Source: Candidatus Kerfeldbacteria bacterium (GTDB taxonomy: Bacteria; Patescibacteriota; Patescibacteriia; UBA9570; XYC2-FULL-38-9). Taken from it: a stretch of 64,000 bases of DNA. Under the pieces are notes generated by a model. That model had not been told where the DNA came from. It saw nothing but the letters and a program-made list of their open reading frames with translations, and searched no databases. Numbering within the stretch: position 1 is the first letter of the stretch; each line of letters starts with the position of its first letter. The position numbers and the translations under genes were made by a program. Positions 1 to 64,000 of this stretch are shown here, in pieces. The DNA is taken from the NCBI GenBank assembly GCA_016182555.1, contig JACPGJ010000007.1, positions 64,053-128,052 on the forward strand, given 5' to 3'.

Positions 1-345
1 GAAGAAGAACGTGTCATTGTTGGCAAAGGCACAGAAGCGCCTGGCACCGGCGAATACGATAATTTTTTTGTGGAGGGTACGTATATTTGCCGAAGATGTG
101 ATGCACCGCTGTATACCTCTGATGCGAAATTTCATTCTGGTTGCGGTTGGCCCAGTTTTGACCAAGAAATTCCCGGTGCGGTGAAACGCACCGTGGATGC
201 CGATGGTTCGCGTACAGAAATTACCTGCGCGAATTGCGGTGGTCATTTGGGCCATCTGTTTGAAGGCGAACAATTCACCAAAAAAAATACGCGCCACTGC
301 GTAAATTCGCTTTCCATGCGCTTTATCGCGGCTGATAAAAAATGA
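1..345 (+). CDS. msrB: peptide-methionine (R)-S-oxide reductase MsrB, 5' partial (frame open to window edge)
   Basis: Translation GTERPFTGEY...[24 protein letters not shown]...[14 protein letters not shown] shows the two CxxC pairs and the catalytic region of the SelR/MsrB family; the frame is open from base 1. Confidence 0.85.
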
Positions 346-405
346 GCACCAAAAAATAGAACGATGTTCACGCTATACTATCTATACGCTTACCGAATTT
401 TCCGC

Positions 406-1143
406 CTATTGGGAAGTCGGAAGAGTAGGTAATAACGCAGGGGCATCAGGAGTTTTGATTAACTGAAAAGATAATCGATCATCCGCTATTCGACAATGCA
501 CTGTTTCCATTAGCGTGTTAAACCAAGGGGCTAACAGATCTTGCCGCGTTCGCCCATTTCGATGTATATACAGCGGTGCTTGAGAAAGAATCATGCCATT
601 TTCTGGTGAAAGCATATTCCACATCTGTTGAACAAGATAATAATATAAATCCATATCATCTTTGGGTAATGTATATATCCCACCTATCGGTCGACAGAAA
701 ATAAAATCTAATCCTCGTTTTTTTGTTGATCTTGCTACCCACCCTTCTATCTGACGCCAGGTACTTTTATACACCACATTATCCGTAATCATATCAATAT
801 CTTTCTCCATATCAATCTGTTTTTTCTCACTAGATCGACGGTCAACTAATGTCACCGCTAAACCTGCATCAATATCTACTTCACGTAATACTTGCCCCTC
901 TCCCATAAGATCAAGCGCCACCACGGTATCTGTTTTTTCTCTTTTCTCACGAATAAGATCATCGAGTGATCTTCCATCTAATAATTTCTCAAATGTTTGA
1001 GTATACGAAAATTTCCCTTCACCATAAATCCCCCATTTCCCTTTCTCAGATTTTTCTGCCGTGATAACAGCACGAATATCACGTCGATGTTGAAGTAATT
1101 TACGAAACAACTGATTGTCTCTTTTATTCATAAATATGATCAA
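406..1143 (-). CDS. hypothetical protein
   Basis: 245-aa uninterrupted ORF with coding-like composition; no motif I can assign. Confidence 0.4.
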   Translation of the reverse strand: MIIFMNKRDNQLFRKLLQHRRDIRAVITAEKSEKGKWGIYGEGKFSYTQTFEKLLDGRSLDDLIREKREKTDTVVALDLMGEGQVLREVDIDAGLAVTLVDRRSSEKKQIDMEKDIDMITDNVVYKSTWRQIEGWVARSTKKRGLDFIFCRPIGGIYTLPKDDMDLYYYLVQQMWNMLSPENGMILSQAPLYIHRNGRTRQDLLAPWFNTLMETVHCRIADDRLSFQLIKTPDAPALLPTLPTSQ

Positions 1144-1228
1144 AACAAAGATAATCTATTGTTAGTATATACTATTCTCAAACAAATGCATCTTTGACAA
1201 CGATGAGCTTTAAATTTATACTGCACGC

Positions 1229-1702
1229 ATGAGCCCAATTTCACACCCCGAAAATCAACGCTTACAAGAAGATATTTCACCAAATGTCTACAAACAGGTG
1301 CGGCGCGTTATTCAAGCTACCGACATTATTATTTCATTCAGTATTTTTTTCACAATCCTTGCGTTAATTATTTTAATCGTCAGCGTTCTATTCAAAATTG
1401 TTCGCGAGTTGCCGCATGCCGACACGATTACGGTGATGCATGATGTCGCGCTGATTATTGTGTTAGTAAAAGCGTACCGTGTATTGCTCTTTTATTTTGA
1501 AAAACATCATATCAGCATTAAATACATCATCGAAATTTCAATTATCGCACCAGCGATTGAATTGATTTTTGCAATGAATACACACACCATTACGTATACG
1601 ATTGTTTTGGGTCTGTTCAGTTTAGGTAATTTGATTCTCTATCTGTTCTTCTACGAAAAATTATCTTCCATGGACACAAAGGAAGTATTGCGGGGAGAAT
1701 AA
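1229..1702 (+). CDS. small integral membrane protein, PsiE-like
   Basis: 157 aa with 4 predicted TM helices, very hydrophobic; the ...YFEKHHISIKYIIEISIIAPA segment resembles the PsiE family. Confidence 0.4.
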   Translation: MSPISHPENQRLQEDISPNVYKQVRRVIQATDIIISFSIFFTILALIILIVSVLFKIVRELPHADTITVMHDVALIIVLVKAYRVLLFYFEKHHISIKYIIEISIIAPAIELIFAMNTHTITYTIVLGLFSLGNLILYLFFYEKLSSMDTKEVLRGE

Positions 1703-1733
1703 ACAAACATGGCATGGGGATAAAAAATATCCC

Positions 1734-2627
1734 TTAAAAACTAACGACGGAAAAATTATTTTGTGAAATATATTCTGGTGTACAATCATATAGCACCGGC
1801 GCAAAGTTCTGGGTAATTTTTTCTGTACAAATGGTGCGACCTTCAATATTCATATCACGCCAAATTTCATTGTATCGGAAATAATTCTCTTGACGTTGAA
1901 TAAAATAATGATTTCGTTCATACAAATGAAATTTTTCAAGGATATGCACGGGCGATCGTAATTGGCCTTTCAAATGATTATCTGTCAGCCAAATTTTGAG
2001 CTGCAATGGATACGGCGATGTATTCTGAATGCGTAAATCTACAAAGTTATAGAGAATGGTTGCGCCACTGCCAAACGGTAATACTCGACCGGAATCAGGA
2101 AAAACATCCATGGAATGATGATACCGTTCCAGAACCGTAACCGGTGCATGCAAAAACAACCAATACAGTAAATTCGACAATTGGCATAATCCGCCACCCA
2201 TTCCTTCAATGACCCGTCCATTGGCAAGCAACATGCCATTCACAAAACCGCGTTTTTGCGAAGGCGCACCAATGGTGTTCCACAGTGAAAATATTTCTTG
2301 CGGTTGAATGACTAATCCATTCAACTGCGCAACGGCAACCTGCAGGTTCGTAATTTTTTGTTCTTGGAGACGACTATCGCTATTCCCCAATATTCTTCGT
2401 AATATGGATTGATGACGTGCGTACACATAGGCAAAATCGTCTACCTGTTTCGTGCGTGCAATTTTTTTATTCAATACATATTCAAGACGACGAATCGTTT
2501 GCCGTGTTTTGACAATGGGTAATTTGAGTACAGGAAAACGAGAAGACCAAGCTCGACGCAATGGTTGGTCGTATATATTCAGGTGTTGGGTAATTATTTG
2601 TTGTAAGTCAGAAGAAAGAGAATGCAT
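1734..2627 (-). CDS. VanW-family protein
   Basis: The GMGGGLCQLSNLLYW motif matches the conserved GGG[VI]CQ[VL]S core of the VanW domain. Confidence 0.55.
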   Translation of the reverse strand: MHSLSSDLQQIITQHLNIYDQPLRRAWSSRFPVLKLPIVKTRQTIRRLEYVLNKKIARTKQVDDFAYVYARHQSILRRILGNSDSRLQEQKITNLQVAVAQLNGLVIQPQEIFSLWNTIGAPSQKRGFVNGMLLANGRVIEGMGGGLCQLSNLLYWLFLHAPVTVLERYHHSMDVFPDSGRVLPFGSGATILYNFVDLRIQNTSPYPLQLKIWLTDNHLKGQLRSPVHILEKFHLYERNHYFIQRQENYFRYNEIWRDMNIEGRTICTEKITQNFAPVLYDCTPEYISQNNFSVVSF

Positions 2628-2841
2628 ATATTAAAAAATGATAGTGCAGCTATACACCAGATAATGCCCTTTTCAAGAAAATGTTACAAGAAATAGCTTT
2701 TCTCTACTGCAGCCTGAACAATGCATTACACTTGTCGTAATTTGAAAGTATTTTCATTTTGTGAGCGCTACGCTTTTTGGTAACACGCAGAAAACGACGA
2801 ACGACGAAAGTATCACCTCCTTTTACTGTTCGTCGCTCTTT

Positions 2842-3726
2842 TTAGGCCGCGTTGGCCTGTTCGGTTTCGGCAATGATTTTCCTAATTTGTCGCGCGGTGA
2901 AGCGCAGCACGGAGATCAACCGAAGCGAACAATGCCCGCACGACCCGGGAATAAGGGCTACCTCTTCATCCGGCGGAGCTGCCTGATGCTTCATCACCAA
3001 GCTGTCCCGCCAGAAGTAGAAGAACTTTATTTGCACTCCCTGCTTGCGCAGGAAACGAATGGCGGCCTGAGTGCGCCGCACTCCCCGGCTATAGGGCACC
3101 ATCTCCCACGCTGCCCGGAAAGCGCGGAAGTACGGCAGCCAGCCCAGTAGAGGAAACAGCGGTAACATGCTCAAAAACTGAACGAACCCGAGGTACGATC
3201 CTCGAATCGGGCTCGCCAGTGTGATGACGATAATGCGATCGGCCGGGTATCCGGCTTTCACGAGTTTCCTCGCGAGTGCGATGGCATTGAGCCCACCCCG
3301 GCTGTAACCCAAAAGGATGAGCGTGTACCCATCCTTCAAGAGCTGCTCAGCACGGGGCCAGTTCAGCGTAGTGGCCAAGCCGATGCGGGCGATGTTCCCG
3401 CAACCGGTCGGAGTCTCGAAGTGATAGAATGCGGCTTTCACCAGCCGCGCGAGGATGAGCGCCATCCGCTCAAAATCCTTGGCGCACTGGTTCCAACCGA
3501 TGCAGAAAAAAATGCCGAACTTACGCCCGGCCTTCTTCTGCTCATGGGGTTCCGGAAGCGCCGCTTTGTGCGTACGGCGATCCAAAACGTTTCCCAATTT
3601 TGCAGGCAAGTCATACTGAAGGGTCACCGGCAGGCAATAGGCCTGCCAGCCAATCACCCAAAACGGCCACAAAATCCACAGCAGCATTGCCCACATGGGG
3701 CACCTCCGCGGTTCGGGTTTATGCAA
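2842..3726 (-). CDS. alpha/beta-fold hydrolase (esterase/lipase-like)
   Basis: Nucleophile-elbow motif GYSRGG (GxSxG); N-terminal TM/signal segment; local GC is higher than the flanks. Confidence 0.5.
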   Translation of the reverse strand: MHKPEPRRCPMWAMLLWILWPFWVIGWQAYCLPVTLQYDLPAKLGNVLDRRTHKAALPEPHEQKKAGRKFGIFFCIGWNQCAKDFERMALILARLVKAAFYHFETPTGCGNIARIGLATTLNWPRAEQLLKDGYTLILLGYSRGGLNAIALARKLVKAGYPADRIIVITLASPIRGSYLGFVQFLSMLPLFPLLGWLPYFRAFRAAWEMVPYSRGVRRTQAAIRFLRKQGVQIKFFYFWRDSLVMKHQAAPPDEEVALIPGSCGHCSLRLISVLRFTARQIRKIIAETEQANAA

Positions 3727-3830
3727 AACAGCTTATATTTTCAATTTACGTGGCCACAACATACGCCCGAGCAACTTTTCTGTCAACTCGGCTTGTCAAT
3801 AAAACCAAATTTGTTTAGTATGAACGCACG

Positions 3831-4484
3831 ATGTTTACAGGAATTATTCAAGCCTGCGTGCCAGTGGTGGAAGCCACAACACAACCGGGTTTAACCACCT
3901 TTGTATTGGAATTTCCCGAAAAACTTATCCAAAATCTTCACATTGGTGCGAGTATTGCCGTGGATGGTGTCTGTCTAACGGTCGTAAAAATCACCAACAA
4001 CCGTGTGTGGTTTGATGCCATGGATGAAACACGACAAAAAACAACCCTTGGCGAAATCACGCAAAACCGACGAGTGAATATTGAACGCTCGGCAACCATG
4101 GGCACAGAAATTGGCGGACATATTGTTTCTGGTCATGTCGCCGGAATTGCAGAAATTGTCCACGTGGATACACCGGAAAATAACCATATCGTCACCTTCC
4201 GCGTTCCACCAGCCTTCATGCCATATATTTTCCACAAAGGATTTATCGCCCTCGATGGCGCGAGCCTCACGATTGTAGATGTTGATAAAACCGCCGCTAC
4301 ATTTAGCGTATGGCTCATTCCAGAAACACTGCGTATGACGACTTTCGGTTTCAAACAGGCGAGCGACAAAGTCAATATCGAAATTGATTCACGCACACAA
4401 ATGATTGTCGATACCATTGAACGCGTTTTACAAGAACAACAACACAACCACTTATGCCAACCACAAAACGCATTGCCCTCGTGA
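3831..4484 (+). CDS. ribE: riboflavin synthase alpha subunit
   Basis: MFTGIIQ... N-terminus and the duplicated lumazine-binding repeat (GASIAVDGVCLTV / GFIALDGASLTIV). Confidence 0.85.
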   Translation: MFTGIIQACVPVVEATTQPGLTTFVLEFPEKLIQNLHIGASIAVDGVCLTVVKITNNRVWFDAMDETRQKTTLGEITQNRRVNIERSATMGTEIGGHIVSGHVAGIAEIVHVDTPENNHIVTFRVPPAFMPYIFHKGFIALDGASLTIVDVDKTAATFSVWLIPETLRMTTFGFKQASDKVNIEIDSRTQMIVDTIERVLQEQQHNHLCQPQNALPS

Positions 4485-4864
4485 TGGGCAGTTTTCACAA
4501 ACCGCAAATAGAGGAAATGCTCGCAGAAGCACGCAATGCCGCAAGCGAGGTCGAAATGACTATTATAGAAGAAGTGTGGGTGCCTGGATCACTCGAAAAA
4601 CCCCTGGCCGTGAAACGTTTACTTCAACGTGACGACATTGATGGTGTTGCAGTGCTTGGTATTATTGAACGTGGAGAAACAAAACATGGCCTGGTCATGG
4701 GTCAAGCCGTAACACAAGCGCTGATTCAACTCCAATTAGAAAAAATGAAACCGATCGGTTGCGGAATACTGGGACCTGAAATTCTACCAGAACAAATTGC
4801 CATACGACTAAAACCGTATGCCAGAGCTGCAGTGTTTGCTGTGCAAGCAATGTTAAAACAGTAA
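4454..4864 (+). CDS. ribH: 6,7-dimethyl-8-ribityllumazine synthase-like
   Basis: KRIALVMGSFH...VWVPGSLEKP resembles the RibH core (V-P-G-A-F-E-hP); overlaps the ribE end in the usual rib operon order. Confidence 0.55.
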   Translation: MPTTKRIALVMGSFHKPQIEEMLAEARNAASEVEMTIIEEVWVPGSLEKPLAVKRLLQRDDIDGVAVLGIIERGETKHGLVMGQAVTQALIQLQLEKMKPIGCGILGPEILPEQIAIRLKPYARAAVFAVQAMLKQ

Positions 4865-4868
4865 TTGT

Positions 4869-5537
4869 ATGAATAACACAACATTCGCCGGAAATAAAAA
4901 AGTAGGAAAAAATATTTTAACGCACTTGGACAAATATCTCGTTCAACACTTCACACACCGAATTCCTTCCTATATTGAAACATATCACCTCACCATGCTC
5001 ACCCTGGTGTGGAGTGGCCTCATTATTATTTTTAGCTACTACGCACAATACAATATCCATTGGCTTTGGATCTGTTCTATGATGATTCTGTTACAATATC
5101 TAACTGATCTTTTTGATGGTGCGGTCGGCCGACAACGCAACACGGGTTTAATAAAATGGGGATATTACATGGATCATTATCTTGACTATGTCTTTCTCTG
5201 TTCTTTACTTATTGGATATGGGTTTATTGTTCCAGAAAATTTTTCATACATGTTCTTTTTTATTCTGGCGGTTTTTGGAGCATTTATGGTGAATTCCTAT
5301 CTCAGCTTTGCTGCGACCAATCAATTTCGTATCAGTTACTTTGGTATTGGACCAACGGAAATTCGTTTTGTGTTCATTATCATCAATACGCTAATCATTG
5401 TTTTTGGAAAAACGTATCTGGCTCAGGCATTGCCTTTCGCATTAACCATTGCTTGGGTGGGATTAAATATTGTGGTGTTCAAAACACAGAAAGAATTATG
5501 GATAATGGATATGAAACACAAAGAAAAACAAAACTAA
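4869..5537 (+). CDS. CDP-alcohol phosphatidyltransferase family membrane protein
   Basis: D-x2-D-G-x2-A-R-x8-G-x3-D-x3-D signature (DLFDGAVGRQRNTGLIKWGYYMDHYLD); multiple TM helices. Confidence 0.5.
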   Translation: MNNTTFAGNKKVGKNILTHLDKYLVQHFTHRIPSYIETYHLTMLTLVWSGLIIIFSYYAQYNIHWLWICSMMILLQYLTDLFDGAVGRQRNTGLIKWGYYMDHYLDYVFLCSLLIGYGFIVPENFSYMFFFILAVFGAFMVNSYLSFAATNQFRISYFGIGPTEIRFVFIIINTLIIVFGKTYLAQALPFALTIAWVGLNIVVFKTQKELWIMDMKHKEKQN

Positions 5538-6679
5538 TTTGCACACTGCCGTACTGCGTCGGCAACAACAAGAGCAACGTGTTTATCTAAGGCATCGGGA
5601 ATAATATGTTCGGCGCTTGGTGATTTCACGTATGCAGCCAAGGCGTATGCAGCAGCGAGCTTCATCTCTTCGGTAATCGAACGCGCGGCAATATCCAACG
5701 CTCCACGAAAAATGCCTGGAAAAGCTAACACATTATTTATTTGATTCGGAAAATCACTGCGACCAGTGGCGATAACCGCGGCACCACCGCGCTTTGCCAA
5801 ATCAGGCATAATTTCTGGTGTGGGGTTAGCCATAGCGAAAATAATGGGATCAGGGTGCATGGAACGAACCATCTCTTCTGTCACTACGTTTGGAGCGCTC
5901 ACACCAATAAAAACATCCGCACCGCGCAATGCATCGGGAAGCCCACCGTTGATATTTTCCGAATTTGTTTCTGAGGCCAATACCTGTTTTGCTGCATTCA
6001 AATCGCTGCGATCACGCGAAATAATTCCGCGACTATCTACCGCCACAATATGCTTGGCTCCACTCGCCTGCAACATGTGAATAATGGCGGTTCCAGCAGC
6101 ACCTGCGCCACTCAACACTATACGCACTTCCGCCATTGACTTCCCCGTCACTTTCAACGCATTCAATAAACCGGCAAGCACCACAATCGCGGTACCATGT
6201 TGGTCATCATGAAAGACCGGAATATCTAATTCGGTTTTTAACCGTTCCTCTATTTCAAAACACCGTGGCGCCGCTATATCTTCTAAGTTTATTCCTCCAA
6301 ATGACGGCGCAATGGTTTTTACCACACGAATAATTTCTTCCGTATCTTGTGTATTTAAACAGATTGGAAATGCATCTACATCGGCAAACACTTTAAACAA
6401 TACCGCCTTGCCTTCCATGACAGGCAACCCAGCGCTCGCACCAATATTCCCCAAACCCAATACCGCGGAACCATCCGTCACCACCGCTACCCAATTCCGC
6501 CGATTCGTGTAGGTCCAAACGGCTTCGGGGTTCGCGGCAATTTCGCGACACGGTTGCGCAACACCCGGAGTATATGCCAAAGACAAATCTTTACGGGTTT
6601 CCACCGGCGCTTTCACTTGCAGTGCGATTTTTCCACGCAATTTTTTATGATATTCCAGTGATTCTTGATAAATATCCAT
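5534..6679 (-). CDS. NAD(P)-dependent malic enzyme (short MaeB-type)
   Basis: DLSLAYTPGVA, VVTDGSAVLGLGNIG and GAGAAG Rossmann motifs; start set at the internal ATG MDIYQESLEYHKK (the track ORF starts at an upstream TTG). Confidence 0.85.
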   Translation of the reverse strand: MDIYQESLEYHKKLRGKIALQVKAPVETRKDLSLAYTPGVAQPCREIAANPEAVWTYTNRRNWVAVVTDGSAVLGLGNIGASAGLPVMEGKAVLFKVFADVDAFPICLNTQDTEEIIRVVKTIAPSFGGINLEDIAAPRCFEIEERLKTELDIPVFHDDQHGTAIVVLAGLLNALKVTGKSMAEVRIVLSGAGAAGTAIIHMLQASGAKHIVAVDSRGIISRDRSDLNAAKQVLASETNSENINGGLPDALRGADVFIGVSAPNVVTEEMVRSMHPDPIIFAMANPTPEIMPDLAKRGGAAVIATGRSDFPNQINNVLAFPGIFRGALDIAARSITEEMKLAAAYALAAYVKSPSAEHIIPDALDKHVALVVADAVRQCAN

Positions 6680-6785
6680 GCTACACATCATACGCGCATT
6701 CTTGAACTTGCGCAACTCCGACGAAAAATAAAAAAGCGGACGACACAGAAAGGTACGTCCGCTTTCTCTTTGTATAATGGAATAA

Positions 6786-8489
6786 TTATTCTTCGCTACG
6801 AACCGTTACTTTCATTTTTTCACCAAGGATAATATTTTCAGACAATAACTGATCTGCTCCCTTACCATACGCTACACGACGACCAACTTGCACATTAAAT
6901 GATTTACCCGCTTTCAAACGACGGGCTTTTTTATATTTCAACACAACATTTTTACCTTTCCTGGCTTTCACCCGGTCAACCACTTTTCCATTAATGCGCA
7001 ATGTGAATACATCACCCACTTGTACTTGATCTTTTGGTACTTGTAATCGGAAAGTGCCACCTTGTGTGGTGTTTCCTTTCGCTACTCCTTGAGCATTTCG
7101 AATTGAACCAATGACACGATTTGTTGCAGAAACCACTGCACCAGCATCAGGGTCTATTGCTAAATCCGTTGCCGGATTGAGTAAAAATATTTCTGTCTGT
7201 TCAACTCCATTCTGCGTACCAAACAGCATCACTTGTTTATCTGTGCCATTGTCATCCACCTCACGATTCACCACCGAGACCACTTCCTGATTATTCACAT
7301 ACTCTGTTGACATAGAATCCACCATGGCTCCTACATTATCGTCTCCGTCAACATAGTAAATATGAACCCCTTCTGCATTATTGGAAGTATAAAACGTGAG
7401 ATAGTTCGTATCATCAATTTCCGAAGTGAGACCCATTTTATTGATAATAAAATCATTTTCCGGCAATTCAATAACCGTTTGCAAGTTATTGGAAACGTCG
7501 CCATCATCATCTTCAACATATTTAAAGAGTGAAGCTGACCCTTCATCAATAGCTGCATTTCCCACATAAACCGTATCATTATACACCTGAATCGCTGGTA
7601 AATTTTGATCTGAAGATGCAATGGTGGTGTAGGTATCACCATCAAAACTCATGACTTCTCCGGTTGTAAAGGCTAAATAGACTACACCATCTTGTTCACT
7701 GGAAGCTTCCAAGGGAACACCATCTTCTGGTTGATTCGCTGTATCCGTCACTTGTTCACAATTTTCATCGACGTCACATACGGTATAGCCACCATTAAAA
7801 AACATGTACAATGTATCACCAATGACCGCCGCAGTTGGATAATTACCAACGGTGCTCCCGCCCTGGTCATCACCAGGAACATCTTCCCCATCAGTATCAT
7901 TGCCAATTTCATCTTCTTGGTCACTTTCAGGATCTTCCGGATCGACAACCTCTGCTTCCACATCATCTTCAGTGACATGCACATACACCAACTCCACCGA
8001 ATCTTGACCCGTTAAACGAAAAATATGTGGCGTATCGGTTTCACCATCGCCTTGGCAAGCTGCCGCAAAATATACTTCATCATTAAATGTCACGACCGAA
8101 TGCCGTCCAACTTGACCACAATAATATTCATCAAGCGGATTCGTTTCCGAACGTTCCCATTGTGTACCAAGCGCATCGTTGGATACCCACCACTCAGAAA
8201 ATGCGTCACTATCATCAATAGCCATACCCGCATTGGCTGTCGCACGCATAGGATCATTGGTAGTAATGGCAATAAATCCATCTTCACCCGGGGCATAGGT
8301 CACCACAGATTCAAAATTAAATTGATCGACATCCTCATCACCGTCGTCATCAACGGCGGGTAGAGTGTCAACATAGTACAACGCACCGTACAATGAGTCA
8401 GCGGCATGAACCGTAGTCGTAAAAAACATGAATGCAAAAAACACTGCTGCAGGCAGAGCGAGCATTCTGTAATAGAAACGTTGAGTCAT
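6786..8489 (-). CDS. secreted, highly acidic protein with C-terminal Ig-like/basic tail
   Basis: N-terminal signal peptide (MLALPAAVFFAFMFFTTTVHAAD), D/E-rich body, basic beta-rich C-terminus. Confidence 0.5.
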   Translation of the reverse strand: MTQRFYYRMLALPAAVFFAFMFFTTTVHAADSLYGALYYVDTLPAVDDDGDEDVDQFNFESVVTYAPGEDGFIAITTNDPMRATANAGMAIDDSDAFSEWWVSNDALGTQWERSETNPLDEYYCGQVGRHSVVTFNDEVYFAAACQGDGETDTPHIFRLTGQDSVELVYVHVTEDDVEAEVVDPEDPESDQEDEIGNDTDGEDVPGDDQGGSTVGNYPTAAVIGDTLYMFFNGGYTVCDVDENCEQVTDTANQPEDGVPLEASSEQDGVVYLAFTTGEVMSFDGDTYTTIASSDQNLPAIQVYNDTVYVGNAAIDEGSASLFKYVEDDDGDVSNNLQTVIELPENDFIINKMGLTSEIDDTNYLTFYTSNNAEGVHIYYVDGDDNVGAMVDSMSTEYVNNQEVVSVVNREVDDNGTDKQVMLFGTQNGVEQTEIFLLNPATDLAIDPDAGAVVSATNRVIGSIRNAQGVAKGNTTQGGTFRLQVPKDQVQVGDVFTLRINGKVVDRVKARKGKNVVLKYKKARRLKAGKSFNVQVGRRVAYGKGADQLLSENIILGEKMKVTVRSEE

Positions 8490-8593
8490 ATCCTCCTCAA
8501 TTAATAATAATTCTCTTCAATTATAAAAGATTCAAAAAATGTTGTAAAGGTGGCGGGGTTGTGGAAGTCAAGGTGAACATGCCGCCGCGTTGA

Positions 8594-9208
8594 TTATTGC
8601 CCTGGAACCACCAATATGTGCATTTCATACGGCGCCATTTCGTGCGCTGAAACGTGCCCCATCTTCATTTCAATCGGCATAATCGTGTTGTTTTCAAAAT
8701 CCACAACCGTATCCGGGGCAAGGTCAAAAAATGCGGTGAGCTGTTCAGGCTGCGACGAAGCACGAGTATCCGCATACTGCACCATACCATTTATCAAATA
8801 TGCGGTATTTTGTTCAAAATGCAAGAGAGACTCATGGTTTTGTAATACTGCTTCATCAACGAATAGGTGCGCTGCCTGATCTTCTTCAAGACGCGACGGT
8901 TGTGGTGGTATAATACGCACAATATGGACCGTGGCGAGAATTGGTTGAACAATATTTGTCTGTAAGGAATCGTTCGCATCGGCAACATGAGTAGGAAAAA
9001 TGATCCAAGCGAAAAACAACAGTGCGGTACTGGAAGCTCCAATAATAGAAAAATACTGAAATGGTTTCTTGAATACTTCAGCAATACGGCGAATGGTCAA
9101 TGGTACCGACGGAGTGGCTGCGGGGAACAACTCACGCGAGAGTTTTACTCGTAATTTTTGATTCACCACAATCTCCGCAATATCTTTTTTATAGTATGCT
9201 TTAAACAT
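8594..9208 (-). CDS. putative anti-sigma factor (single-pass membrane protein)
   Basis: Immediately downstream of the ECF sigma gene and co-oriented; central TM helix (FQYFSIIGASSTALLFFAWIIF) with cytoplasmic N-domain. Confidence 0.35.
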   Translation of the reverse strand: MFKAYYKKDIAEIVVNQKLRVKLSRELFPAATPSVPLTIRRIAEVFKKPFQYFSIIGASSTALLFFAWIIFPTHVADANDSLQTNIVQPILATVHIVRIIPPQPSRLEEDQAAHLFVDEAVLQNHESLLHFEQNTAYLINGMVQYADTRASSQPEQLTAFFDLAPDTVVDFENNTIMPIEMKMGHVSAHEMAPYEMHILVVPGQ

Positions 9209-9216
9209 ATATTTGG

Positions 9217-9744
9217 TTATCCATACTGTTCTTCCATTTCCAAACGTATATCATTGTGCATGCGTGAAAAAAATTTCCGTACGGCATCTGGCTGTTTATT
9301 CATAAGGGTCGCAATTTCTGCATACGTTAACCCATCAATATAACGCAGAGCAAACATCGCTTTCATTTCTGGAGAAAGACGCTCCATCAATTGGTCAACA
9401 AGCAACCGATTATCAATCGTTTGTTCAATATGCGCTGTATCAGCCGCATCAATCAATAACAATGCTTCATTAAGTTCAATAGTAATGCGTTGTATTCGCC
9501 AATAATCAATAATCGCATAGCGCATAATACCCGTAATCCATTGGCGCAAATTTCCTTTTTCGGGAGTATATTGATGAAGTTGTTTGTAGGCTTTGAGAAA
9601 ACCTTCAGAAACAATATCTTCTGCTTCGTTATTGTTGGGAACGCGATACGCCACATACCGATACGCATAATCAAACAACGCCGGGTATTCGGCTTCAAAA
9701 ATAGTTTGTTTTTCTTGAAGGGTCATGGAGTGAGAATACGACAA
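9217..9744 (-). CDS. RNA polymerase ECF-type sigma factor
   Basis: Sigma-70 region 2 (DIVSEGFLKAYKQLHQY) and region 4 (LTYAEIATLMNKQPDAVRKFFSR) HTH. Confidence 0.7.
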   Translation of the reverse strand: MSYSHSMTLQEKQTIFEAEYPALFDYAYRYVAYRVPNNNEAEDIVSEGFLKAYKQLHQYTPEKGNLRQWITGIMRYAIIDYWRIQRITIELNEALLLIDAADTAHIEQTIDNRLLVDQLMERLSPEMKAMFALRYIDGLTYAEIATLMNKQPDAVRKFFSRMHNDIRLEMEEQYG

Positions 9745-9958
9745 ATGGAGTATTGTTGTACAGTGGAGGCATTTCGGCCATCTATCGAGGTATTTCTGGA
9801 GGATGAAAGAAACACCTCTATACTTGGCGAAATATCCTCTGTATTAAGACTACGTTTATTATGTAGAAAATGTGACTTTTGCATAAAAAACAAGCTGCTG
9901 CAGAGACCAAGGACGGAAACCACAGCAGCCCGTATCAGCGGTGCCTCAATGCCGCTAT

Positions 9959-11995
9959 TTATTCGCCGCAATACACGGCAAACTGCTTATTCGGAATATT
10001 GCACGGCGAGACGAACCTCGCCCGATAGGTGCTCGCGTTCTCCGGAAGGATAATCGCGCGCACCATCTTGCCCGTGGTTTCGTCGATAATCGGCCAGCCC
10101 GTGCGGTATCCCGGACCGCTGTCCAAATCCTCAAATGGAATTCCTGAATCAATCGCGCCCAGAACGGCATGCCCATCGGTATCCACCCGCTGGAACCGAT
10201 CACAGCCGCCATAGATATCCTGATCCCAGTAATAATCCGGCACACCGTTTGGCGCCGGCACCCAATCGAGCAGCAGCGTTGCCGTTTTCTGCTCACGGTC
10301 GAGCTTGTAGACCGAAAGCGAGCTGTGCTCCGGGTCAGTCGGATCGTAATCCTGCCGCCCGGTTCCGTTGTTATGCGCGGTAAGAATATCTCCTGAAATC
10401 CGTGCATCATGGGCGTGGAAAAACCATTTCGAGTCTGAAGCCCAAGATCCATCCGGATAAAGCAAGGCGTAGCCTTGGTCCACACCAAAATAGCCTACCT
10501 CGCCGGTTGTCTTAGACACTGCGGCGATGTAATTTCGGTGTTTTGCACCGATGAAGAAAGAATCTTCGTCATCGCAGATGGTGTTGGCGTGATAATAGTC
10601 ACTCCCCCCGCCATAGTATCCGTCTCCGCAATAACAACCGTAGTAATTGCAGATCATATAAGAACAATATGTCGGCGTTCCGACATACGTTGAGTCATCG
10701 TCACCACTGCTGGGTGTAGCCCAAGGTGTTGGAGAATCAGTGCTCGGCGTGCAGGTTACTTCTCCTTCAGGTTCGGGCGTGGAATTATCGTAAGGAGTGC
10801 TGTCTCCTGCCGTCGCATCATCATCTCCGTCAGCGGGAGTTTCCATTGGAGTTGGTAATACCGAGTCATCTTCGTTAGTGAGCGGGCTATCAATGCCGTG
10901 AGCCAGCCCGTCTACACATCCGCTCCAGTACTGCTCCACTTGGCCACTTTCTGGATTGATAATGGCGCGACCGAAGCTCATCCAGCTCGTATCACCATCT
11001 ACACACGATTCACTTGTGAGAGCTTGGATGTAGCCCTCTGTGGTCCACTCCGCGTCGTGCGAATCATAGTAGACGCCGAGTTCAGAAACTTCCGGCATCT
11101 CTGCAGCGACATCTTCTGCCTGCATCAGCACTTCCCCGCGTAAATCTACGCGGGTAACACCACTGCCATATCCGTAGTATCCACAGGTGCTTCCCCCGCT
11201 CGAACCATACCATCCACTTCCACCTTCTGCGATGGTTTTCTCTGATGTGGTATTAGCCTGAAGATGATGATGCGGACGTGGTAGCTCTTTGTAGGAGTTT
11301 TCCGGAATAGACATCTTGGCCGATTCATATTCCGGGTACGTGTTTTCAGGAACACACCCTGTTCCAATCGGCGCAGAAATCAACGCTTCTGGGCGGCCAC
11401 CTTCTTCTCTGCCATGCGGCAGAAGTTCACAAATAAAGAATCCACCCGCCACTTCAACAGCAGCGCGGATCTGCCCGAACTGGTCAACGAGTACACATCC
11501 AGTGAAACTCAAACCGTTGGTCCAGTCGTAGAAGGAAACATGACCGAATACATATCCGGGCGCGTCTTTCGCTGTTGTACCGGCGAGCTGGAAGCCACCT
11601 TGCAACGCCGGCACATCGGGTTCAGTTCTGACACTGACCTCTCCCGTCGATTCACCCGATTTCGCGTAGCAGGTGTAGTCAGCGTCAGGTAGCAGGTAAT
11701 AAATTTCGTATTGACCGATATTTACAACAAGGCTGCTGACGCTGGGGAACGAAGCGTCTGATGGGTCGAGATTGACCTCACACCACACATCGCCACCCTT
11801 CTCATCCGGCCAGACAATATCAAGAATCACGTGATGCGCCCCAGTCTCCATGGGAGTGATCTCCGGAACGGGCACAAAAACCGGCACCGGGGTCGGAGTT
11901 GCTTCTGTAAGCGGCGGGCTGTGCTGCGCACAGGCGAAAAAGAAGCAGATGGCAAAAACAGAAAAAAACAGAGAACAATTGACCTTCACGTTCAT
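9959..11995 (-). CDS. large secreted protein with Cys/Tyr/Gly-rich segment
   Basis: Signal peptide, 678 aa, GC-rich relative to the genome; unusual CSYMICNYYGCYCGDGYYGGGSDYY stretch. Confidence 0.5.
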   Translation of the reverse strand: MNVKVNCSLFFSVFAICFFFACAQHSPPLTEATPTPVPVFVPVPEITPMETGAHHVILDIVWPDEKGGDVWCEVNLDPSDASFPSVSSLVVNIGQYEIYYLLPDADYTCYAKSGESTGEVSVRTEPDVPALQGGFQLAGTTAKDAPGYVFGHVSFYDWTNGLSFTGCVLVDQFGQIRAAVEVAGGFFICELLPHGREEGGRPEALISAPIGTGCVPENTYPEYESAKMSIPENSYKELPRPHHHLQANTTSEKTIAEGGSGWYGSSGGSTCGYYGYGSGVTRVDLRGEVLMQAEDVAAEMPEVSELGVYYDSHDAEWTTEGYIQALTSESCVDGDTSWMSFGRAIINPESGQVEQYWSGCVDGLAHGIDSPLTNEDDSVLPTPMETPADGDDDATAGDSTPYDNSTPEPEGEVTCTPSTDSPTPWATPSSGDDDSTYVGTPTYCSYMICNYYGCYCGDGYYGGGSDYYHANTICDDEDSFFIGAKHRNYIAAVSKTTGEVGYFGVDQGYALLYPDGSWASDSKWFFHAHDARISGDILTAHNNGTGRQDYDPTDPEHSSLSVYKLDREQKTATLLLDWVPAPNGVPDYYWDQDIYGGCDRFQRVDTDGHAVLGAIDSGIPFEDLDSGPGYRTGWPIIDETTGKMVRAIILPENASTYRARFVSPCNIPNKQFAVYCGE

Positions 11996-12019
11996 GGCAG
12001 AGTCTCCTTGGTTGAACAG

Positions 12020-13579
12020 TTACTGCAGTGCTCCAAAATCACCCGGATTCATAATTCGGGCTTGATAGGACTGACCTAACTGGTTTGTAATCAGCACACC
12101 TCCTTTCTCTTGCGTCATGTCTTCGTTTACGAAAATCCAACCGCTGGCCATTTGGCCCGAATCAGTCGGATATCCTTTATATACATCAACAAGCCTCAGC
12201 CCGTTGATGTCAGTATCAACAGAACCCATAACGGGCTGACTCGTTTCCGGGTCAGGGTACCAAAGCGAGAGCACCTGAGCGGTGCGTGCTTCAACATCTA
12301 CATCCAGCACCAGTGCTTCACTGTGGCCATCGACCCCATCGGCATCTTCGTTCCATCCATTGTTAAATATGGTCACGTGGTCGAATGGGTCAAGACGAAC
12401 ATCATGCTGGTGAACGAGAGGTGACACAATGGAACTTCCATTCGGATCGGACCAGGTAAACTGATTCGATTCACCACCCATGATCCAGCTAATGTCCGCA
12501 AAATTGAGTCCGTTGTCCAGGTTGAGCGAGATGATCTCGCTCTGACTCCGAAGCGAGATCCATAAATGTCCATCCTCACAGTTATCACACAGTGAGTTTG
12601 GGTGGTATGGATCATTCTCGAAATCCAACCAGTCAAGTTCGCCATCTTCCGGCGGCTGAGGGTTTTCTACAACGTAGAAGCCCTGTGCGTTGCCATGGTT
12701 GGCGAGGTATTCTTCGCTGCACCAGTAATCAACAACACTGCCATCTTTCGCATACTGAACAATAAGAACAGAATAATATTCCTCCTCTCCGGCTTCGTTA
12801 CTCACGACCCCGGTTTTGAAGGTAATCATTCCACTATCTTTCGTTGCGATCGTGGCATGCGTCTCACCGAATCCGCTGTCGTGTTCACACACGGGTTCTG
12901 CGGAAAGAGTTGCGCTCGTTTGCTGCCCCATCAACGAGACCCTGCCAGGGATGCCCTCTGCACAAGGAAATGGGATTCCTTGGTAATAAATGTAGCATTC
13001 ATCACCTGGATCCGGATCCGTGAGTGCTGCAACAAGAAACTGCAATTCACCATCGCTGGTGTATTCAGTTTGAATGCTGCCGCCGTTGGTTGCTTGGTAG
13101 TACCAACGCACCCGACCCTGCGCGTCGACCACCACATAGTAGTGAAACCAATCGCCACTGTACGTGGCAACAGAATACTGCCCGGCGATCCAGGGTAGGT
13201 CGTCTTGATTGTTGCTGAGCGGCGCGAACGCGTGCTGCAGTTGAGAAGGCAGCTCGGGCGTAGTGAATTCGACCGCCTTCACGCACTCTGCAGAACAGCT
13301 GTATGCCGTGTTAGGAAGAAGTCCGGAAAACTGATACTGATACGTGCCAGTCTCCGAATTTTCTTTCACCGCAACTGCTGTTCGCGTGTCGTCATCAGCC
13401 ATACAAGTGATGTTCAAATCATCATCAGATGCCATGACCACAGCGGTGTTCGCGATTGATGAAATAACCTCCAATGGTACGATTGTCGCACAGGTCTGCG
13501 TCGACGACATATTTTCTTTTTCACACCCCACAAGAGAAAGAGCAACAAGAGCGACAAGCGCAGTGATGTTCAAACGCAT
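12020..13579 (-). CDS. secreted lipoprotein, hypothetical
   Basis: Signal peptide with lipobox LVGC; 519 aa; GC-rich; AAGGAAA RBS upstream of the ATG. Confidence 0.5.
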   Translation of the reverse strand: MRLNITALVALVALSLVGCEKENMSSTQTCATIVPLEVISSIANTAVVMASDDDLNITCMADDDTRTAVAVKENSETGTYQYQFSGLLPNTAYSCSAECVKAVEFTTPELPSQLQHAFAPLSNNQDDLPWIAGQYSVATYSGDWFHYYVVVDAQGRVRWYYQATNGGSIQTEYTSDGELQFLVAALTDPDPGDECYIYYQGIPFPCAEGIPGRVSLMGQQTSATLSAEPVCEHDSGFGETHATIATKDSGMITFKTGVVSNEAGEEEYYSVLIVQYAKDGSVVDYWCSEEYLANHGNAQGFYVVENPQPPEDGELDWLDFENDPYHPNSLCDNCEDGHLWISLRSQSEIISLNLDNGLNFADISWIMGGESNQFTWSDPNGSSIVSPLVHQHDVRLDPFDHVTIFNNGWNEDADGVDGHSEALVLDVDVEARTAQVLSLWYPDPETSQPVMGSVDTDINGLRLVDVYKGYPTDSGQMASGWIFVNEDMTQEKGGVLITNQLGQSYQARIMNPGDFGALQ

Positions 13580-13706
13580 AACTCATTTCCTTTCAAGGAG
13601 CAAGGGATTTGAGAGAAATAAAAAGAGATCGATATGATTCTCCTTTATACTGGCACCCTGCACAGCCAGGAAATAAGCTCCTCATTTCCTACACTCGTGG
13701 CTGTTC

Positions 13707-13750
13707 ATTATAAATGTAATAGAGATAGAACTCTATCTCTACTGTATAAT
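13707..13750. promoter_or_regulatory. divergent -10 boxes flanking a perfect 9-bp inverted repeat (AGAGATAGA-AC-TCTATCTCT)
   Basis: Minus-strand TATAAT at 13707-13712 faces the lipoprotein gene; plus-strand extended -10 TGTATAAT at 13743-13750; palindrome at 13721-13740 between them. Confidence 0.3.
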
Positions 13751-13965
13751 TCAAATACAATCAAAATGTTACACTGCGGACATAACTCACGCGTAGCTGT
13801 ATATAGAGTATTACGGTTGAGCAACTAAAAATGTGACTCCGCTTAAGAAGCCACACGCGAATAACAGGTAGAAATCAATTCGTGGTGTTCGTCATCATTT
13901 AGCTGATGCTTTTTCACACCGAACACCGCCAGCACAATACATCAACACTTTCTTTTCACGCAACT

Positions 13966-14703
13966 CTATTCCACATCTTTGAGCGTAGCGGAAGCAAGAA
14001 AAAGAAGTACCAGCGCATACCCCACAAGAATAGCAATATTACTCCAATGATCAACAAACATTTCACCGCGCAACACAATCCCTTTAATAATATCGAATGC
14101 ATAATAGACCGGGAAAATATGGCCCAGCCAATCAGCCCAGACTGGTAAACGATCATTATCAATTAATAATCCAGACAAAAAAATAGATGGAAGAATAAAT
14201 AAGGGAATAAAAGGAAATACCTGCGCTTCGCTACGGGCAAACGTAGAAACAAGTATACCGAGCATGACGGAATCAATAGCGAGCAACCAAATTGGCAAAA
14301 ACAACGATAAGATTGTTTGGGCGCTGTAATCCAAGTGGAAGAGTAATAACGCTTCCCCTAAAGCAACAGCCGCTTGTAGTGTTGCTAATCCAAGATACCC
14401 AATCACATAACCAGAAATGATGCTACGTTTATGAAACCCACTGACAAACATCCTCTCCAGGGTACCTTGCGATCGCTCTTGCACTAATACCATCGCACAC
14501 AACAAAAATGCAAAAAAATACACAAGGAAACCTGCGATCGGCACGACATACCTCTCTACCGGAAATCCATCGGCCATCGTATCAAAAAATAATTTCAAGA
14601 AAAAAATAATAATGAGTGGCGCAACAATAGAAAGCGCGAGAAAGCGTTTATCGCGACGGAGTTGATGAACCACTTTTTGTGCAACAATAATGGTGTGTGT
14701 CAT
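13966..14703 (-). CDS. ABC-2 type transporter permease
   Basis: 6 TM helices, typical ABC-2 length; 4-bp overlap with the upstream ATPase gene. Confidence 0.65.
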   Translation of the reverse strand: MTHTIIVAQKVVHQLRRDKRFLALSIVAPLIIIFFLKLFFDTMADGFPVERYVVPIAGFLVYFFAFLLCAMVLVQERSQGTLERMFVSGFHKRSIISGYVIGYLGLATLQAAVALGEALLLFHLDYSAQTILSLFLPIWLLAIDSVMLGILVSTFARSEAQVFPFIPLFILPSIFLSGLLIDNDRLPVWADWLGHIFPVYYAFDIIKGIVLRGEMFVDHWSNIAILVGYALVLLFLASATLKDVE

Positions 14704-15554
14704 AATTTTTCTTCTTGTTTGTTGACGAGCGAAAGAATAATCGATTCCAGTGAATCTTGTTGAAGGGCAACGGCCTGCACATCGGGAGACAACCCATACT
14801 GATGCAAATGATTCGCAAGAGCTTCAGGAGTAGAAGCGATTTGTGTTGTCTGTTTTTGCGTTCCCTGCTGCACTACCACCCGTGTTTTTCCACGTTGCAA
14901 AATATGTTGTGGTGTATCCACAGCAATCATCTGGCCACGCCGCAAAATAGCCACCGAATCGCACAGCAGCGCTTCATCCATTAAATGTGTGCTAATAAAT
15001 AACGTCATTCCACGCCCAGCCATCTCACGAAAAAAATCCCATGAGCGAGCTTTTAAGTGTGGGTCAACAGCGGCCGTTGGCTCATCTAACAACAACATTT
15101 CCGGGTCATGGATGAGGGCACACGCCAACGATACACGTTTTTTCATACCACCGGAAAATGTATGCACGGGGTCATTGGCGCGGTCACGCAGTTCCGTAAA
15201 ATCTAAAATCTCATCGAGCTTTTTGTTCAGCTGCAGCGTATGATGCGCCCGCCCAAAAAACGCAATATTTTCGCGGGCAGACAAATCTTCATATAACGCT
15301 GCCGACTGTGGCATATATCCAATTCGTTTACGTAAACTCCAGCGGTCATGAATGGGGTCCAAATTAAACACACGAATCGTGCCCGCGTTTGGGCACAGAC
15401 TGCCGACCAACGCTTTAATCAATGTCGACTTCCCTGCGCCATTTGGCCCAACCAACCCATAAATCGCTCCTTTTTCAACAGAAAAATCTACGCCACGCAG
15501 CGCTTCTATTTTGCCGTATCGTTTGCGTAAACCTGCAATTTCTATGACTGGCAT
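14700..15554 (-). CDS. ABC transporter ATP-binding protein
   Basis: Walker A GPNGAGKST, signature FSGGMKKRVSLA, Walker B LLLDEP; start moved to MPVIEIAGL (the track ORF carries a 17-aa hydrophobic N-extension). Confidence 0.85.
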   Translation of the reverse strand: MPVIEIAGLRKRYGKIEALRGVDFSVEKGAIYGLVGPNGAGKSTLIKALVGSLCPNAGTIRVFNLDPIHDRWSLRKRIGYMPQSAALYEDLSARENIAFFGRAHHTLQLNKKLDEILDFTELRDRANDPVHTFSGGMKKRVSLACALIHDPEMLLLDEPTAAVDPHLKARSWDFFREMAGRGMTLFISTHLMDEALLCDSVAILRRGQMIAVDTPQHILQRGKTRVVVQQGTQKQTTQIASTPEALANHLHQYGLSPDVQAVALQQDSLESIILSLVNKQEEKL

Positions 15555-15631
15555 ATCATAAAAATAATACCATAACAACAGCAAAATTGGTAACCGAATT
15601 TTCAATATTGTATACTCAATGCATATCTTCT

Positions 15632-16210
15632 ATGGACACCCAAATCATCAATTTTTTGTCGCACCACCACGTCTCTATTATATTCTTAGGCGCGTTTTTC
15701 TTTGGCGAAACTGTTATTATTGCTGCAGCCTATCTTGCCGCACAAGGGCTATGGTCGCCAGCCACGGTTTTCCTCTTGGCATTCTTTGGCACCATGGCTT
15801 CAGATATCTGCTGGTTTTGGATCGGTGGAAAATTTCATGGCGCCATTGAAAAACGTGCGTCTTACCAGGTACAACAACAAAAATACGCCCACTTCTTGAA
15901 AAAACTCACTGGTGAAAAACCGTTTTTAGCTTTACTATTTATTAAATTTCTCTACGGCACGCGCATTCTTACTCTGCTCTATCTTTCTATGCGCAAAGTT
16001 CGCATGCGATACTTGGTGATATACAATGCTATTGGTACAATATTCTGGCTAGCCGTTATTATTCCGATAGGTTGGCTGACACAAAAAGGATTAACGACCG
16101 CCGTTCCGCTACTGGGAAAACTGGAATACTCGTTGCTCGGCATTCTTATGCTCATCATACTCATCAAAATTCTCTTTTTATGGATCAACCGCATCACGAT
16201 AGAAAAGTAA
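15632..16210 (+). CDS. DedA/VTT-family membrane protein
   Basis: Polytopic membrane protein of DedA size; start chosen at MDTQIINFL downstream of a TATACT -10. Confidence 0.45.
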   Translation: MDTQIINFLSHHHVSIIFLGAFFFGETVIIAAAYLAAQGLWSPATVFLLAFFGTMASDICWFWIGGKFHGAIEKRASYQVQQQKYAHFLKKLTGEKPFLALLFIKFLYGTRILTLLYLSMRKVRMRYLVIYNAIGTIFWLAVIIPIGWLTQKGLTTAVPLLGKLEYSLLGILMLIILIKILFLWINRITIEK

Positions 16211-17067
16211 GCGCCATTGTCGCCGCATATAATGAAGAAGCACGCATTGGTGCTGTATTAGATTTGCTGACCACTTGCTCACATCTTGATGAAGTTATTG
16301 TGGTGAATGATGGTTCGACAGATAAAACAGAAGCAGTAGTAAAACGTTACCCAACGGTGCGATACACCAAACACGCTACGAACCGCGGAAAAGGCGCCGC
16401 TATCGATACTGGAGTTCAACTTGCGGGGCATGATGTACTCTTTTTTTGTGATGCAGATATTTCTGGACTAACGCACAACATGATTCAACAAATGACTGAA
16501 CCCGTGACCAGCGGCCGAGTGGAGATGTTTATTGGCATGCGTAATAGAAAAATATATTTGGTACGATATTTTCTCTCTTTTGTTCCGCTCGTTGGTGGCG
16601 AACGTGCACTCACCAAAAACCTCTGGCAATCGTTACCTGCGAAATATAAAGAACGATTTAAAATAGAAGCTGCGCTGAATTTCTATGCCGCGTACGAAGG
16701 AAAAGGATTTGATTATTGCTTTTTTTCCGGCGTCACACAAACAATCAAAGAAAAAAAATATGGATTAGGGCACGGTTTTACTCAACGCATGCAGATGTAC
16801 GCAGAAATTACAGTTCTCGTATTTCAGTTGCAATTACAAGAACCGCCGCATGTTCTTCGCACACGCCGCTTACTCTGGTTGGGCTTATTGCGCAATATCG
16901 TTGGCATAGCCATTGGCAGTATCATCATGCGTCTATGGCCACTGCTTATTCCGGTTGGATTATTTCTTATTATAGTGAACATGCTATTTTTTGCTTTAAG
17001 CGCACGCAACCTCGTACGAACATTTCACCTATTTTCTCACATACAAGGCGCTCCTCCCAAATACTAA
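16180..17067 (+). CDS. family 2 glycosyltransferase
   Basis: SAIVAAYNEE...VIVVNDGSTDKT...FCDADI (DxD) GT2 signature, plus C-terminal TM helices. Confidence 0.7.
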   Translation: MDQPHHDRKVSAIVAAYNEEARIGAVLDLLTTCSHLDEVIVVNDGSTDKTEAVVKRYPTVRYTKHATNRGKGAAIDTGVQLAGHDVLFFCDADISGLTHNMIQQMTEPVTSGRVEMFIGMRNRKIYLVRYFLSFVPLVGGERALTKNLWQSLPAKYKERFKIEAALNFYAAYEGKGFDYCFFSGVTQTIKEKKYGLGHGFTQRMQMYAEITVLVFQLQLQEPPHVLRTRRLLWLGLLRNIVGIAIGSIIMRLWPLLIPVGLFLIIVNMLFFALSARNLVRTFHLFSHIQGAPPKY

Positions 17068-17072
17068 GTTGC

Positions 17073-17984
17073 TTATTCACAAGCCATAGCATTACGCAAC
17101 TGCTGTAAATTTTCTTCCATAATAGACACATAGGTTTTGCCATTTTTTTGATCGTCTGCTGATACGCCTTCAATCGGATCGAGTATAGCTGTCTGCGCGC
17201 CTACTTCACGCGCAATTGTTTCTGCCAATTTCGGGCTCACCAATGTTTCAAAAAAAATGTATTGAATATGCTTTTCTTGTACGAGTGTCGCAATCTCGCC
17301 CATGGTCTTTGGCGACGGCTCTTCTTCAGGTGAAATGCCCGTAATAGGAATAATGGAAAAATGATACCGCCGTGCCAGATAACCAAATGCATCATGCGAA
17401 ACGACGATATCCTGTATACGGCAATGTTGTAACGATTGTTGATATTGTTGATCCAGATTCGCTAATTGCGCAATATAATTTTCACTATTTTGTGTATATG
17501 TCGCTGCGTGCGTTGGGTCCACAGCCACCAGCGCTGATGCTAATGCGCGAACTTCTTTTTGTGCCAATACTGGGTCCAACCAAAAATGCGGATCACTCGC
17601 AACATATTGACCATCATTCTCTAACACATTGCTCATGGTGATAACAGAAACACCAGCCGCTTCTAATTCTGCGGTTTGCTCTTGCGCCCACTGGTCCATA
17701 CCTGCACCATTCACCAGAAATAACTGGCTGTTGTGTATTGCCGCAATATCACGCGGGCTGGGTTCAAAATCATGCGGTTCACTTCCTGCAGGGACAATCG
17801 TATGCACGCTCACCAGGTCTCCCCCAACGTGCTGCGCAAAATGCGCCAATGGGTAAAACGTTGCGCTGATAATGACAGTATCTCCGGCAGTGTCCGTTTC
17901 TCTATGTCTAGAGATCCACCAACCACCTGCCAACAGCAACAACACGCAAATGACAAATACCAGAAATAGTTTATTCAATTTCAT
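17073..17984 (-). CDS. metal (Zn/Mn) ABC transporter substrate-binding protein, ZnuA/TroA-like
   Basis: Signal peptide; conserved H/D/E metal ligands in a TroA-like cluster-9 SBP fold pattern (SATFYPLAHF...PHDFEPSP...DPHFWLDP). Confidence 0.75.
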   Translation of the reverse strand: MKLNKLFLVFVICVLLLLAGGWWISRHRETDTAGDTVIISATFYPLAHFAQHVGGDLVSVHTIVPAGSEPHDFEPSPRDIAAIHNSQLFLVNGAGMDQWAQEQTAELEAAGVSVITMSNVLENDGQYVASDPHFWLDPVLAQKEVRALASALVAVDPTHAATYTQNSENYIAQLANLDQQYQQSLQHCRIQDIVVSHDAFGYLARRYHFSIIPITGISPEEEPSPKTMGEIATLVQEKHIQYIFFETLVSPKLAETIAREVGAQTAILDPIEGVSADDQKNGKTYVSIMEENLQQLRNAMACE

Positions 17985-18015
17985 ATTGATGATGATTACT
18001 CATATCCACATCATA

Positions 18016-18040
18016 ATGCAACTCAGTTGCATTTGCAAAT
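18016..18040. promoter_or_regulatory. two adjacent palindromes (ATGCAAC-TCA-GTTGCAT and ATTTGCAAAT), candidate metalloregulator operator
   Basis: Perfect 7-bp inverted repeat with 3-nt spacer at 18016-18032, and a perfect 10-bp palindrome at 18031-18040, 32-56 nt upstream of the ZnuA-like start codon. Confidence 0.3.
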
Positions 18041-18088
18041 ACGCTGTGTGGATAACATTGCTCTTATGAATAAAATTGCCTATACTAT

Positions 18089-19141
18089 ATGTATATGGAA
18101 TTCAAAAAAATTCAAACCGTACTGTTCTTTATACTTCTTTTCGCCGTAGGCATTGTATTCTTTCACATGATTTCGCCATTCTTATTCGCCGTATTCTGGG
18201 CAGCGGTCATGGCGACTATTTTCTACCCGGTCTATCGCGGCTTGCTCAAAATATTGAAACGCCCATCTGTATCTGCTGGTGTTACTCTGCTGATTGCGCT
18301 TATTTTGGTGCTCATTCCCCTGCTCGGCATTTTTGGGTTAATTGTGAAGCAAGCCATTGGCACGTATGCAAAAATTAGCGATCCCGCAACAATTGTCTCT
18401 ATTAAAAACACTATCGAATCATTTGCGGCAAATCCGCTGGTTGCCAAAGCCTTGGAAAACGTGAATGTGGAAGAAAAATTACGCAGCGCGTCAAGCATGA
18501 TTACGCGGAACGGTATTGAATGGTTAAAAATTGGATCGCAAAACACGCTCTCGGCAATACTCTCGCTATTTGTCATGTTGTATTCCATGTTTTTCTTTTT
18601 GAAAGACGGTCCGGCATGGTTGAAGCACCTGATGCATCTGCTTCCATTTGGTGATAAAAACGAAGAACTGCTCTACGATAAATTTGCTTCTGCGGCGAAG
18701 GGAACGTTGAAAGGGACTATTTTAATTGGGTCGCTACAAGGAACATTGGGTGCGATATTTCTCGCCATTGTTGGTATTCCCTCTGCTATTTTTTGGGGCT
18801 TAATGATTACGATATTTTGTATTATCCCTGCGGCTGGTTCTGCCGTGGTTTTGGTGCCAGCGATTATTTACGAATTAGTGACCGGAAGAATATGGCAAGC
18901 CGTGATCCTGATTGTTGGATTAGTGGTGGTAGGGTTGATCGATAACTTGGTGCGTCCGCCACTGGTTGGCAAAGATATTGAAATGCACCCATTGATGATC
19001 TTGTTTTCAACACTCGGCGGCTTAGCGCTGTTTGGTATTTCGGGTGTCGTCATTGGCCCGATTATTGCCACATTCTTTTTTGCGGTACTCGAAATGTACG
19101 AGAATAAATACAAAAAAGAATTAGATAGTTCACGAACATAA
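18089..19141 (+). CDS. AI-2E family transporter (PerM-like)
   Basis: 8 TM helices; conserved AI-2E layout and C-terminal motif region. Confidence 0.75.
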   Translation: MYMEFKKIQTVLFFILLFAVGIVFFHMISPFLFAVFWAAVMATIFYPVYRGLLKILKRPSVSAGVTLLIALILVLIPLLGIFGLIVKQAIGTYAKISDPATIVSIKNTIESFAANPLVAKALENVNVEEKLRSASSMITRNGIEWLKIGSQNTLSAILSLFVMLYSMFFFLKDGPAWLKHLMHLLPFGDKNEELLYDKFASAAKGTLKGTILIGSLQGTLGAIFLAIVGIPSAIFWGLMITIFCIIPAAGSAVVLVPAIIYELVTGRIWQAVILIVGLVVVGLIDNLVRPPLVGKDIEMHPLMILFSTLGGLALFGISGVVIGPIIATFFFAVLEMYENKYKKELDSSRT

Positions 19142-19266
19142 GAAATATTTCTCTTTCACTGCATACCTTCAGCAGAAGATAGAAAATGAAAGGGAACCTG
19201 ACATACGAGCGGTGCGCGGCGGCGGAGGGCAGCTGCGGAGTGTCGTTGGCAGGTGGAGAGGCGGGG

Positions 19267-20040
19267 TTAGGGCAGCAGGGCGGCCTGGATCTGATCGGGG
19301 CTCCAGAAACGGTACTGGGCGGCCGTCGAGCTCGGAGCGCGAACGGTGTCACCGAGCAGCTCGCAGGCGCGGAACGAGTCCGCAGTCAGTTCGCTGATGC
19401 CACCGATTCCGGACAGCGCAGCGACGACCGGCTCAGTGGGCACCAGGTCGAAGATGAGCTGACCATTGACCGAGGCACGCACTGAGGAGGGTCGAACTTC
19501 GACGCTAAGCGTATAGTATTGCCCGGTTTCGAATTGATATGCTTTCGAAATGCCCGCACAGTCGGTGCAGAGAGTGATGCCTCCTGTCGGGAAATTCATA
19601 AACGCCGTGTCCGGATCGATGAGAAAGAAATTCCACTCATCGCCACCGAGACCGATCTCCGGATCAAAACCGAAGTAGATTCCCGCGGTGCCGAAGTCAT
19701 AGGCGTCGAGATGCTCCATTGCCTGAATGGTTTCGACCACATAAGCCTGAGGCAAATCGATATCTACCAATGAAACAGCGGGCTCCCCAGTACCGAGGTA
19801 GTACCCCTGCCCATCGAGTGACCATTCACCCGCGTAGGGCGTCCAGGCGGTATTGGCGACGTTGAATCCGTCCTGAAACAACCGGCGTCCTACGGCTGGA
19901 TTGGCATCATCACAGTCTGTTTTGGTCGGTACGCCATCGCCGTCTGCATCAGTTGGGGCAGCGTGGATACTACCCGCCGTCCAATACAGAAGAGCGCAAA
20001 ACAGACTGGTGGAGCCGAGAATACACATCAGTCGATTCAT
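19267..20040 (-). CDS. secreted concanavalin-A-like/DUF1080-like beta-sandwich protein (horizontally acquired, GC-rich)
   Basis: Start set at MNRLMCILG (GGAG RBS); signal peptide; ...ASVNGQLIFDL... beta-sandwich pattern; about 60-65% GC against a ~42% background. Confidence 0.4.
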   Translation of the reverse strand: MNRLMCILGSTSLFCALLYWTAGSIHAAPTDADGDGVPTKTDCDDANPAVGRRLFQDGFNVANTAWTPYAGEWSLDGQGYYLGTGEPAVSLVDIDLPQAYVVETIQAMEHLDAYDFGTAGIYFGFDPEIGLGGDEWNFFLIDPDTAFMNFPTGGITLCTDCAGISKAYQFETGQYYTLSVEVRPSSVRASVNGQLIFDLVPTEPVVAALSGIGGISELTADSFRACELLGDTVRAPSSTAAQYRFWSPDQIQAALLP

Positions 20041-20342
20041 GGTAATACTCCTAACACGACATTCAACGGAGCGGACACACGACAGGTGCGCCGCTATCAT
20101 AAGGTGCCTTGTTCTTGCACCCAGCAAACAGCAGTGAACTCATTCGTTCACTTCACTTTGCTGAGCACAAGCCTACCCATTCCTTTTATAAAAGAACACG
20201 GTTCTATTCCTTCTCCTCATCTTCATAGAATTCCTCCGTTAAGAATGAAAAACCTGTTTTTAAGCAAACAAGTTGGCAAAATTCTATAGTAGAGGTGACC
20301 TCTGTGTCAATGCATAAACATTGAAGTTATCCCCACCCATAC

Positions 20343-20396
20343 AAACTTCAAAAACGATCACCAAAAAGAAAACGCGGAGGAATTTCCCCCGCGTTA
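20343..20396 (-). terminator. rho-independent terminator ending the B12-riboswitch operon
   Basis: Minus strand AACGCGGGGGAAATTCCTCCGCGTT hairpin followed by TTTTCTTTTTGG. Confidence 0.45.
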
Positions 20397-20436
20397 CCAC
20401 TCAATAAGACGTAAACTCGTTACACTTCAGTTTATA

Positions 20437-22068
20437 CTATTTTTTGTGTGCTGCTCGAGCATGGCGGTATTTCGCTGGCTTATTCACTGGAAATGGCCGT
20501 TCTTCTAATGCCATAATAGCGTAGGCCGTATTCAACGCTTCAATACTCTGTGAACCAGCCGTATCATAACGAAATGCACCCGCAATATGCCTTTGAACGG
20601 TGCCTAAAAATGTAAATCCATCATGGTTATTTGTCGTCATTGCACGTGGTTCATGCTTTCGTGCACGCAACGCCATGATCACCCACGCCGTTGTGGACGC
20701 ATTCGATCGGCTATCAACGGTATATCCCCATCCACCATCTGGTTGCTGTGTATGGCGCAAAAACTGTACCACCTGTTTGCGATATGGTTTTAAATCAATG
20801 CCCAATTTTGCTGTTTTGCGCTCACCCATAAACCGAGCGGCCATCGACAACCATGCAGCTGACATATCGATATCCGCATCGCCACCAACGGCAAACGATA
20901 CACCACCATCATCATTTACACAATTCAACGAGTAGGCCACGGCATCGTGTACATCAGTAGAATTCAGTGGTTCGTCTGCAGCGAACAACGCGAGCGCTGC
21001 AAAAATATCATCGTTGCAATATCCTTCTGTGCCAAATTGATTATTCGTTTTTGTATTTTTTAAACGCTGTACATAATCCACACCATCGGCATTGCGTGCG
21101 TCGGAACCAATGGCTTCTAAAGCTAAAATATGCCGCGTCAATTCGCCCGCACCATCTGCGACTGTTGGGTGATATGCTTTCACTGCCGCAACAACTCGAT
21201 CATCTTGTTGGTGTGCCGCCGCCAACGCCATTGCAGACCATTCGGTCGTTCCAATATCGTTAATCAAACCATCTTCATTCACTGCTCCGCGTAAATACTG
21301 TACGCCTTGTTCGGTCGCGTGAAAACGCTGCGCATGAGATAACCGTTTACGTGTCTCAGCTTGCGTATACACATATAATACTTCCGCTGTGGTTTTGGTT
21401 GCCTCACCAGATGTAGCGTACACCGTAAATGTTCCGGCATCAGATGGAGTAAAAAATGCTTGGCCAAACGCATCGGTGGTGACTGCGGTATCACCAAAAT
21501 AAACCGTTGCTCCAACTGTCGGAATATACGAACCAGTTGAACTCGTGTAATCGTATATATACGAATCAACAAATGCTGCAACTGGGCGACCAGTACTGCG
21601 ATGATTTCGGTTCAACGTTAATCGCAATGGCGCCGTACTTCCATCTCCATACGTGAACAACAATTCATCACCATCAGCAACTGGTTGATCGGCAATGCCC
21701 AGCATCGCTGATTCATAATTCACATAATACAACCAAAAGGTGGAATAATCTCCCATGTATTCACTGATGCTATTCAAATACAATCCATACGAACTATCCA
21801 CCAACTCATAGGTGAACCCTATTTGCGCGGCAGCCAAATTCAATGCACAAACCGCCGTGACACCAGTAACCGTGTGATCAGTGCCAGTAGAATCGGTCAC
21901 GGTACAGCCGTCGCTTGAAACATACACTGTCGTGTTCGCAACAGTTTCCGTTGGCGTTTCAATACGGACAGTGACACCAGCATAGGTTGCGGCGTGTGTT
22001 GGATGGCTCACTCCAGCAAACAGCGATAGCGTGAGAACGAACAGACCAAGTTTCCAGAATTTTTTCAT
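20437..22068 (-). CDS. secreted DUF4430 domain fused to prenyltransferase/squalene-cyclase-like alpha/alpha-barrel repeats (transcobalamin-like domain set)
   Basis: Signal peptide; N-terminal DUF4430-like beta domain (…GDELLFTYGD); C-terminal repeats with the QQPDGGWGY motif typical of the SQHop/prenyltransferase alpha6/alpha6 barrel; start chosen at MKKFWKLG, 13 nt after the upstream stop. Confidence 0.6.
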   Translation of the reverse strand: MKKFWKLGLFVLTLSLFAGVSHPTHAATYAGVTVRIETPTETVANTTVYVSSDGCTVTDSTGTDHTVTGVTAVCALNLAAAQIGFTYELVDSSYGLYLNSISEYMGDYSTFWLYYVNYESAMLGIADQPVADGDELLFTYGDGSTAPLRLTLNRNHRSTGRPVAAFVDSYIYDYTSSTGSYIPTVGATVYFGDTAVTTDAFGQAFFTPSDAGTFTVYATSGEATKTTAEVLYVYTQAETRKRLSHAQRFHATEQGVQYLRGAVNEDGLINDIGTTEWSAMALAAAHQQDDRVVAAVKAYHPTVADGAGELTRHILALEAIGSDARNADGVDYVQRLKNTKTNNQFGTEGYCNDDIFAALALFAADEPLNSTDVHDAVAYSLNCVNDDGGVSFAVGGDADIDMSAAWLSMAARFMGERKTAKLGIDLKPYRKQVVQFLRHTQQPDGGWGYTVDSRSNASTTAWVIMALRARKHEPRAMTTNNHDGFTFLGTVQRHIAGAFRYDTAGSQSIEALNTAYAIMALEERPFPVNKPAKYRHARAAHKK

Positions 22069-22078
22069 AGCTCTATTG

Positions 22079-22783
22079 TTAATATTCGTGTTCATAATGC
22101 CAACTAATCGTATCCCCTTTCTTCACCGTTTGCGTGGAGATACCGGCAGTCGATTTCGTACCGTTCACATAATATATCCAGTACATTCCCCCATCTTCTT
22201 CTAGACCACTGATGGATTCAACATATGCTCCCATACTGCCGAATTTTTTTACACTGTAGGTGAATCCATCATCTCGCGCCGCTTGCATAACGGTTTCTAC
22301 CGTACTTCCTGTATCCACTTTTACGCTATACGATTCGGTCGTGCCTGTCGGTTGAATGACTTGTAATGCTACAGAAACTTGCTTCACTTCTTCTTGTTCT
22401 TCTGTGGGTGGTGATTCTTGCGCAGTTTGCTCTTCTTCTGGCGGCGATTCTGGTTCCTGTGTTGTTTCGGGTGGTGGTTCTTCTATGGCTGGGGTCTCAT
22501 TTGTATTTACCGCTAATAGTTCTCCTGTTGTATCCGTTGTCACTTCGTTCGTTGGCGGTGTCTCGGCCACATCTTCATGTATTGTTTCTACTGCTTCTGG
22601 CGCTGCTGCCACACCAACCGTTTGATCTACCGTATCAGCACCTTCTTCAACAACGGGCGGTGAATTCGGTTCATTATTCAGCGTTTGCAAGTCAGACGGT
22701 GGATCTGTTTTTTGTACGCAAGAAGCCCCCATACTCAAAATGAGCAAACAATAGAGCAGTAATTTTCGTGAATAATAGGGCAT
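22079..22783 (-). CDS. secreted DUF4430-domain protein (putative corrinoid-binding)
   Basis: Signal/lipoprotein-like N-terminus, Pro/Glu/Thr-rich linker, C-terminal DUF4430-like fold (…KKGDTISWHYEHEY); first gene after the cobalamin riboswitch. Confidence 0.55.
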   Translation of the reverse strand: MPYYSRKLLLYCLLILSMGASCVQKTDPPSDLQTLNNEPNSPPVVEEGADTVDQTVGVAAAPEAVETIHEDVAETPPTNEVTTDTTGELLAVNTNETPAIEEPPPETTQEPESPPEEEQTAQESPPTEEQEEVKQVSVALQVIQPTGTTESYSVKVDTGSTVETVMQAARDDGFTYSVKKFGSMGAYVESISGLEEDGGMYWIYYVNGTKSTAGISTQTVKKGDTISWHYEHEY

Positions 22784-22786
22784 AAG

Positions 22787-22990
22787 AAAAATAAAAAATT
22801 CCTCTCTCGAGGAACGGTTGGAAGATGCGCAGACAATAACAACGCTAGCTCCCACCCCTTGCTCGAGAGTGTGTGGTTCAAGGTATCTGGCTTACTTGGA
22901 GTGCAAAGGCACACCAAGATTACAGTTGCGGCACAGCTCCGGATTCGCACCGGAATTCCCTTGGAATGAAAATAAAAAGTTCGTGCACCT
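22787..22990 (-). promoter_or_regulatory. cobalamin (B12) riboswitch with terminator-type expression platform
   Basis: Minus strand reads ...CCAAGGGAAUUCCGGUGCGAAUCCGGAGCUGUGCCGCAACUGUAAUC...GUAAGCCAGAUACC..., matching the conserved core and B12-box of the cobalamin riboswitch. Downstream is a UUCCUC-GAGA-GAGGAA hairpin plus U-run just before the ATG. A TTGACA/TAAAGT promoter lies upstream at ~22991-23019. Confidence 0.75.
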
Positions 22991-23015
22991 ACTTTAACGC
23001 TGTCTTGTGCAGCTG

Positions 23016-23675
23016 TCAAATTTTACCTTTTTTGGAACGCAATCCACGCACAATACGCGCAATACCCATCACCACCAAAACCAAAATAGAATACCCAACA
23101 AACCAGAAGATGGAAATAATACCCACACCGCGCCAACCACCAAGATTATCTAAAATTTCATGAAATGGATTGCTGCTTGTTCCCAGTGCCATCGCCGTAG
23201 CATTCTGGTCGCACAATAACCCAGGCGTACTTCCACAGAGCGTTGCCAAATCAGCTGATGGTGTTCTGTGTTTTTTTTCTGACCCTTTGGTGGTGGTGTT
23301 CTCCGGTGCGTTACTATATGCTGATTCACTTTGGGTGGTCGCTCCCGAACTTCCAAGTACGACAAATTGTTGATTTTGTGAAACTATTTGCTCTGTTCCG
23401 GTTGCATTTTCATGGTTGATAAACAAATACGTTGGCACAGCGGAAACGATAGTCAGCAACAATATAAGTACGACCGGCATCGCAAATACTGGCAATCTTC
23501 TAGTGCGCATTGGCTGCGGTACTGGCTCTGACAACCGCGTTGCCCAAAAAGACTGCCGCAACCGTTGTTCAACACGATCAATAGAATCTGCCAACGGTTC
23601 CTGTTGAATCTGCATTCGCACACTCCGCAATAATGCTTCTTCTCGTTCAAATTGTTCGTGAATATATTTCTTCAT
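23016..23675 (-). CDS. putative anti-sigma factor, membrane protein
   Basis: Overlaps the stop of the upstream ECF sigma gene by 4 nt; TM helices (…MPVVLILLLTIVSAV… and a C-terminal TM). Confidence 0.35.
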   Translation of the reverse strand: MKKYIHEQFEREEALLRSVRMQIQQEPLADSIDRVEQRLRQSFWATRLSEPVPQPMRTRRLPVFAMPVVLILLLTIVSAVPTYLFINHENATGTEQIVSQNQQFVVLGSSGATTQSESAYSNAPENTTTKGSEKKHRTPSADLATLCGSTPGLLCDQNATAMALGTSSNPFHEILDNLGGWRGVGIISIFWFVGYSILVLVVMGIARIVRGLRSKKGKI

Positions 23676-24343
23676 AAATGTTTTCGTAAACGTTTCAAGG
23701 CACGGTGAATCCGCACCGTACAGGTATTCGCAGAAATCCCAAGCATTTCGGCAATTTCTTCATTCGCGCGATCTTCAATATATTTCAAATGAAGAATCAA
23801 TTGGTCGGCCGGTGAACACTGTACCAACGCGCGTTGTACATCAATCATTTCCCGTTGCTGATGCATGCCCGCCAATTGACGCTCGTCTGGCATCTGCGTG
23901 AGCACCTCATCTTCCACAAATTCTACGCGTTGCTTCCGGTAATGCGCACGAATATGGTTCATCGCAACGGTGAATACCCACGCGGAAAATGGTCGGCCTT
24001 GATCCTGGTACGTATGCACATATTTCAATATCGACACAAATGTTTCCTGAGCAATATCTTCAGCTAATTCTTGATTGCGCACCTTCACCAAGGCAAACCG
24101 AAGCACGCGCTGTGCATATAGTCGATACAGCTCAATAAACGCGCTTTCATCGGTTTGGGCTTGGACGCGGGCAAGCAGCTCTGGGCTTGCCTCTGGCCAC
24201 GAATGGTCAGTCATGGTAAGTGTGCCTGGCAATTGTTCTCTTCCATCCTGTACAATGCCAATCGCGGCCAAGATATTACAGGGTTGGAATATCGCCCTAT
24301 TGTACGCAGGAACCAATTTTTTGTATACTATTAAGCATCTCAC
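23672..24343 (-). CDS. RNA polymerase ECF-type sigma factor
   Basis: Region 2 and region 4 sigma-70 motifs (…VFTVAMNHIRAHYRK…; …EIAEMLGISANTCTVRIHRALKRLR). Confidence 0.7.
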   Translation of the reverse strand: MRCLIVYKKLVPAYNRAIFQPCNILAAIGIVQDGREQLPGTLTMTDHSWPEASPELLARVQAQTDESAFIELYRLYAQRVLRFALVKVRNQELAEDIAQETFVSILKYVHTYQDQGRPFSAWVFTVAMNHIRAHYRKQRVEFVEDEVLTQMPDERQLAGMHQQREMIDVQRALVQCSPADQLILHLKYIEDRANEEIAEMLGISANTCTVRIHRALKRLRKHL

Positions 24344-24359
24344 TTCATTGAACCCTATT

Positions 24360-25106
24360 ATGCCAACACAACCCCCAACATCGACCCATGAATATCACAC
24401 CCGACACGCTTTTTGGGCAGGGTTTATTACTGCCATAGGCATGAGTGCGATTGCGGTTATTATCGTTAGTATCGGTATTGTGGCGGTGAATAAAGAGCAT
24501 GCAGCGAACAATATAAACTCCAACGAGCAAGAAGTCGCGACGAATGCACCGGTAAATGTAGAACCGATTGATGCCGTGGACCTAAACAACATTCGCTACT
24601 CTACAAGTAGCGGCGACCTCACCTTTATTGAATATCTCGATCTAGAATCATCGTTTAGTAAAAAATACTATGAAGAAATAAAAAATCTAGAAGCACGCTA
24701 TGATGGGCGTATCCGTTTTGTGGTAAAACATTTCCCCCTCAATGTTCATCCTACTTCGAAGCAAGATGCGATTGCCGCTGAATGCGCCGGTAATCAAGAC
24801 AAATTTTTAGAATATATTGACGGCTTTTTTGCACAAACCCCACCTGCTAATGGGTTCACGGAAACGACATTGTTATCTGTCGCCAATACACTCAGCCTAG
24901 ACGCACAAGCATTTTCTACCTGTCTCGAAAACGAAGAAACATTGTTTGAAGTAGCACAAGATGCGCTTGAAGCAACGGCCTCTGGCGCAACCGGTACACC
25001 ACATTCCATTTTAGTTGATAAAAACGGAAAAATTCTGACGCGATTCAAAGGCGTCGTGAGCACGGCACAATTGCAGCAGACATTTGATGAAACCTTGCAG
25101 AAATGA
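24360..25106 (+). CDS. membrane-anchored DsbA/thioredoxin-like domain protein lacking the CxxC motif
   Basis: N-terminal TM helix; the FVVKHFPL...HP...AA.AAECAGNQDKF block aligns to BdbD/DsbA-family proteins, but the position of CPxC reads LESSFSKKY. Confidence 0.45.
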   Translation: MPTQPPTSTHEYHTRHAFWAGFITAIGMSAIAVIIVSIGIVAVNKEHAANNINSNEQEVATNAPVNVEPIDAVDLNNIRYSTSSGDLTFIEYLDLESSFSKKYYEEIKNLEARYDGRIRFVVKHFPLNVHPTSKQDAIAAECAGNQDKFLEYIDGFFAQTPPANGFTETTLLSVANTLSLDAQAFSTCLENEETLFEVAQDALEATASGATGTPHSILVDKNGKILTRFKGVVSTAQLQQTFDETLQK

Positions 25107-25801
25107 ACCCATCGATACTGGTGATTGATAAACCGATTGGGTTCACCTCCCATGATGTGGTGAATATTGTTCGCCGAAAAACGGGTGAACGGCGCGTTGG
25201 TCATGCGGGAACACTCGATCCACTCGCCACCGGCATTTTAATTGTGCTCGTTGGCAAAGAAGCCACAAAACGGCAAGCGGAATTCATGGGGTTGCCAAAA
25301 GAATATGAAACGGCGATTACTTGCGGGGAGACGAGCGCGACAGATGACGCCGAAGGTCCACTCACTCCCAAAGCGACTTTGCAGCAACTGATGGATTTGA
25401 AAAAGGAAGATGTGCTACGTGTATTGCCACAATTTATGGGCACCATTCAACAACGGCCTCCCATCTACTCTGCTATTAAAAAAGACGGACAACCGTTGTA
25501 TAAAAAAGCGCGGCGTGGAGAAATCGCCGCCACGGATGTTGCGCCACGCTCGGTGACGATTGATGATATTGAATTGATTCGATTTATTCCGGCAACTCCA
25601 CCGTTTCCCCCACTTATTCGTTTGCGGATTTCATGCCAAAAAGGGGTGTATATTCGTTCGCTGGCGCGCGATATTGGTGAAGCGTTGGGTGTGGGAGCAT
25701 ATATGTCCGAACTCAAACGTACCGCCGTTGGACCATATACATTGCCCAAAGCCATGACACTGGATACATTTGAAAAACAATGGAATAGTGAAAAAAAGTA
25801 A
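25103..25801 (+). CDS. truB: tRNA pseudouridine(55) synthase
   Basis: HAGTLDPLATGILIV catalytic Asp motif and overall TruB layout. Confidence 0.85.
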   Translation: MNPSILVIDKPIGFTSHDVVNIVRRKTGERRVGHAGTLDPLATGILIVLVGKEATKRQAEFMGLPKEYETAITCGETSATDDAEGPLTPKATLQQLMDLKKEDVLRVLPQFMGTIQQRPPIYSAIKKDGQPLYKKARRGEIAATDVAPRSVTIDDIELIRFIPATPPFPPLIRLRISCQKGVYIRSLARDIGEALGVGAYMSELKRTAVGPYTLPKAMTLDTFEKQWNSEKK

Positions 25802-25802
25802 T

Positions 25803-26369
25803 ATGAAAATCTATACAAAAACCGGAGACCAAGGAGAAAGCGGTTTATTTGGAGGAAAACGCGTACCCAAAAACCATGCACGCTTAGAAGCATACGGCAC
25901 CGTGGATGAGTTGAATGCACACATTGGTTTTGCATTGAGCCTTGCGCGAGAAGAAAAATTAGTTGCGCAATCGACAATAAACACACAGCTAAAAACTATC
26001 CAGCATACACTGTTTACTCTTGGCGCACATTTAGCAACGCCATACTCACTAGAAAAAATCCCGGCAACACTGCCAACATTTTCCTCTTCACCAGTAGAAC
26101 AATTGGAAACCTGGATCGATGACATGGAAAGAATACTTCCTCAATTAACCGGTTTTATTCTCCCTGGAGGCTCTCCCCTTGCCTCTGCCATTCATATCGC
26201 TCGCACAGTAACACGCCGTGTTGAACGTGCGGTGATCACCCTGCACCAAGAAGAATCCGTATTGCCAGAAATTCTGCAATACCTGAACCGTCTTTCCGAT
26301 TATCTTTTTGTTCTCTCTCGATATATCAATTTCCACACCGGCCACCAGGATGTATTGTGGAAAAAATAA
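25803..26369 (+). CDS. PduO-type ATP:cob(I)alamin adenosyltransferase
   Basis: N-terminus MKIYTKTGDQGESGLFGGKRVPK is the hallmark of PduO-type adenosyltransferases; starts 2 nt after the truB stop. Confidence 0.8.
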   Translation: MKIYTKTGDQGESGLFGGKRVPKNHARLEAYGTVDELNAHIGFALSLAREEKLVAQSTINTQLKTIQHTLFTLGAHLATPYSLEKIPATLPTFSSSPVEQLETWIDDMERILPQLTGFILPGGSPLASAIHIARTVTRRVERAVITLHQEESVLPEILQYLNRLSDYLFVLSRYINFHTGHQDVLWKK

Positions 26370-26375
26370 CAACCT

Positions 26376-27146
26376 TTATTCAGTGAATTCCAAACTCTCG
26401 GCAACTGTCAAAAATGCTTCATAGGTGCCCTGATCTTCCCCTTCATCTTGTCCATATTCATCAATCACTTCATCTACGGCATCCGTATCAACGGTTGCAA
26501 CGACTTCCACCGGATCAGTTTCTGCATTAAATGTAATCACAGACTGGCCATTCACCGTGACAAATGGATAGCGCGATGCTGAATTGGTATTATACAATAC
26601 AGCCATGGGATAGACTGTTGCACTAACATAATGCCACTCACGCCAGAAAATTGCCCGATCATTTTTTGTGATGATATTTTGATACACATTCACCGAACGG
26701 TTTTCTAATTCTTTATCAACAGATGCATTAAAAGTCAGTGCATCTCCGGTAACATATCGTTTATCACCTTCACCTTCAGAAGGAACAAAATCTGCGGTAT
26801 TCGCATAAACCGTCATAGATTGATCTTTCGCATTCTTCAGAATAACCGCATATTGTTTTCCTGTTTCAGGATCATTCGTATATCCTTCTTGGGAAATAGA
26901 CCAATCTTTCGGATACTGAAACGTGATACCCAGCTCTGCATTTTCGTATGTATTCAAATCAGCAACAATGGTATTGCCGGAATTCGTATTCTGATTTTTG
27001 TTTTCGTTCATGGTAGCCGAATTATTTACCGCAGCAGAGGTGGTGTTCGTCGGTTCATCCGTTGAAGTTGTCGCACATCCCGCACCAACAAAAACAAGTG
27101 CCGCTGACAGCAAGAATACAGCAGTGGAAATTTCTTTTTTTTTCAT
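26376..27146 (-). CDS. secreted (lipo)protein, hypothetical
   Basis: Signal peptide ending ...VFVGAGCATT; 256 aa. Confidence 0.45.
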   Translation of the reverse strand: MKKKEISTAVFLLSAALVFVGAGCATTSTDEPTNTTSAAVNNSATMNENKNQNTNSGNTIVADLNTYENAELGITFQYPKDWSISQEGYTNDPETGKQYAVILKNAKDQSMTVYANTADFVPSEGEGDKRYVTGDALTFNASVDKELENRSVNVYQNIITKNDRAIFWREWHYVSATVYPMAVLYNTNSASRYPFVTVNGQSVITFNAETDPVEVVATVDTDAVDEVIDEYGQDEGEDQGTYEAFLTVAESLEFTE

Positions 27147-27167
27147 AGGCGTATGATCGTAAAGTGA

Positions 27168-29534
27168 TTATTGTGGGTAGTAATCGGTCACCGGAACCGA
27201 TCCATTTTGAGAAATAGCCAAGGCACGCAATTGGTCATCATACTGACCATCAGAGTTTTCTACACGAATAGTGTAATACCCCGCCGGCATCTCATCAATT
27301 GGTAATTCTGCCACGAGCGAAGTAGATGATTGAATATAGGTTTTCACAGCCGTATATGAGCCAATGTAGGCCACAGCTCCATTGCGGAAATTTGTTCCAT
27401 GAATTTCAATTTGCGCTTTATCATCATCACTAAACCATTCCTTAGCAATGCTGGCTGGTTCCGCTTCACTGACCACAGGAGCCGGGTCAGTAAACGGTGC
27501 TTCTCCATTCACGTTAATCGCACGAATAGTATCGTTATTTAATTCTGCAACAAGCAAACGTTTATCTCCAAGAGCGAGCATTCCTTTCGGATTATTAAAT
27601 TCGGCTACCTGCTGAGAACCATCGAAATATCCTCGCGTTCCAGAACCCGCAACCAATTTCGTCACACCCAATTTTCGATCGATCATGCGAATCGTGTTAC
27701 TCCCCACTTCAGAAATATAGATTCGACCACCGGCACCGCGAGTCAACCATTCTGGGTAGGAGAACACTGCTTTATCTATTGTCGCATCTAAATTCCCTGC
27801 ACTACCGGTTCCCGCATAAGTCGTCACTTCTCCAGTCGCGATTTTAATTCGACGAATAGCATGGTTATCACGGTCAGCGACAAACAAAGAATTCCCTGAT
27901 TTGCTTCGCATCATACCAATCGGTGCATTGAAACTTGCTGCCGTACCCACCCCATCGGTAAAACCTGCTGATCCACTACCCGCAAGCGTCGTCACTTTTC
28001 CTTTGTTTTCACCGCGCAACACCACCGTACGAATGCGATTATTCCCCGAATCCGTCACATACGCGTACTTCCCATCTTTGGAAATCACAATCCCCATTGG
28101 TCGGTTGAAATAGGCACAACCAGAAACATCTGTATCATATTCATTTGGACAGGCATCGCCATTGGCAAAATCGTTGGTTTCACTACCACGCAAGTTCACT
28201 TGCCCCGCGCCGGTCAAGTACGATACTTCCTTCGTTGCAATATTCACTTGTCGTAAACGATTGTTATTACGATCAACTACAATAAGGCGTTCGCCATCTT
28301 TGGTTAACGCAAAAGAAGTGATATCAGAAAATCGGGCTTGGTCACCAACGCGCACTTCGGTATCTTCTCCTTCAACATAATTATCAATCACACTGCCGGC
28401 AATCAATTTCGATTTGTGCAAATCGCCACGTCGCACTGAACGAATGCGATTATTTTCCGAAAAATAGATTGTTTTTTTATTTTTCGAGAGCACCATAAAT
28501 TTCGGATTTCCCACTAATACGGGTTTACGATTCTTCACATTAAACCGATCAGCCCCAGCAAACTTACTGTTCACGTTTGGATCCGCCAAATCATATTGCT
28601 GAATAATCCCAATGCCCGTTGCCACCACATATAATTGTCCATCATAAGTAGTGAGACCTTTTGGAAAATTGATCGACACCATATTCGTGTCGGAAGCAAA
28701 AACCGACACGGTACAACCCGTTAAATCAATCTCACGAACGCCATCACTAAAACCATCACCATCGCTCACAAACAAAGTGTTATCATCATACACATGAATA
28801 CCCCACACCTGATTAAAAGTCGCTTCTGTACAAGAACCATTCTTATCACCCTTATTCCCCGTACCAGCAATAGTCGCAACCGCTCCAGAAGATAAATTTA
28901 CTCGTTTAATTTGATACGTGCCCGCATTGGCAATATAGGCATACGTTCCATCTGGTGTAATATCCAATTTCACCGGGTCATTTAATGAAGAGGTAATCGT
29001 GGTCACACTGCCACCATTCACGGAAACTTTTTTTAACGCATTATTCCCGGTATCGAGAAAATAAACGGTGTTTCCATACACCCGCACTGCCTCCGGCGCA
29101 TTCAAATCACTCACCAGTGTGCTCACCGTATCATCTTCAATTTTTTTAATTTTGTTATTCCCGGTATCTGCCACATACACGGCGCCATTCGCAATATCCA
29201 CACCACGTGGCTGAAAAAATTCAGCTGTATCCGCAGCGCCAATATTGTCACCAGTAGAACCCGTGCCAGCCACCGTTTCCACAATCCCATCTGTTTCTAT
29301 TTTTCGCACCACATTATTCATCGTATCGGCTATCACAAACATGCCACCATCGGTGACATCAATATCATCTGGAAAATCAAACAAGGCTTCTAATGTATCT
29401 TTGCCATCACCGTAATAGGGCCGGCTCAAATAGGTGCTAACATCACCAAACGTTGCGAAGGCTCCCTGGGGCAGCCAAAGAGCAGTAGCAACTAGGCTCA
29501 GAAATAGTATACGTAGTCGAGATGTTGTGTGCAT
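27168..29534 (-). CDS. secreted NHL-repeat beta-propeller protein
   Basis: Signal peptide; many repeats of the ...VADTGNN.IRKI... NHL-type pattern; 788 aa. Confidence 0.7.
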   Translation of the reverse strand: MHTTSRLRILFLSLVATALWLPQGAFATFGDVSTYLSRPYYGDGKDTLEALFDFPDDIDVTDGGMFVIADTMNNVVRKIETDGIVETVAGTGSTGDNIGAADTAEFFQPRGVDIANGAVYVADTGNNKIKKIEDDTVSTLVSDLNAPEAVRVYGNTVYFLDTGNNALKKVSVNGGSVTTITSSLNDPVKLDITPDGTYAYIANAGTYQIKRVNLSSGAVATIAGTGNKGDKNGSCTEATFNQVWGIHVYDDNTLFVSDGDGFSDGVREIDLTGCTVSVFASDTNMVSINFPKGLTTYDGQLYVVATGIGIIQQYDLADPNVNSKFAGADRFNVKNRKPVLVGNPKFMVLSKNKKTIYFSENNRIRSVRRGDLHKSKLIAGSVIDNYVEGEDTEVRVGDQARFSDITSFALTKDGERLIVVDRNNNRLRQVNIATKEVSYLTGAGQVNLRGSETNDFANGDACPNEYDTDVSGCAYFNRPMGIVISKDGKYAYVTDSGNNRIRTVVLRGENKGKVTTLAGSGSAGFTDGVGTAASFNAPIGMMRSKSGNSLFVADRDNHAIRRIKIATGEVTTYAGTGSAGNLDATIDKAVFSYPEWLTRGAGGRIYISEVGSNTIRMIDRKLGVTKLVAGSGTRGYFDGSQQVAEFNNPKGMLALGDKRLLVAELNNDTIRAINVNGEAPFTDPAPVVSEAEPASIAKEWFSDDDKAQIEIHGTNFRNGAVAYIGSYTAVKTYIQSSTSLVAELPIDEMPAGYYTIRVENSDGQYDDQLRALAISQNGSVPVTDYYPQ

Positions 29535-29552
29535 AGGGGTAGATAAAAATAA

Positions 29553-31346
29553 TTATTCGCTTCGATCTGGTTGAATTTTCAAATAATTGACCAAATACTG
29601 AGACAATTTCCCAAACAATGGCGCAGCAGACGTTTCTGCCCAGGGTGATTGCGGTTTATCAATTTTCACGAGAATGACTGCCTGCGGGTCAGAAACGGAA
29701 ACAAATCCAATAAATGTGTCTTTATGAAGATGCTCATCATATCCAACACCGTTTTCTTTCGGAACCTGCGCAGTTCCTGTTTTACCGGCAACAAAATATC
29801 CATCTAAACGTGCTGGCTTTGCATGCGGCCCATCAACAACGCGTACTAACATTGCCCCGACCGTACGTGCTGTTTCTGGAGAAATAGGTTGTCCAGCTGG
29901 CTCCGGTTGCGTCACTTCTTGATATCCATTCGATTTCACGACGCGATCGACAATATATGGCTTCATCATGACACCATCATTGGCAAATGCACTATACGCC
30001 TGCACCAATTGCAAAGGAGTAATCGTCATTCCCTGGCCATACGATGACGTCGCGCTATAAATATCTTGTAATTTTGCCACAGAAGAAATATTCCCAGCAT
30101 TTTCTCCATTAAGAGTAATACCGGTTTTCTTTCCAAAACCAAACTGCTGAATATAATTGTTCCATCGTTCATTTCCAATTTGTTGCACGGCATAGACAGC
30201 ACCCGTATTCAAGGATAACTCCAAAACGGTTGTCATATCCACCACTCCATGGGCTTTGAAATCGGAATTATTGATGGAGTACCCCTCAATCTTTACTTCA
30301 CCCGTATCCTCATACGTTGTATATGGAGTAATTTTACCTTCATTGATGGCTGCGGCCACAGCGATCGGTTTCAACACTGAACCTGGTTCATATTGGTCAG
30401 AAACCGCATCATTCATATACAGTTGAATATCATCCACATCGGAATAATGATTCGGGTCATATTCGGGAGCATTACACATCGCTAAAATTGCTCCGGTTTT
30501 CGGGTTCATCACAATAACAGATCCTTGCTCTGCTTTCAGCGATTCTACAGTATCACTTAACATCCAGCACGCTGTATATTGAATATTTTTATCAATCGTG
30601 AGAATCAACGAATCACCGTCTTGCGCCTCTACAATGGAATTATCACCGATGGCAATAAACCGACCAAATGCATCTAATTCTTTCCGAATACTCCCTGGTG
30701 TTCCGGCCATCTGCGTATCAAAATATCCTTCCAAACCATATTGGCCTTTCCGATGATCATCCGCCATTCCCACAAAACCAGTAATCGCTGAGGTTGCCTT
30801 GCCTTCTGGATACAAACGAGCATCTTCCGGAGTCCAATCAATTCCCGGTAACTGTTGTTCATGAATAATTTTTTCCAATGCATTCAACTCTTGTTCACTC
30901 ACACCATGTTTTAATGGCTCATACACATCATTCTCTTTTGATAACCGCTCGAGCACCATGGCTGAATCTAATCCCAGCACATCGGCAACCGCATCAGCTG
31001 TTTTTTGTTTATCGACGATTGGTATTTGCTTCGGATTTGCAAATACATGATACACCGTTTGATTCGTGGCAATAACCGCGAGCCCAGAATCAGAAAATTG
31101 ATCTTGGGCATATATCTCACCGCGTTCAGGCAATAGTTGCTTCGCTAAGGTATGCTGGTCATTTGCCCACTGCTCATAAAATCCATGCTCCATGACCTGC
31201 ACCACAAATAACCGTGTAATAATCAGCAAGCTCATCGCTCCAAAACCGATCATTAATAACTTCACTCGGTCCATTCCTGCAAATACAATAAGACCCGCTG
31301 TTGCACTTCGTGTTTTTCGTGAATGCGAAATTCTGCGCTTCGTCAT
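29553..31346 (-). CDS. ftsI: penicillin-binding protein 2/3-type transpeptidase (FtsI-like)
   Basis: N-terminal TM anchor, PBP dimerisation region, transpeptidase motifs (…SVIKP…, …SNN…, …KTGTAQ); position in the dcw cluster. Confidence 0.8.
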   Translation of the reverse strand: MTKRRISHSRKTRSATAGLIVFAGMDRVKLLMIGFGAMSLLIITRLFVVQVMEHGFYEQWANDQHTLAKQLLPERGEIYAQDQFSDSGLAVIATNQTVYHVFANPKQIPIVDKQKTADAVADVLGLDSAMVLERLSKENDVYEPLKHGVSEQELNALEKIIHEQQLPGIDWTPEDARLYPEGKATSAITGFVGMADDHRKGQYGLEGYFDTQMAGTPGSIRKELDAFGRFIAIGDNSIVEAQDGDSLILTIDKNIQYTACWMLSDTVESLKAEQGSVIVMNPKTGAILAMCNAPEYDPNHYSDVDDIQLYMNDAVSDQYEPGSVLKPIAVAAAINEGKITPYTTYEDTGEVKIEGYSINNSDFKAHGVVDMTTVLELSLNTGAVYAVQQIGNERWNNYIQQFGFGKKTGITLNGENAGNISSVAKLQDIYSATSSYGQGMTITPLQLVQAYSAFANDGVMMKPYIVDRVVKSNGYQEVTQPEPAGQPISPETARTVGAMLVRVVDGPHAKPARLDGYFVAGKTGTAQVPKENGVGYDEHLHKDTFIGFVSVSDPQAVILVKIDKPQSPWAETSAAPLFGKLSQYLVNYLKIQPDRSE

Positions 31347-31349
31347 GGT

Positions 31350-31715
31350 CTATTTATTGCCAAAAGCCACCGCGGAATCTGTTGTTTGAAGATAATCCGC
31401 TTTACCAGATGCGACCATTTTGGAAGTATCAATGCGTTGTTGAATGCTTTCAAGCGACTGTAACGCCGTTTGTTGATTACCCAACTTATGGTATTCATCT
31501 TCCAACGCCAACACCTGTTTTTCTAAATCAGATACATAAAAGCCAGCCGATGCAGAACTATTCACCAGCCACAGATATGTTCCACCTAATAGCATAATAC
31601 TGGCGATGAGTGCAATACGCATGCGCGTGGTATCAATCAACGCTAAAAATTCTCCTATTCGTGAGGAAATATTTTCTTGTTTTTGTTTATGACGTAGTAA
31701 AGAAAAACGGGACAT
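31350..31715 (-). CDS. cell division protein FtsL-like (small bitopic coiled-coil protein)
   Basis: 121 aa, one TM helix then a coiled coil; sits between rsmH and ftsI as FtsL does. Confidence 0.4.
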   Translation of the reverse strand: MSRFSLLRHKQKQENISSRIGEFLALIDTTRMRIALIASIMLLGGTYLWLVNSSASAGFYVSDLEKQVLALEDEYHKLGNQQTALQSLESIQQRIDTSKMVASGKADYLQTTDSAVAFGNK

Positions 31716-31728
31716 GAACGTTCATTAT

Positions 31729-32688
31729 TTATAATTTTTCTATCATGCGCAGTTTGGCGCTGCGTGCGCGCGGATTCTCCGCTACCTCTTCTGCAGATGG
31801 TTGAATCGGTTTTTTGGTGATCTGTTTTACGACGGCATGATGATCGCATCGGCATTCCGGAATTTCCGGCGGACAAATGCACTCCGTTGCCCATAATCGA
31901 AATTGGTGTTTTACAATACGGTCTTCCAACGAGTGAAAGGAAATAATCGCTAATCGCCCACCAGGAGCCAGAATATTGAGTACTGAAGAAAGAAACTGCT
32001 GCAGATGTTCAAGCTCATGGTTGACGGCGATACGCAACGCTTGAAAGGTTCGCGTCGCTGGGTGAATCTTTTGCCCTGGCCTGCGATGGATTATTTGCTC
32101 AATGAATTCAGCAAATTCTGCGCTCTGCTCAAATGGCTGTACCGCGCGACGTTGCACAATTTCACGCGCAATTTTTCGCGCATGAGGTTCTTCGCCATAT
32201 TCTCGCAAGATACGCAATAACTCTTCTTCTGAAGCAGTGTTGAGTAATTCCGCTGCGGTTTCTCCTTGCGTTTGATCGAATCGCATATCGAGCAAACCAT
32301 TCTGGCGAAATGAAAATCCCCGCTTGCCTTCATCTAACTGTAATGAAGACAACCCAAGATCGAGCAAGATTCCACGAATGGGTTGGTGTGCATCAATAAC
32401 GTCACGATACTGGGCCGCGTTTGCATACGAATCATGAATGGGAATAAAACGGGCTCCAAATTCCTGCAACCATTGCGTGGTTTCATGCAACGTTTGGGCA
32501 TCGCGGTCAAAACCGATCACGACTCCGTGGGGGGCAATACGCCCAAGCATGGATCGCGTATGTCCACCGCCACCGACCGTACCGTCAATGACCGTATCAT
32601 TTGGTGCCAGATTCAAACCGTGTAACACCTCTTGTAAAAGAACAGGAACATGCACACTCGTACGGTTATTCATCATCGGCTTCGTCAA
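31729..32688 (-). CDS. rsmH: 16S rRNA (cytosine1402-N4)-methyltransferase
   Basis: VPVLLQEVL...DGTVGGGGHT... SAM-binding motif and RsmH/MraW family layout. Confidence 0.9.
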   Translation of the reverse strand: MTKPMMNNRTSVHVPVLLQEVLHGLNLAPNDTVIDGTVGGGGHTRSMLGRIAPHGVVIGFDRDAQTLHETTQWLQEFGARFIPIHDSYANAAQYRDVIDAHQPIRGILLDLGLSSLQLDEGKRGFSFRQNGLLDMRFDQTQGETAAELLNTASEEELLRILREYGEEPHARKIAREIVQRRAVQPFEQSAEFAEFIEQIIHRRPGQKIHPATRTFQALRIAVNHELEHLQQFLSSVLNILAPGGRLAIISFHSLEDRIVKHQFRLWATECICPPEIPECRCDHHAVVKQITKKPIQPSAEEVAENPRARSAKLRMIEKL

Positions 32689-32725
32689 ATAGTGATTCCA
32701 TAGCTTCCTCCTCCATGGTTACTGA

Positions 32726-33157
32726 TTAGACTCCTAATTCGCCCAGGGTTTCTGCAATTTCATTGCTTTCCTGTTCGGTCGCGGTTTTGTATTTCTTCCA
32801 CGCGGCCTCATCCCAAATTTCTAACCGGTCATAGAGGCCGGCAACCACCACTTTTTTGTTGGTGTCGGCATATTCCCGCAGATATTCGGGCAGGATGATT
32901 CTCCCCTGTCTATCGAGTGTCACATCCATCGCGCCGGCAAGCATGAGGCGCGAAAATGCACGTGACTTACTCTGCGAAATAGGTAGTTTAACCAGCTTTT
33001 CAGCAAGTGCGTTCCAAGCATCCATTGGGTATAAAAAGAGACAACGGTCCAAGCCGCGAGTCACGACAGCGCCACCGGAAAGTTTTGCACGAAATTTCAC
33101 CGGAATAGCCAGGCGGCCTTTTTCGTCTATGGAGTGTTGATATTCACCGATGAACAT
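32726..33157 (-). CDS. mraZ: transcriptional regulator MraZ
   Basis: MFIGEYQHSIDEKGRLAIP... with duplicated DxxGR motifs. Confidence 0.9.
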   Translation of the reverse strand: MFIGEYQHSIDEKGRLAIPVKFRAKLSGGAVVTRGLDRCLFLYPMDAWNALAEKLVKLPISQSKSRAFSRLMLAGAMDVTLDRQGRIILPEYLREYADTNKKVVVAGLYDRLEIWDEAAWKKYKTATEQESNEIAETLGELGV

Positions 33158-33204
33158 GTGCGTTCGTTGCTTTTTATATAGTAGAAAGGGTGTGTGAATT
33201 CAAG

Positions 33205-33328
33205 TTATCCACTTCTGGTATAGCTTATCCCCACTTTTATCCACAATTCACCTTAATATAACCATTATACACCACAACTATACCCCACGCAACCCCCGCT
33301 CTCCACAAAAAAATAAGGGTTATCCCCA
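33205..33328 (+). promoter_or_regulatory. cluster of four DnaA-box-like 9-mers (TTATCCACT, TTATCCCCA, TTATCCACA, TTATCCCCA) in one orientation
   Basis: Read directly at 33205-33213, 33225-33233, 33237-33245 and 33320-33328; all in the 349-bp intergenic region upstream of mraZ, next to an A/T-rich stretch. Confidence 0.4.
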
Positions 33329-33506
33329 TATTTATGAAAAAAATGCAACTGCTGTGTTTAATGTGTTTAATGACCTTTCACATATCAACCTTCGCGATAA
33401 TTCTTCCAGAGCTTCGTTTTGCTTCGCAAATACGTGCTCTCTCCAGAATTATCGCTACGGTTCTATAACCTGAATGGCCGCGTAAAGGCCAAGAACAGAA
33501 AATATT

Positions 33507-35180
33507 TTATCGGTGATACTTCTTTGAAACAGGGAGCGAAATATAAAATGTAGTGCCGCGACGAGGTTCAGATTCAAACCAAATACGACCACGATGTTTT
33601 TGAATAATATGACGAACAATATACAACCCTAAACCAGAACCACTCGATTCCTGTTGTTTGGCGTTGGTTGCTCGGTAAAATTTGGTAAAAATTTTCGCTT
33701 GTTCTTTTTTTGGAATACCAATACCTTGATCGGTAATGGCAATCAATTGTTGACCATCCGGCTGGTGTATACGAATCGAAATGGTAGAATCATTCGGGGA
33801 ATATTTCACGGCATTATCAACCAAATTTTGAATCGCCATTCGCAATTTCTGTTTATCCATCTCGATCGGCGGTAATAATTCCGCCGGTGTATTCAACTCA
33901 ATATGTATTTTCTTACGCTCCGCATCGACTGCTGCACTCTTCACCACATCCTCTACCAAATCCACCACATGGTCTTCAATAAATTGATATTCCGTACGAC
34001 CCTCTTCCATTTCAGAAATATCTAACAAATTATTGATAATCTCAATCACTTGGTTATTTTTCGCAAATGCTTGGTCCAATAATTCTTTCTGCTTTGCATT
34101 CACCGGACCGATATCACCATCGGACATAATTTGAAAAAACCACTTGAGCGATGATAGTGGCGTGCGTAATTGATGAGCCGCAACTGAAATAAAATCCGAT
34201 TTCATTTGATCGAGCTCTTTTTCGCGGGTGACATCGCGCAACACCTTGACCCAACTCAAAATAGATCCACTCAGATTATAAATTGGAATAGAATCCACTT
34301 GAATATACGTGACAATATCGCCTCCACCTACGGCGATATCATGGCCCAAACGCTTGGCTTGGGGTTGATCGAGAATCGCATCAATCAATGAATGAAATTT
34401 TTTGGCAAAATTCTTTTTGTGCAATTCTGATTTCAAAGCGTCATCATATAACTGCAACATATACATGGCCGGCGGATTCATCGATAAAATATGTTGCTGG
34501 GTATCCATCATAATAATGCCATCTTCGAGAGAATTTAAAATCGAACGAACTTTGTCGCGCTCAATAGTAATTTGTAATTCGCGATCACGAATAATACGAT
34601 TCACAAATATCGCGAGAATGGACAACACCATAAACGATAATGCGATCGTCATCGTGTTCAGTACTGTGGCTTCAATATTTTGGTAGAGGTGTGGATCGTG
34701 GTGATATCGCGCATAGTGAGCAATGAACCCCTGAAATTCAAACACGATTAACCCGATATACATCGTCATGGTCACCAGCGACAGCATGACAATTTCAATT
34801 TCGGAAAACAGAATGGTGGCCGATAAGAGCGGGAAGAAATAGATGAAGAAATTAATACTTTCAATACCACCGGTGTAATAGATGAGCGCCGTCACCATAA
34901 GCTGGTCAACCAACACTTGCGAAAAACTCAACAAGTGCAGAGTGCGATCACGCAATTTTTGCGGAGAACGGTGGATATAGAATGAAAACGAAATATTATA
35001 GAGCATCGGTAAAATCACCAATACCATTAACCGCATCACCGTTAATGAACTCACACCCACACCGGCGATTCGTTGGACAACTCCCACTAATGCTAGCCCT
35101 AAAATTAAAAACCAACGACTCAGAATAATGCCTTTAATCGCATGAATACGTTTTATTTTTTGCTCCTCCGTGAATGACAT
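33507..35180 (-). CDS. sensor histidine kinase (multi-TM sensor, PAS, HisKA, HATPase_c)
   Basis: N-terminal TM helices, H-box SVAAHQLRTPL, N/G1/G2 boxes (…DNAVKYS…, …DQGIGIP…, …GSGLGL…). Confidence 0.8.
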   Translation of the reverse strand: MSFTEEQKIKRIHAIKGIILSRWFLILGLALVGVVQRIAGVGVSSLTVMRLMVLVILPMLYNISFSFYIHRSPQKLRDRTLHLLSFSQVLVDQLMVTALIYYTGGIESINFFIYFFPLLSATILFSEIEIVMLSLVTMTMYIGLIVFEFQGFIAHYARYHHDPHLYQNIEATVLNTMTIALSFMVLSILAIFVNRIIRDRELQITIERDKVRSILNSLEDGIIMMDTQQHILSMNPPAMYMLQLYDDALKSELHKKNFAKKFHSLIDAILDQPQAKRLGHDIAVGGGDIVTYIQVDSIPIYNLSGSILSWVKVLRDVTREKELDQMKSDFISVAAHQLRTPLSSLKWFFQIMSDGDIGPVNAKQKELLDQAFAKNNQVIEIINNLLDISEMEEGRTEYQFIEDHVVDLVEDVVKSAAVDAERKKIHIELNTPAELLPPIEMDKQKLRMAIQNLVDNAVKYSPNDSTISIRIHQPDGQQLIAITDQGIGIPKKEQAKIFTKFYRATNAKQQESSGSGLGLYIVRHIIQKHRGRIWFESEPRRGTTFYISLPVSKKYHR

Positions 35181-35251
35181 ATCATTAAATGGCTGCTGTT
35201 AGTATACGGAAAAATTTGTGATTTGTATACATTTCTTTTATACTCATTTTC

Positions 35252-35788
35252 ATGAAGCTCAAACAACACATCCCAAACGCCATTAGTACTTTCCGTGGGC
35301 TGCTCACCGTTTCCTTGCTGCCTTTATTCTTTTTGCCTCATAGCCGCATTATTGCACAAGTAATTATTGTTTCAGCTATTCTGCTTGATAAGCTCGATGG
35401 CACGCTGGCGCGCTGGTGGAAAGTGGAATCTGAATTAGGAAAACGGTTAGAATCGATTATCGATCCATTCCAAATCACCGTTGCGGGATTATATATTGTT
35501 TTATTCTGCGGATTTCCAGCCAACATTTTTTTTATCGGTCTCAGTGTTTGCGGTATGGTCACGCTATGGCGAATGATTGTGTCTATACGTATGAAAAAAT
35601 TATTTTACGAAAAATCTCCTATCAGTCGCGTTGGTGCAGGGTTAGCTTACGTCACGATATTCTTTTTTCTCTTTACCCTCCCCGGCCGCAACCTGATGGC
35701 ATGGCTCATGCTCGCCTACACGCTCCTCATGTGCGCAAATTATGCACGTATGATTTCCCGAGCCTATAAACGAACAACGACACGTTAG
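35252..35788 (+). CDS. CDP-alcohol phosphatidyltransferase family protein
   Basis: PNAISTFRG...LDKLDGTLAR...G...D...D motif; 4 TM helices. Confidence 0.45.
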   Translation: MKLKQHIPNAISTFRGLLTVSLLPLFFLPHSRIIAQVIIVSAILLDKLDGTLARWWKVESELGKRLESIIDPFQITVAGLYIVLFCGFPANIFFIGLSVCGMVTLWRMIVSIRMKKLFYEKSPISRVGAGLAYVTIFFFLFTLPGRNLMAWLMLAYTLLMCANYARMISRAYKRTTTR

Positions 35789-37311
35789 ATTGTAGACAAG
35801 AAACGGATAAGCGTACGAACACTAAAACCGGTGGCACCCGAAGGAGTGCATGGGTCTGTTTGTGCATACGCCCATGCTGGCCCAGCAATATCCAAATGCA
35901 ACCACGGCGTTTTTTTGCTCACAAAATGGCTTAAGAACAGCGCACCTTCAATCGCGCCTCCCCAACGGGCTTTATTATTATTTTGTAGATCGGCAATTGG
36001 GCTATCCAGTAATTTTTTATACTCATCAACCATCGGTAATTCCCACACCGGTTCACCTGCGCTGCGTGCGGCTTCTTGCACCAATCCCATTAACTGTCGA
36101 TTTGTACTAAACACACCAGCGACCTGTAAACCTAACGCAACCATACAGGCGCCCGTGAGCGTGGCAATATCCACCATATAATCTGGTTGGAGTTTCTCTT
36201 CTGCCCACGCCAGTGCGTCTGCAAGCACAAGCCGTCCTTCTGCATCCGTATTGGTAATTTCAATAGTTTTACCATTATAGGCAGTTACCACATCACCTGG
36301 TTTTGTTGCTTTGCCAGAGGGCATATTTTCTGTCGCTGCGATCACTCCATGCAGCGCAACATTCGGTGCTATCTTATCAATTTGTGAAAAAATACCCAGC
36401 ACCGTGGCCGCGCCAGCCATATCCATTTTCATCTCTTCAATAAAACCCACTGGTTTTAAGGAAATGCCCCCAGAGTCAAACGTAATTCCCTTTCCGCAGA
36501 GCACCACTTTTTTCGGTTTTTTGCCAGCACGTTTTTTCGGTGTATATGCCAAATGAATAAAATACGGCGGTTGGTCAGAACCCGCTGCAACCGCAAGCAG
36601 TGCACCCATCTTCATTTTCCGAATAGCCGCTTCGTTATACACCGTCACCTTCACACCAGGAATTTTTGCCAGATGGCGTGCATGTTCTGCCAGTTTCGCT
36701 GGCGTCATGTGGATGGCTGGTTCGTTAATGAGATCGCGTGCATACGTTGTGGCATTACTCATCAACATACCCTGTGCCACACCAGCTTCAATCGCGCGTA
36801 CTTCTTTCGTATTCGGTTCCGCAATAATGAATTTTTGTAATTGTGCTTTTGCCAATTCCCCTGCCGTTTCCGTACCCTTGTATTTCAAAAATTGATATGC
36901 GGATAATCGCACGCCTTCTACTAATACCTGAGCAACACTGGCTACAGATATCTCTTTTGCGGTGAACGCTTCAACAGAAACCACTAAACGTTTTGCATGA
37001 ACGGTTCGCGCCGCTTGCACGGCTCGCCCAGCCGCACGACGGATTACATCTTGATTCAACTCTTCCTTTTTGCCCATTCCCAACAACAATAACCGTTTTG
37101 CTGGCAATTGATGATGTGTATGAATAATGAGCGCTTCTCCCGGCTTGCCAACAAATCCTTCATCTTCCATATCAGTGCTGATGAGGTCCTTCAACTGGGT
37201 ATTCACACTTTTCAGTACTGTATGCAGTGTTTTTGCACCTTCAAATAATGGAATAAGCAACAAATCACAAGAAACAGCAAGCACTTCTTTTCGTTGAACT
37301 TCAATTTTCAT
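35785..37311 (-). CDS. pepA: leucyl aminopeptidase (M17 family)
   Basis: NTDAEGRLVLADAL and the metal-binding residues of the M17 catalytic domain. Confidence 0.85.
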   Translation of the reverse strand: MKIEVQRKEVLAVSCDLLLIPLFEGAKTLHTVLKSVNTQLKDLISTDMEDEGFVGKPGEALIIHTHHQLPAKRLLLLGMGKKEELNQDVIRRAAGRAVQAARTVHAKRLVVSVEAFTAKEISVASVAQVLVEGVRLSAYQFLKYKGTETAGELAKAQLQKFIIAEPNTKEVRAIEAGVAQGMLMSNATTYARDLINEPAIHMTPAKLAEHARHLAKIPGVKVTVYNEAAIRKMKMGALLAVAAGSDQPPYFIHLAYTPKKRAGKKPKKVVLCGKGITFDSGGISLKPVGFIEEMKMDMAGAATVLGIFSQIDKIAPNVALHGVIAATENMPSGKATKPGDVVTAYNGKTIEITNTDAEGRLVLADALAWAEEKLQPDYMVDIATLTGACMVALGLQVAGVFSTNRQLMGLVQEAARSAGEPVWELPMVDEYKKLLDSPIADLQNNNKARWGGAIEGALFLSHFVSKKTPWLHLDIAGPAWAYAQTDPCTPSGATGFSVRTLIRFLSTI

Positions 37312-37442
37312 AATAGAATATTATCAATTTATGGCTAATACTATACCAAATAACTATTGCTCTGTCGAAACTGTTCTTCTTGAAACTTGCAAAAAATTAA
37401 AATATATGTTATACTATTGATAATTAATAAATCTAACTTTGT

Positions 37443-38231
37443 ATGCTTATGGTCGGAGGGGAAACACGAAGAGAACCCAGTCGCGGTTCGAGAGTGCCAG
37501 GGGCACAACACCATGATATATGGAATACAGGCAGAAGTGCTGACCAAGTAGCTCGTTTAGCACAACGTCGGCCCGATAGACAATATGGCCAATCGTTAGC
37601 TGATATGCCGACGAGCGGAGACCCAACCATAGTTACACCAGTAGAAAACCCAAACAATCCATTAGGTAGTGAAGACACTCTCATATTAGCTGTAAATCCT
37701 GCAGCTCGGCCCAAAGAAGCATCGCTCACAGCCGTAGCAGATAATGGTAGACCAACCAATGCACACACAGAAAGATATAAAAACCGCCCAACAAATTTGG
37801 CAAACTTAGCAACTGACCCTGAATTACCTGCAACTACTGTAGAACAACGAGGCACAAAAATACTTGTTCCGGAAGTACGATTGAAAGAAAGCTTGGTTTC
37901 TCCAGAGGTTGCACGTGATTTATCAGCGATGTCAACGCAGCGACTGCAACAATTAGAAATAGATTATGTGAGATTTGCTAATGAAATGGCTAAATATTTA
38001 AAAAACGGAGGAGATGTGACTACACTGGAAAATCTTTCAACGTATTTCACAACAGATCGGGGATTACAAAAACGCTGTGCAGACTTAGTTCAGCATAGCG
38101 AAATGCCCAGCCGCAGCGCATTAACAGAACTGATGCAGGAAAATACAGATTGGCACAATGCTGCTGCACGAGAAATAGGTAACATACTCAAAGGGCGAAA
38201 ACAGCAATCTGGAAGCAGAGCTGCGGCATAA
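37443..38231 (+). CDS. hypothetical protein (disordered P/T/N-rich N-half, helical C-half)
   Basis: 262-aa ORF preceded by a near-consensus TTGCAA-17-TATACT promoter (37387-37415); no recognisable domain; start codon uncertain. Confidence 0.4.
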   Translation: MLMVGGETRREPSRGSRVPGAQHHDIWNTGRSADQVARLAQRRPDRQYGQSLADMPTSGDPTIVTPVENPNNPLGSEDTLILAVNPAARPKEASLTAVADNGRPTNAHTERYKNRPTNLANLATDPELPATTVEQRGTKILVPEVRLKESLVSPEVARDLSAMSTQRLQQLEIDYVRFANEMAKYLKNGGDVTTLENLSTYFTTDRGLQKRCADLVQHSEMPSRSALTELMQENTDWHNAAAREIGNILKGRKQQSGSRAAA

Positions 38232-38300
38232 AAAATTTGATTTTTTAAAGGGAAAATGATATAGTCGCTACACAATTATCGATTATCATTTTTTCCTATA

Positions 38301-39074
38301 ATGTCAAAAAAATTGAATATTTCTGATCTTCATGTCGAGGTTTCCGGCAAGGAGATTCTTCATGGTATTGATTTAATGGTGAATACCGGGGAAGTACATG
38401 CGATTATGGGGCCCAATGGTTCGGGAAAATCCACTCTTTCGCAAACCATTTTTGGTCACCCAAATTATACGGTGACCAAGGGTTCTATACGCTTGGATGG
38501 AAAGGATTTGTTACCCCTCTCCCCTGACAAACGCGCCAATCTCGGTCTGTTTTTAGCATTTCAATCACCCAATGCCGTACCAGGCGTAAACATTGCTAGT
38601 TTTTTGAAACAAGCGGTGAATGCCAAACGGCGATTCGTTGACCCGGCATTCAAAGGTCTCAAAATTCGGGAATACCGCGAACTGTTGGAGGGCACGATGC
38701 AAACCATCAAAATGAAGCCAGAATTTGCGCAACGGTATTTAAATACAGGTTTTTCTGGCGGCGAAAAGAAAAAATCGGAAATTTTACAAATGGCGATGCT
38801 CCGGCCAGATATTGCCGTGCTCGATGAAATTGATTCCGGGTTAGATGTCGATGCCTTGAAAGCTGTTTGTGAAGGGGTGAATACGCTCCGCCGTGAAACC
38901 GGTATGGGCGTGCTCATCATTACTCACTACCCACGGATTCTAAAATATATTATGCCTGATACGGTACATATATTGATGGATGGTCGTATCGTGCGCAGTG
39001 GTGATCATACGCTCGCCCACCGCATTGAAGAAGATGGATATGATTGGTTGAAGTCAACGGAAAAACCTGTATGA
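38301..39074 (+). CDS. sufC: Fe-S cluster assembly ATPase SufC
   Basis: Walker A GPNGSGKST, signature FSGGEKKKSEIL, Walker B VLDEIDSGLD. Confidence 0.9.
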   Translation: MSKKLNISDLHVEVSGKEILHGIDLMVNTGEVHAIMGPNGSGKSTLSQTIFGHPNYTVTKGSIRLDGKDLLPLSPDKRANLGLFLAFQSPNAVPGVNIASFLKQAVNAKRRFVDPAFKGLKIREYRELLEGTMQTIKMKPEFAQRYLNTGFSGGEKKKSEILQMAMLRPDIAVLDEIDSGLDVDALKAVCEGVNTLRRETGMGVLIITHYPRILKYIMPDTVHILMDGRIVRSGDHTLAHRIEEDGYDWLKSTEKPV

Positions 39075-40492
39075 GTACGGATACCAAAAAACCAATCTTT
39101 GGTGCGCTTAATAAAGACACATTCAACCACCGCAATGACAGCGAATACGCAAAAAAAGCGCAGCGTGGATTGAGCGAAGAATTAGTGCGCAAAATTTCCC
39201 GTGATAAAAACGAACCGGAGTGGATGCTGGAGCTACGGTTAGAAGGCTTGCGTTTGTTTCAAGAAAAACCACTGCCAAACTGGGGGCCAGATTTAGGCGC
39301 GCTGCGTTTTGATGAAATTATTTACTATGCGTCCGCTGATGAAAAAACGGATGGCGAAAATCGTTCATGGAAAGAGGTGCCTGCCGATATTAAAAAAACA
39401 TTTGACCGGCTAGGAATTCCTGAAGCGGAAAAACAGATGCTCGCTGGCGTTGGCGCACAATATGAATCGGAAACCGTGTATCACCGCTTGAAACGTGAAT
39501 GGGAAGAACAAGGGGTCATTTTTGAAGATATGGATGTCGCGTTACAAAAACATACTGAGTTGGTACGTGAATATTTTATGAAGTGCGTGCCACCGGGTGA
39601 CCACAAATTCGCGGCATTGCATGCGGCAGTGTGGTCGGGGGGAACGTTTTTATATGTGCCAGCCGGTGTACGCGTCACGCAACCGTTGCAAGCCTACTTC
39701 CGAATGAATGCGAAAAACATGGGCCAGTTTGAACATACACTGATGATTATTGAAGATGGCGCGGACGCCCACTACATTGAAGGGTGCTCGGCTCCAAAAT
39801 ACGGCGCGAATTCCTTACATGCTGGCTGTGTTGAGATATTTGTAAAACCAGGGGCACGGATGCGGTATTCTTCCGTAGAAAATTGGAGTTCCGATACCTA
39901 TAACCTCAACACCAAACGTGCCATGGTGCAGGAAGATGGGCATATGGAATGGGTGGGTGGAAATATGGGCAGCGGCGTCACTATGCTCTACCCCTGTTCG
40001 ATACTGCTCGGGCGGCGTGCGCATGCCGAACATTTGGGAATTGCGTTTGCCGGTGCTGGCCAAATTCAAGATACCGGCGCGAAAGTATATCATTCTGCTT
40101 CAGATACCACTTCCAATATTGTGATGAAAAGTGTTTCGAAAGACGGCGGGCGTTCCGTGTACCGTGGCTTGGTGCAAGTAGCGCCACACGCGGAAGCCGT
40201 AGTTTCCAATGTGAAATGTGATGCATTGATTTTGGATGACCATTCATTTTCAGATACGATTCCGTGCATGAAAATTCAAAATAATACCGCCTCAGTCACA
40301 CACGAAGCATCAGCCGGGCGTGTTTCTGAAGAAGATGTATTTTATTTACAAACACGGGGTCTTTCGGCAGATGAAGCGACATCCATGGTGGTGAATGGAT
40401 TCATTGAACCCATTGTAAAACAGTTGCCGCTGGAATACGCGGTCGAGATGAATAGGTTAATTGAACTGGAGATGGAAGGATCCGTTGGGTAA
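39071..40492 (+). CDS. sufB: Fe-S cluster assembly protein SufB
   Basis: Full-length SufB pattern; start ATG overlaps the sufC stop (ATGA). Confidence 0.9.
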   Translation: MSTDTKKPIFGALNKDTFNHRNDSEYAKKAQRGLSEELVRKISRDKNEPEWMLELRLEGLRLFQEKPLPNWGPDLGALRFDEIIYYASADEKTDGENRSWKEVPADIKKTFDRLGIPEAEKQMLAGVGAQYESETVYHRLKREWEEQGVIFEDMDVALQKHTELVREYFMKCVPPGDHKFAALHAAVWSGGTFLYVPAGVRVTQPLQAYFRMNAKNMGQFEHTLMIIEDGADAHYIEGCSAPKYGANSLHAGCVEIFVKPGARMRYSSVENWSSDTYNLNTKRAMVQEDGHMEWVGGNMGSGVTMLYPCSILLGRRAHAEHLGIAFAGAGQIQDTGAKVYHSASDTTSNIVMKSVSKDGGRSVYRGLVQVAPHAEAVVSNVKCDALILDDHSFSDTIPCMKIQNNTASVTHEASAGRVSEEDVFYLQTRGLSADEATSMVVNGFIEPIVKQLPLEYAVEMNRLIELEMEGSVG

Positions 40493-40596
40493 TCTGTCCG
40501 CAGGCCTCTCGCATGAGTGCCCCCTCACTAACCGCTAATCGCTGAATCGTTCGGGAGCACTCATGCTGCGGCCTATGAAGCATATTTCAAACACCT

Positions 40597-41280
40597 ATGA
40601 ACACTACCATTGAAAAATTAACAAAAAAAAATCAAAACGTTGTTGTGCAAAACGGAGAACAATGTGATCTTGTTATTATTCATAACGAGCAACTACAAGA
40701 ACCAATCACGAAAAAATTTGTGGTATCGGCAGGTGCACGCCTTCGTGTGTTGACTGTACTCGCTGCATCGGTAGACATAACGATGGACGCACAACTCCTC
40801 GGTGACGGAGCGGTGTATGAACACCGGGTGATCTATTTTGGTACCGACAAAGACCGAATGCGAATTCGTATGACATCTGTTCACCAAGGAAAAAATACCA
40901 TGGCACGCATGCTCATTCGCGGTATTGCTCTGAAAGCTGCGCATATCGATTTTGCTGGCATGATTGATATTGCCGCAAGCGGAAATGGAACAGATGCTCG
41001 CTTAGAGCACGAAGGTTTACTCATGAGTAAAAAAGCACGCATTGATGCACTCCCCGGTTTTGAAATTGCCACAAATACTGTTAAAGCCGCGCATAGCTCT
41101 GCAGTACACTATCTTCGGCCTGAACAATTATTTTATTTACAATCTCGAGGTATTGACCAACGAGCAGCATCTCAGATGATTGTGTCTGGTTTTTTTGATG
41201 AAATGATGAACACCCTGGGTGAGAGTGAAGTACGCACACACATTCAACAGCTCCTCGCAGAAAAACAACAGCTCCTGTAA
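40597..41280 (+). CDS. sufD: SufD-like protein (short SufBD beta-helix core)
   Basis: SufBD-family C-terminal core, about 227 aa; position between sufB and sufS. Confidence 0.6.
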   Translation: MNTTIEKLTKKNQNVVVQNGEQCDLVIIHNEQLQEPITKKFVVSAGARLRVLTVLAASVDITMDAQLLGDGAVYEHRVIYFGTDKDRMRIRMTSVHQGKNTMARMLIRGIALKAAHIDFAGMIDIAASGNGTDARLEHEGLLMSKKARIDALPGFEIATNTVKAAHSSAVHYLRPEQLFYLQSRGIDQRAASQMIVSGFFDEMMNTLGESEVRTHIQQLLAEKQQLL

Positions 41281-41289
41281 TATATCGTT

Positions 41290-42504
41290 ATGGAAAGAAT
41301 ACTCACAAAAAAAATTCAACAAGATTTTCCGCTATTACAACGTGGCGTAGCGTACTTGGATAATGCTTCCACGACACAAAAACCACAGGCAGTACTCGAC
41401 GCCATGAATGCCTACTACACCGAATGTTGCGCCAATGTCCACCGCGGAATTTATGCTATCAGCGAAGATGCATCAGCCCGATTTGAAGCGGTGCGTGACC
41501 AAGTACAACAATTTATTGGGGCGGGGCATCGCGAAGAAATTATTTTCACCTCTGGCACAACTGCTTCGCTCAATATGATTGCACGCATGCTGGGAGCAAC
41601 TTGTTCTGCTGGTGATGAAATTATTCTCACGGAAATGGAACACCATGCCAATCTTATTCCGTGGCAAATCGTAGCTCGTGAACGTGGGTTGAAGTTACAA
41701 TTTTTACGCGCACGAGAAGATGGTGAAATCTATGCAGAAGACCTTCAAGCATTATGTACTCCACGCACAAAAATATTTGCGCTCACGCATCTCTCCAACG
41801 CATCTGGATACCGCACTCCCCTTGCCGAATTAACGCGGCTTGCTCATGAACAGCATCTCCTGGTTGTTGTCGATGCAGCGCAAAGTGTTCCACACATACC
41901 AATCAATGTGGCCGAACTAGATATCGATTTTCTCACATTCTCGGCACACAAAATGTGCGGGCCAACAGGTGTTGGTGTGTTGTATGGCAAAAAAGCATTA
42001 CTCGAACGATTGGAACCGGCGTTCGGCGGTGGGCACATGATCGCGCACGTTACATTAGAAGGATCTACCTGGGCAGAACTGCCCATGAAGCTTGAACCAG
42101 GCACGCCAAACATTGCTGGCATTATCGGTTTTGGTGCCGCACTCACCTATCTTTCACAGATTGGTATGCAGGCTATTGAGCAACACATCCATCAACTGCA
42201 TACAGATGCACTAAAAAAATTAACAGCACTGCCTGGTATACGTATTCTCGGGCCAAAAGATCACTCTACGATAACCGGCATTCTCTCTTTTGCGGTGAAC
42301 GGTATTCACCCGCATGATATTGCATCAGTCTTAGACAATGAAGGCGTGGCTGTGCGTGCTGGACACCATTGTGCGCAACCGCTCATGACTGCCTGGGGAG
42401 TATCCGCCACAACACGTGCGAGTTTCTACTTCTATAATACAGAAGAAGACGTCAATCGGTTCATTGCAGCTATCCAAAAAACACAACAATTATTTTTACC
42501 GTAA
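41290..42504 (+). CDS. sufS: cysteine desulfurase SufS
   Basis: PLP-lysine motif SAHKMCGPTGVGVLYG and the C-terminal active-site Cys region (RAGHHCAQPL). Confidence 0.85.
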   Translation: MERILTKKIQQDFPLLQRGVAYLDNASTTQKPQAVLDAMNAYYTECCANVHRGIYAISEDASARFEAVRDQVQQFIGAGHREEIIFTSGTTASLNMIARMLGATCSAGDEIILTEMEHHANLIPWQIVARERGLKLQFLRAREDGEIYAEDLQALCTPRTKIFALTHLSNASGYRTPLAELTRLAHEQHLLVVVDAAQSVPHIPINVAELDIDFLTFSAHKMCGPTGVGVLYGKKALLERLEPAFGGGHMIAHVTLEGSTWAELPMKLEPGTPNIAGIIGFGAALTYLSQIGMQAIEQHIHQLHTDALKKLTALPGIRILGPKDHSTITGILSFAVNGIHPHDIASVLDNEGVAVRAGHHCAQPLMTAWGVSATTRASFYFYNTEEDVNRFIAAIQKTQQLFLP

Positions 42505-42896
42505 TGAATATTTACCAAGAAGAAATTTTGGAACATTATCGACATCCACACAATACCGGGCAGCTTGAACATGCGGATGTGGTCCAACAAGAGTACAATC
42601 CGTTTTGTGGTGATAAGTTGACGCTATACTTAACATTTGTTGATAACAAAGTTGCAGAAGTGCGTTTTATGGGTGAAGGCTGTGCAATCAGCCAAGCCGC
42701 TACATCCATGCTAACCGATAAAATTGCAGGAATGACACGCAAACAGATTCAACAACTGACGAAAGAAGATGTGCTCCAACTACTTGGTATTGAACTTGGC
42801 CCCACACGTCTGAAATGCGCCCTGCTCTCTTTGCAGGGAATACACCACGCGATACAGCAGGCACCTACTCCAACGAGCAAGGATGTCACTGCATAA
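42504..42896 (+). CDS. sufU: SUF system sulfur-transfer/scaffold protein SufU (NifU-like)
   Basis: NPFCGDKLTL and GEGCAISQAATS motifs of the SufU/IscU family. Confidence 0.8.
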   Translation: MNIYQEEILEHYRHPHNTGQLEHADVVQQEYNPFCGDKLTLYLTFVDNKVAEVRFMGEGCAISQAATSMLTDKIAGMTRKQIQQLTKEDVLQLLGIELGPTRLKCALLSLQGIHHAIQQAPTPTSKDVTA

Positions 42897-43060
42897 TCAC
42901 CCAAGCCAATGACCCGGGCTACTATCGCACAGTCTGCTTCGCCTAATGCTTAAAAAATCATAAACTCCCCTATTCCATTGGGTTTTTTCATATTCCCGTT
43001 TGGCATAAAAACGTTGCCGATGTACCATGTACAATGAAAGAAAATTTATTGAGGAGGACC

Positions 43061-43300
43061 ATGGAAAAAAGTATCTATTCTGCAGAGCACAAATTTCTTG
43101 TGCAACAATTACAACACGCACGAAAAGACGCAGGGTTAAGCCAGAAGGACGCGGCCAGACTACTTGAAAAAACCCAATCCTACATTTCTAAAGTCGAATC
43201 TGGTCAAAGCCGTATTGATATTATCGAACTACAACATTTTGCGGCAATCTATAAAAAACCACTTGATTTTTTTATTGCCAATTCTGAATTGCTGGGCTAA
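43061..43300 (+). CDS. XRE-family helix-turn-helix transcriptional regulator
   Basis: [25 protein letters not shown] is a canonical HTH_3; strong GAGGAGG RBS. Confidence 0.75.
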   Translation: MEKSIYSAEHKFLVQQLQHARKDAGLSQKDAARLLEKTQSYISKVESGQSRIDIIELQHFAAIYKKPLDFFIANSELLG

Positions 43301-43303
43301 GAT

Positions 43304-43348
43304 TTGCTCCGTGTACGGAACGATATTCGAACGTATTTACAAATATTG
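43304..43348 (+). repeat. 45-bp direct repeat copy R1 (TTGCTCCGTGTACGGAACGATATTCGAACGTATTTACAAATATTG)
   Basis: Second copy at 47882-47925 with about 40/42 identity; both lie just 3' of genes. Confidence 0.6.
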
Positions 43349-43358
43349 TGACTGTGTC

Positions 43359-43400
43359 AAAAAAAGGGGGCTCTCAATCTTCATGCGATGGAGAGCCCCT
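43359..43400 (-). terminator. rho-independent terminator of the 110-aa acidic protein gene
   Basis: GGGGCTCTC...GAGAGCCCC hairpin with a T-run on the minus strand. Confidence 0.5.
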
Positions 43401-43408
43401 ATTTGGGC

Positions 43409-43741
43409 CTAGCCGTCCGTGTCCTCCTCCTCTATGATACCCTCTATGCCATCCTCCGTTTCCGTGTTCCAAAATTCGCTGCACTTGCGATTGGGCCGAA
43501 AAGATTGCACGTACATTTTGTTGGACCCAGACGCTTTTGGCTCAATGACGGGAGCACAATCGCGGTCTGGAAAATCTTCACGGATAGCATTACACACTGA
43601 ATCCGGGTCCTCAATGATGCGCCGCGCCTCTTCGACGGAGAGAGGCGGGCCATCCACGAATGCCCCCGTAAAATTTTGGTCTACGGGATAGACTTTTGTA
43701 GACTTACTTTTGTGCATCGCAAACCTCCCTTGATACCACAT
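43409..43741 (-). CDS. hypothetical acidic protein
   Basis: 110-aa ORF followed by its own terminator; no known motif. Confidence 0.4.
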   Translation of the reverse strand: MWYQGRFAMHKSKSTKVYPVDQNFTGAFVDGPPLSVEEARRIIEDPDSVCNAIREDFPDRDCAPVIEPKASGSNKMYVQSFRPNRKCSEFWNTETEDGIEGIIEEEDTDG

Positions 43742-43922
43742 TTATGCTCCAGTTGTGGAGCCTGCAAATACTGCAAGCAACCGTCCGAAGCTCCCTTATT
43801 TTACCAGCAAGGTCAAGACCCTGCAAAATCACGCACCTATCCAGATCATAATCAAAATTTGCAGCAAGTCAGGGCACACATACCGCACGCGACGGCGGTA
43901 TTGCCTGCAACTTGGCCTCGTT

Positions 43923-43959
43923 AGAAAACGGCCTTGCCCTTCACTGGAAGAGCAAGGCC
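43923..43959 (-). terminator. rho-independent terminator downstream of the 24-aa peptide ORF
   Basis: Minus strand GGCCTTGC-TCTTCCAGTGAAGG-GCAAGGCC hairpin followed by GTTTTCT. Confidence 0.45.
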
Positions 43960-43973
43960 TGACTCCCGCGCGA

Positions 43974-44048
43974 TCACAGGCTTGTTATCAGGAACACAAT
44001 ACCACATAACATAGCGATAGCAATGAGGATGACGATGAAGGTTCTCAT
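43974..44048 (-). CDS. 24-aa hydrophobic peptide MRTFIVILIAIAMLCGIVFLITSL (single TM helix)
   Basis: ATG preceded by GAGG; followed within 15 nt by a strong hairpin terminator; below the 60-aa cutoff of the ORF track. Confidence 0.3.
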   Translation of the reverse strand: MRTFIVILIAIAMLCGIVFLITSL

Positions 44049-44340
44049 CTGCCTCATGAAGCGCTCGTGGTTTCTCGCAGTAACCTGCTCGCGGATCTTG
44101 TCAGAAAGCTCAAGGTCTCTTATATATTAAAAAAAAATCATCACGGTCCGAATCGTGCTGTTTCATTTTGCCTCCCACTTTGCGACAAGTGATGCTACGT
44201 CGTACCACGACCGAAGGGAGATCAGAAGCGAAGTACGATGCAGTCACCTATCGTCATATTATCATCCTACTGCAAAACGATCAATCGAAATGACCATGCA
44301 TGCCTTATTGAACTACATGAATAATATGTTATATCAGCGC

Positions 44341-44907
44341 TCATAGAATTGATGTTACTATTTTTTGCATACAATAATCAAAATCCATATCCGTGGTATT
44401 CAGAATCGTGTGTGGCACACTACTCTGTTGTACCTGTTCCATCAACCATCGTTGCTGGTTTGTGTAATACGAAATAATTTCTTCTCGATTTCCTTTTGAC
44501 TCTACATATTTTTGCCATGCTTGTTCGCGATGTTTCATTGCATCAAATATCCGTTGCGAAATTCGCTCTTCATCAATAGTGAACAGATACAGGTGCACAT
44601 CATGTTCGCGCAATAGATCTTCAATATCTTGAAAATCATGTATAGAACTCTGCGTTCGAAAAACATGTGTGAAATACAATCGATCAAAAATGAGTACATC
44701 AACATGCTGCTGCAGATACTGTTCTAAAATTTTTTTGAGATGTTGCTTAGCTATATCAACATCAGTGTTATGCAGAATGGGCATCAGTGTCTCTTCTTCA
44801 CCAATAACTGCATACGTCAAATTTTTCTCACGGCAATACTGAATGAGTAAATTGTTTATGATTGTTTTTCCACTCGTTGCAATTCCTTCAAGGATAATTA
44901 TTTTCAT
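44341..44907 (-). CDS. P-loop nucleoside/nucleotide kinase-like protein
   Basis: N-terminal Walker A ILEGIATSGKT; 188 aa; dNK/AAA_28-like layout. Confidence 0.5.
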   Translation of the reverse strand: MKIIILEGIATSGKTIINNLLIQYCREKNLTYAVIGEEETLMPILHNTDVDIAKQHLKKILEQYLQQHVDVLIFDRLYFTHVFRTQSSIHDFQDIEDLLREHDVHLYLFTIDEERISQRIFDAMKHREQAWQKYVESKGNREEIISYYTNQQRWLMEQVQQSSVPHTILNTTDMDFDYCMQKIVTSIL

Positions 44908-45133
44908 AATTCATCTCGAACAGTCAAATAAATCAGCTCTGGTGGGATTTTTCGTACGTTCACTGTACTCTGACCAGCCATGTACAGTTTCACTAAACGA
45001 TGTAAACCATCAAGAATTCCCCACCTCCCTTTCTTGTTCTTCATGATATCTATTGGGTGTTGTGTATCAGCTTCAGCAATTTTACACCTCTTGTTCCTCT
45101 CAACTATATACTATGCTGAAGAAAATTCAATGC

Positions 45134-46148
45134 ATGTCTTATTCTCCTCTCATCAGTGTTATCATTCCAACATTCAATCGCAAACGCATTGTGCTTGAAG
45201 CTATTGAAAGTGTTCTGAAACAAAAACCACAGAACTATGAAGTGATTGTTGTTGATGACGGTTCAACCGATGGAACTGCTGAATATCTAGAATCATTGCA
45301 TCTTCCTGTCCGCATAATTTCAAAGCAGAATGGAGGCGTAGCAGCCACGCGTAACACAGGTATTCAAGCAGTTTTTACAGATGAATACATTAGCCATTAG
45401 CTCAAACGGGGTTATCGAACCAAAAACTCGCTTTGAACGAAACACTCCCGTTGCTCAACCGCGCTATCCTGCATTTGTAGAACACACCTCAATTCACATT
45501 TCGTCTGTGATGCTGAAAAAATCATTGCTTGATGAAGTAGGATTGTTTAATAAATCACTTCGTATTCATGAAGACAGTGAACTGTGGAATCGTATTGGAG
45601 AGAAATACGCATTTGGCTATATTGAACAGCCTCTTGTTGTATACAGATGGAAGGCTGATCCAGAGCATTTAATGAATGATAGGATAACTAGAGGGGGAGC
45701 AAATGAAAAAATACAAACATCGATTGATCTAGGTCAACTAAAAATACTCATTGATATATCAAACGAGGAAGATTATTTTGCTATAGTAGAAAAACTTCAC
45801 AATGCATTATTGACATTACAAAGTGAATGTGAACCTACCAAAGATAGGAAAACATATGTGATTACTGCTGCACGAGGTATCATTGCTTGTTTGGAAAAAA
45901 TGCCCCCAGTACATCGCAACAAAGAAGATAGATCATCTGGATTCGAATATGCAAAACAAATAAAAAGGAAGCTAATGAAAAAACATGGAGGATGTCTTGC
46001 TTGTGGTGGAGGAACTATGGGTGGAAGATCTCGACATGATGCTCCAATTGAACTTCATCACATGATTCCTCGCTCATATGGTGGCAATGACGAAGTAACA
46101 AACGCATTGCTGGTGTGCCGCAGTTGCCATGGGGAAATCCATGCATGA
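45134..46148 (+). pseudogene. family-2 glycosyltransferase disrupted by a frameshift and loss of the DxD segment, with a C-terminal HNH nuclease motif
   Basis: Frame 1 (45134-45400) gives SVIIPTFNRK...VIVVDDGSTDGT...NGGVAATRNTG and then stops. Frame 2 (45381-46148) resumes with the GT2 C-terminal core (LRIHEDSELWNRIG...VVYRW) and ends in HHMIPRSYGGNDEVTNALLVCRSCHGEIH. The expected FLDxDD between the two parts is absent. Confidence 0.5.
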
Positions 46149-46326
46149 TAAACTTTTTTTATCTTTATGGAAAGAAATTTTTATACTCCGCAAAGAGAAA
46201 AAGCAAAACCAACAATAGAATTTTCAGAAAAATAATTTTTAGAGTTGCTAAAAGAAAAGTGGCCCTTCAGAACCACTGTTTATTTTATGCTCCCTAGATT
46301 ATATGCAACAAAAATGCTGACCTTAT

Positions 46327-47601
46327 TTAGGATGTCTTATCAAGCAGCCATTTCCAGAGCGGTTTGAACTGTATGGTTTTCCCATCCTTCTCCGTTTCTT
46401 GTTCCTCATCCCATGTAAGAACGCTCAGCTTGGATACCTTCAATTCTTCTCCGGCTTCGATCAAAGCTTTTGTTTCTCGTTGTTCAACGTCGGGATCCCT
46501 CAAATCGTAGCAGACTTGAATAAGTTCTGATGTTTGGTATCCATTCCGAATTGCAAAATCAACCTCCCGGCCATTGCGAGTTTTATAATAAAATAATTCC
46601 CGATTTGGTTCAAAACCTTTTTTTACTAATTCGGTGAAAACTAAATTCTCCATGAGTTTTCCATTGTCGGGAGAATGCTGAACAGCTTTAGACGCAATGA
46701 AGCCATTATCAACTGTGTAAATCTTTTTAGGCGAACGGAGGCGCTCTCCGGCTTTTGCGGAAAAACCGGAGAGAGAGAATACGATATATGCTTCCTCCAG
46801 ATATGTAAGATACTTCTCTAACGTTACATCGCTTTTAAATTTCAACACATTCGCAAGTTTCCGGAAACTGTATTGGCAGGAAATATTGTTTATCAAATAC
46901 GAGCCAAGCTGATCTATCTGTTCAGCAAAACGAACCTTGTGGCGCTTCACGACATCCTTAAACAGCAACGCGTCAAAGAGCACATCCAAATAGCCACGCG
47001 GATGCTGATGCTGATTTTTTATCACCACTTCAGGGAAGCCGCCGAATGCCATATATTGTTCCAGTAATTTCAAAAGTTCTGGCTTCTGATCAAACTGGGA
47101 AAAGTTTTTAGCTTTTAGAAATTCTTGAAAATCGAATGGCAATATTTCTATTGGCAGATGTCTGCCTGTCAAATGCGTTGCGAGTTCCATCGACAGAAGA
47201 TTGGCGTTTGATCCTGTTAAAACGAGATTGTATCCTTGACGATGCAGGCGATTGGCGAATAACTCCCAACCACGAAGATTTTGTATTTCATCAAACAAAA
47301 CAAATATAGTGTCTCCATAAAAATTGTGTAATTCATCAATAAGCTCATATAAATCCAATTTTTCTCCTACCAATACCGGATCATCAAAATTAAAGTAAAG
47401 AAAAGGCTTGCCCTTAAGTAGCATGAGGGAAAATACCGATTTTCCAGCACGGCGTGGGCCAAGCACTACCTTCACCAAAGGCGAGGACATCCATTCGATG
47501 GCTTTAGCTGTTTTGGTTCTTTCCACGTATTCCATACGCGCCAAGGCCTCTTTTTCTTGGCTTTGTTTAGCTATTACTTCCTTTAATAGACTTTTTTGCA
47601 T
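46327..47601 (-). CDS. AAA-family ATPase with DUF4143-like C-terminal domain
   Basis: Walker A GPRRAGKS, Walker B VLFDEIQ, and the long C-terminal domain typical of the AAA_14+DUF4143 ATP-binding protein family. Confidence 0.7.
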   Translation of the reverse strand: MQKSLLKEVIAKQSQEKEALARMEYVERTKTAKAIEWMSSPLVKVVLGPRRAGKSVFSLMLLKGKPFLYFNFDDPVLVGEKLDLYELIDELHNFYGDTIFVLFDEIQNLRGWELFANRLHRQGYNLVLTGSNANLLSMELATHLTGRHLPIEILPFDFQEFLKAKNFSQFDQKPELLKLLEQYMAFGGFPEVVIKNQHQHPRGYLDVLFDALLFKDVVKRHKVRFAEQIDQLGSYLINNISCQYSFRKLANVLKFKSDVTLEKYLTYLEEAYIVFSLSGFSAKAGERLRSPKKIYTVDNGFIASKAVQHSPDNGKLMENLVFTELVKKGFEPNRELFYYKTRNGREVDFAIRNGYQTSELIQVCYDLRDPDVEQRETKALIEAGEELKVSKLSVLTWDEEQETEKDGKTIQFKPLWKWLLDKTS

Positions 47602-47855
47602 AGTATTTTAATTATATTAAGCATTATTTGCCTTTTTTGCTTATTACAAGTATTATACTAAGCATAAAGGGAAAAGGCAAACGATCAATAAAATATCGGT
47701 AATAAAGAGAGAAATGACAAGAGTTTTTAAACACACCTCTTTGTCTCTCTATTATTTGAATGATGTGTAAATCTACATTTCTATATTAATACATTGATAT
47801 AAAGAAAATTTGATATACAACTTGTTTCGAACGTTCCACATTCAGTAATTTAAAA

Positions 47856-47878
47856 ATGCCCGAAATATGGGCATTTTT
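47856..47878. terminator. bidirectional hairpin terminator (ATGCCC-GAAATA-GGGCAT flanked by A and T runs)
   Basis: AAAAATGCCCGAAATATGGGCATTTTT read directly. Confidence 0.45.
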
Positions 47879-47881
47879 ATC

Positions 47882-47925
47882 TTGCTCCGTGTACGGAACG
47901 ATATTCGAACTTATTTACAAACTAT
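47882..47925 (+). repeat. 45-bp direct repeat copy R2
   Basis: TTGCTCCGTGTACGGAACGATATTCGAACTTATTTACAAACTATT; partner at 43304-43348. Confidence 0.6.
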
Positions 47926-47956
47926 TCCTTGCACAGCGGCGGTTTTCTTTTATTGA

Positions 47957-49420
47957 TTATTTCAGGAACAAAAATTGCTTCAATGGAACAGACAGAATGT
48001 TTTTCTCTTGAAATAGCTGCATGGGCTGTTCACTAATTAGGAGCCCATACCGTGCATCAATTTTTTTCATTGTCTCCTCAACTTGATTTATCCCCTTTTT
48101 CCCAAAACCGACCTCAATAACGATCTTCTTTTTTCCAGACTGCACAATAAAATCTGCCCCACCTTTTGCGCTATCATAATAAACTTGCTCCTTGAAGATT
48201 TTATGCAACGTTAACCCAACAATATCTTCCAAATATTTTCCTTTGTACTGCTCAAAAGCACGCGCTCCATCGACAGTCGATAGCAGTGTATACCGTATGG
48301 CTGGACTCATGAACGTAAATTTCGATGGCTTGCGCATTTTCTTAGTTGCTGAACCATAGGGATAAATACGCAACAACATCTCGGCTTGCTCCAACGCTTC
48401 GAACACATCAATAAGCGTATTCATGGCGATATCCGTTAAATTTTTTGCCATACTCGTAAGACTGACTGTATCGCTTGCAGCCAGCATCAAGAGAATATGC
48501 TTTATTTTTTGCAATGTCTCTTGAGATAAGGAGTGCACAGTTGCCAAGTCTTTTTGAATCACGCGATCAATTAACTCATTCATGAGTGAATAACTAAGCT
48601 CAGATTGTACTCCTAACGTAAATGGCATGGAGCCATATTGCAGATATTGTGCAACATCAAATTCTTCAATAGACAACAATCGTTTTTGTGTTGCTTGTTG
48701 CAAATTCTGCAGTGAAGAATGAGCATCTACTACAGTATCGCTATCAAATAGCGCCGTACGCAGTTGCTGTTGTAGATCACCATTAAATTTTGAACCATTG
48801 TGTGCTGAGCTTACAGGAGACAGTGCATCCTCAGTATAGGAGCTTTTCAGTTGAATATATTCAGAAAAATCTAAGGGATAGAGCGTTTTAAATAGAATGC
48901 GGCGTGCTAGGTCTGGGGTCGATTGCAAGGACAAAGCGGAAGATCCTGTACAAAATACAAACACCTGCTTGGATCGATCAAACACAGCTTTCAATACTGC
49001 TTGCCATTTGGGGTCAAAATGCACTTCATCAATAAACAAAACAATGGGTGAATCCAATTTTTCAAAACTCACTCCCAGTATATGCTGATATTCTTCCAGA
49101 ACAGTATACAAATCAGCATTCAGTAAATTGATAATTTGATCGACGGAAATAAATAGGATTCTTTCTTGAAATTGTGGATACAGTTCTGTGTACAGTTGTG
49201 CCAGAATAGTTGTTTTACCCACTCCACGTAAGCCAGGAATAGCCACCATGCGTACTTGAGTATTTCCATCCAAAAATGATCCAACTAACTCTCTCAGTTC
49301 ATGATATGCCTGGCGCTTTATAAATTGCTTACCCTGCTTATCTTCTGTATACCGACGAAGCAATACAGGCGCACGATTGAGCTGATTTTGGAGATATTGC
49401 TGCACAGTTTGAGTAACCAT
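47957..49420 (-). CDS. AAA-family ATPase with DUF4143-like C-terminal domain (paralog)
   Basis: Walker A GLRGVGKT, Walker B LFIDEVH; same architecture as 46327-47601. Confidence 0.7.
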   Translation of the reverse strand: MVTQTVQQYLQNQLNRAPVLLRRYTEDKQGKQFIKRQAYHELRELVGSFLDGNTQVRMVAIPGLRGVGKTTILAQLYTELYPQFQERILFISVDQIINLLNADLYTVLEEYQHILGVSFEKLDSPIVLFIDEVHFDPKWQAVLKAVFDRSKQVFVFCTGSSALSLQSTPDLARRILFKTLYPLDFSEYIQLKSSYTEDALSPVSSAHNGSKFNGDLQQQLRTALFDSDTVVDAHSSLQNLQQATQKRLLSIEEFDVAQYLQYGSMPFTLGVQSELSYSLMNELIDRVIQKDLATVHSLSQETLQKIKHILLMLAASDTVSLTSMAKNLTDIAMNTLIDVFEALEQAEMLLRIYPYGSATKKMRKPSKFTFMSPAIRYTLLSTVDGARAFEQYKGKYLEDIVGLTLHKIFKEQVYYDSAKGGADFIVQSGKKKIVIEVGFGKKGINQVEETMKKIDARYGLLISEQPMQLFQEKNILSVPLKQFLFLK

Positions 49421-49631
49421 TTTATATCATTTTAATAATACATAAATCTATATCCTTATATTAACATATTGATATAAAAAGTCAATACTGTTAGGGAAAG
49501 CTGAAAACTCTTAATTTTCAATCATCAATATTTTTTTCGATCGTTTCCCGTATTTTTATTAAAAATTAGCGAATTTTGAAGGTATTATTGCCTTTTTGCT
49601 ATTATCATGTATACTATATTTATAAATGAGT

Positions 49632-49689
49632 CCTCTGTATGCGAAAGTCGGCTTCATGCCGTGCACCCGTAAGGGTCTAGCTACAGAGG
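49632..49689. other. compact structured-RNA candidate (8-bp closing stem around two hairpins)
   Basis: CCTCTGTA...TACAGAGG outer stem encloses CGGC-TTCAT-GCCG and ACCC-GTAA-GGGT (GNRA-type loop) hairpins; overlaps the stop codon of the DUF3800 gene. Confidence 0.25.
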
Positions 49690-50457
49690 GCTTATTTTAT
49701 TTAGTGAAAATGGATTACGTCGATTATAGAAATTATTTGGATAGGAATCAAAATCATACACATCGCACAAAAAACTGACTTTTTCTTCCACGAATTTGTA
49801 ATAACGATCTTCACCTTTGTGAAAGGCACGTTGCACTGCCCAATTCATGTAATCGGTAATTTGTAAACATGGCTCACCTGACGGTGTTTGGGGAAACACC
49901 ACAATTTCTGAGTTATTCTGTATTCCCCACTTTTCTTCAAATACATTGATCGCCGTTTGCAGTGCATCTTCAATGGGTTCTTGCCGCTGCTTATTTCCTC
50001 GTACAGCGAAATAAATGACATTCTGTTCAGCCGTATGGAGTTTTCGCTCAAACAATTTAATAATCAAATCATCGTAAAAAATGTGTTCCTTTCCATTGTG
50101 CTTATTCAGAAATACCTGCTCAATTTTTCTTGCAACTATAAACTCAGCCTTAAAATCCAATTCTCGTATGAGTTTGAACATTTTCTCTCTAACTTCAGGA
50201 CAATCATCTTTAGCATGAAATGCTAACGCTGTTTTCTTTATTGATGGAATGCTTTTTAAATATTCATCTTTTATGATTTCATCATGTAATTGTAAAACGG
50301 CTTTTCGTAATTGTTCTGGATTTTCCGTTCGAATAAATCCCATAAGCAATATCTTTGAACACCCTTCATTACCAACAATATATTCACCTTTAGCATTATA
50401 AAACGTCGAATCACCGGCTTCATCAACAAAAAAATATTGTTTTGATTGTTTTTGCAT
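49681..50457 (-). CDS. DUF3800-family protein
   Basis: N-terminal YFFVDEAGD motif characteristic of DUF3800; 258 aa. Confidence 0.55.
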   Translation of the reverse strand: MQKQSKQYFFVDEAGDSTFYNAKGEYIVGNEGCSKILLMGFIRTENPEQLRKAVLQLHDEIIKDEYLKSIPSIKKTALAFHAKDDCPEVREKMFKLIRELDFKAEFIVARKIEQVFLNKHNGKEHIFYDDLIIKLFERKLHTAEQNVIYFAVRGNKQRQEPIEDALQTAINVFEEKWGIQNNSEIVVFPQTPSGEPCLQITDYMNWAVQRAFHKGEDRYYKFVEEKVSFLCDVYDFDSYPNNFYNRRNPFSLNKISPL

Positions 50458-50668
50458 AACCAGTACTATATCATGAATGGCATAGAATAGAAAAATTCAG
50501 AAATCGTAAAATCCGTGTATTATAAAAACCCCAAAATTGGGGCTTTTAAGATGTGCTCCCCGCATTACGTGTTTTCCGAACTCGTTAATATCTATGAAGC
50601 TGTAAAAATAAGCTCAAATAAGTTGGCTGCACTACAGTTGCAGTATAATAGTTAATATAAAAGAAGAA

Positions 50669-50715
50669 GACCCACGAGAAGTAGTGCTCAAAGGCCTTCT
50701 TCGTGGGTCTTTTGG
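50669..50715. terminator. bidirectional hairpin terminator (GACCCACGAGAAG...CTTCTTCGTGGGTC)
   Basis: Long perfect stem flanked by an A-run upstream and TTTTGG downstream. Confidence 0.45.
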
Positions 50716-50754
50716 TCCGTCACGGATATGATTCATGTCTCGTCCTCCTTTCAC

Positions 50755-51237
50755 TCACCGCCGAGCGGGCAACGGGCGCGGACTCCTGGCAACCAGGCTG
50801 GGACCATCGGGGAGATTCTCCCACGCCCTGAGCAACCCTTCGTGGTCGAGAAGGACCACACAGGCGACGCCATCATTGCGCAGCTGTGTCGCTGCCCAGT
50901 CTACGGCCTCGTCGAGAGTCTGAACATCTTTTCCCAGAACCCCCGCGACCAGAGTCTTGGCCTCAGGATATTCGTAAGGCAGCTCCCATTCACCACCATA
51001 GTTCGGATGGCGTGCCACATAGTGCATACCACTATTGGGGGCACGATGCCAAACCGCCAGAACGGTTGTATTGCTGATGGCGTAGGCTCTCCTGATCGCC
51101 GTTGGGTCTTCGAACATGTCTTTGACCCACATCTCGGCCTGATACGCATACTGCACATCGCCATGTGCCCCAGCGCGACCAGACAGAGTGCCCTGCTCAA
51201 CATTGACGATATCATCATCATGGAATTCAACGATCAT
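50755..51237 (-). CDS. hypothetical cytoplasmic protein (GC-rich, horizontally acquired)
   Basis: Start MIVEFHDDD preceded by AAGGAGAAACGAA; about 55-58% GC; the longer track ORF runs into the upstream gene. Confidence 0.45.
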   Translation of the reverse strand: MIVEFHDDDIVNVEQGTLSGRAGAHGDVQYAYQAEMWVKDMFEDPTAIRRAYAISNTTVLAVWHRAPNSGMHYVARHPNYGGEWELPYEYPEAKTLVAGVLGKDVQTLDEAVDWAATQLRNDGVACVVLLDHEGLLRAWENLPDGPSLVARSPRPLPARR

Positions 51238-51278
51238 TTCGTTTCTCCTTCCGATTGTTGGTGAGTTGTTCAAAAGCT

Positions 51279-51857
51279 TTAGGCTCTCGCCAAAATCAGG
51301 CGAGGCTTCACATACAAGATGAACATCATCGTTGTCTCGATGGTCGAGAACGTAATTGGTTGGGCAGCGTCGGCCACCGTCCAGGCAGGAATAGCCAAGA
51401 GAGCCAACATGCAGGACACCCAGTAGATCGTCCACGCCGTACGGTTCTCATTCGCAGGCTCTTTCCAGGCCGAGACGAACGTAGGGATAGACCCCAGGAA
51501 AACCACGAACAGGCTGGTCAACATGCCCAGAACGGGATTGTTGAATATCTGCCAGAGAATAATCCCGAAGACTGCTCCACCCATACAGGCCTTATCGAGC
51601 TTGCTCCAACCAGGAATCCCGTACTTCAACGCCAAACCCACAACGATCCATGCACCCAGCACAGCTCCGATAATCTGGCCATTGAGCGTTCCCTTCGTCC
51701 ACATCCCCGCCAGGGTGATAGTATCGAGTGTCGCCCAGATGATCCAAGTTGCCTTGCAGGGTTGAGCCTCACGCCGCCGAATCGCCTGAATGTAAGGCAA
51801 GAAAGCAACGACGAACAGAATACCAGAAGCTACCGACAAAATGCTCTTCAATTCCAT
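51279..51857 (-). CDS. integral membrane protein, 5-6 TM (GC-rich, horizontally acquired)
   Basis: Start MELKSILS with GGAAGGA RBS; hydrophobic throughout; a TTGACA-18-TATATT promoter lies upstream at ~52000-52030. Confidence 0.45.
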   Translation of the reverse strand: MELKSILSVASGILFVVAFLPYIQAIRRREAQPCKATWIIWATLDTITLAGMWTKGTLNGQIIGAVLGAWIVVGLALKYGIPGWSKLDKACMGGAVFGIILWQIFNNPVLGMLTSLFVVFLGSIPTFVSAWKEPANENRTAWTIYWVSCMLALLAIPAWTVADAAQPITFSTIETTMMFILYVKPRLILARA

Positions 51858-52170
51858 GATCTGTTCCTTCCTACGGTAAGAGGAAAACCAAAACACGTGA
51901 AATAGCCAGCTTAATAGATACGTTTGTTACCTATCCAATAAGCCAGCTTCCACGTGTATAATCATATCAAAGGACTTGTCTTTTCTGTGCAAAAAGACTC
52001 AACAATATACCACTAAAATGGTGTTTTTGTCAAGGCAGGGCCTCAAATTCTAATCTGAAGTGAAATGAATTTGTGCACATAAGAAAATAACCATCATAAG
52101 AATTATTTTTACTGAAAATACCCTATTAGTTTTGGTAAGTATACCCATAGGGTTATTTAGTGAGACTTCC

Positions 52171-52524
52171 TTATTTATCATCTTTGTCGGGAAGATGAAT
52201 CTCATTTTTTCTAATGGTGGTTTTAGCTTGAGAAACACCTATATATTTTTCTAATGCCTTGGCTGCATATTCTTGCATTTCTTTGTTGTTGGTATCCTCT
52301 TGCTTTGACCACTCTTCAATTGACTGGGTCTGTTGTTTTAGTTCAAGGTACAATTTGGCTGAATGGTACTCACTCAAATCAAGATGTTCTTTCATCTGCA
52401 AGAACATATCAATAATGCCTTTTGTATACTTGTTCGCGGATGTCACACGTGTCAAGCCACGGCCTAGTGCACCAAATTCATTTAGTATGTGCTCATCCAT
52501 ATAGCCAGCTTTTAGTACATCCAA
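52171..52524 (-). CDS. hypothetical small protein
   Basis: 117-aa ORF, 45 nt downstream of and co-oriented with the 457-aa membrane protein gene. Confidence 0.35.
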   Translation of the reverse strand: MDVLKAGYMDEHILNEFGALGRGLTRVTSANKYTKGIIDMFLQMKEHLDLSEYHSAKLYLELKQQTQSIEEWSKQEDTNNKEMQEYAAKALEKYIGVSQAKTTIRKNEIHLPDKDDK

Positions 52525-52569
52525 CCCCCACTGAGAAGTATATCGAAATATAGCATCTGAACGAATTTT

Positions 52570-53943
52570 TTATTTCTTCAAAAAGCTTTCAATCGAGAAT
52601 GGATGAAAAATACTAGGCAGCTTTAATTTGGACCACATACCATGTAAAAGAGTTTTACGAGAAACTTCAGTCGCATGGAAATACAACCAGCTACCCATGT
52701 AATGTTTCATGCTTGGAGCCATTTTGCTAGTTACAACTGCCCGAAGAATTGTATCGAATATACCAATGTGTTCGTTTACTATTCTATGATTATTCACATT
52801 GATTGCGTCTTCAAGCATAGCTGTCACTTTCCGTAACAAATCATCAGAAAAATAACGCCAATGGTAGCTATCCTGTCGCTGTTTGTCAGTTTGCGCTTCC
52901 ATGTCATCCAAAGTTCCTCCATCCATTTTATGAATACTAGCGGCTTCGGGTAAATTTTTCTCCAGGTGCTTAGACCACGACACCCAGATTACAGTTAATG
53001 CTTCATCAGCGATATTATTTACTCCAGCGTTGATAGCATCAAAAGCAATCTGTTCTAATAACTCATCCATTTTTTCGAAAGCAGTATAATAAACTTTTTC
53101 TTCTGAACAATAGCGGTGGACTATAGCAATAAAATTCAATATCTCCATGATGACAAAATCATATCCGCTAGTTCTAGCAAGAATGTATATATCCTTAATT
53201 AACTCAATCCATTGGTCGAGTAATTTCTGGATAGCATCTGCATCAGCTTTTTGTTTTTTAATCAAATGTTGCATTCTCTGTGAGAGATGCGAAAAAAAGT
53301 ATTTTATGCCCATCACGTCCGCATCTTTTACCATTTCAATCAATCCTTGACTCCAGTTGATATACTCGTGTGTGATAATGGTTAGAGACCTACGTTCTTC
53401 TGGATCAAAATCGCTGCCCATCAATGGAACAGGTGTTGCAATACGCTCTTCTATGTAAGCCCATTTCCCCTCATCAATGGTTCGAAAAGTCAGCTGTAGA
53501 ATCCTAAAAAGCTCAAACAATGCGTAGATAAAAAAAAGAAAGCTAAACAACCCCAATGGAAGCAAAAAACCATTAACCTCAGGAAATTTTTTCACAATAA
53601 CATATACGAAGGCTATATCCAAAAAGGCAATAAAATTAACCAATACCCCGCGAAATATCCTCCCTTGTGGATGAAGCATCTTTTTAATCATCATTCCTGC
53701 GAGAGAATTTCTGTTAATACTCAAGAAAATAAGGTATAGGGAAATGGCAATCGCAAATATAGTTGCGTGCACCTGAAATACAACTGCCAGAATATCTGCA
53801 CCAATAAAAAAATCAGGCCGCCATTCGGTTATAATTCTTGCGATTAAGAAGATAACTCCTAAAATAACTAGAATGTCTTGATATGTATGCCAATATCGCT
53901 TTATTTTTGGTAATAGATTATATCGGTTATCTTTATTGATCAT
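52570..53943 (-). CDS. membrane-anchored protein with 4 N-terminal TM helices and a ~290-aa cytoplasmic domain
   Basis: Hydropathy pattern read from the translation; no assignable motif. Confidence 0.45.
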   Translation of the reverse strand: MINKDNRYNLLPKIKRYWHTYQDILVILGVIFLIARIITEWRPDFFIGADILAVVFQVHATIFAIAISLYLIFLSINRNSLAGMMIKKMLHPQGRIFRGVLVNFIAFLDIAFVYVIVKKFPEVNGFLLPLGLFSFLFFIYALFELFRILQLTFRTIDEGKWAYIEERIATPVPLMGSDFDPEERRSLTIITHEYINWSQGLIEMVKDADVMGIKYFFSHLSQRMQHLIKKQKADADAIQKLLDQWIELIKDIYILARTSGYDFVIMEILNFIAIVHRYCSEEKVYYTAFEKMDELLEQIAFDAINAGVNNIADEALTVIWVSWSKHLEKNLPEAASIHKMDGGTLDDMEAQTDKQRQDSYHWRYFSDDLLRKVTAMLEDAINVNNHRIVNEHIGIFDTILRAVVTSKMAPSMKHYMGSWLYFHATEVSRKTLLHGMWSKLKLPSIFHPFSIESFLKK

Positions 53944-54017
53944 TTATTAAGATTACGTTATATAGCATGTAAAAGCAAAAAGCCGCCCTTGGGACGGCCT
54001 GCATATCAGCCTCAAAT

Positions 54018-54587
54018 CTACTGTAGTTCCTGCAATTCAACAGTGCAGCTACCATTGGCTGTTGTTAGGTCAAAATAGTAATCGCCAGCACTCTTTCTGA
54101 GCACAGTTTCATCTTTCTTAGTGCCATCAACCATTACCTCTGGGAAGCCACCGTTTTCATCTAATGTAGTACCGTCTTTCATTATATACACGGAGCAAAC
54201 ACTATACTCCCCTCCAGTTGTTTCGTAGAGTAGTTTTTGTTGCCCGCCTTGCAGACTAAACGTTTCGCTCTGCTTTGCTTCTGTTGCTGTCAATTTAGCA
54301 ACGCTAGTCCATTCCTTAGGTTTTTCTGGCTCAGTAGGTTGCTCTTCCTGCACTACTGGAGAATTGTTGGTCGTAGCAGTGTTTGTGGCTGATTGTGTTG
54401 ATGATGAGCTACTATCATTGCTACCAGCAGAGGCAATGATACCAAGCAAGAATAATCCCAGTATTCCTGTAATTACTTTATGTCGTATAAACCAGTTACG
54501 TAGGTCTGCTTGGCAATGTTTGCAGCGCTTGGCTGCGGGTTCTATTGCTTCCTTACATTTTGGGCATGTGCCACTTTGATTCGCCAT
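54018..54587 (-). CDS. zinc-ribbon membrane protein with extracytoplasmic domain
   Basis: N-terminal CPKC...CKHC zinc ribbon, single TM helix, Ser/Thr/Pro linker, C-terminal domain. Confidence 0.45.
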   Translation of the reverse strand: MANQSGTCPKCKEAIEPAAKRCKHCQADLRNWFIRHKVITGILGLFLLGIIASAGSNDSSSSSTQSATNTATTNNSPVVQEEQPTEPEKPKEWTSVAKLTATEAKQSETFSLQGGQQKLLYETTGGEYSVCSVYIMKDGTTLDENGGFPEVMVDGTKKDETVLRKSAGDYYFDLTTANGSCTVELQELQ

Positions 54588-54794
54588 ATTTTCGTTTGAA
54601 TTATTAGGCTTGTTAAATATGGCTCAGGAAACACAAAAGGCCTCCTGAACCAGCTGGCGTTACCCTTTCGGGCTTCACCCTATGTCCTTTCGAACACAGG
54701 CCTCTACAGCAAAACTGGTCAGAAGACCGTCTCTGGGCTGTAGAGGACTTTTCACCATGCTCAAGGGGTCAACCTTGAGTTTAGGCTACTTAAA

Positions 54795-56072
54795 TTGTAT
54801 TTATATGTAACACCAAAACCGCAATTTTTGCAACTCAAGCCTCATGATTACTTGCCAATATTAGAAAAGCATACTTTACTAGTAGATGCATATATGAAGA
54901 TAAATGAATATATAAATTTATTACAAAGTCGTTTTGAAGACTTTATTGAAGTAACTGATGAGCATCCATTTTTTCTTGGTTTATTTAATTATGTAGATTT
55001 CTTAGAATCAAATCCAGAGTTAGAAAAAATACTAAGTGGCTTAGTTGAAGAACAAAAAAAAGCAAAAGAACCTTTGCTAGCAGCAGAGAAAATAGCTGTT
55101 GCTGATCTCATTCGTATACTGAACGATCTAAAAAAATTTATTAAAAAAAATAAGCTTGATTATTCAAGTGTTAAAAACGAATTTGAAACTTTTGAAGGAT
55201 TCCTTAATGGAAGTGTACAAGGTGGAGGACCATCATTAGTATTTAAGCTAAAAGGGCGCATTAGCAATATTATTGATCGTCTCTATAATGACATTAGTAA
55301 CAAAAAATTAATTTCTTCCTTTAAAAAAGATAAGTATAGTTCAGCAGCACTGCCCTCAAGTGTAGATATCTACTTTGAACAAGAAAAACTGTATCAAAGT
55401 CTATGTGCTGTAAATATATGGCCAGATTATGAGGACATAAATGAAATATATTGGATGATGAAAGATGGTGTAAATCAGTACACTAAATTATATAAGGAGG
55501 CTTGGCAAGATGGTAAGCTTGATTTCGCTAAAAGATGTATAGCTGACTATATTAAAAGTATGTGCGGTGAGTGGGAGAATATTCAACAAGGCAAAATACT
55601 CGAATCTCCTGTCCTATTTAATAAGAAAAAGATTTATTTAGCTGTTAAACGGTTGCATCGTTACATTTTAACTGAGTTGCATAAGGAAAAAAATGTAGGC
55701 AAAACTCCAACCAGTAACCATCTTAAAACAAAAATCACTTTAACTTGGATTACATTAAAGAAAAATAACAGCAATATAAAATTAGTGGTTAATAATTTAT
55801 ATGACCATCCTCTTGACTTAGATACTATTCATACAAACTGGGTAGGATATCTATATACAATATGTGAAAATTCATCAATTGAATATCATAAAAGCACTCA
55901 AGATTATATTAACTCAGCCGCTTGTCCTATATTCAAGAAATTAAAATTATCTAAAATAAAACTATTAACCAAATCGTACAATAATTCAAAATTAACCCCT
56001 GACGTTAAATCAGAAATTATATCAGAACGATCCTACAAAGTAAGATTGAACAAGAAAAAAAGTAGTTCTTGA
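54795..56072 (+). CDS. hypothetical Lys-rich protein (AT-rich cargo gene)
   Basis: 425-aa ORF, about 28% GC; own hairpin terminator follows. Confidence 0.45.
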   Translation: MYLYVTPKPQFLQLKPHDYLPILEKHTLLVDAYMKINEYINLLQSRFEDFIEVTDEHPFFLGLFNYVDFLESNPELEKILSGLVEEQKKAKEPLLAAEKIAVADLIRILNDLKKFIKKNKLDYSSVKNEFETFEGFLNGSVQGGGPSLVFKLKGRISNIIDRLYNDISNKKLISSFKKDKYSSAALPSSVDIYFEQEKLYQSLCAVNIWPDYEDINEIYWMMKDGVNQYTKLYKEAWQDGKLDFAKRCIADYIKSMCGEWENIQQGKILESPVLFNKKKIYLAVKRLHRYILTELHKEKNVGKTPTSNHLKTKITLTWITLKKNNSNIKLVVNNLYDHPLDLDTIHTNWVGYLYTICENSSIEYHKSTQDYINSAACPIFKKLKLSKIKLLTKSYNNSKLTPDVKSEIISERSYKVRLNKKKSSS

Positions 56073-56098
56073 AAAATCTTGAAAAGTGGAAAAGATTC

Positions 56099-56128
56099 AA
56101 AATCCCCTTAAATAAAGGGGATTTTTTG
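56099..56128 (+). terminator. rho-independent terminator
   Basis: AAATCCCCTT-AAATA-AAGGGGATTTTTTG. Confidence 0.5.
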
Positions 56129-56216
56129 TATCTATAAATCATAAATACTGAATTTCTAAAGAAGTGTAAAAAGACTACTCTATTAACTATTAGAAAAAAT
56201 AATTAATAGAAATGAC

Positions 56217-56495
56217 ATGAATAACAAAACATACAATGAATCAATCTATGAAGATGCAGACAAGTATTGGGTATCTTCGGACATGTTTATTGCAGCTACC
56301 CTTATAGCATTACACCACAAACTCATCTCCATTGAATGGCAAGACCATCGCAAAGCGACATTCATTTTTAAGCACTCTAAAAGTTTAACTAGCACAGTTG
56401 AACAGTATTTTTCCGATAAGTTAACACTCAATCCACGAGAATTATTTGATGCACAGCGGTTATTAAAAAGCAGATTATACGTACCTAACCGCTAA
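56217..56495 (+). CDS. hypothetical small protein
   Basis: 92-aa ORF directly upstream of the CHC2 zinc-finger gene, same strand. Confidence 0.35.
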   Translation: MNNKTYNESIYEDADKYWVSSDMFIAATLIALHHKLISIEWQDHRKATFIFKHSKSLTSTVEQYFSDKLTLNPRELFDAQRLLKSRLYVPNR

Positions 56496-56500
56496 CGCAT

Positions 56501-57088
56501 ATGAATGATACTTACGAAGCTGAAAAACAGTGGCGAAAAACGCTTTATCGTCCCAGTACGCAAGAATTATTACAGATATTTCCTGAAGCAAAATCTAGCA
56601 TTGAACATAATCTGAAACTATATCGCAATAGAATGAAAGTGTTAAAAACTGGCCTCACTCTACGAATGAACATTTATAAAAAGTTAACGAAGGATGAATT
56701 CTCCCTCTGGTTTTATAGACAATGGCTTGAAACAACTACTGGAAAAGAGGTCACCACTCTACAAAAACGCATCACCACCTTACAACGCCAGCTGAATGCA
56801 CTAAATGGAGTGATTGATACTCGCGAGATCATTGATGATCTCATTCAACAAGCCAAAGAAGTACCGATTGAGCAGATCGTAGATACTCCACTAAAACAGT
56901 CAGGTCAACGACTAGTTGGCCTCTGTGTACTGCATGAAGAACGTAGAGCATCGTTCGTGATCTATAAGCAAACCAATACCTGCTGGTGCTTTGGCTGCCA
57001 ACAAGGCGGTGACAGCATCAAATTAACTCAATTACTGCATGGTTACTCTTTTCCACAAGCTGTACGCTATTTAACCCATACAACTTAA
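56501..57088 (+). CDS. CHC2-type zinc-finger protein (DnaG-primase zinc-binding-domain-like)
   Basis: CVLHEERRASFVIYKQTNTCWCFGCQQGGDSIKL matches the zf-CHC2 pattern C-x2-H-x17-C-F-G-C..GGD.I. Confidence 0.6.
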   Translation: MNDTYEAEKQWRKTLYRPSTQELLQIFPEAKSSIEHNLKLYRNRMKVLKTGLTLRMNIYKKLTKDEFSLWFYRQWLETTTGKEVTTLQKRITTLQRQLNALNGVIDTREIIDDLIQQAKEVPIEQIVDTPLKQSGQRLVGLCVLHEERRASFVIYKQTNTCWCFGCQQGGDSIKLTQLLHGYSFPQAVRYLTHTT

Positions 57089-58585
57089 ATGAATATGAAT
57101 ACAAATGAATTAGACCCTACTGAATCTAACGCATCTCTGGATTACAACGATTTTCAAGAAATTATACCAGCTTTAGATTTTATCAATGAACACGCCTATG
57201 TGGCTATTCCTAAGCGTGATGTCACTGATAAAGGCATGGTGACAAGCTACCAGCTCATTCGCTCTGATGGTAAGGCTATTGGACTAAAGCCACCTTATAC
57301 TGAACTAATGGCCTTAAAGCTTTACAGTGAGCGAATGCCAGCACCTGAAGCGCGATGGTCGAACACAAGCTTACAGGAGTTTCTCTCTACTCACGGTGAA
57401 TCATCTTATCAGGATATATCCAAAGTAATAGCAGACCTTGTAGCCATATTAAAAAAATATATTGACTTTGAAGATGATCGGTTAATCTACCTGATTAGTT
57501 GCTGGACGATTGCAACCTATTTTCATCGCGTATTTGTGGCATTCCCCTATTTACATCTCAATGGCAATGCTGGGAGCGGTAAGACTAAGACATTAATTAT
57601 TCTGTCCTTGTTAGCTTTTAATGCTGAATTATCAGCTAGTAATACCCCTGCCTATACTATCCGTATTATTCATAGTAATAGCGCAACATTGTTGCTTGAT
57701 GAAGTAGAAACACTCAAACGCCCAAAAGACGAGGACGTTAAAACCATCGTAGCTATATTAAATTCTGGCTATAAAAAAGGGGCCCGAGTAGGTAAAGCAG
57801 AACAAATTGGAAAATCTCAACTCTGGACTCCAAAAAAATATGATGCCTACTCACCCAAAGTATTTGCTGGTATTCAAGGTCTTGATGCAACACTTGCTTC
57901 ACGGTGCATCCCCATTACCATGGTGAACTCAAGTAATAATACGATTAAAAATGTTGAGGTCTATGAGCAAGATGCGCATTGGCCAAAACTACGTGATGCC
58001 TGCTATTGGTTGCTGATGAAAGAGCATAAGGCAGTACGCAGGCACTACAGTCAGTTAAGTGATACCGAATTAGTAGGCCGTGAATGGGAATTATGGAAGC
58101 CCCTACTTACCATTGCTCAATTAGCCGATGAAAGCGTTTATCAGCAAGTACGCTCATTAGCTTTAGAAATCCATCAACAAAAACAGGAAGCGACCATTGA
58201 AGATATGGAAACACCTAAAATCTTGATGGCCTTGGAAGCGTTGTTGCAAACCAAATTTGGCGATAGCTGCTGTTCGCTGCAAGAAATAGTTGATTTCGTA
58301 GTGGAGTATGATCACGAACATTTTGGCTGGCTTAAAGAGCCCTATAAACAGTTACGTCCAACGCGGTGGATGGGGCAACAGTTACGTCGCGCTGGAGTAG
58401 TAAGTGGTACGAGTAGACCAATCCGTATGGGTGGAAAAGTAGCCCGTGGTTTTGATCTAAAACTTCAAGTTATACAGCAGCGTCTTAAAAACTATGCAGC
58501 AGACGGTTACATGGTTACAGATGATGAAAATACTCCGCCAGTATCTACTAACGTCTCTGTAACTGAGCCTGTAACTCCTGACTAA
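57089..58585 (+). CDS. P-loop NTPase, putative replication initiator/helicase of the element
   Basis: Walker A GNAGSGKT and Walker B LLLDEVE; 498 aa; iteron array lies immediately downstream. Confidence 0.5.
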   Translation: MNMNTNELDPTESNASLDYNDFQEIIPALDFINEHAYVAIPKRDVTDKGMVTSYQLIRSDGKAIGLKPPYTELMALKLYSERMPAPEARWSNTSLQEFLSTHGESSYQDISKVIADLVAILKKYIDFEDDRLIYLISCWTIATYFHRVFVAFPYLHLNGNAGSGKTKTLIILSLLAFNAELSASNTPAYTIRIIHSNSATLLLDEVETLKRPKDEDVKTIVAILNSGYKKGARVGKAEQIGKSQLWTPKKYDAYSPKVFAGIQGLDATLASRCIPITMVNSSNNTIKNVEVYEQDAHWPKLRDACYWLLMKEHKAVRRHYSQLSDTELVGREWELWKPLLTIAQLADESVYQQVRSLALEIHQQKQEATIEDMETPKILMALEALLQTKFGDSCCSLQEIVDFVVEYDHEHFGWLKEPYKQLRPTRWMGQQLRRAGVVSGTSRPIRMGGKVARGFDLKLQVIQQRLKNYAADGYMVTDDENTPPVSTNVSVTEPVTPD

Positions 58586-58661
58586 TCCCTCGGTTACAAC
58601 ATGGTTACATCACATATATTCAATTCTATTTATTAAAAAATCACTTTGTAACTGTGTAACC
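58505..58661. repeat. iteron-like array of GGTTACA heptamers (candidate replication origin)
   Basis: GGTTACATGGTTACA at 58505-58520, GGTTACAACATGGTTACA at 58592-58609, inverted GTAACTGTGTAACC at 58648-58661. Confidence 0.5.
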
Positions 58662-58685
58662 GAAAATCACAATAAATCTTAAACT

Positions 58686-59294
58686 ATGAAATCAAACAAA
58701 CTCATACCCACACCTGAGAATATACAAAAATCAGTGCGAGAAATAGCTGAAAAAGACAAAAGTGAAAGTATATGCAGGGAACTATCAGAAATGCTTATAA
58801 AATCCTATTCACTAAAAGGTACTAAGCGCAAAGAAATTTATCAACAGATTGACGAAAAATTTAAAGTCGCCTTAAAGCTGGATAACCTCAATAATCACTA
58901 TTTAGCAACAGCTAGCGTTGATAAAGAATATCAAGAATTTCTCAGTATTTTTATTAAGACACTCATCCTTGAATATAACTGCTCTACTGCCAGTGAAAAA
59001 TCGCTCGCACAAATTATAGGGATTAACTACATCCGTGTTTTACGATACAGCGCTAACCTTGAAAAGTGTACTAATTTGAAATACTTAACCGAAGTTGCAA
59101 CAGGATATTACGGGATGATTAGTAAAGAACTAGATCGAGCAGAGCGGCAGTATATGACAGCCCTAATGCTGCTGAAACAACTAAAAACTCCTGAATTAAA
59201 AGTAAGTATTAAAGCCAATACCGCTTTTATCGCACAGCAGCAACAAATCAATGCTGATAAACCCAACACCTATGACAACACCATTAAGGGCTAA
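58686..59294 (+). CDS. hypothetical protein
   Basis: 202-aa ORF. Confidence 0.4.
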   Translation: MKSNKLIPTPENIQKSVREIAEKDKSESICRELSEMLIKSYSLKGTKRKEIYQQIDEKFKVALKLDNLNNHYLATASVDKEYQEFLSIFIKTLILEYNCSTASEKSLAQIIGINYIRVLRYSANLEKCTNLKYLTEVATGYYGMISKELDRAERQYMTALMLLKQLKTPELKVSIKANTAFIAQQQQINADKPNTYDNTIKG

Positions 59295-59619
59295 TGATTT
59301 CGGAAAAAATAGAATCTTGGCTGAGGATTGTAAAAAAATCAGAATTGAAGATGTTGTCAAAAAAACCAATCGTCAGCTTAAAGCAATTCTATTACAGGCC
59401 AATGTGAGCGCAATTGATGTTGAATTAGAACTTACTACCACGATTCTGTGTAGCGGTGGTTTACGTTATTGGTTTAAGTGTCCTGTATGCAAAAAACGAA
59501 TTGGTGTTCTATTTCAGCATCCTATTGAACAGGTTATTGGCTGTCGTACCTGTTTGCATCTGGATTATCTAAAACATCGCTATAAAGGCATGATCGAAGA
59601 ATCGATTCAAAATAATTAA
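59272..59619 (+). CDS. zinc-ribbon protein
   Basis: CPVCKK...CRTC four-cysteine ribbon; start uncertain because the ORF overlaps the upstream gene. Confidence 0.4.
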   Translation: MTTPLRANDFGKNRILAEDCKKIRIEDVVKKTNRQLKAILLQANVSAIDVELELTTTILCSGGLRYWFKCPVCKKRIGVLFQHPIEQVIGCRTCLHLDYLKHRYKGMIEESIQNN

Positions 59620-59622
59620 AAG

Positions 59623-59796
59623 ATGTCAGAGCAAAACCACAGCAATTCAATTTTTACTGAAGAGCAAAAGAATAATTTTGCTGGTTTTGCTATGATTTTA
59701 GGGAGAATTCATAAAAGACTTATTGCCGAAGGGTATACGATCAAAGATGGAAAAATTATCCCTCCTGAGGTACAATCTAATAAAGTACATATATGA
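59623..59796 (+). CDS. 58-aa ORF translationally coupled to the recombinase (candidate directionality factor/regulator)
   Basis: MSEQNHSNSIFTEEQKNNFAGFAMILGRIHKRLIAEGYTIKDGKIIPPEVQSNKVHI; its TGA stop overlaps the recombinase ATG (ATATGA). Confidence 0.35.
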   Translation: MSEQNHSNSIFTEEQKNNFAGFAMILGRIHKRLIAEGYTIKDGKIIPPEVQSNKVHI

Positions 59797-61481
59797 AGAA
59801 TACGCAATCGAAACCATACGTCATATACTCACGCAAAAGCACGGACGATCTGGATAATCAAAAAAACTCAATACCCTATCAAGTTGAGGCGTGTGCAGCA
59901 TTGGCAAAAAGTAAGAATTTACCCGTTTCCTCACTCACTGAAGAAGGTTTTATAACGGACGGAATAATACGTGAAAAGCATACTGCATTTAAAACATCCG
60001 ATATTACGGTCACCAAAGAAGGTCAAGTCAATTTTAAGATAGAACGTCCAAAGTTTAATATACTGATTCAGAAATTATTGAGTGGAGAATTTGCTGGAAT
60101 AATCTGTCTTTGTTGGGATCGGATTAGTCGTAATGAACAGGACGGTATTTTAATTAAACAGTTAATGGATAACGGCATTGATTTTCAATTTGTTCAAGTA
60201 ACCTACGACAAAACCAGTTCAGGAGCTTTACATCGTGATATTGATGGTATGTTTGCCTCGCATTATTCTCGAGTCATTAGTGAGAAGGTAAGAAATACAT
60301 TTGAAAAGTTTCGTAAAGATGGTCGCTGCATTGGTCCTGCTCCCATTGGAAGTTTAGACAATGGTTCTGATGATAAACCACTTGATCCTGAACGAGCACC
60401 TCTTGTAAAGCGAGTTTTTGAGTTATATGCAACGGGAGAATGGAGTCTTAGCCAGCTGGGTAAATGGGCAAATAAATCAGGGTTAACCAGTAAACCCTCA
60501 CGAGCAAAACGTACTCGCGAAGAAATACTTGCTGGTGAGGAAGATAACCGACCAAAGGTGAGTCGGCCAGTAAACGAAAAAACAATTGAAAATATCTTAA
60601 AAAATCCTTTTTATATTGGTAAACATAGAAGCAAATCAGGAGAAATTTGGGATTGCAACCATCCTCGTTTAATTGATACGTCACTCTTCAATGCAGTACA
60701 ACAACAACTCAAGGCACGAAATGTGACCGTCCACTATGTCGATAAAGAATTTTATACGTATCGCGGGTTAATTCGCTGTGAATGTGGTCGTTCGTATTCT
60801 CCGTATGAAAAGAAAGGGAACACTTACTATCGGTGTCGTTGTAAAGAAACTTGTACTAACCCAAATGTGAATATTCGTGAAGATGCTATCCATAAACAAA
60901 TAATGGCTTTTTTAGATCGTATCTATTTCACAGATGAAGAACTCGCTGAAATTGAAGCGGGAGCAAAAACTGGTTTAGATAAAATATCTGAAAAACGAAA
61001 TAACGAATTGACTGATCTTGAACGTGAGCGAAAACGAATATATGGAGATTTAGATTATATGAAAAAAAATAAAATCACCCTTCTTCGTAATAATGTTTCG
61101 ACTATTGATGAATATTCCAAAGATGTTGAACGTCTTGAACAGGAGCTGAGTGTAAATGCTCAAAAAATGGAGATATACCGAGAGTCAGAACACGAAATGT
61201 TAAAATATGTCATTACCTTTTCCGAACTCGTAAAAATGGCCAGTGAATACTATAAACATGCACTTGATAGCGAAAAACGCGAAATTGTCGCACAAGTGTT
61301 TTCCGAACTCATTTTATTTGACCTTTCATTTCAATTTATTCCAAAAGACGGCTTTTCTGCGCTTTTTTTGAGACATGAACAAAACAAAAGCGCCCAGACT
61401 ACTCTGGACGCGACATCTTGCTCGGGGGGTGGGGTTCGAACCCACGGCCAAGCGATTAACAGTCGCTTGCTCTACCGCTGA
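59793..61481 (+). CDS. large serine recombinase (resolvase/invertase catalytic domain, recombinase domain, zinc ribbon, coiled coil)
   Basis: N-terminal YSRKST catalytic serine motif; CECGRSY...YYRCRC zinc ribbon; last ~60 nt read antisense through tRNA-Asn. Confidence 0.85.
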   Translation: MKNTQSKPYVIYSRKSTDDLDNQKNSIPYQVEACAALAKSKNLPVSSLTEEGFITDGIIREKHTAFKTSDITVTKEGQVNFKIERPKFNILIQKLLSGEFAGIICLCWDRISRNEQDGILIKQLMDNGIDFQFVQVTYDKTSSGALHRDIDGMFASHYSRVISEKVRNTFEKFRKDGRCIGPAPIGSLDNGSDDKPLDPERAPLVKRVFELYATGEWSLSQLGKWANKSGLTSKPSRAKRTREEILAGEEDNRPKVSRPVNEKTIENILKNPFYIGKHRSKSGEIWDCNHPRLIDTSLFNAVQQQLKARNVTVHYVDKEFYTYRGLIRCECGRSYSPYEKKGNTYYRCRCKETCTNPNVNIREDAIHKQIMAFLDRIYFTDEELAEIEAGAKTGLDKISEKRNNELTDLERERKRIYGDLDYMKKNKITLLRNNVSTIDEYSKDVERLEQELSVNAQKMEIYRESEHEMLKYVITFSELVKMASEYYKHALDSEKREIVAQVFSELILFDLSFQFIPKDGFSALFLRHEQNKSAQTTLDATSCSGGGVRTHGQAINSRLLYR

Positions 61482-61492
61482 GCTACCCCCGA
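61421..61492 (-). tRNA. tRNA-Asn (anticodon GTT)
   Basis: Minus strand folds as a 7-bp acceptor stem (TCGGGGG/CCCCCGA), TA, D-arm GCTC-AGCGGTA-GAGC, anticodon stem AGCGA/TCGCT with loop CTGTTAA (U33, GTT, A37), T-arm GTGGG-TTCGAAC-CCCAC and discriminator G; no encoded CCA. Confidence 0.85.
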
Positions 61493-61572
61493 ATACTATT
61501 TCAAAAGAACATGCCTGATAAAGACACATTCTTGAGTATAGAAAACTTTTCTCATCGCGTCAATGGTTTGTT

Positions 61573-62202
61573 CTAATGAAGGAGCTTCTTCTTATCCCGC
61601 TTGGGTTCAATTTTACGACGGTTTGCTTGCAATTGCTGTTTTCTATTTTGCTCTCGGAGTAAACCCCTAACTGTAGTCTGCATATCTGCCAGTTCTATCG
61701 CTCTGGTCAACACCGCCGCGGTAATCTCAGGAAATTCTGCTTTTGCCGCTGCACTCACTCGTTCAAAATCTCTTGCATCTTCATCGGCGATCTCTCTACT
61801 ATCTGTTGTATCTGTGGGGGAAATAACATCTGCCATAAACTCGCGCTCTGCCCGTTCTTCAGTTGAATTCCTTAGCTGTGCCTTTTTATATAATTTCATA
61901 ACGTAAGTCACAACAATCGCTTCAAAAGAAGGGGCTGGTTCTCGTTGAACTGCTTCATTGAAAAAATGAAGAATTTTCTCCCTATATTGCTCTGGTATGA
62001 TTCCTGATGCAATAAACTCAGACCGCACTCGGGAATACTCTTGTATAGCCTTTATAAACGTTTGATCATCACGATTCGCCTGGGGTACTTTCGGAAAACC
62101 AAATACCCCCACTAACGCCTCTCGTATCAACTGCTGCCGTTGGCTCTCATTCGGTTCAAGCAACATCGCCCGTAAGTGTGAAAAAAAATCTTGCTGTGTC
62201 AT
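61573..62202 (-). CDS. hypothetical protein
   Basis: 209-aa ORF, charged and helical, basic C-terminus. Confidence 0.4.
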   Translation of the reverse strand: MTQQDFFSHLRAMLLEPNESQRQQLIREALVGVFGFPKVPQANRDDQTFIKAIQEYSRVRSEFIASGIIPEQYREKILHFFNEAVQREPAPSFEAIVVTYVMKLYKKAQLRNSTEERAEREFMADVISPTDTTDSREIADEDARDFERVSAAAKAEFPEITAAVLTRAIELADMQTTVRGLLREQNRKQQLQANRRKIEPKRDKKKLLH

Positions 62203-62216
62203 ACTTGCTTAATAGG

Positions 62217-62792
62217 TTATACCTGTCGCACCCAAACAAGCAATTCTTGAATATTCACACTACCTTCTGTCACATGCTTTCCTGCTCTATAAAAATCTGC
62301 AACAAGCATTCCATTTTCTGAATCCTGCGTAATAATGGTTGTCTTAAATTGCGGCAAATCGATACGCAATTTTGGTGTGCCTGTTGCATGTGTTGAAGAA
62401 AAACTATCTGGGGGAAAATATTGATACAGTCGAGTTGTTGTGTGTTCAAGTTCACTAGGAAATGCATTGATCTCCTGCATATTTCCACCATATATTTCAG
62501 CAAGTTCGGCAAGTAGCCGACGATGATATGCCCGCATCGCTTCAGCATGTATAGGAAGCACATGCTGAGTATAGTGTTCCCAATCGTTTTTGGCTTTTTC
62601 GTATTTTGCAGTTCTTGGATCTGAACGAAATGCTAATTCTTTTATATTAAATAGTTGACCAGCCCGAAAACAGGCCTCACGATATGTTTTTACAATTTCT
62701 GAAGCTCTATATTCACGAAATAATTGAGCTTCTTGTTTTTGTTGTTGTTGCTCTAACGTTTGTTCTGGTTTTTTACCACGGCTTGTTTCCAT
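62217..62792 (-). CDS. hypothetical protein
   Basis: 191-aa ORF upstream of rpoD. Confidence 0.4.
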   Translation of the reverse strand: METSRGKKPEQTLEQQQQKQEAQLFREYRASEIVKTYREACFRAGQLFNIKELAFRSDPRTAKYEKAKNDWEHYTQHVLPIHAEAMRAYHRRLLAELAEIYGGNMQEINAFPSELEHTTTRLYQYFPPDSFSSTHATGTPKLRIDLPQFKTTIITQDSENGMLVADFYRAGKHVTEGSVNIQELLVWVRQV

Positions 62793-62810
62793 AAAATAAA
62801 TAATTACTGC

Positions 62811-64000
62811 TTAATAATCTTGTAATTTTTTCATGGCTTCATGTCCTTCAATCGTTTGCAGCGCTTTCGCTTCAATTTGGCGAATACGCTCACGGGTCAC
62901 ACCAAATTCTTGCCCCACCTCTTCCAAGGTATGTGAAACACCATCGAGCAAGCCAAAGCGCATTTCAAGAATTTTTTGTTCTCGTGGAGGAAGATCGGCA
63001 ATCGCTTCACGCACATGGTCACGCAATAATTGTAATGAGGCAATTTGTGACGGACCGACGGTCTTCACATCTTCAATAAAATCTCCCAGCGTCGAATCTT
63101 CTGAATCATCATCACCAACCGATGTTTCCAACGACACCGTATCCTGCGAAATTTTGATAATATGCAGTACTTTATCTAACGGCAAGTCCATCTCAGCCGC
63201 GATCTCTTCTGGCAGCGGTTCACGGCCGAGCACCTGAATCAACCCACGTTCAATTTGGGTAAACTTGTTGATGGTTTCCACCATGTGCACCGGAATACGA
63301 ATGGTGCGTGACTGGTCAGCGAGCGATCGAGTAATCGCTTGCCGAATCCACCACGTGGCATACGTCGAAAATTTATAGCCTTTGCGGTAATCAAATTTTT
63401 CCACCGCGCGGAATAACCCCACATTCCCTTCTTGAATTAAGTCGAGCAACGACAACGACCGACCAGTAAATTTTTTCGCAATGGAAACTACCAAACGCAA
63501 GTTCGCTTCAATAAGGCGACGCTTCGCTTCTGGGTCTCCTTGTTCTTTTAATTTCGCCAAGCGCACCTCTTCTTCACCACGCAGCAGCGGCACTTTTCCA
63601 ATTTCACGCAAGTACATCTGAATCGAATCATTGGCAATATCGCCTAAATCAAAGGATTTCATTTTGCGTGACCGTTGCACTTGGTCTAAAATACCGCCAC
63701 CACTACCCGGTCGAGCTGCACCATCAGCGGCTGTACCGGTGGCTTTCAAAATGCCACCAGCCACACCAAGCGTGGGTTGGCCGTCGGGGCCTAAAATTTC
63801 TACCCCTTGTTCCTCCAAATCGTGTAGCCAATCTTCAAACTCAGATAAATAATCTTCTAAATGATTAAATAAATATAAAATTTCATTTTCCGTGAGAAAA
63901 TTACGCGAGCGACCTTTCTCTAATAATCGTGCGGCATCCTCCGTTGGAAATACCATTTTCACATACCGCTCTTTCACCACATCATTCAGCGGTAATTTTT
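62811..64000 (-). CDS. rpoD: RNA polymerase sigma factor RpoD (sigma-70), N-terminus beyond window
   Basis: Regions 2.4/3/4 motifs (...[14 protein letters not shown]..., ...[24 protein letters not shown]...); the frame stays open past the GTG start chosen by the track, to the window edge. Confidence 0.85.

Follow-up and report, generated by a model that had tools for sequence, protein, structure and literature searches.

In the 64-kb window (the whole stretch of 64,000 nucleotides that was analysed, from an uncultured CPR bacterium, Candidatus Kerfeldbacteria), eight copies of the heptamer RGTTACA are gathered within 157 bp at the 3′ end of a gene encoding a 498-aa P-loop NTPase, and their order forms four pairs of alternating orientation (→→ ←← →→ ←←). 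We consider this array probably to be the cis-acting replication origin of a small integrative element, with the NTPase encoded upstream as its initiator and self-loading helicase. The features of the element and of the array are the following, in window coordinates.

54795–61419: integrated element, approximate, about 6.6 kb, with the left end somewhere in 54588–54794
56217–56495, forward strand: DUF5659 protein, 92 aa, with synteny in close relatives only
56501–57088, forward strand: 195-aa protein with a DnaG-type CHC2 zinc ribbon (residues 108–193)
57089–58585, forward strand: candidate initiator-helicase, 498 aa
58505–58661: whole iteron array, eight RGTTACA sites in two modules, each →→ spacer ←←, from motif counts and simulation
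58505–58519, forward strand: pair 1, GGTTACA t GGTTACA, spacing 8, within the coding tail of the NTPase, conserved in L001, L005, L007, L010, L011, L013 and L014
58520–58557: spacer 1, 38 nt, 42% GC, encoding a portion of the disordered tail
58558–58576, reverse strand: pair 2, TGTAACT gagcc TGTAACT, spacing 12, the reverse orientation of AGTTACA
58592–58609, forward strand: pair 3, GGTTACA acat GGTTACA, spacing 11, the first pair past the stop codon
58610–58646: spacer 2, 37 nt, 16% GC, candidate DNA-unwinding element, with a weak −10-like TATATT
58647–58661, reverse strand: pair 4, TGTAACT g TGTAACC, spacing 8
59793–61481, forward strand: large serine recombinase, 562 aa, the integrase of the element
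61420–61492, reverse strand: tRNA-Asn gene, the right junction of the element

No other heptamer of the whole window is as clustered as GGTTACA, five copies of which fall in 157 bp compared with a maximum of three in 1000 first-order Markov simulations. The first-pass annotation had described four copies as two tandem pairs and a fifth as inverted, and we found all of them where it had placed them (58505, 58513, 58592, and 58603 on the forward strand and 58655–58661 on the reverse strand), except that the first pair, which does start at 58505, ends at 58519 rather than 58520. Rarity of the heptamer elsewhere had also been named as a check; five of the six copies in the window sit in the array and only one lies outside it, but the total is not above chance (6.4 expected). 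The count of five sites was too low, because three RGTTACA copies had been overlooked, including the whole of pair 2. With the relaxed motif, which adds TGTAACT at 58558, 58570, and 58647, 8 of the 12 copies in the window fall within 58505–58661 (simulated maximum, three), and the sites display dyad symmetry, pair 4 mirroring pair 1 with 16-nt arms that are 88% complementary. The array was correctly said to straddle the end of the NTPase gene, whose stop codon (58583–58585) falls between pairs 2 and 3, and to contain an A/T-rich region, which we locate to 58610–58646, bounded by pairs 3 and 4; only this one of the two spacers is A/T-rich. Pairs 1 and 2 together with spacer 1 encode residues 473–498 of the NTPase, with the two pair-1 copies being read in different reading frames. 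In single-stranded DNA, each module has the potential to form a hairpin (MFE −19.2 kcal/mol, z = −3.1), which is an automatic consequence of the opposed orientation of the sites. The two copies of AACAGTTACGTC at 58347 and 58377 were weighed as possible further sites but not counted, being absent from the relatives.

The eight-site geometry is common to relatives from CPR phyla. The start-to-start spacings of the RGTWAC hexamers are 8, 46, 12, 21, 11, 45, and 8 in the window, 8, 42, 11, 24, 11, 42, and 8 in a locus from Saccharibacteria (L014), and 8, 43, 12, 19, 12, 44, and 8 in L005, with similar values in L001, L007, L010, L011, and L013, so that the range across relatives is 8 / ~42–46 / 11–12 / ~19–25 / 10–12 / ~42–46 / 8–9. 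The position, orientation, and spacing of the array are kept, whereas the DNA that separates the sites has diverged, as has the encoded tail of the protein. In the alignment of the window with L001, the sites are identical at 25 of 26 positions and the intervening DNA at only 14 of 44. The stop codon follows pair 2 in the window and pair 3 in L001 but precedes pair 1 in L005, L007, and L014; the array is wholly intergenic in these last three loci and in L010 and L011, and wholly inside the coding tail in L002, L003, and L004, where 11–40 nt separate it from the next gene. Because the stop codon shifts among loci, the sites are so much better preserved than the DNA between them, and the protein tail is predicted to be disordered (pLDDT < 50 from about residue 480), these comparisons indicate that the constraint acts on the DNA and not on the protein.

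The sequence of the repeat changes along with the protein. In L002 and L004, whose proteins are 48–50% identical to that of the window, GGTTTC/GAAACC stands at the same place, while GGTTAC is kept with more distant proteins (35–45% identical to that of the window), indicating that the repeat covaries with protein lineage while its position stays. The recognition helix and wing of the GGTTAC-type and GAAACC-type proteins differ in the wing turn, which is K/N-rich in the former and V-M in the latter, but this region is so variable that the difference is suggestive at best and does not amount to evidence. Of 77 loci from many phyla, 37 have their best hexamer cluster no more than 300 nt to either side of the homolog's stop codon, compared with about five expected, and the hexamers of the family are clade-specific and laid out as opposed tandem clusters; in about half of the distant loci, the top-ranked cluster is not at the stop codon. 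The NTPase gene is the only one that always accompanies the array in all loci. The integrases of the relatives are of the serine or the tyrosine type, and loci with different downstream genes retain the array and its geometry. Homologs are also found on small circular plasmids, including Acinetobacter plasmids of 8.9–12 kb and pXZ1 (6,970 bp), which we take to be a pRN-like plasmid and whose large ORF matches the helicase part at E 6e-15. On a Streptomyces DUF3631 plasmid (NZ_CP108827.1), 13 CCGCTAC sites form a forward cluster and an opposed reverse cluster straddling the stop codon.

The element that carries the array has a GC content of 36%, compared with 43% for the window, and is inserted at a tRNA gene together with a site-specific recombinase, as in RepAM-type elements. 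The end of the recombinase ORF overlaps the tRNA-Asn gene, and L001 carries tRNA-Trp at the equivalent place. Alignment of the tRNA junction with the left border gave only a weak TGCTC..GGGGT resemblance as attL/attR, and none of the 29 whole short contigs carrying relatives had the terminal overlaps of a circular or excised form. The element encodes eight proteins, four of which (425, 202, 122, and 57 aa) have no assigned function. The stop codon of the zinc-ribbon gene directly abuts the start of the NTPase gene, and domain searches detected no catalytic primase domain in the 195-aa protein or elsewhere in the element.

The 498-aa protein has a P-loop (G164 K165), a Walker B motif (D204 E205), a conserved GYKKG loop, and R272. 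Its AlphaFold2 model (pLDDT 86) shows an AAA+/SF3-like core followed by a C-terminal winged helix at approximately residues 394–467. The top Foldseek match of the model is the SaPI1 Rep1 structure (7pds, E 1.9e-6), followed by SF3 primase-helicases and Orc1/Cdc6, with the JCV helicase at rank 27. When the PDB was searched with a sequence profile, the best E was 0.15 (globins) and neither Rep1 nor PriRep5, both of which were included, was matched, indicating that the modelled likeness to SaPI Rep is at the level of the fold only. At the sequence level, the relationship is to a different family. The Pfam family DUF3631 (PF12307; defined in PMC3218068) aligns residues 291–456 with profile positions 16–171 of 182 at 22.2 bits (E 1.7e-4), just below the curated cut-off of 24, and it matches 12 of the 30 aligned relatives at E ≤ 0.01 (best 2.5e-12). 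The PGAP-annotated DUF3631 protein of the Streptomyces plasmid NZ_CP108827.1 was matched by tblastn at E 3e-6 and, in an hhalign comparison with the family alignment A1, at a probability of 99.4% (E 2.3e-21, 317 columns). By these profile comparisons, the NTPase is homologous to the DUF3631/RepAM initiators. The analysis shows that the array is significant, is conserved, covaries with the protein, and is linked to the NTPase alone, and it shows the modelled fold of that protein and its homology.

RepAM of the actinomycete element pMEA300 provides the closest precedent. According to the review in PMC2440964, the 3′ end of the RepAM gene carries multiple identical 8-bp repeats to which RepAM itself binds, the putative ori (te Poele et al. 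2006). Both systems combine a homologous protein, identical short repeats at the 3′ end of the initiator gene that are inverted and hairpin-capable, and integration beside a tRNA gene with a site-specific recombinase gene downstream, and the opposed clusters straddling the stop codon are shared with the Streptomyces DUF3631 plasmid of the same class. The differences are a CPR host in place of an actinomycete, a window protein just under the Pfam threshold, repeats of 6–7 bp instead of 8 bp, and a large serine recombinase where the actinomycete element has a tyrosine integrase. The element in the window also lacks an FtsK-type transfer gene and a Prim-Pol, and its array lacks a pC194-like nick site. 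The predicted fold, moreover, points to helicase loading and not to the rolling-circle mode originally suggested for the actinomycete element.

The layout of a candidate origin 3′ of its initiator gene had been compared with SaPI/PICI elements, and conservation, linkage, modelled fold, and homology all support such a layout. In SaPIs, the winged helix of Rep binds 6–12 iterons immediately downstream of rep, and the origin has an AT-rich region with two or more penta- or hexanucleotide iterons on either flank, oriented oppositely (PMC9371898). The window matches this design in its eight sites, with pairs 3 and 4 converging on the 37-nt spacer of 16% GC, in the predicted combination of an AAA+ helicase core with a C-terminal winged helix as in Rep1 and PriRep5, and in having a primase-related gene just upstream of rep, here represented by a CHC2 zinc ribbon only. 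Unlike the SaPI origin, the array begins within the coding tail and has two modules with a fixed eight-site geometry; the protein has no detectable sequence similarity to SaPI Reps, and the element integrates via a serine recombinase. Taken as an identity, the comparison fails. The element is not a PICI, since no Stl-type repressor, capsid-size, or packaging genes were detected and Pfam, PHROGs, and NCBIfam gave no match in it to satellite or packaging functions such as a master repressor or capsid redirection, with four ORFs unassigned; the precedent related by homology is RepAM, from the integrative elements of actinomycetes.

Similar arrangements occur in replicons of other hosts. The SV40 large T antigen site II consists of four GAGGC pentamers as inverted pairs, and the sites of papillomavirus E1 are comparable; in such origins of SF3-helicase viruses, opposed site pairs by an A/T-rich segment direct the head-to-head assembly of two hexamers. 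These viruses are eukaryotic, and they bind the origin through a domain of another type, placed on the opposite side of the ATPase; the likeness to the window protein is one of fold class only. In classical iteron plasmids replicating by the theta mode, the Rep_3/RepA-type initiators have no ATPase, and host DnaB is loaded by DnaA/DnaC, whereas the protein linked to the array is a P-loop ATPase with no match to Rep_3 or a related initiator domain. The archaeal plasmid pRN1 requires a symmetric element of about 100 bp just 3′ of its SF3 and winged-helix rep gene (orf904), which still works when moved elsewhere in the plasmid (PMC4234260). The helicase part of its ORF904 protein (prim-pol, SF3 helicase, and winged helix) is a detectable relative, via pXZ1, and the element lies, as here, just downstream of the gene; it differs in that the primase is fused to the helicase and that the element is described as a stem-loop, with protein-binding motifs not identified. 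The array adds one more instance to an origin design already known and does not represent a new type of system.

For the mechanism, we infer binding, melting, helicase loading, and replication. The C-terminal winged helix of the NTPase would read the hexamer RGTTAC, and protomers bound on the tandem pairs, facing each other across the two ~37-nt spacers, would build oppositely oriented oligomers. Melting would then occur in the 16%-GC spacer that separates pair 3 from pair 4, allowing the AAA+/SF3-like rings to close on the single strands and unwind the DNA. Priming may be provided by the adjacent zinc-ribbon protein and/or the host primase, and the host polymerase would copy the excised circle. 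Since pair 3 and spacer 2 closely precede the next gene, protein bound to the array probably also reduces transcription downstream.

One alternative is that the array is a transcriptional operator only, bound by the NTPase or by a different protein of the element, which autoregulates the rep operon or gates the genes from 58686 on, including the recombinase, and has no origin function. A sigma-70-like GTTACA-16-TATATT (58593–58620, forward strand) overlaps the first pair-3 site and spacer 2 just upstream of the 202-aa gene, and the RepAM review raises a regulatory role for the binding site (PMC2440964). The promoter match is, however, no better than in shuffled sequence (2 found, 2.1 expected), as were all matches in a promoter and terminator scan of the array region. 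In L002, L003, and L004, the array is confined to the coding tail with only the 11–40 nt before the next gene, the downstream genes differ among loci that keep the array and its geometry, and an eight-site dyad with a 16%-GC core exceeds the needs of an operator. A dual role in origin function and regulation is likely; regulation alone is not, and we regard the operator-only explanation as unlikely.

Arrays resembling iterons also serve partition, copy control, and similar roles in plasmids. The array could accordingly act in partition as a centromere, in copy control or handcuffing without initiating replication, in packaging, or as a set of accessory sites for the recombinase, and the four proteins of the element without assigned function leave room for such activities. 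We consider this quite improbable given that the element proteins gave no match to ParA/ParB or terminase, that the array occurs with both serine- and tyrosine-integrase elements and away from the element ends, and that the NTPase alone is always linked to it.

A rolling-circle double-strand origin, in which a nick site would be exposed on hairpins extruded from the inverted repeats, is very improbable. Such a model would use the hairpin potential of the modules and has been published for both pMEA300 and pRN1. For pMEA300 RepAM, a rolling-circle hairpin with a nick site was the first proposal, and a pC194-like nick site within the hairpin was proposed for pMEA elements without being a firm defining feature (PMC2440964); for pRN1, a stem-loop with a nick site was proposed by one group (PMC4234260). 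But any set of opposed sites would fold in this way, and the review also states that the RepAM authors found several features atypical for that mode. The protein here is a P-loop AAA+/SF3-like ATPase, and none of the eight element proteins matched HUH, Rep_1, Rep_2, or Rep_trans nucleases, setting the element apart from rolling-circle replicons. The pC194-type CTTGATA is absent from 58505–58661, the nearest copy being at 58929 and the 11 copies in the window being at chance level. Finally, it is hardly credible that the repeats are a by-product of a Val-Thr-rich, low-complexity tail or of chance: GTTACA and GTAACY both read Val-Thr, sites 2, 3, and 4 encode V-T in the tail, and the L001 tail has several V-T dipeptides too, but four of the eight sites are non-coding, the pair-1 copies are in different frames, the intergenic arrays of L005, L007, L010, L011, and L014 already refute a coding origin, and the simulated maximum cluster is three compared with eight observed.

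CPR/Patescibacteria make up a large share of bacterial diversity. A limited literature search returned no description of a CPR replicon, plasmid or iteron origin, or of an element of this type. The candidate origin and initiator offer defined putative sites, a predicted melting region, and natural specificity variants, and therefore a starting point for genetic tools in CPR bacteria. The recurrent placement of the clusters extends the 3′-end binding described for RepAM in 2006 to a rule across many bacterial and archaeal phyla. The modelled fold links the RepAM family to staphylococcal island helicases that load themselves, and this speaks against the rolling-circle model first proposed for RepAM elements. 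With the chances slightly against it, the NTPase gene and the 157-bp eight-site dyad array may even constitute a self-contained minimal replicon, with a geometry fixed across several Patescibacteria classes and an iteron specificity open to reprogramming (from GGTTAC to GGTTTC). In that case, a double-oligomer, self-loading SF3-like helicase rather than rolling-circle replication would serve the entire DUF3631/RepAM class, which spans actinomycete AICEs and elements of CPR, Planctomycetota, and archaea, and these modules could give the first plasmid-vector backbones for CPR bacteria.

Eight copies of the heptamer RGTTACA (R is A or G) are packed into 157 bp (58505-58661) at the 3' end of the gene for the 498-aa P-loop NTPase. 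The first-pass annotation had described GGTTACA as two tandem pairs plus one inverted copy, and the sequence agrees, with plus-strand copies starting at 58505, 58513, 58592 and 58603 and a minus-strand copy at 58655-58661. These five sites were correct, whereas three sites that differ in one base, AGTTACA (TGTAACT on the plus strand, at 58558, 58570 and 58647), had been overlooked, and the real layout is eight sites in four pairs:

Pair 1, →→, starts 58505 and 58513, spacing 8
Spacer 1, 58520-58557, 42% GC, coding
Pair 2, ←←, starts 58558 and 58570, spacing 12
Pair 3, →→, starts 58592 and 58603, spacing 11
Spacer 2, 58610-58646, 16% GC
Pair 4, ←←, starts 58647 and 58655, spacing 8

Because the four tandem pairs alternate in orientation, the array resolves into two modules, each →→ spacer ←←, and is dyad-symmetric as a whole; its outer 16-nt arms are 88% complementary. 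For comparison with the spacers, GC content is 36% in the element and 43% in the window. The NTPase stop codon lies between pairs 2 and 3, so the array does straddle it as first described. In the 64-kb window a single further GGTTACA (at 3303) lies outside the array, and the total of 6 is unremarkable against 6.4 expected. With a total near chance, the clustering is what counts: at most three GGTTACA copies per 157 bp turned up in any of 1000 simulated first-order Markov sequences, no other heptamer of the actual window clusters as strongly, and 8 of the 12 RGTTACA copies fall inside the array (simulated maximum 3).

That only one GGTTACA (whole-window expectation 6.4) and four RGTTACA (11.8 expected) lie outside the array may reflect mild site avoidance in host DNA or mere composition. 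Two copies of AACAGTTACGTC (58347-58358 and 58377-58388, 30 nt apart), each containing AGTTAC and encoding Q-L-R, lie within the winged-helix-coding part of the NTPase gene; they are probably not array members, as relatives lack them.

The array is conserved at other loci carrying NTPase homologs. In L001, whose NTPase is 72% identical, the eight sites occur in the same order with the stop codon after pair 3; the sites are identical at 25 of 26 positions and the DNA between them at 14 of 44, and the encoded protein tails are unrelated. Judged from this comparison, the constraint is on the DNA and not on the protein. Where the NTPases are 35-45% identical (L005, which has a tyrosine integrase, L007, L010, L011, L014 from Saccharibacteria and L013 from Peribacteria), a GGTTAC array starts immediately 3' of the stop codon and is fully intergenic, with spacings nearly equal to those in the window (8, 46, 12, 21, 11, 45, 8 in the window; 8, 42, 11, 24, 11, 42, 8 in L014; 8, 43, 12, 19, 12, 44, 8 in L005). 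The proteins of L002, L003 and L004 are closer to the window's (48-50% identical) than those of this group and carry a GGTTTC/GAAACC repeat at the equivalent place, wholly inside the coding tail. At the sequence level, a repeat that differs by protein lineage at a fixed position is covariation. The most significant hexamer cluster of each whole locus was located for 77 loci spread over many phyla of bacteria and archaea; in 37 it fell within 300 nt either side of the stop codon of the homolog, against about 5 expected by chance. The hexamers are clade-specific (GTAGAC, GTCACA, AGGGAC, GGGCAC, AGGGTC, GGGTAC and others), with a grammar shared throughout: sites stand in tandem at intervals of roughly one helical turn and are opposed across a spacer. 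The NTPase is the only element gene that accompanies the array everywhere. Just downstream of the arrays in three Patescibacteria/Saccharibacteria loci (L010, ~7655-7800; L011, ~3120-3250; L014, ~7650-7790), a conserved block absent from the window comprises a promoter resembling TTGTACA...TATAAT and, after it, TAGCTTAGACCAAA...GAAACCGCTATATTTTTTTAGTATAGT with inverted repeats; the block could represent a small RNA or a further cis element.

In the window, the array is part of a block of eight genes, low in GC and all in one orientation, which ends at a tRNA gene:

425-aa protein without assigned function, first gene
DUF5659 protein, second gene
56501-57088, 195-aa protein, DnaG-type CHC2 zinc ribbon only
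57089-58585, 498-aa P-loop protein (NTPase)
three small ORFs without assigned function (202, 122 and 57 aa)
59793-61481, large serine recombinase, 562 aa
61420-61492, minus strand, tRNA-Asn

The gene order of this block recurs in relatives beside different host genes and different tRNAs, which, together with the recombinase at a tRNA, identifies it as a small integrated mobile element of ~6.6 kb. The last 62 nt of the recombinase ORF lie within the tRNA-Asn gene, which is encoded on the other strand, and the L001 homolog of this ORF overlaps a tRNA-Trp gene (L001 10268-10341) by 10 nt; elements of this family thus appear to integrate at the 3' ends of differing tRNA genes, and excision may alter the recombinase C-terminus. 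The left junction falls somewhere within 54588-54794, the two borders showing only a weak TGCTCAAGGGGT / TGCTCGGGGGGT resemblance, and no circular form was seen in the assemblies. At ~892 in L013, the gene for a serine recombinase that shares 55% identity with that of the window lies upstream of the NTPase gene, not downstream, indicating modular reshuffling of integration versus replication modules. The second most clustered heptamer of the window (59630-59692; AGCAAAA at 59631 and 59664, then TTTTGCT at 59678 and 59687) sits where the 57-aa ORF begins, directly upstream of the recombinase gene; it could be a further small site for protein binding, or chance.

The stop codon of the 195-aa protein abuts the NTPase start codon. 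Its zinc ribbon spans residues 108-193, the N-terminal half has no domain assignment, and no catalytic primase domain is detectable in this two-gene arrangement. Since in more distant relatives (P0025, P0043 and P0048) the NTPase carries a fused Toprim or zinc-ribbon domain, the pair looks like a split, reduced primase-helicase. The confident AlphaFold model of the NTPase (pLDDT 86) comprises an N-terminal domain, a P-loop core with invariant G164-K165, D204-E205, GYKKG loop and R272, a helical region and a winged helix at ~394-467. Beyond the winged helix pLDDT drops, to below 50 from about residue 480 (predicted disorder); array pairs 1-2 encode residues 473-498. The best PDB match in Foldseek was 7pds, the Rep1 self-loading helicase of SaPI1, followed by MCM, ASFV PrimPol, Orc1/Cdc6, NrS-1, poxvirus D5/E5, AAV Rep40 and JCV helicase. 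Pfam DUF3631 scored 22.2, slightly below the 24-bit threshold, and is matched by 12 of 30 relatives; against a Streptomyces plasmid protein that PGAP annotates as DUF3631, profile comparison gave 99.4% probability (E 2e-21). Homologs also occur on small circular plasmids (pXZ1, 6,970 bp; Acinetobacter plasmids, 8.9-12 kb), and distant relatives on phage and virus contigs.

Conservation, covariation, exclusive linkage, fold, homology and published biochemistry on relatives support the iteron-origin reading of the first-pass annotation, and we consider the array a probable, still putative, replication origin of the element. It fits three precedents: RepAM/DUF3631 (pMEA300), the SaPI Rep-ori and pRN1. 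DUF3631 is the RepAM family (PMC3218068), to which the window system is homologous, and RepAM binds multiple identical 8-bp repeats in a putative ori at the 3' end of repAM (PMC2440964). For pRN1, replication depends on an element of about 100 bp downstream of its rep gene (PMC4234260). The Streptomyces DUF3631 plasmid, which is of the AICE type and encodes Prim-Pol, FtsK and a tyrosine integrase, has 13 CCGCTAC sites (>>> ... <<<) straddling the stop of its DUF3631 gene. By analogy, the window system would work like that of SaPIs, whose Reps read iterons of five or six nucleotides with a C-terminal winged helix, bind and melt without ATP, and use 6-12 iterons immediately downstream of rep, which flank an A/T-rich region with two or more per side, the two sides being oppositely oriented (PMC9371898). 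The winged-helix domains of the NTPase would bind the hexamers, the opposed pairs would set two oligomers face to face, spacer 2 would melt, and the rings would encircle single strands and then unwind, with priming by the zinc-ribbon protein and/or host primase. As the next gene begins just beyond pair 3 and spacer 2, a filled array may at the same time damp transcription downstream, although the promoter match there is no better than chance. An initiator-helicase whose gene carries an iteron origin at its 3' end is a known design; what adds interest is that the host, Candidatus Kerfeldbacteria, belongs to the CPR, that the eight-site geometry is strikingly fixed and that the rule holds across the family.

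A recombinase or partition site is an improbable rival reading: the array is present regardless of integrase type and lies away from the element ends, and no Par proteins were found in the element. That the array is a transcriptional operator only is unlikely, as it is within coding sequence in L002 and L004 and stays while downstream genes change between loci. A rolling-circle origin, which the ability of the modules to fold as hairpins (z = -3.1) would suit, is highly improbable given that no HUH protein was found among the element proteins, no pC194-type nick site lies within the array and the NTPase has a helicase fold; the family-wide stop-codon rule likewise argues for helicase self-loading instead of rolling-circle replication in RepAM-class elements. 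A coding artefact is refuted by the relatives whose arrays are wholly intergenic.
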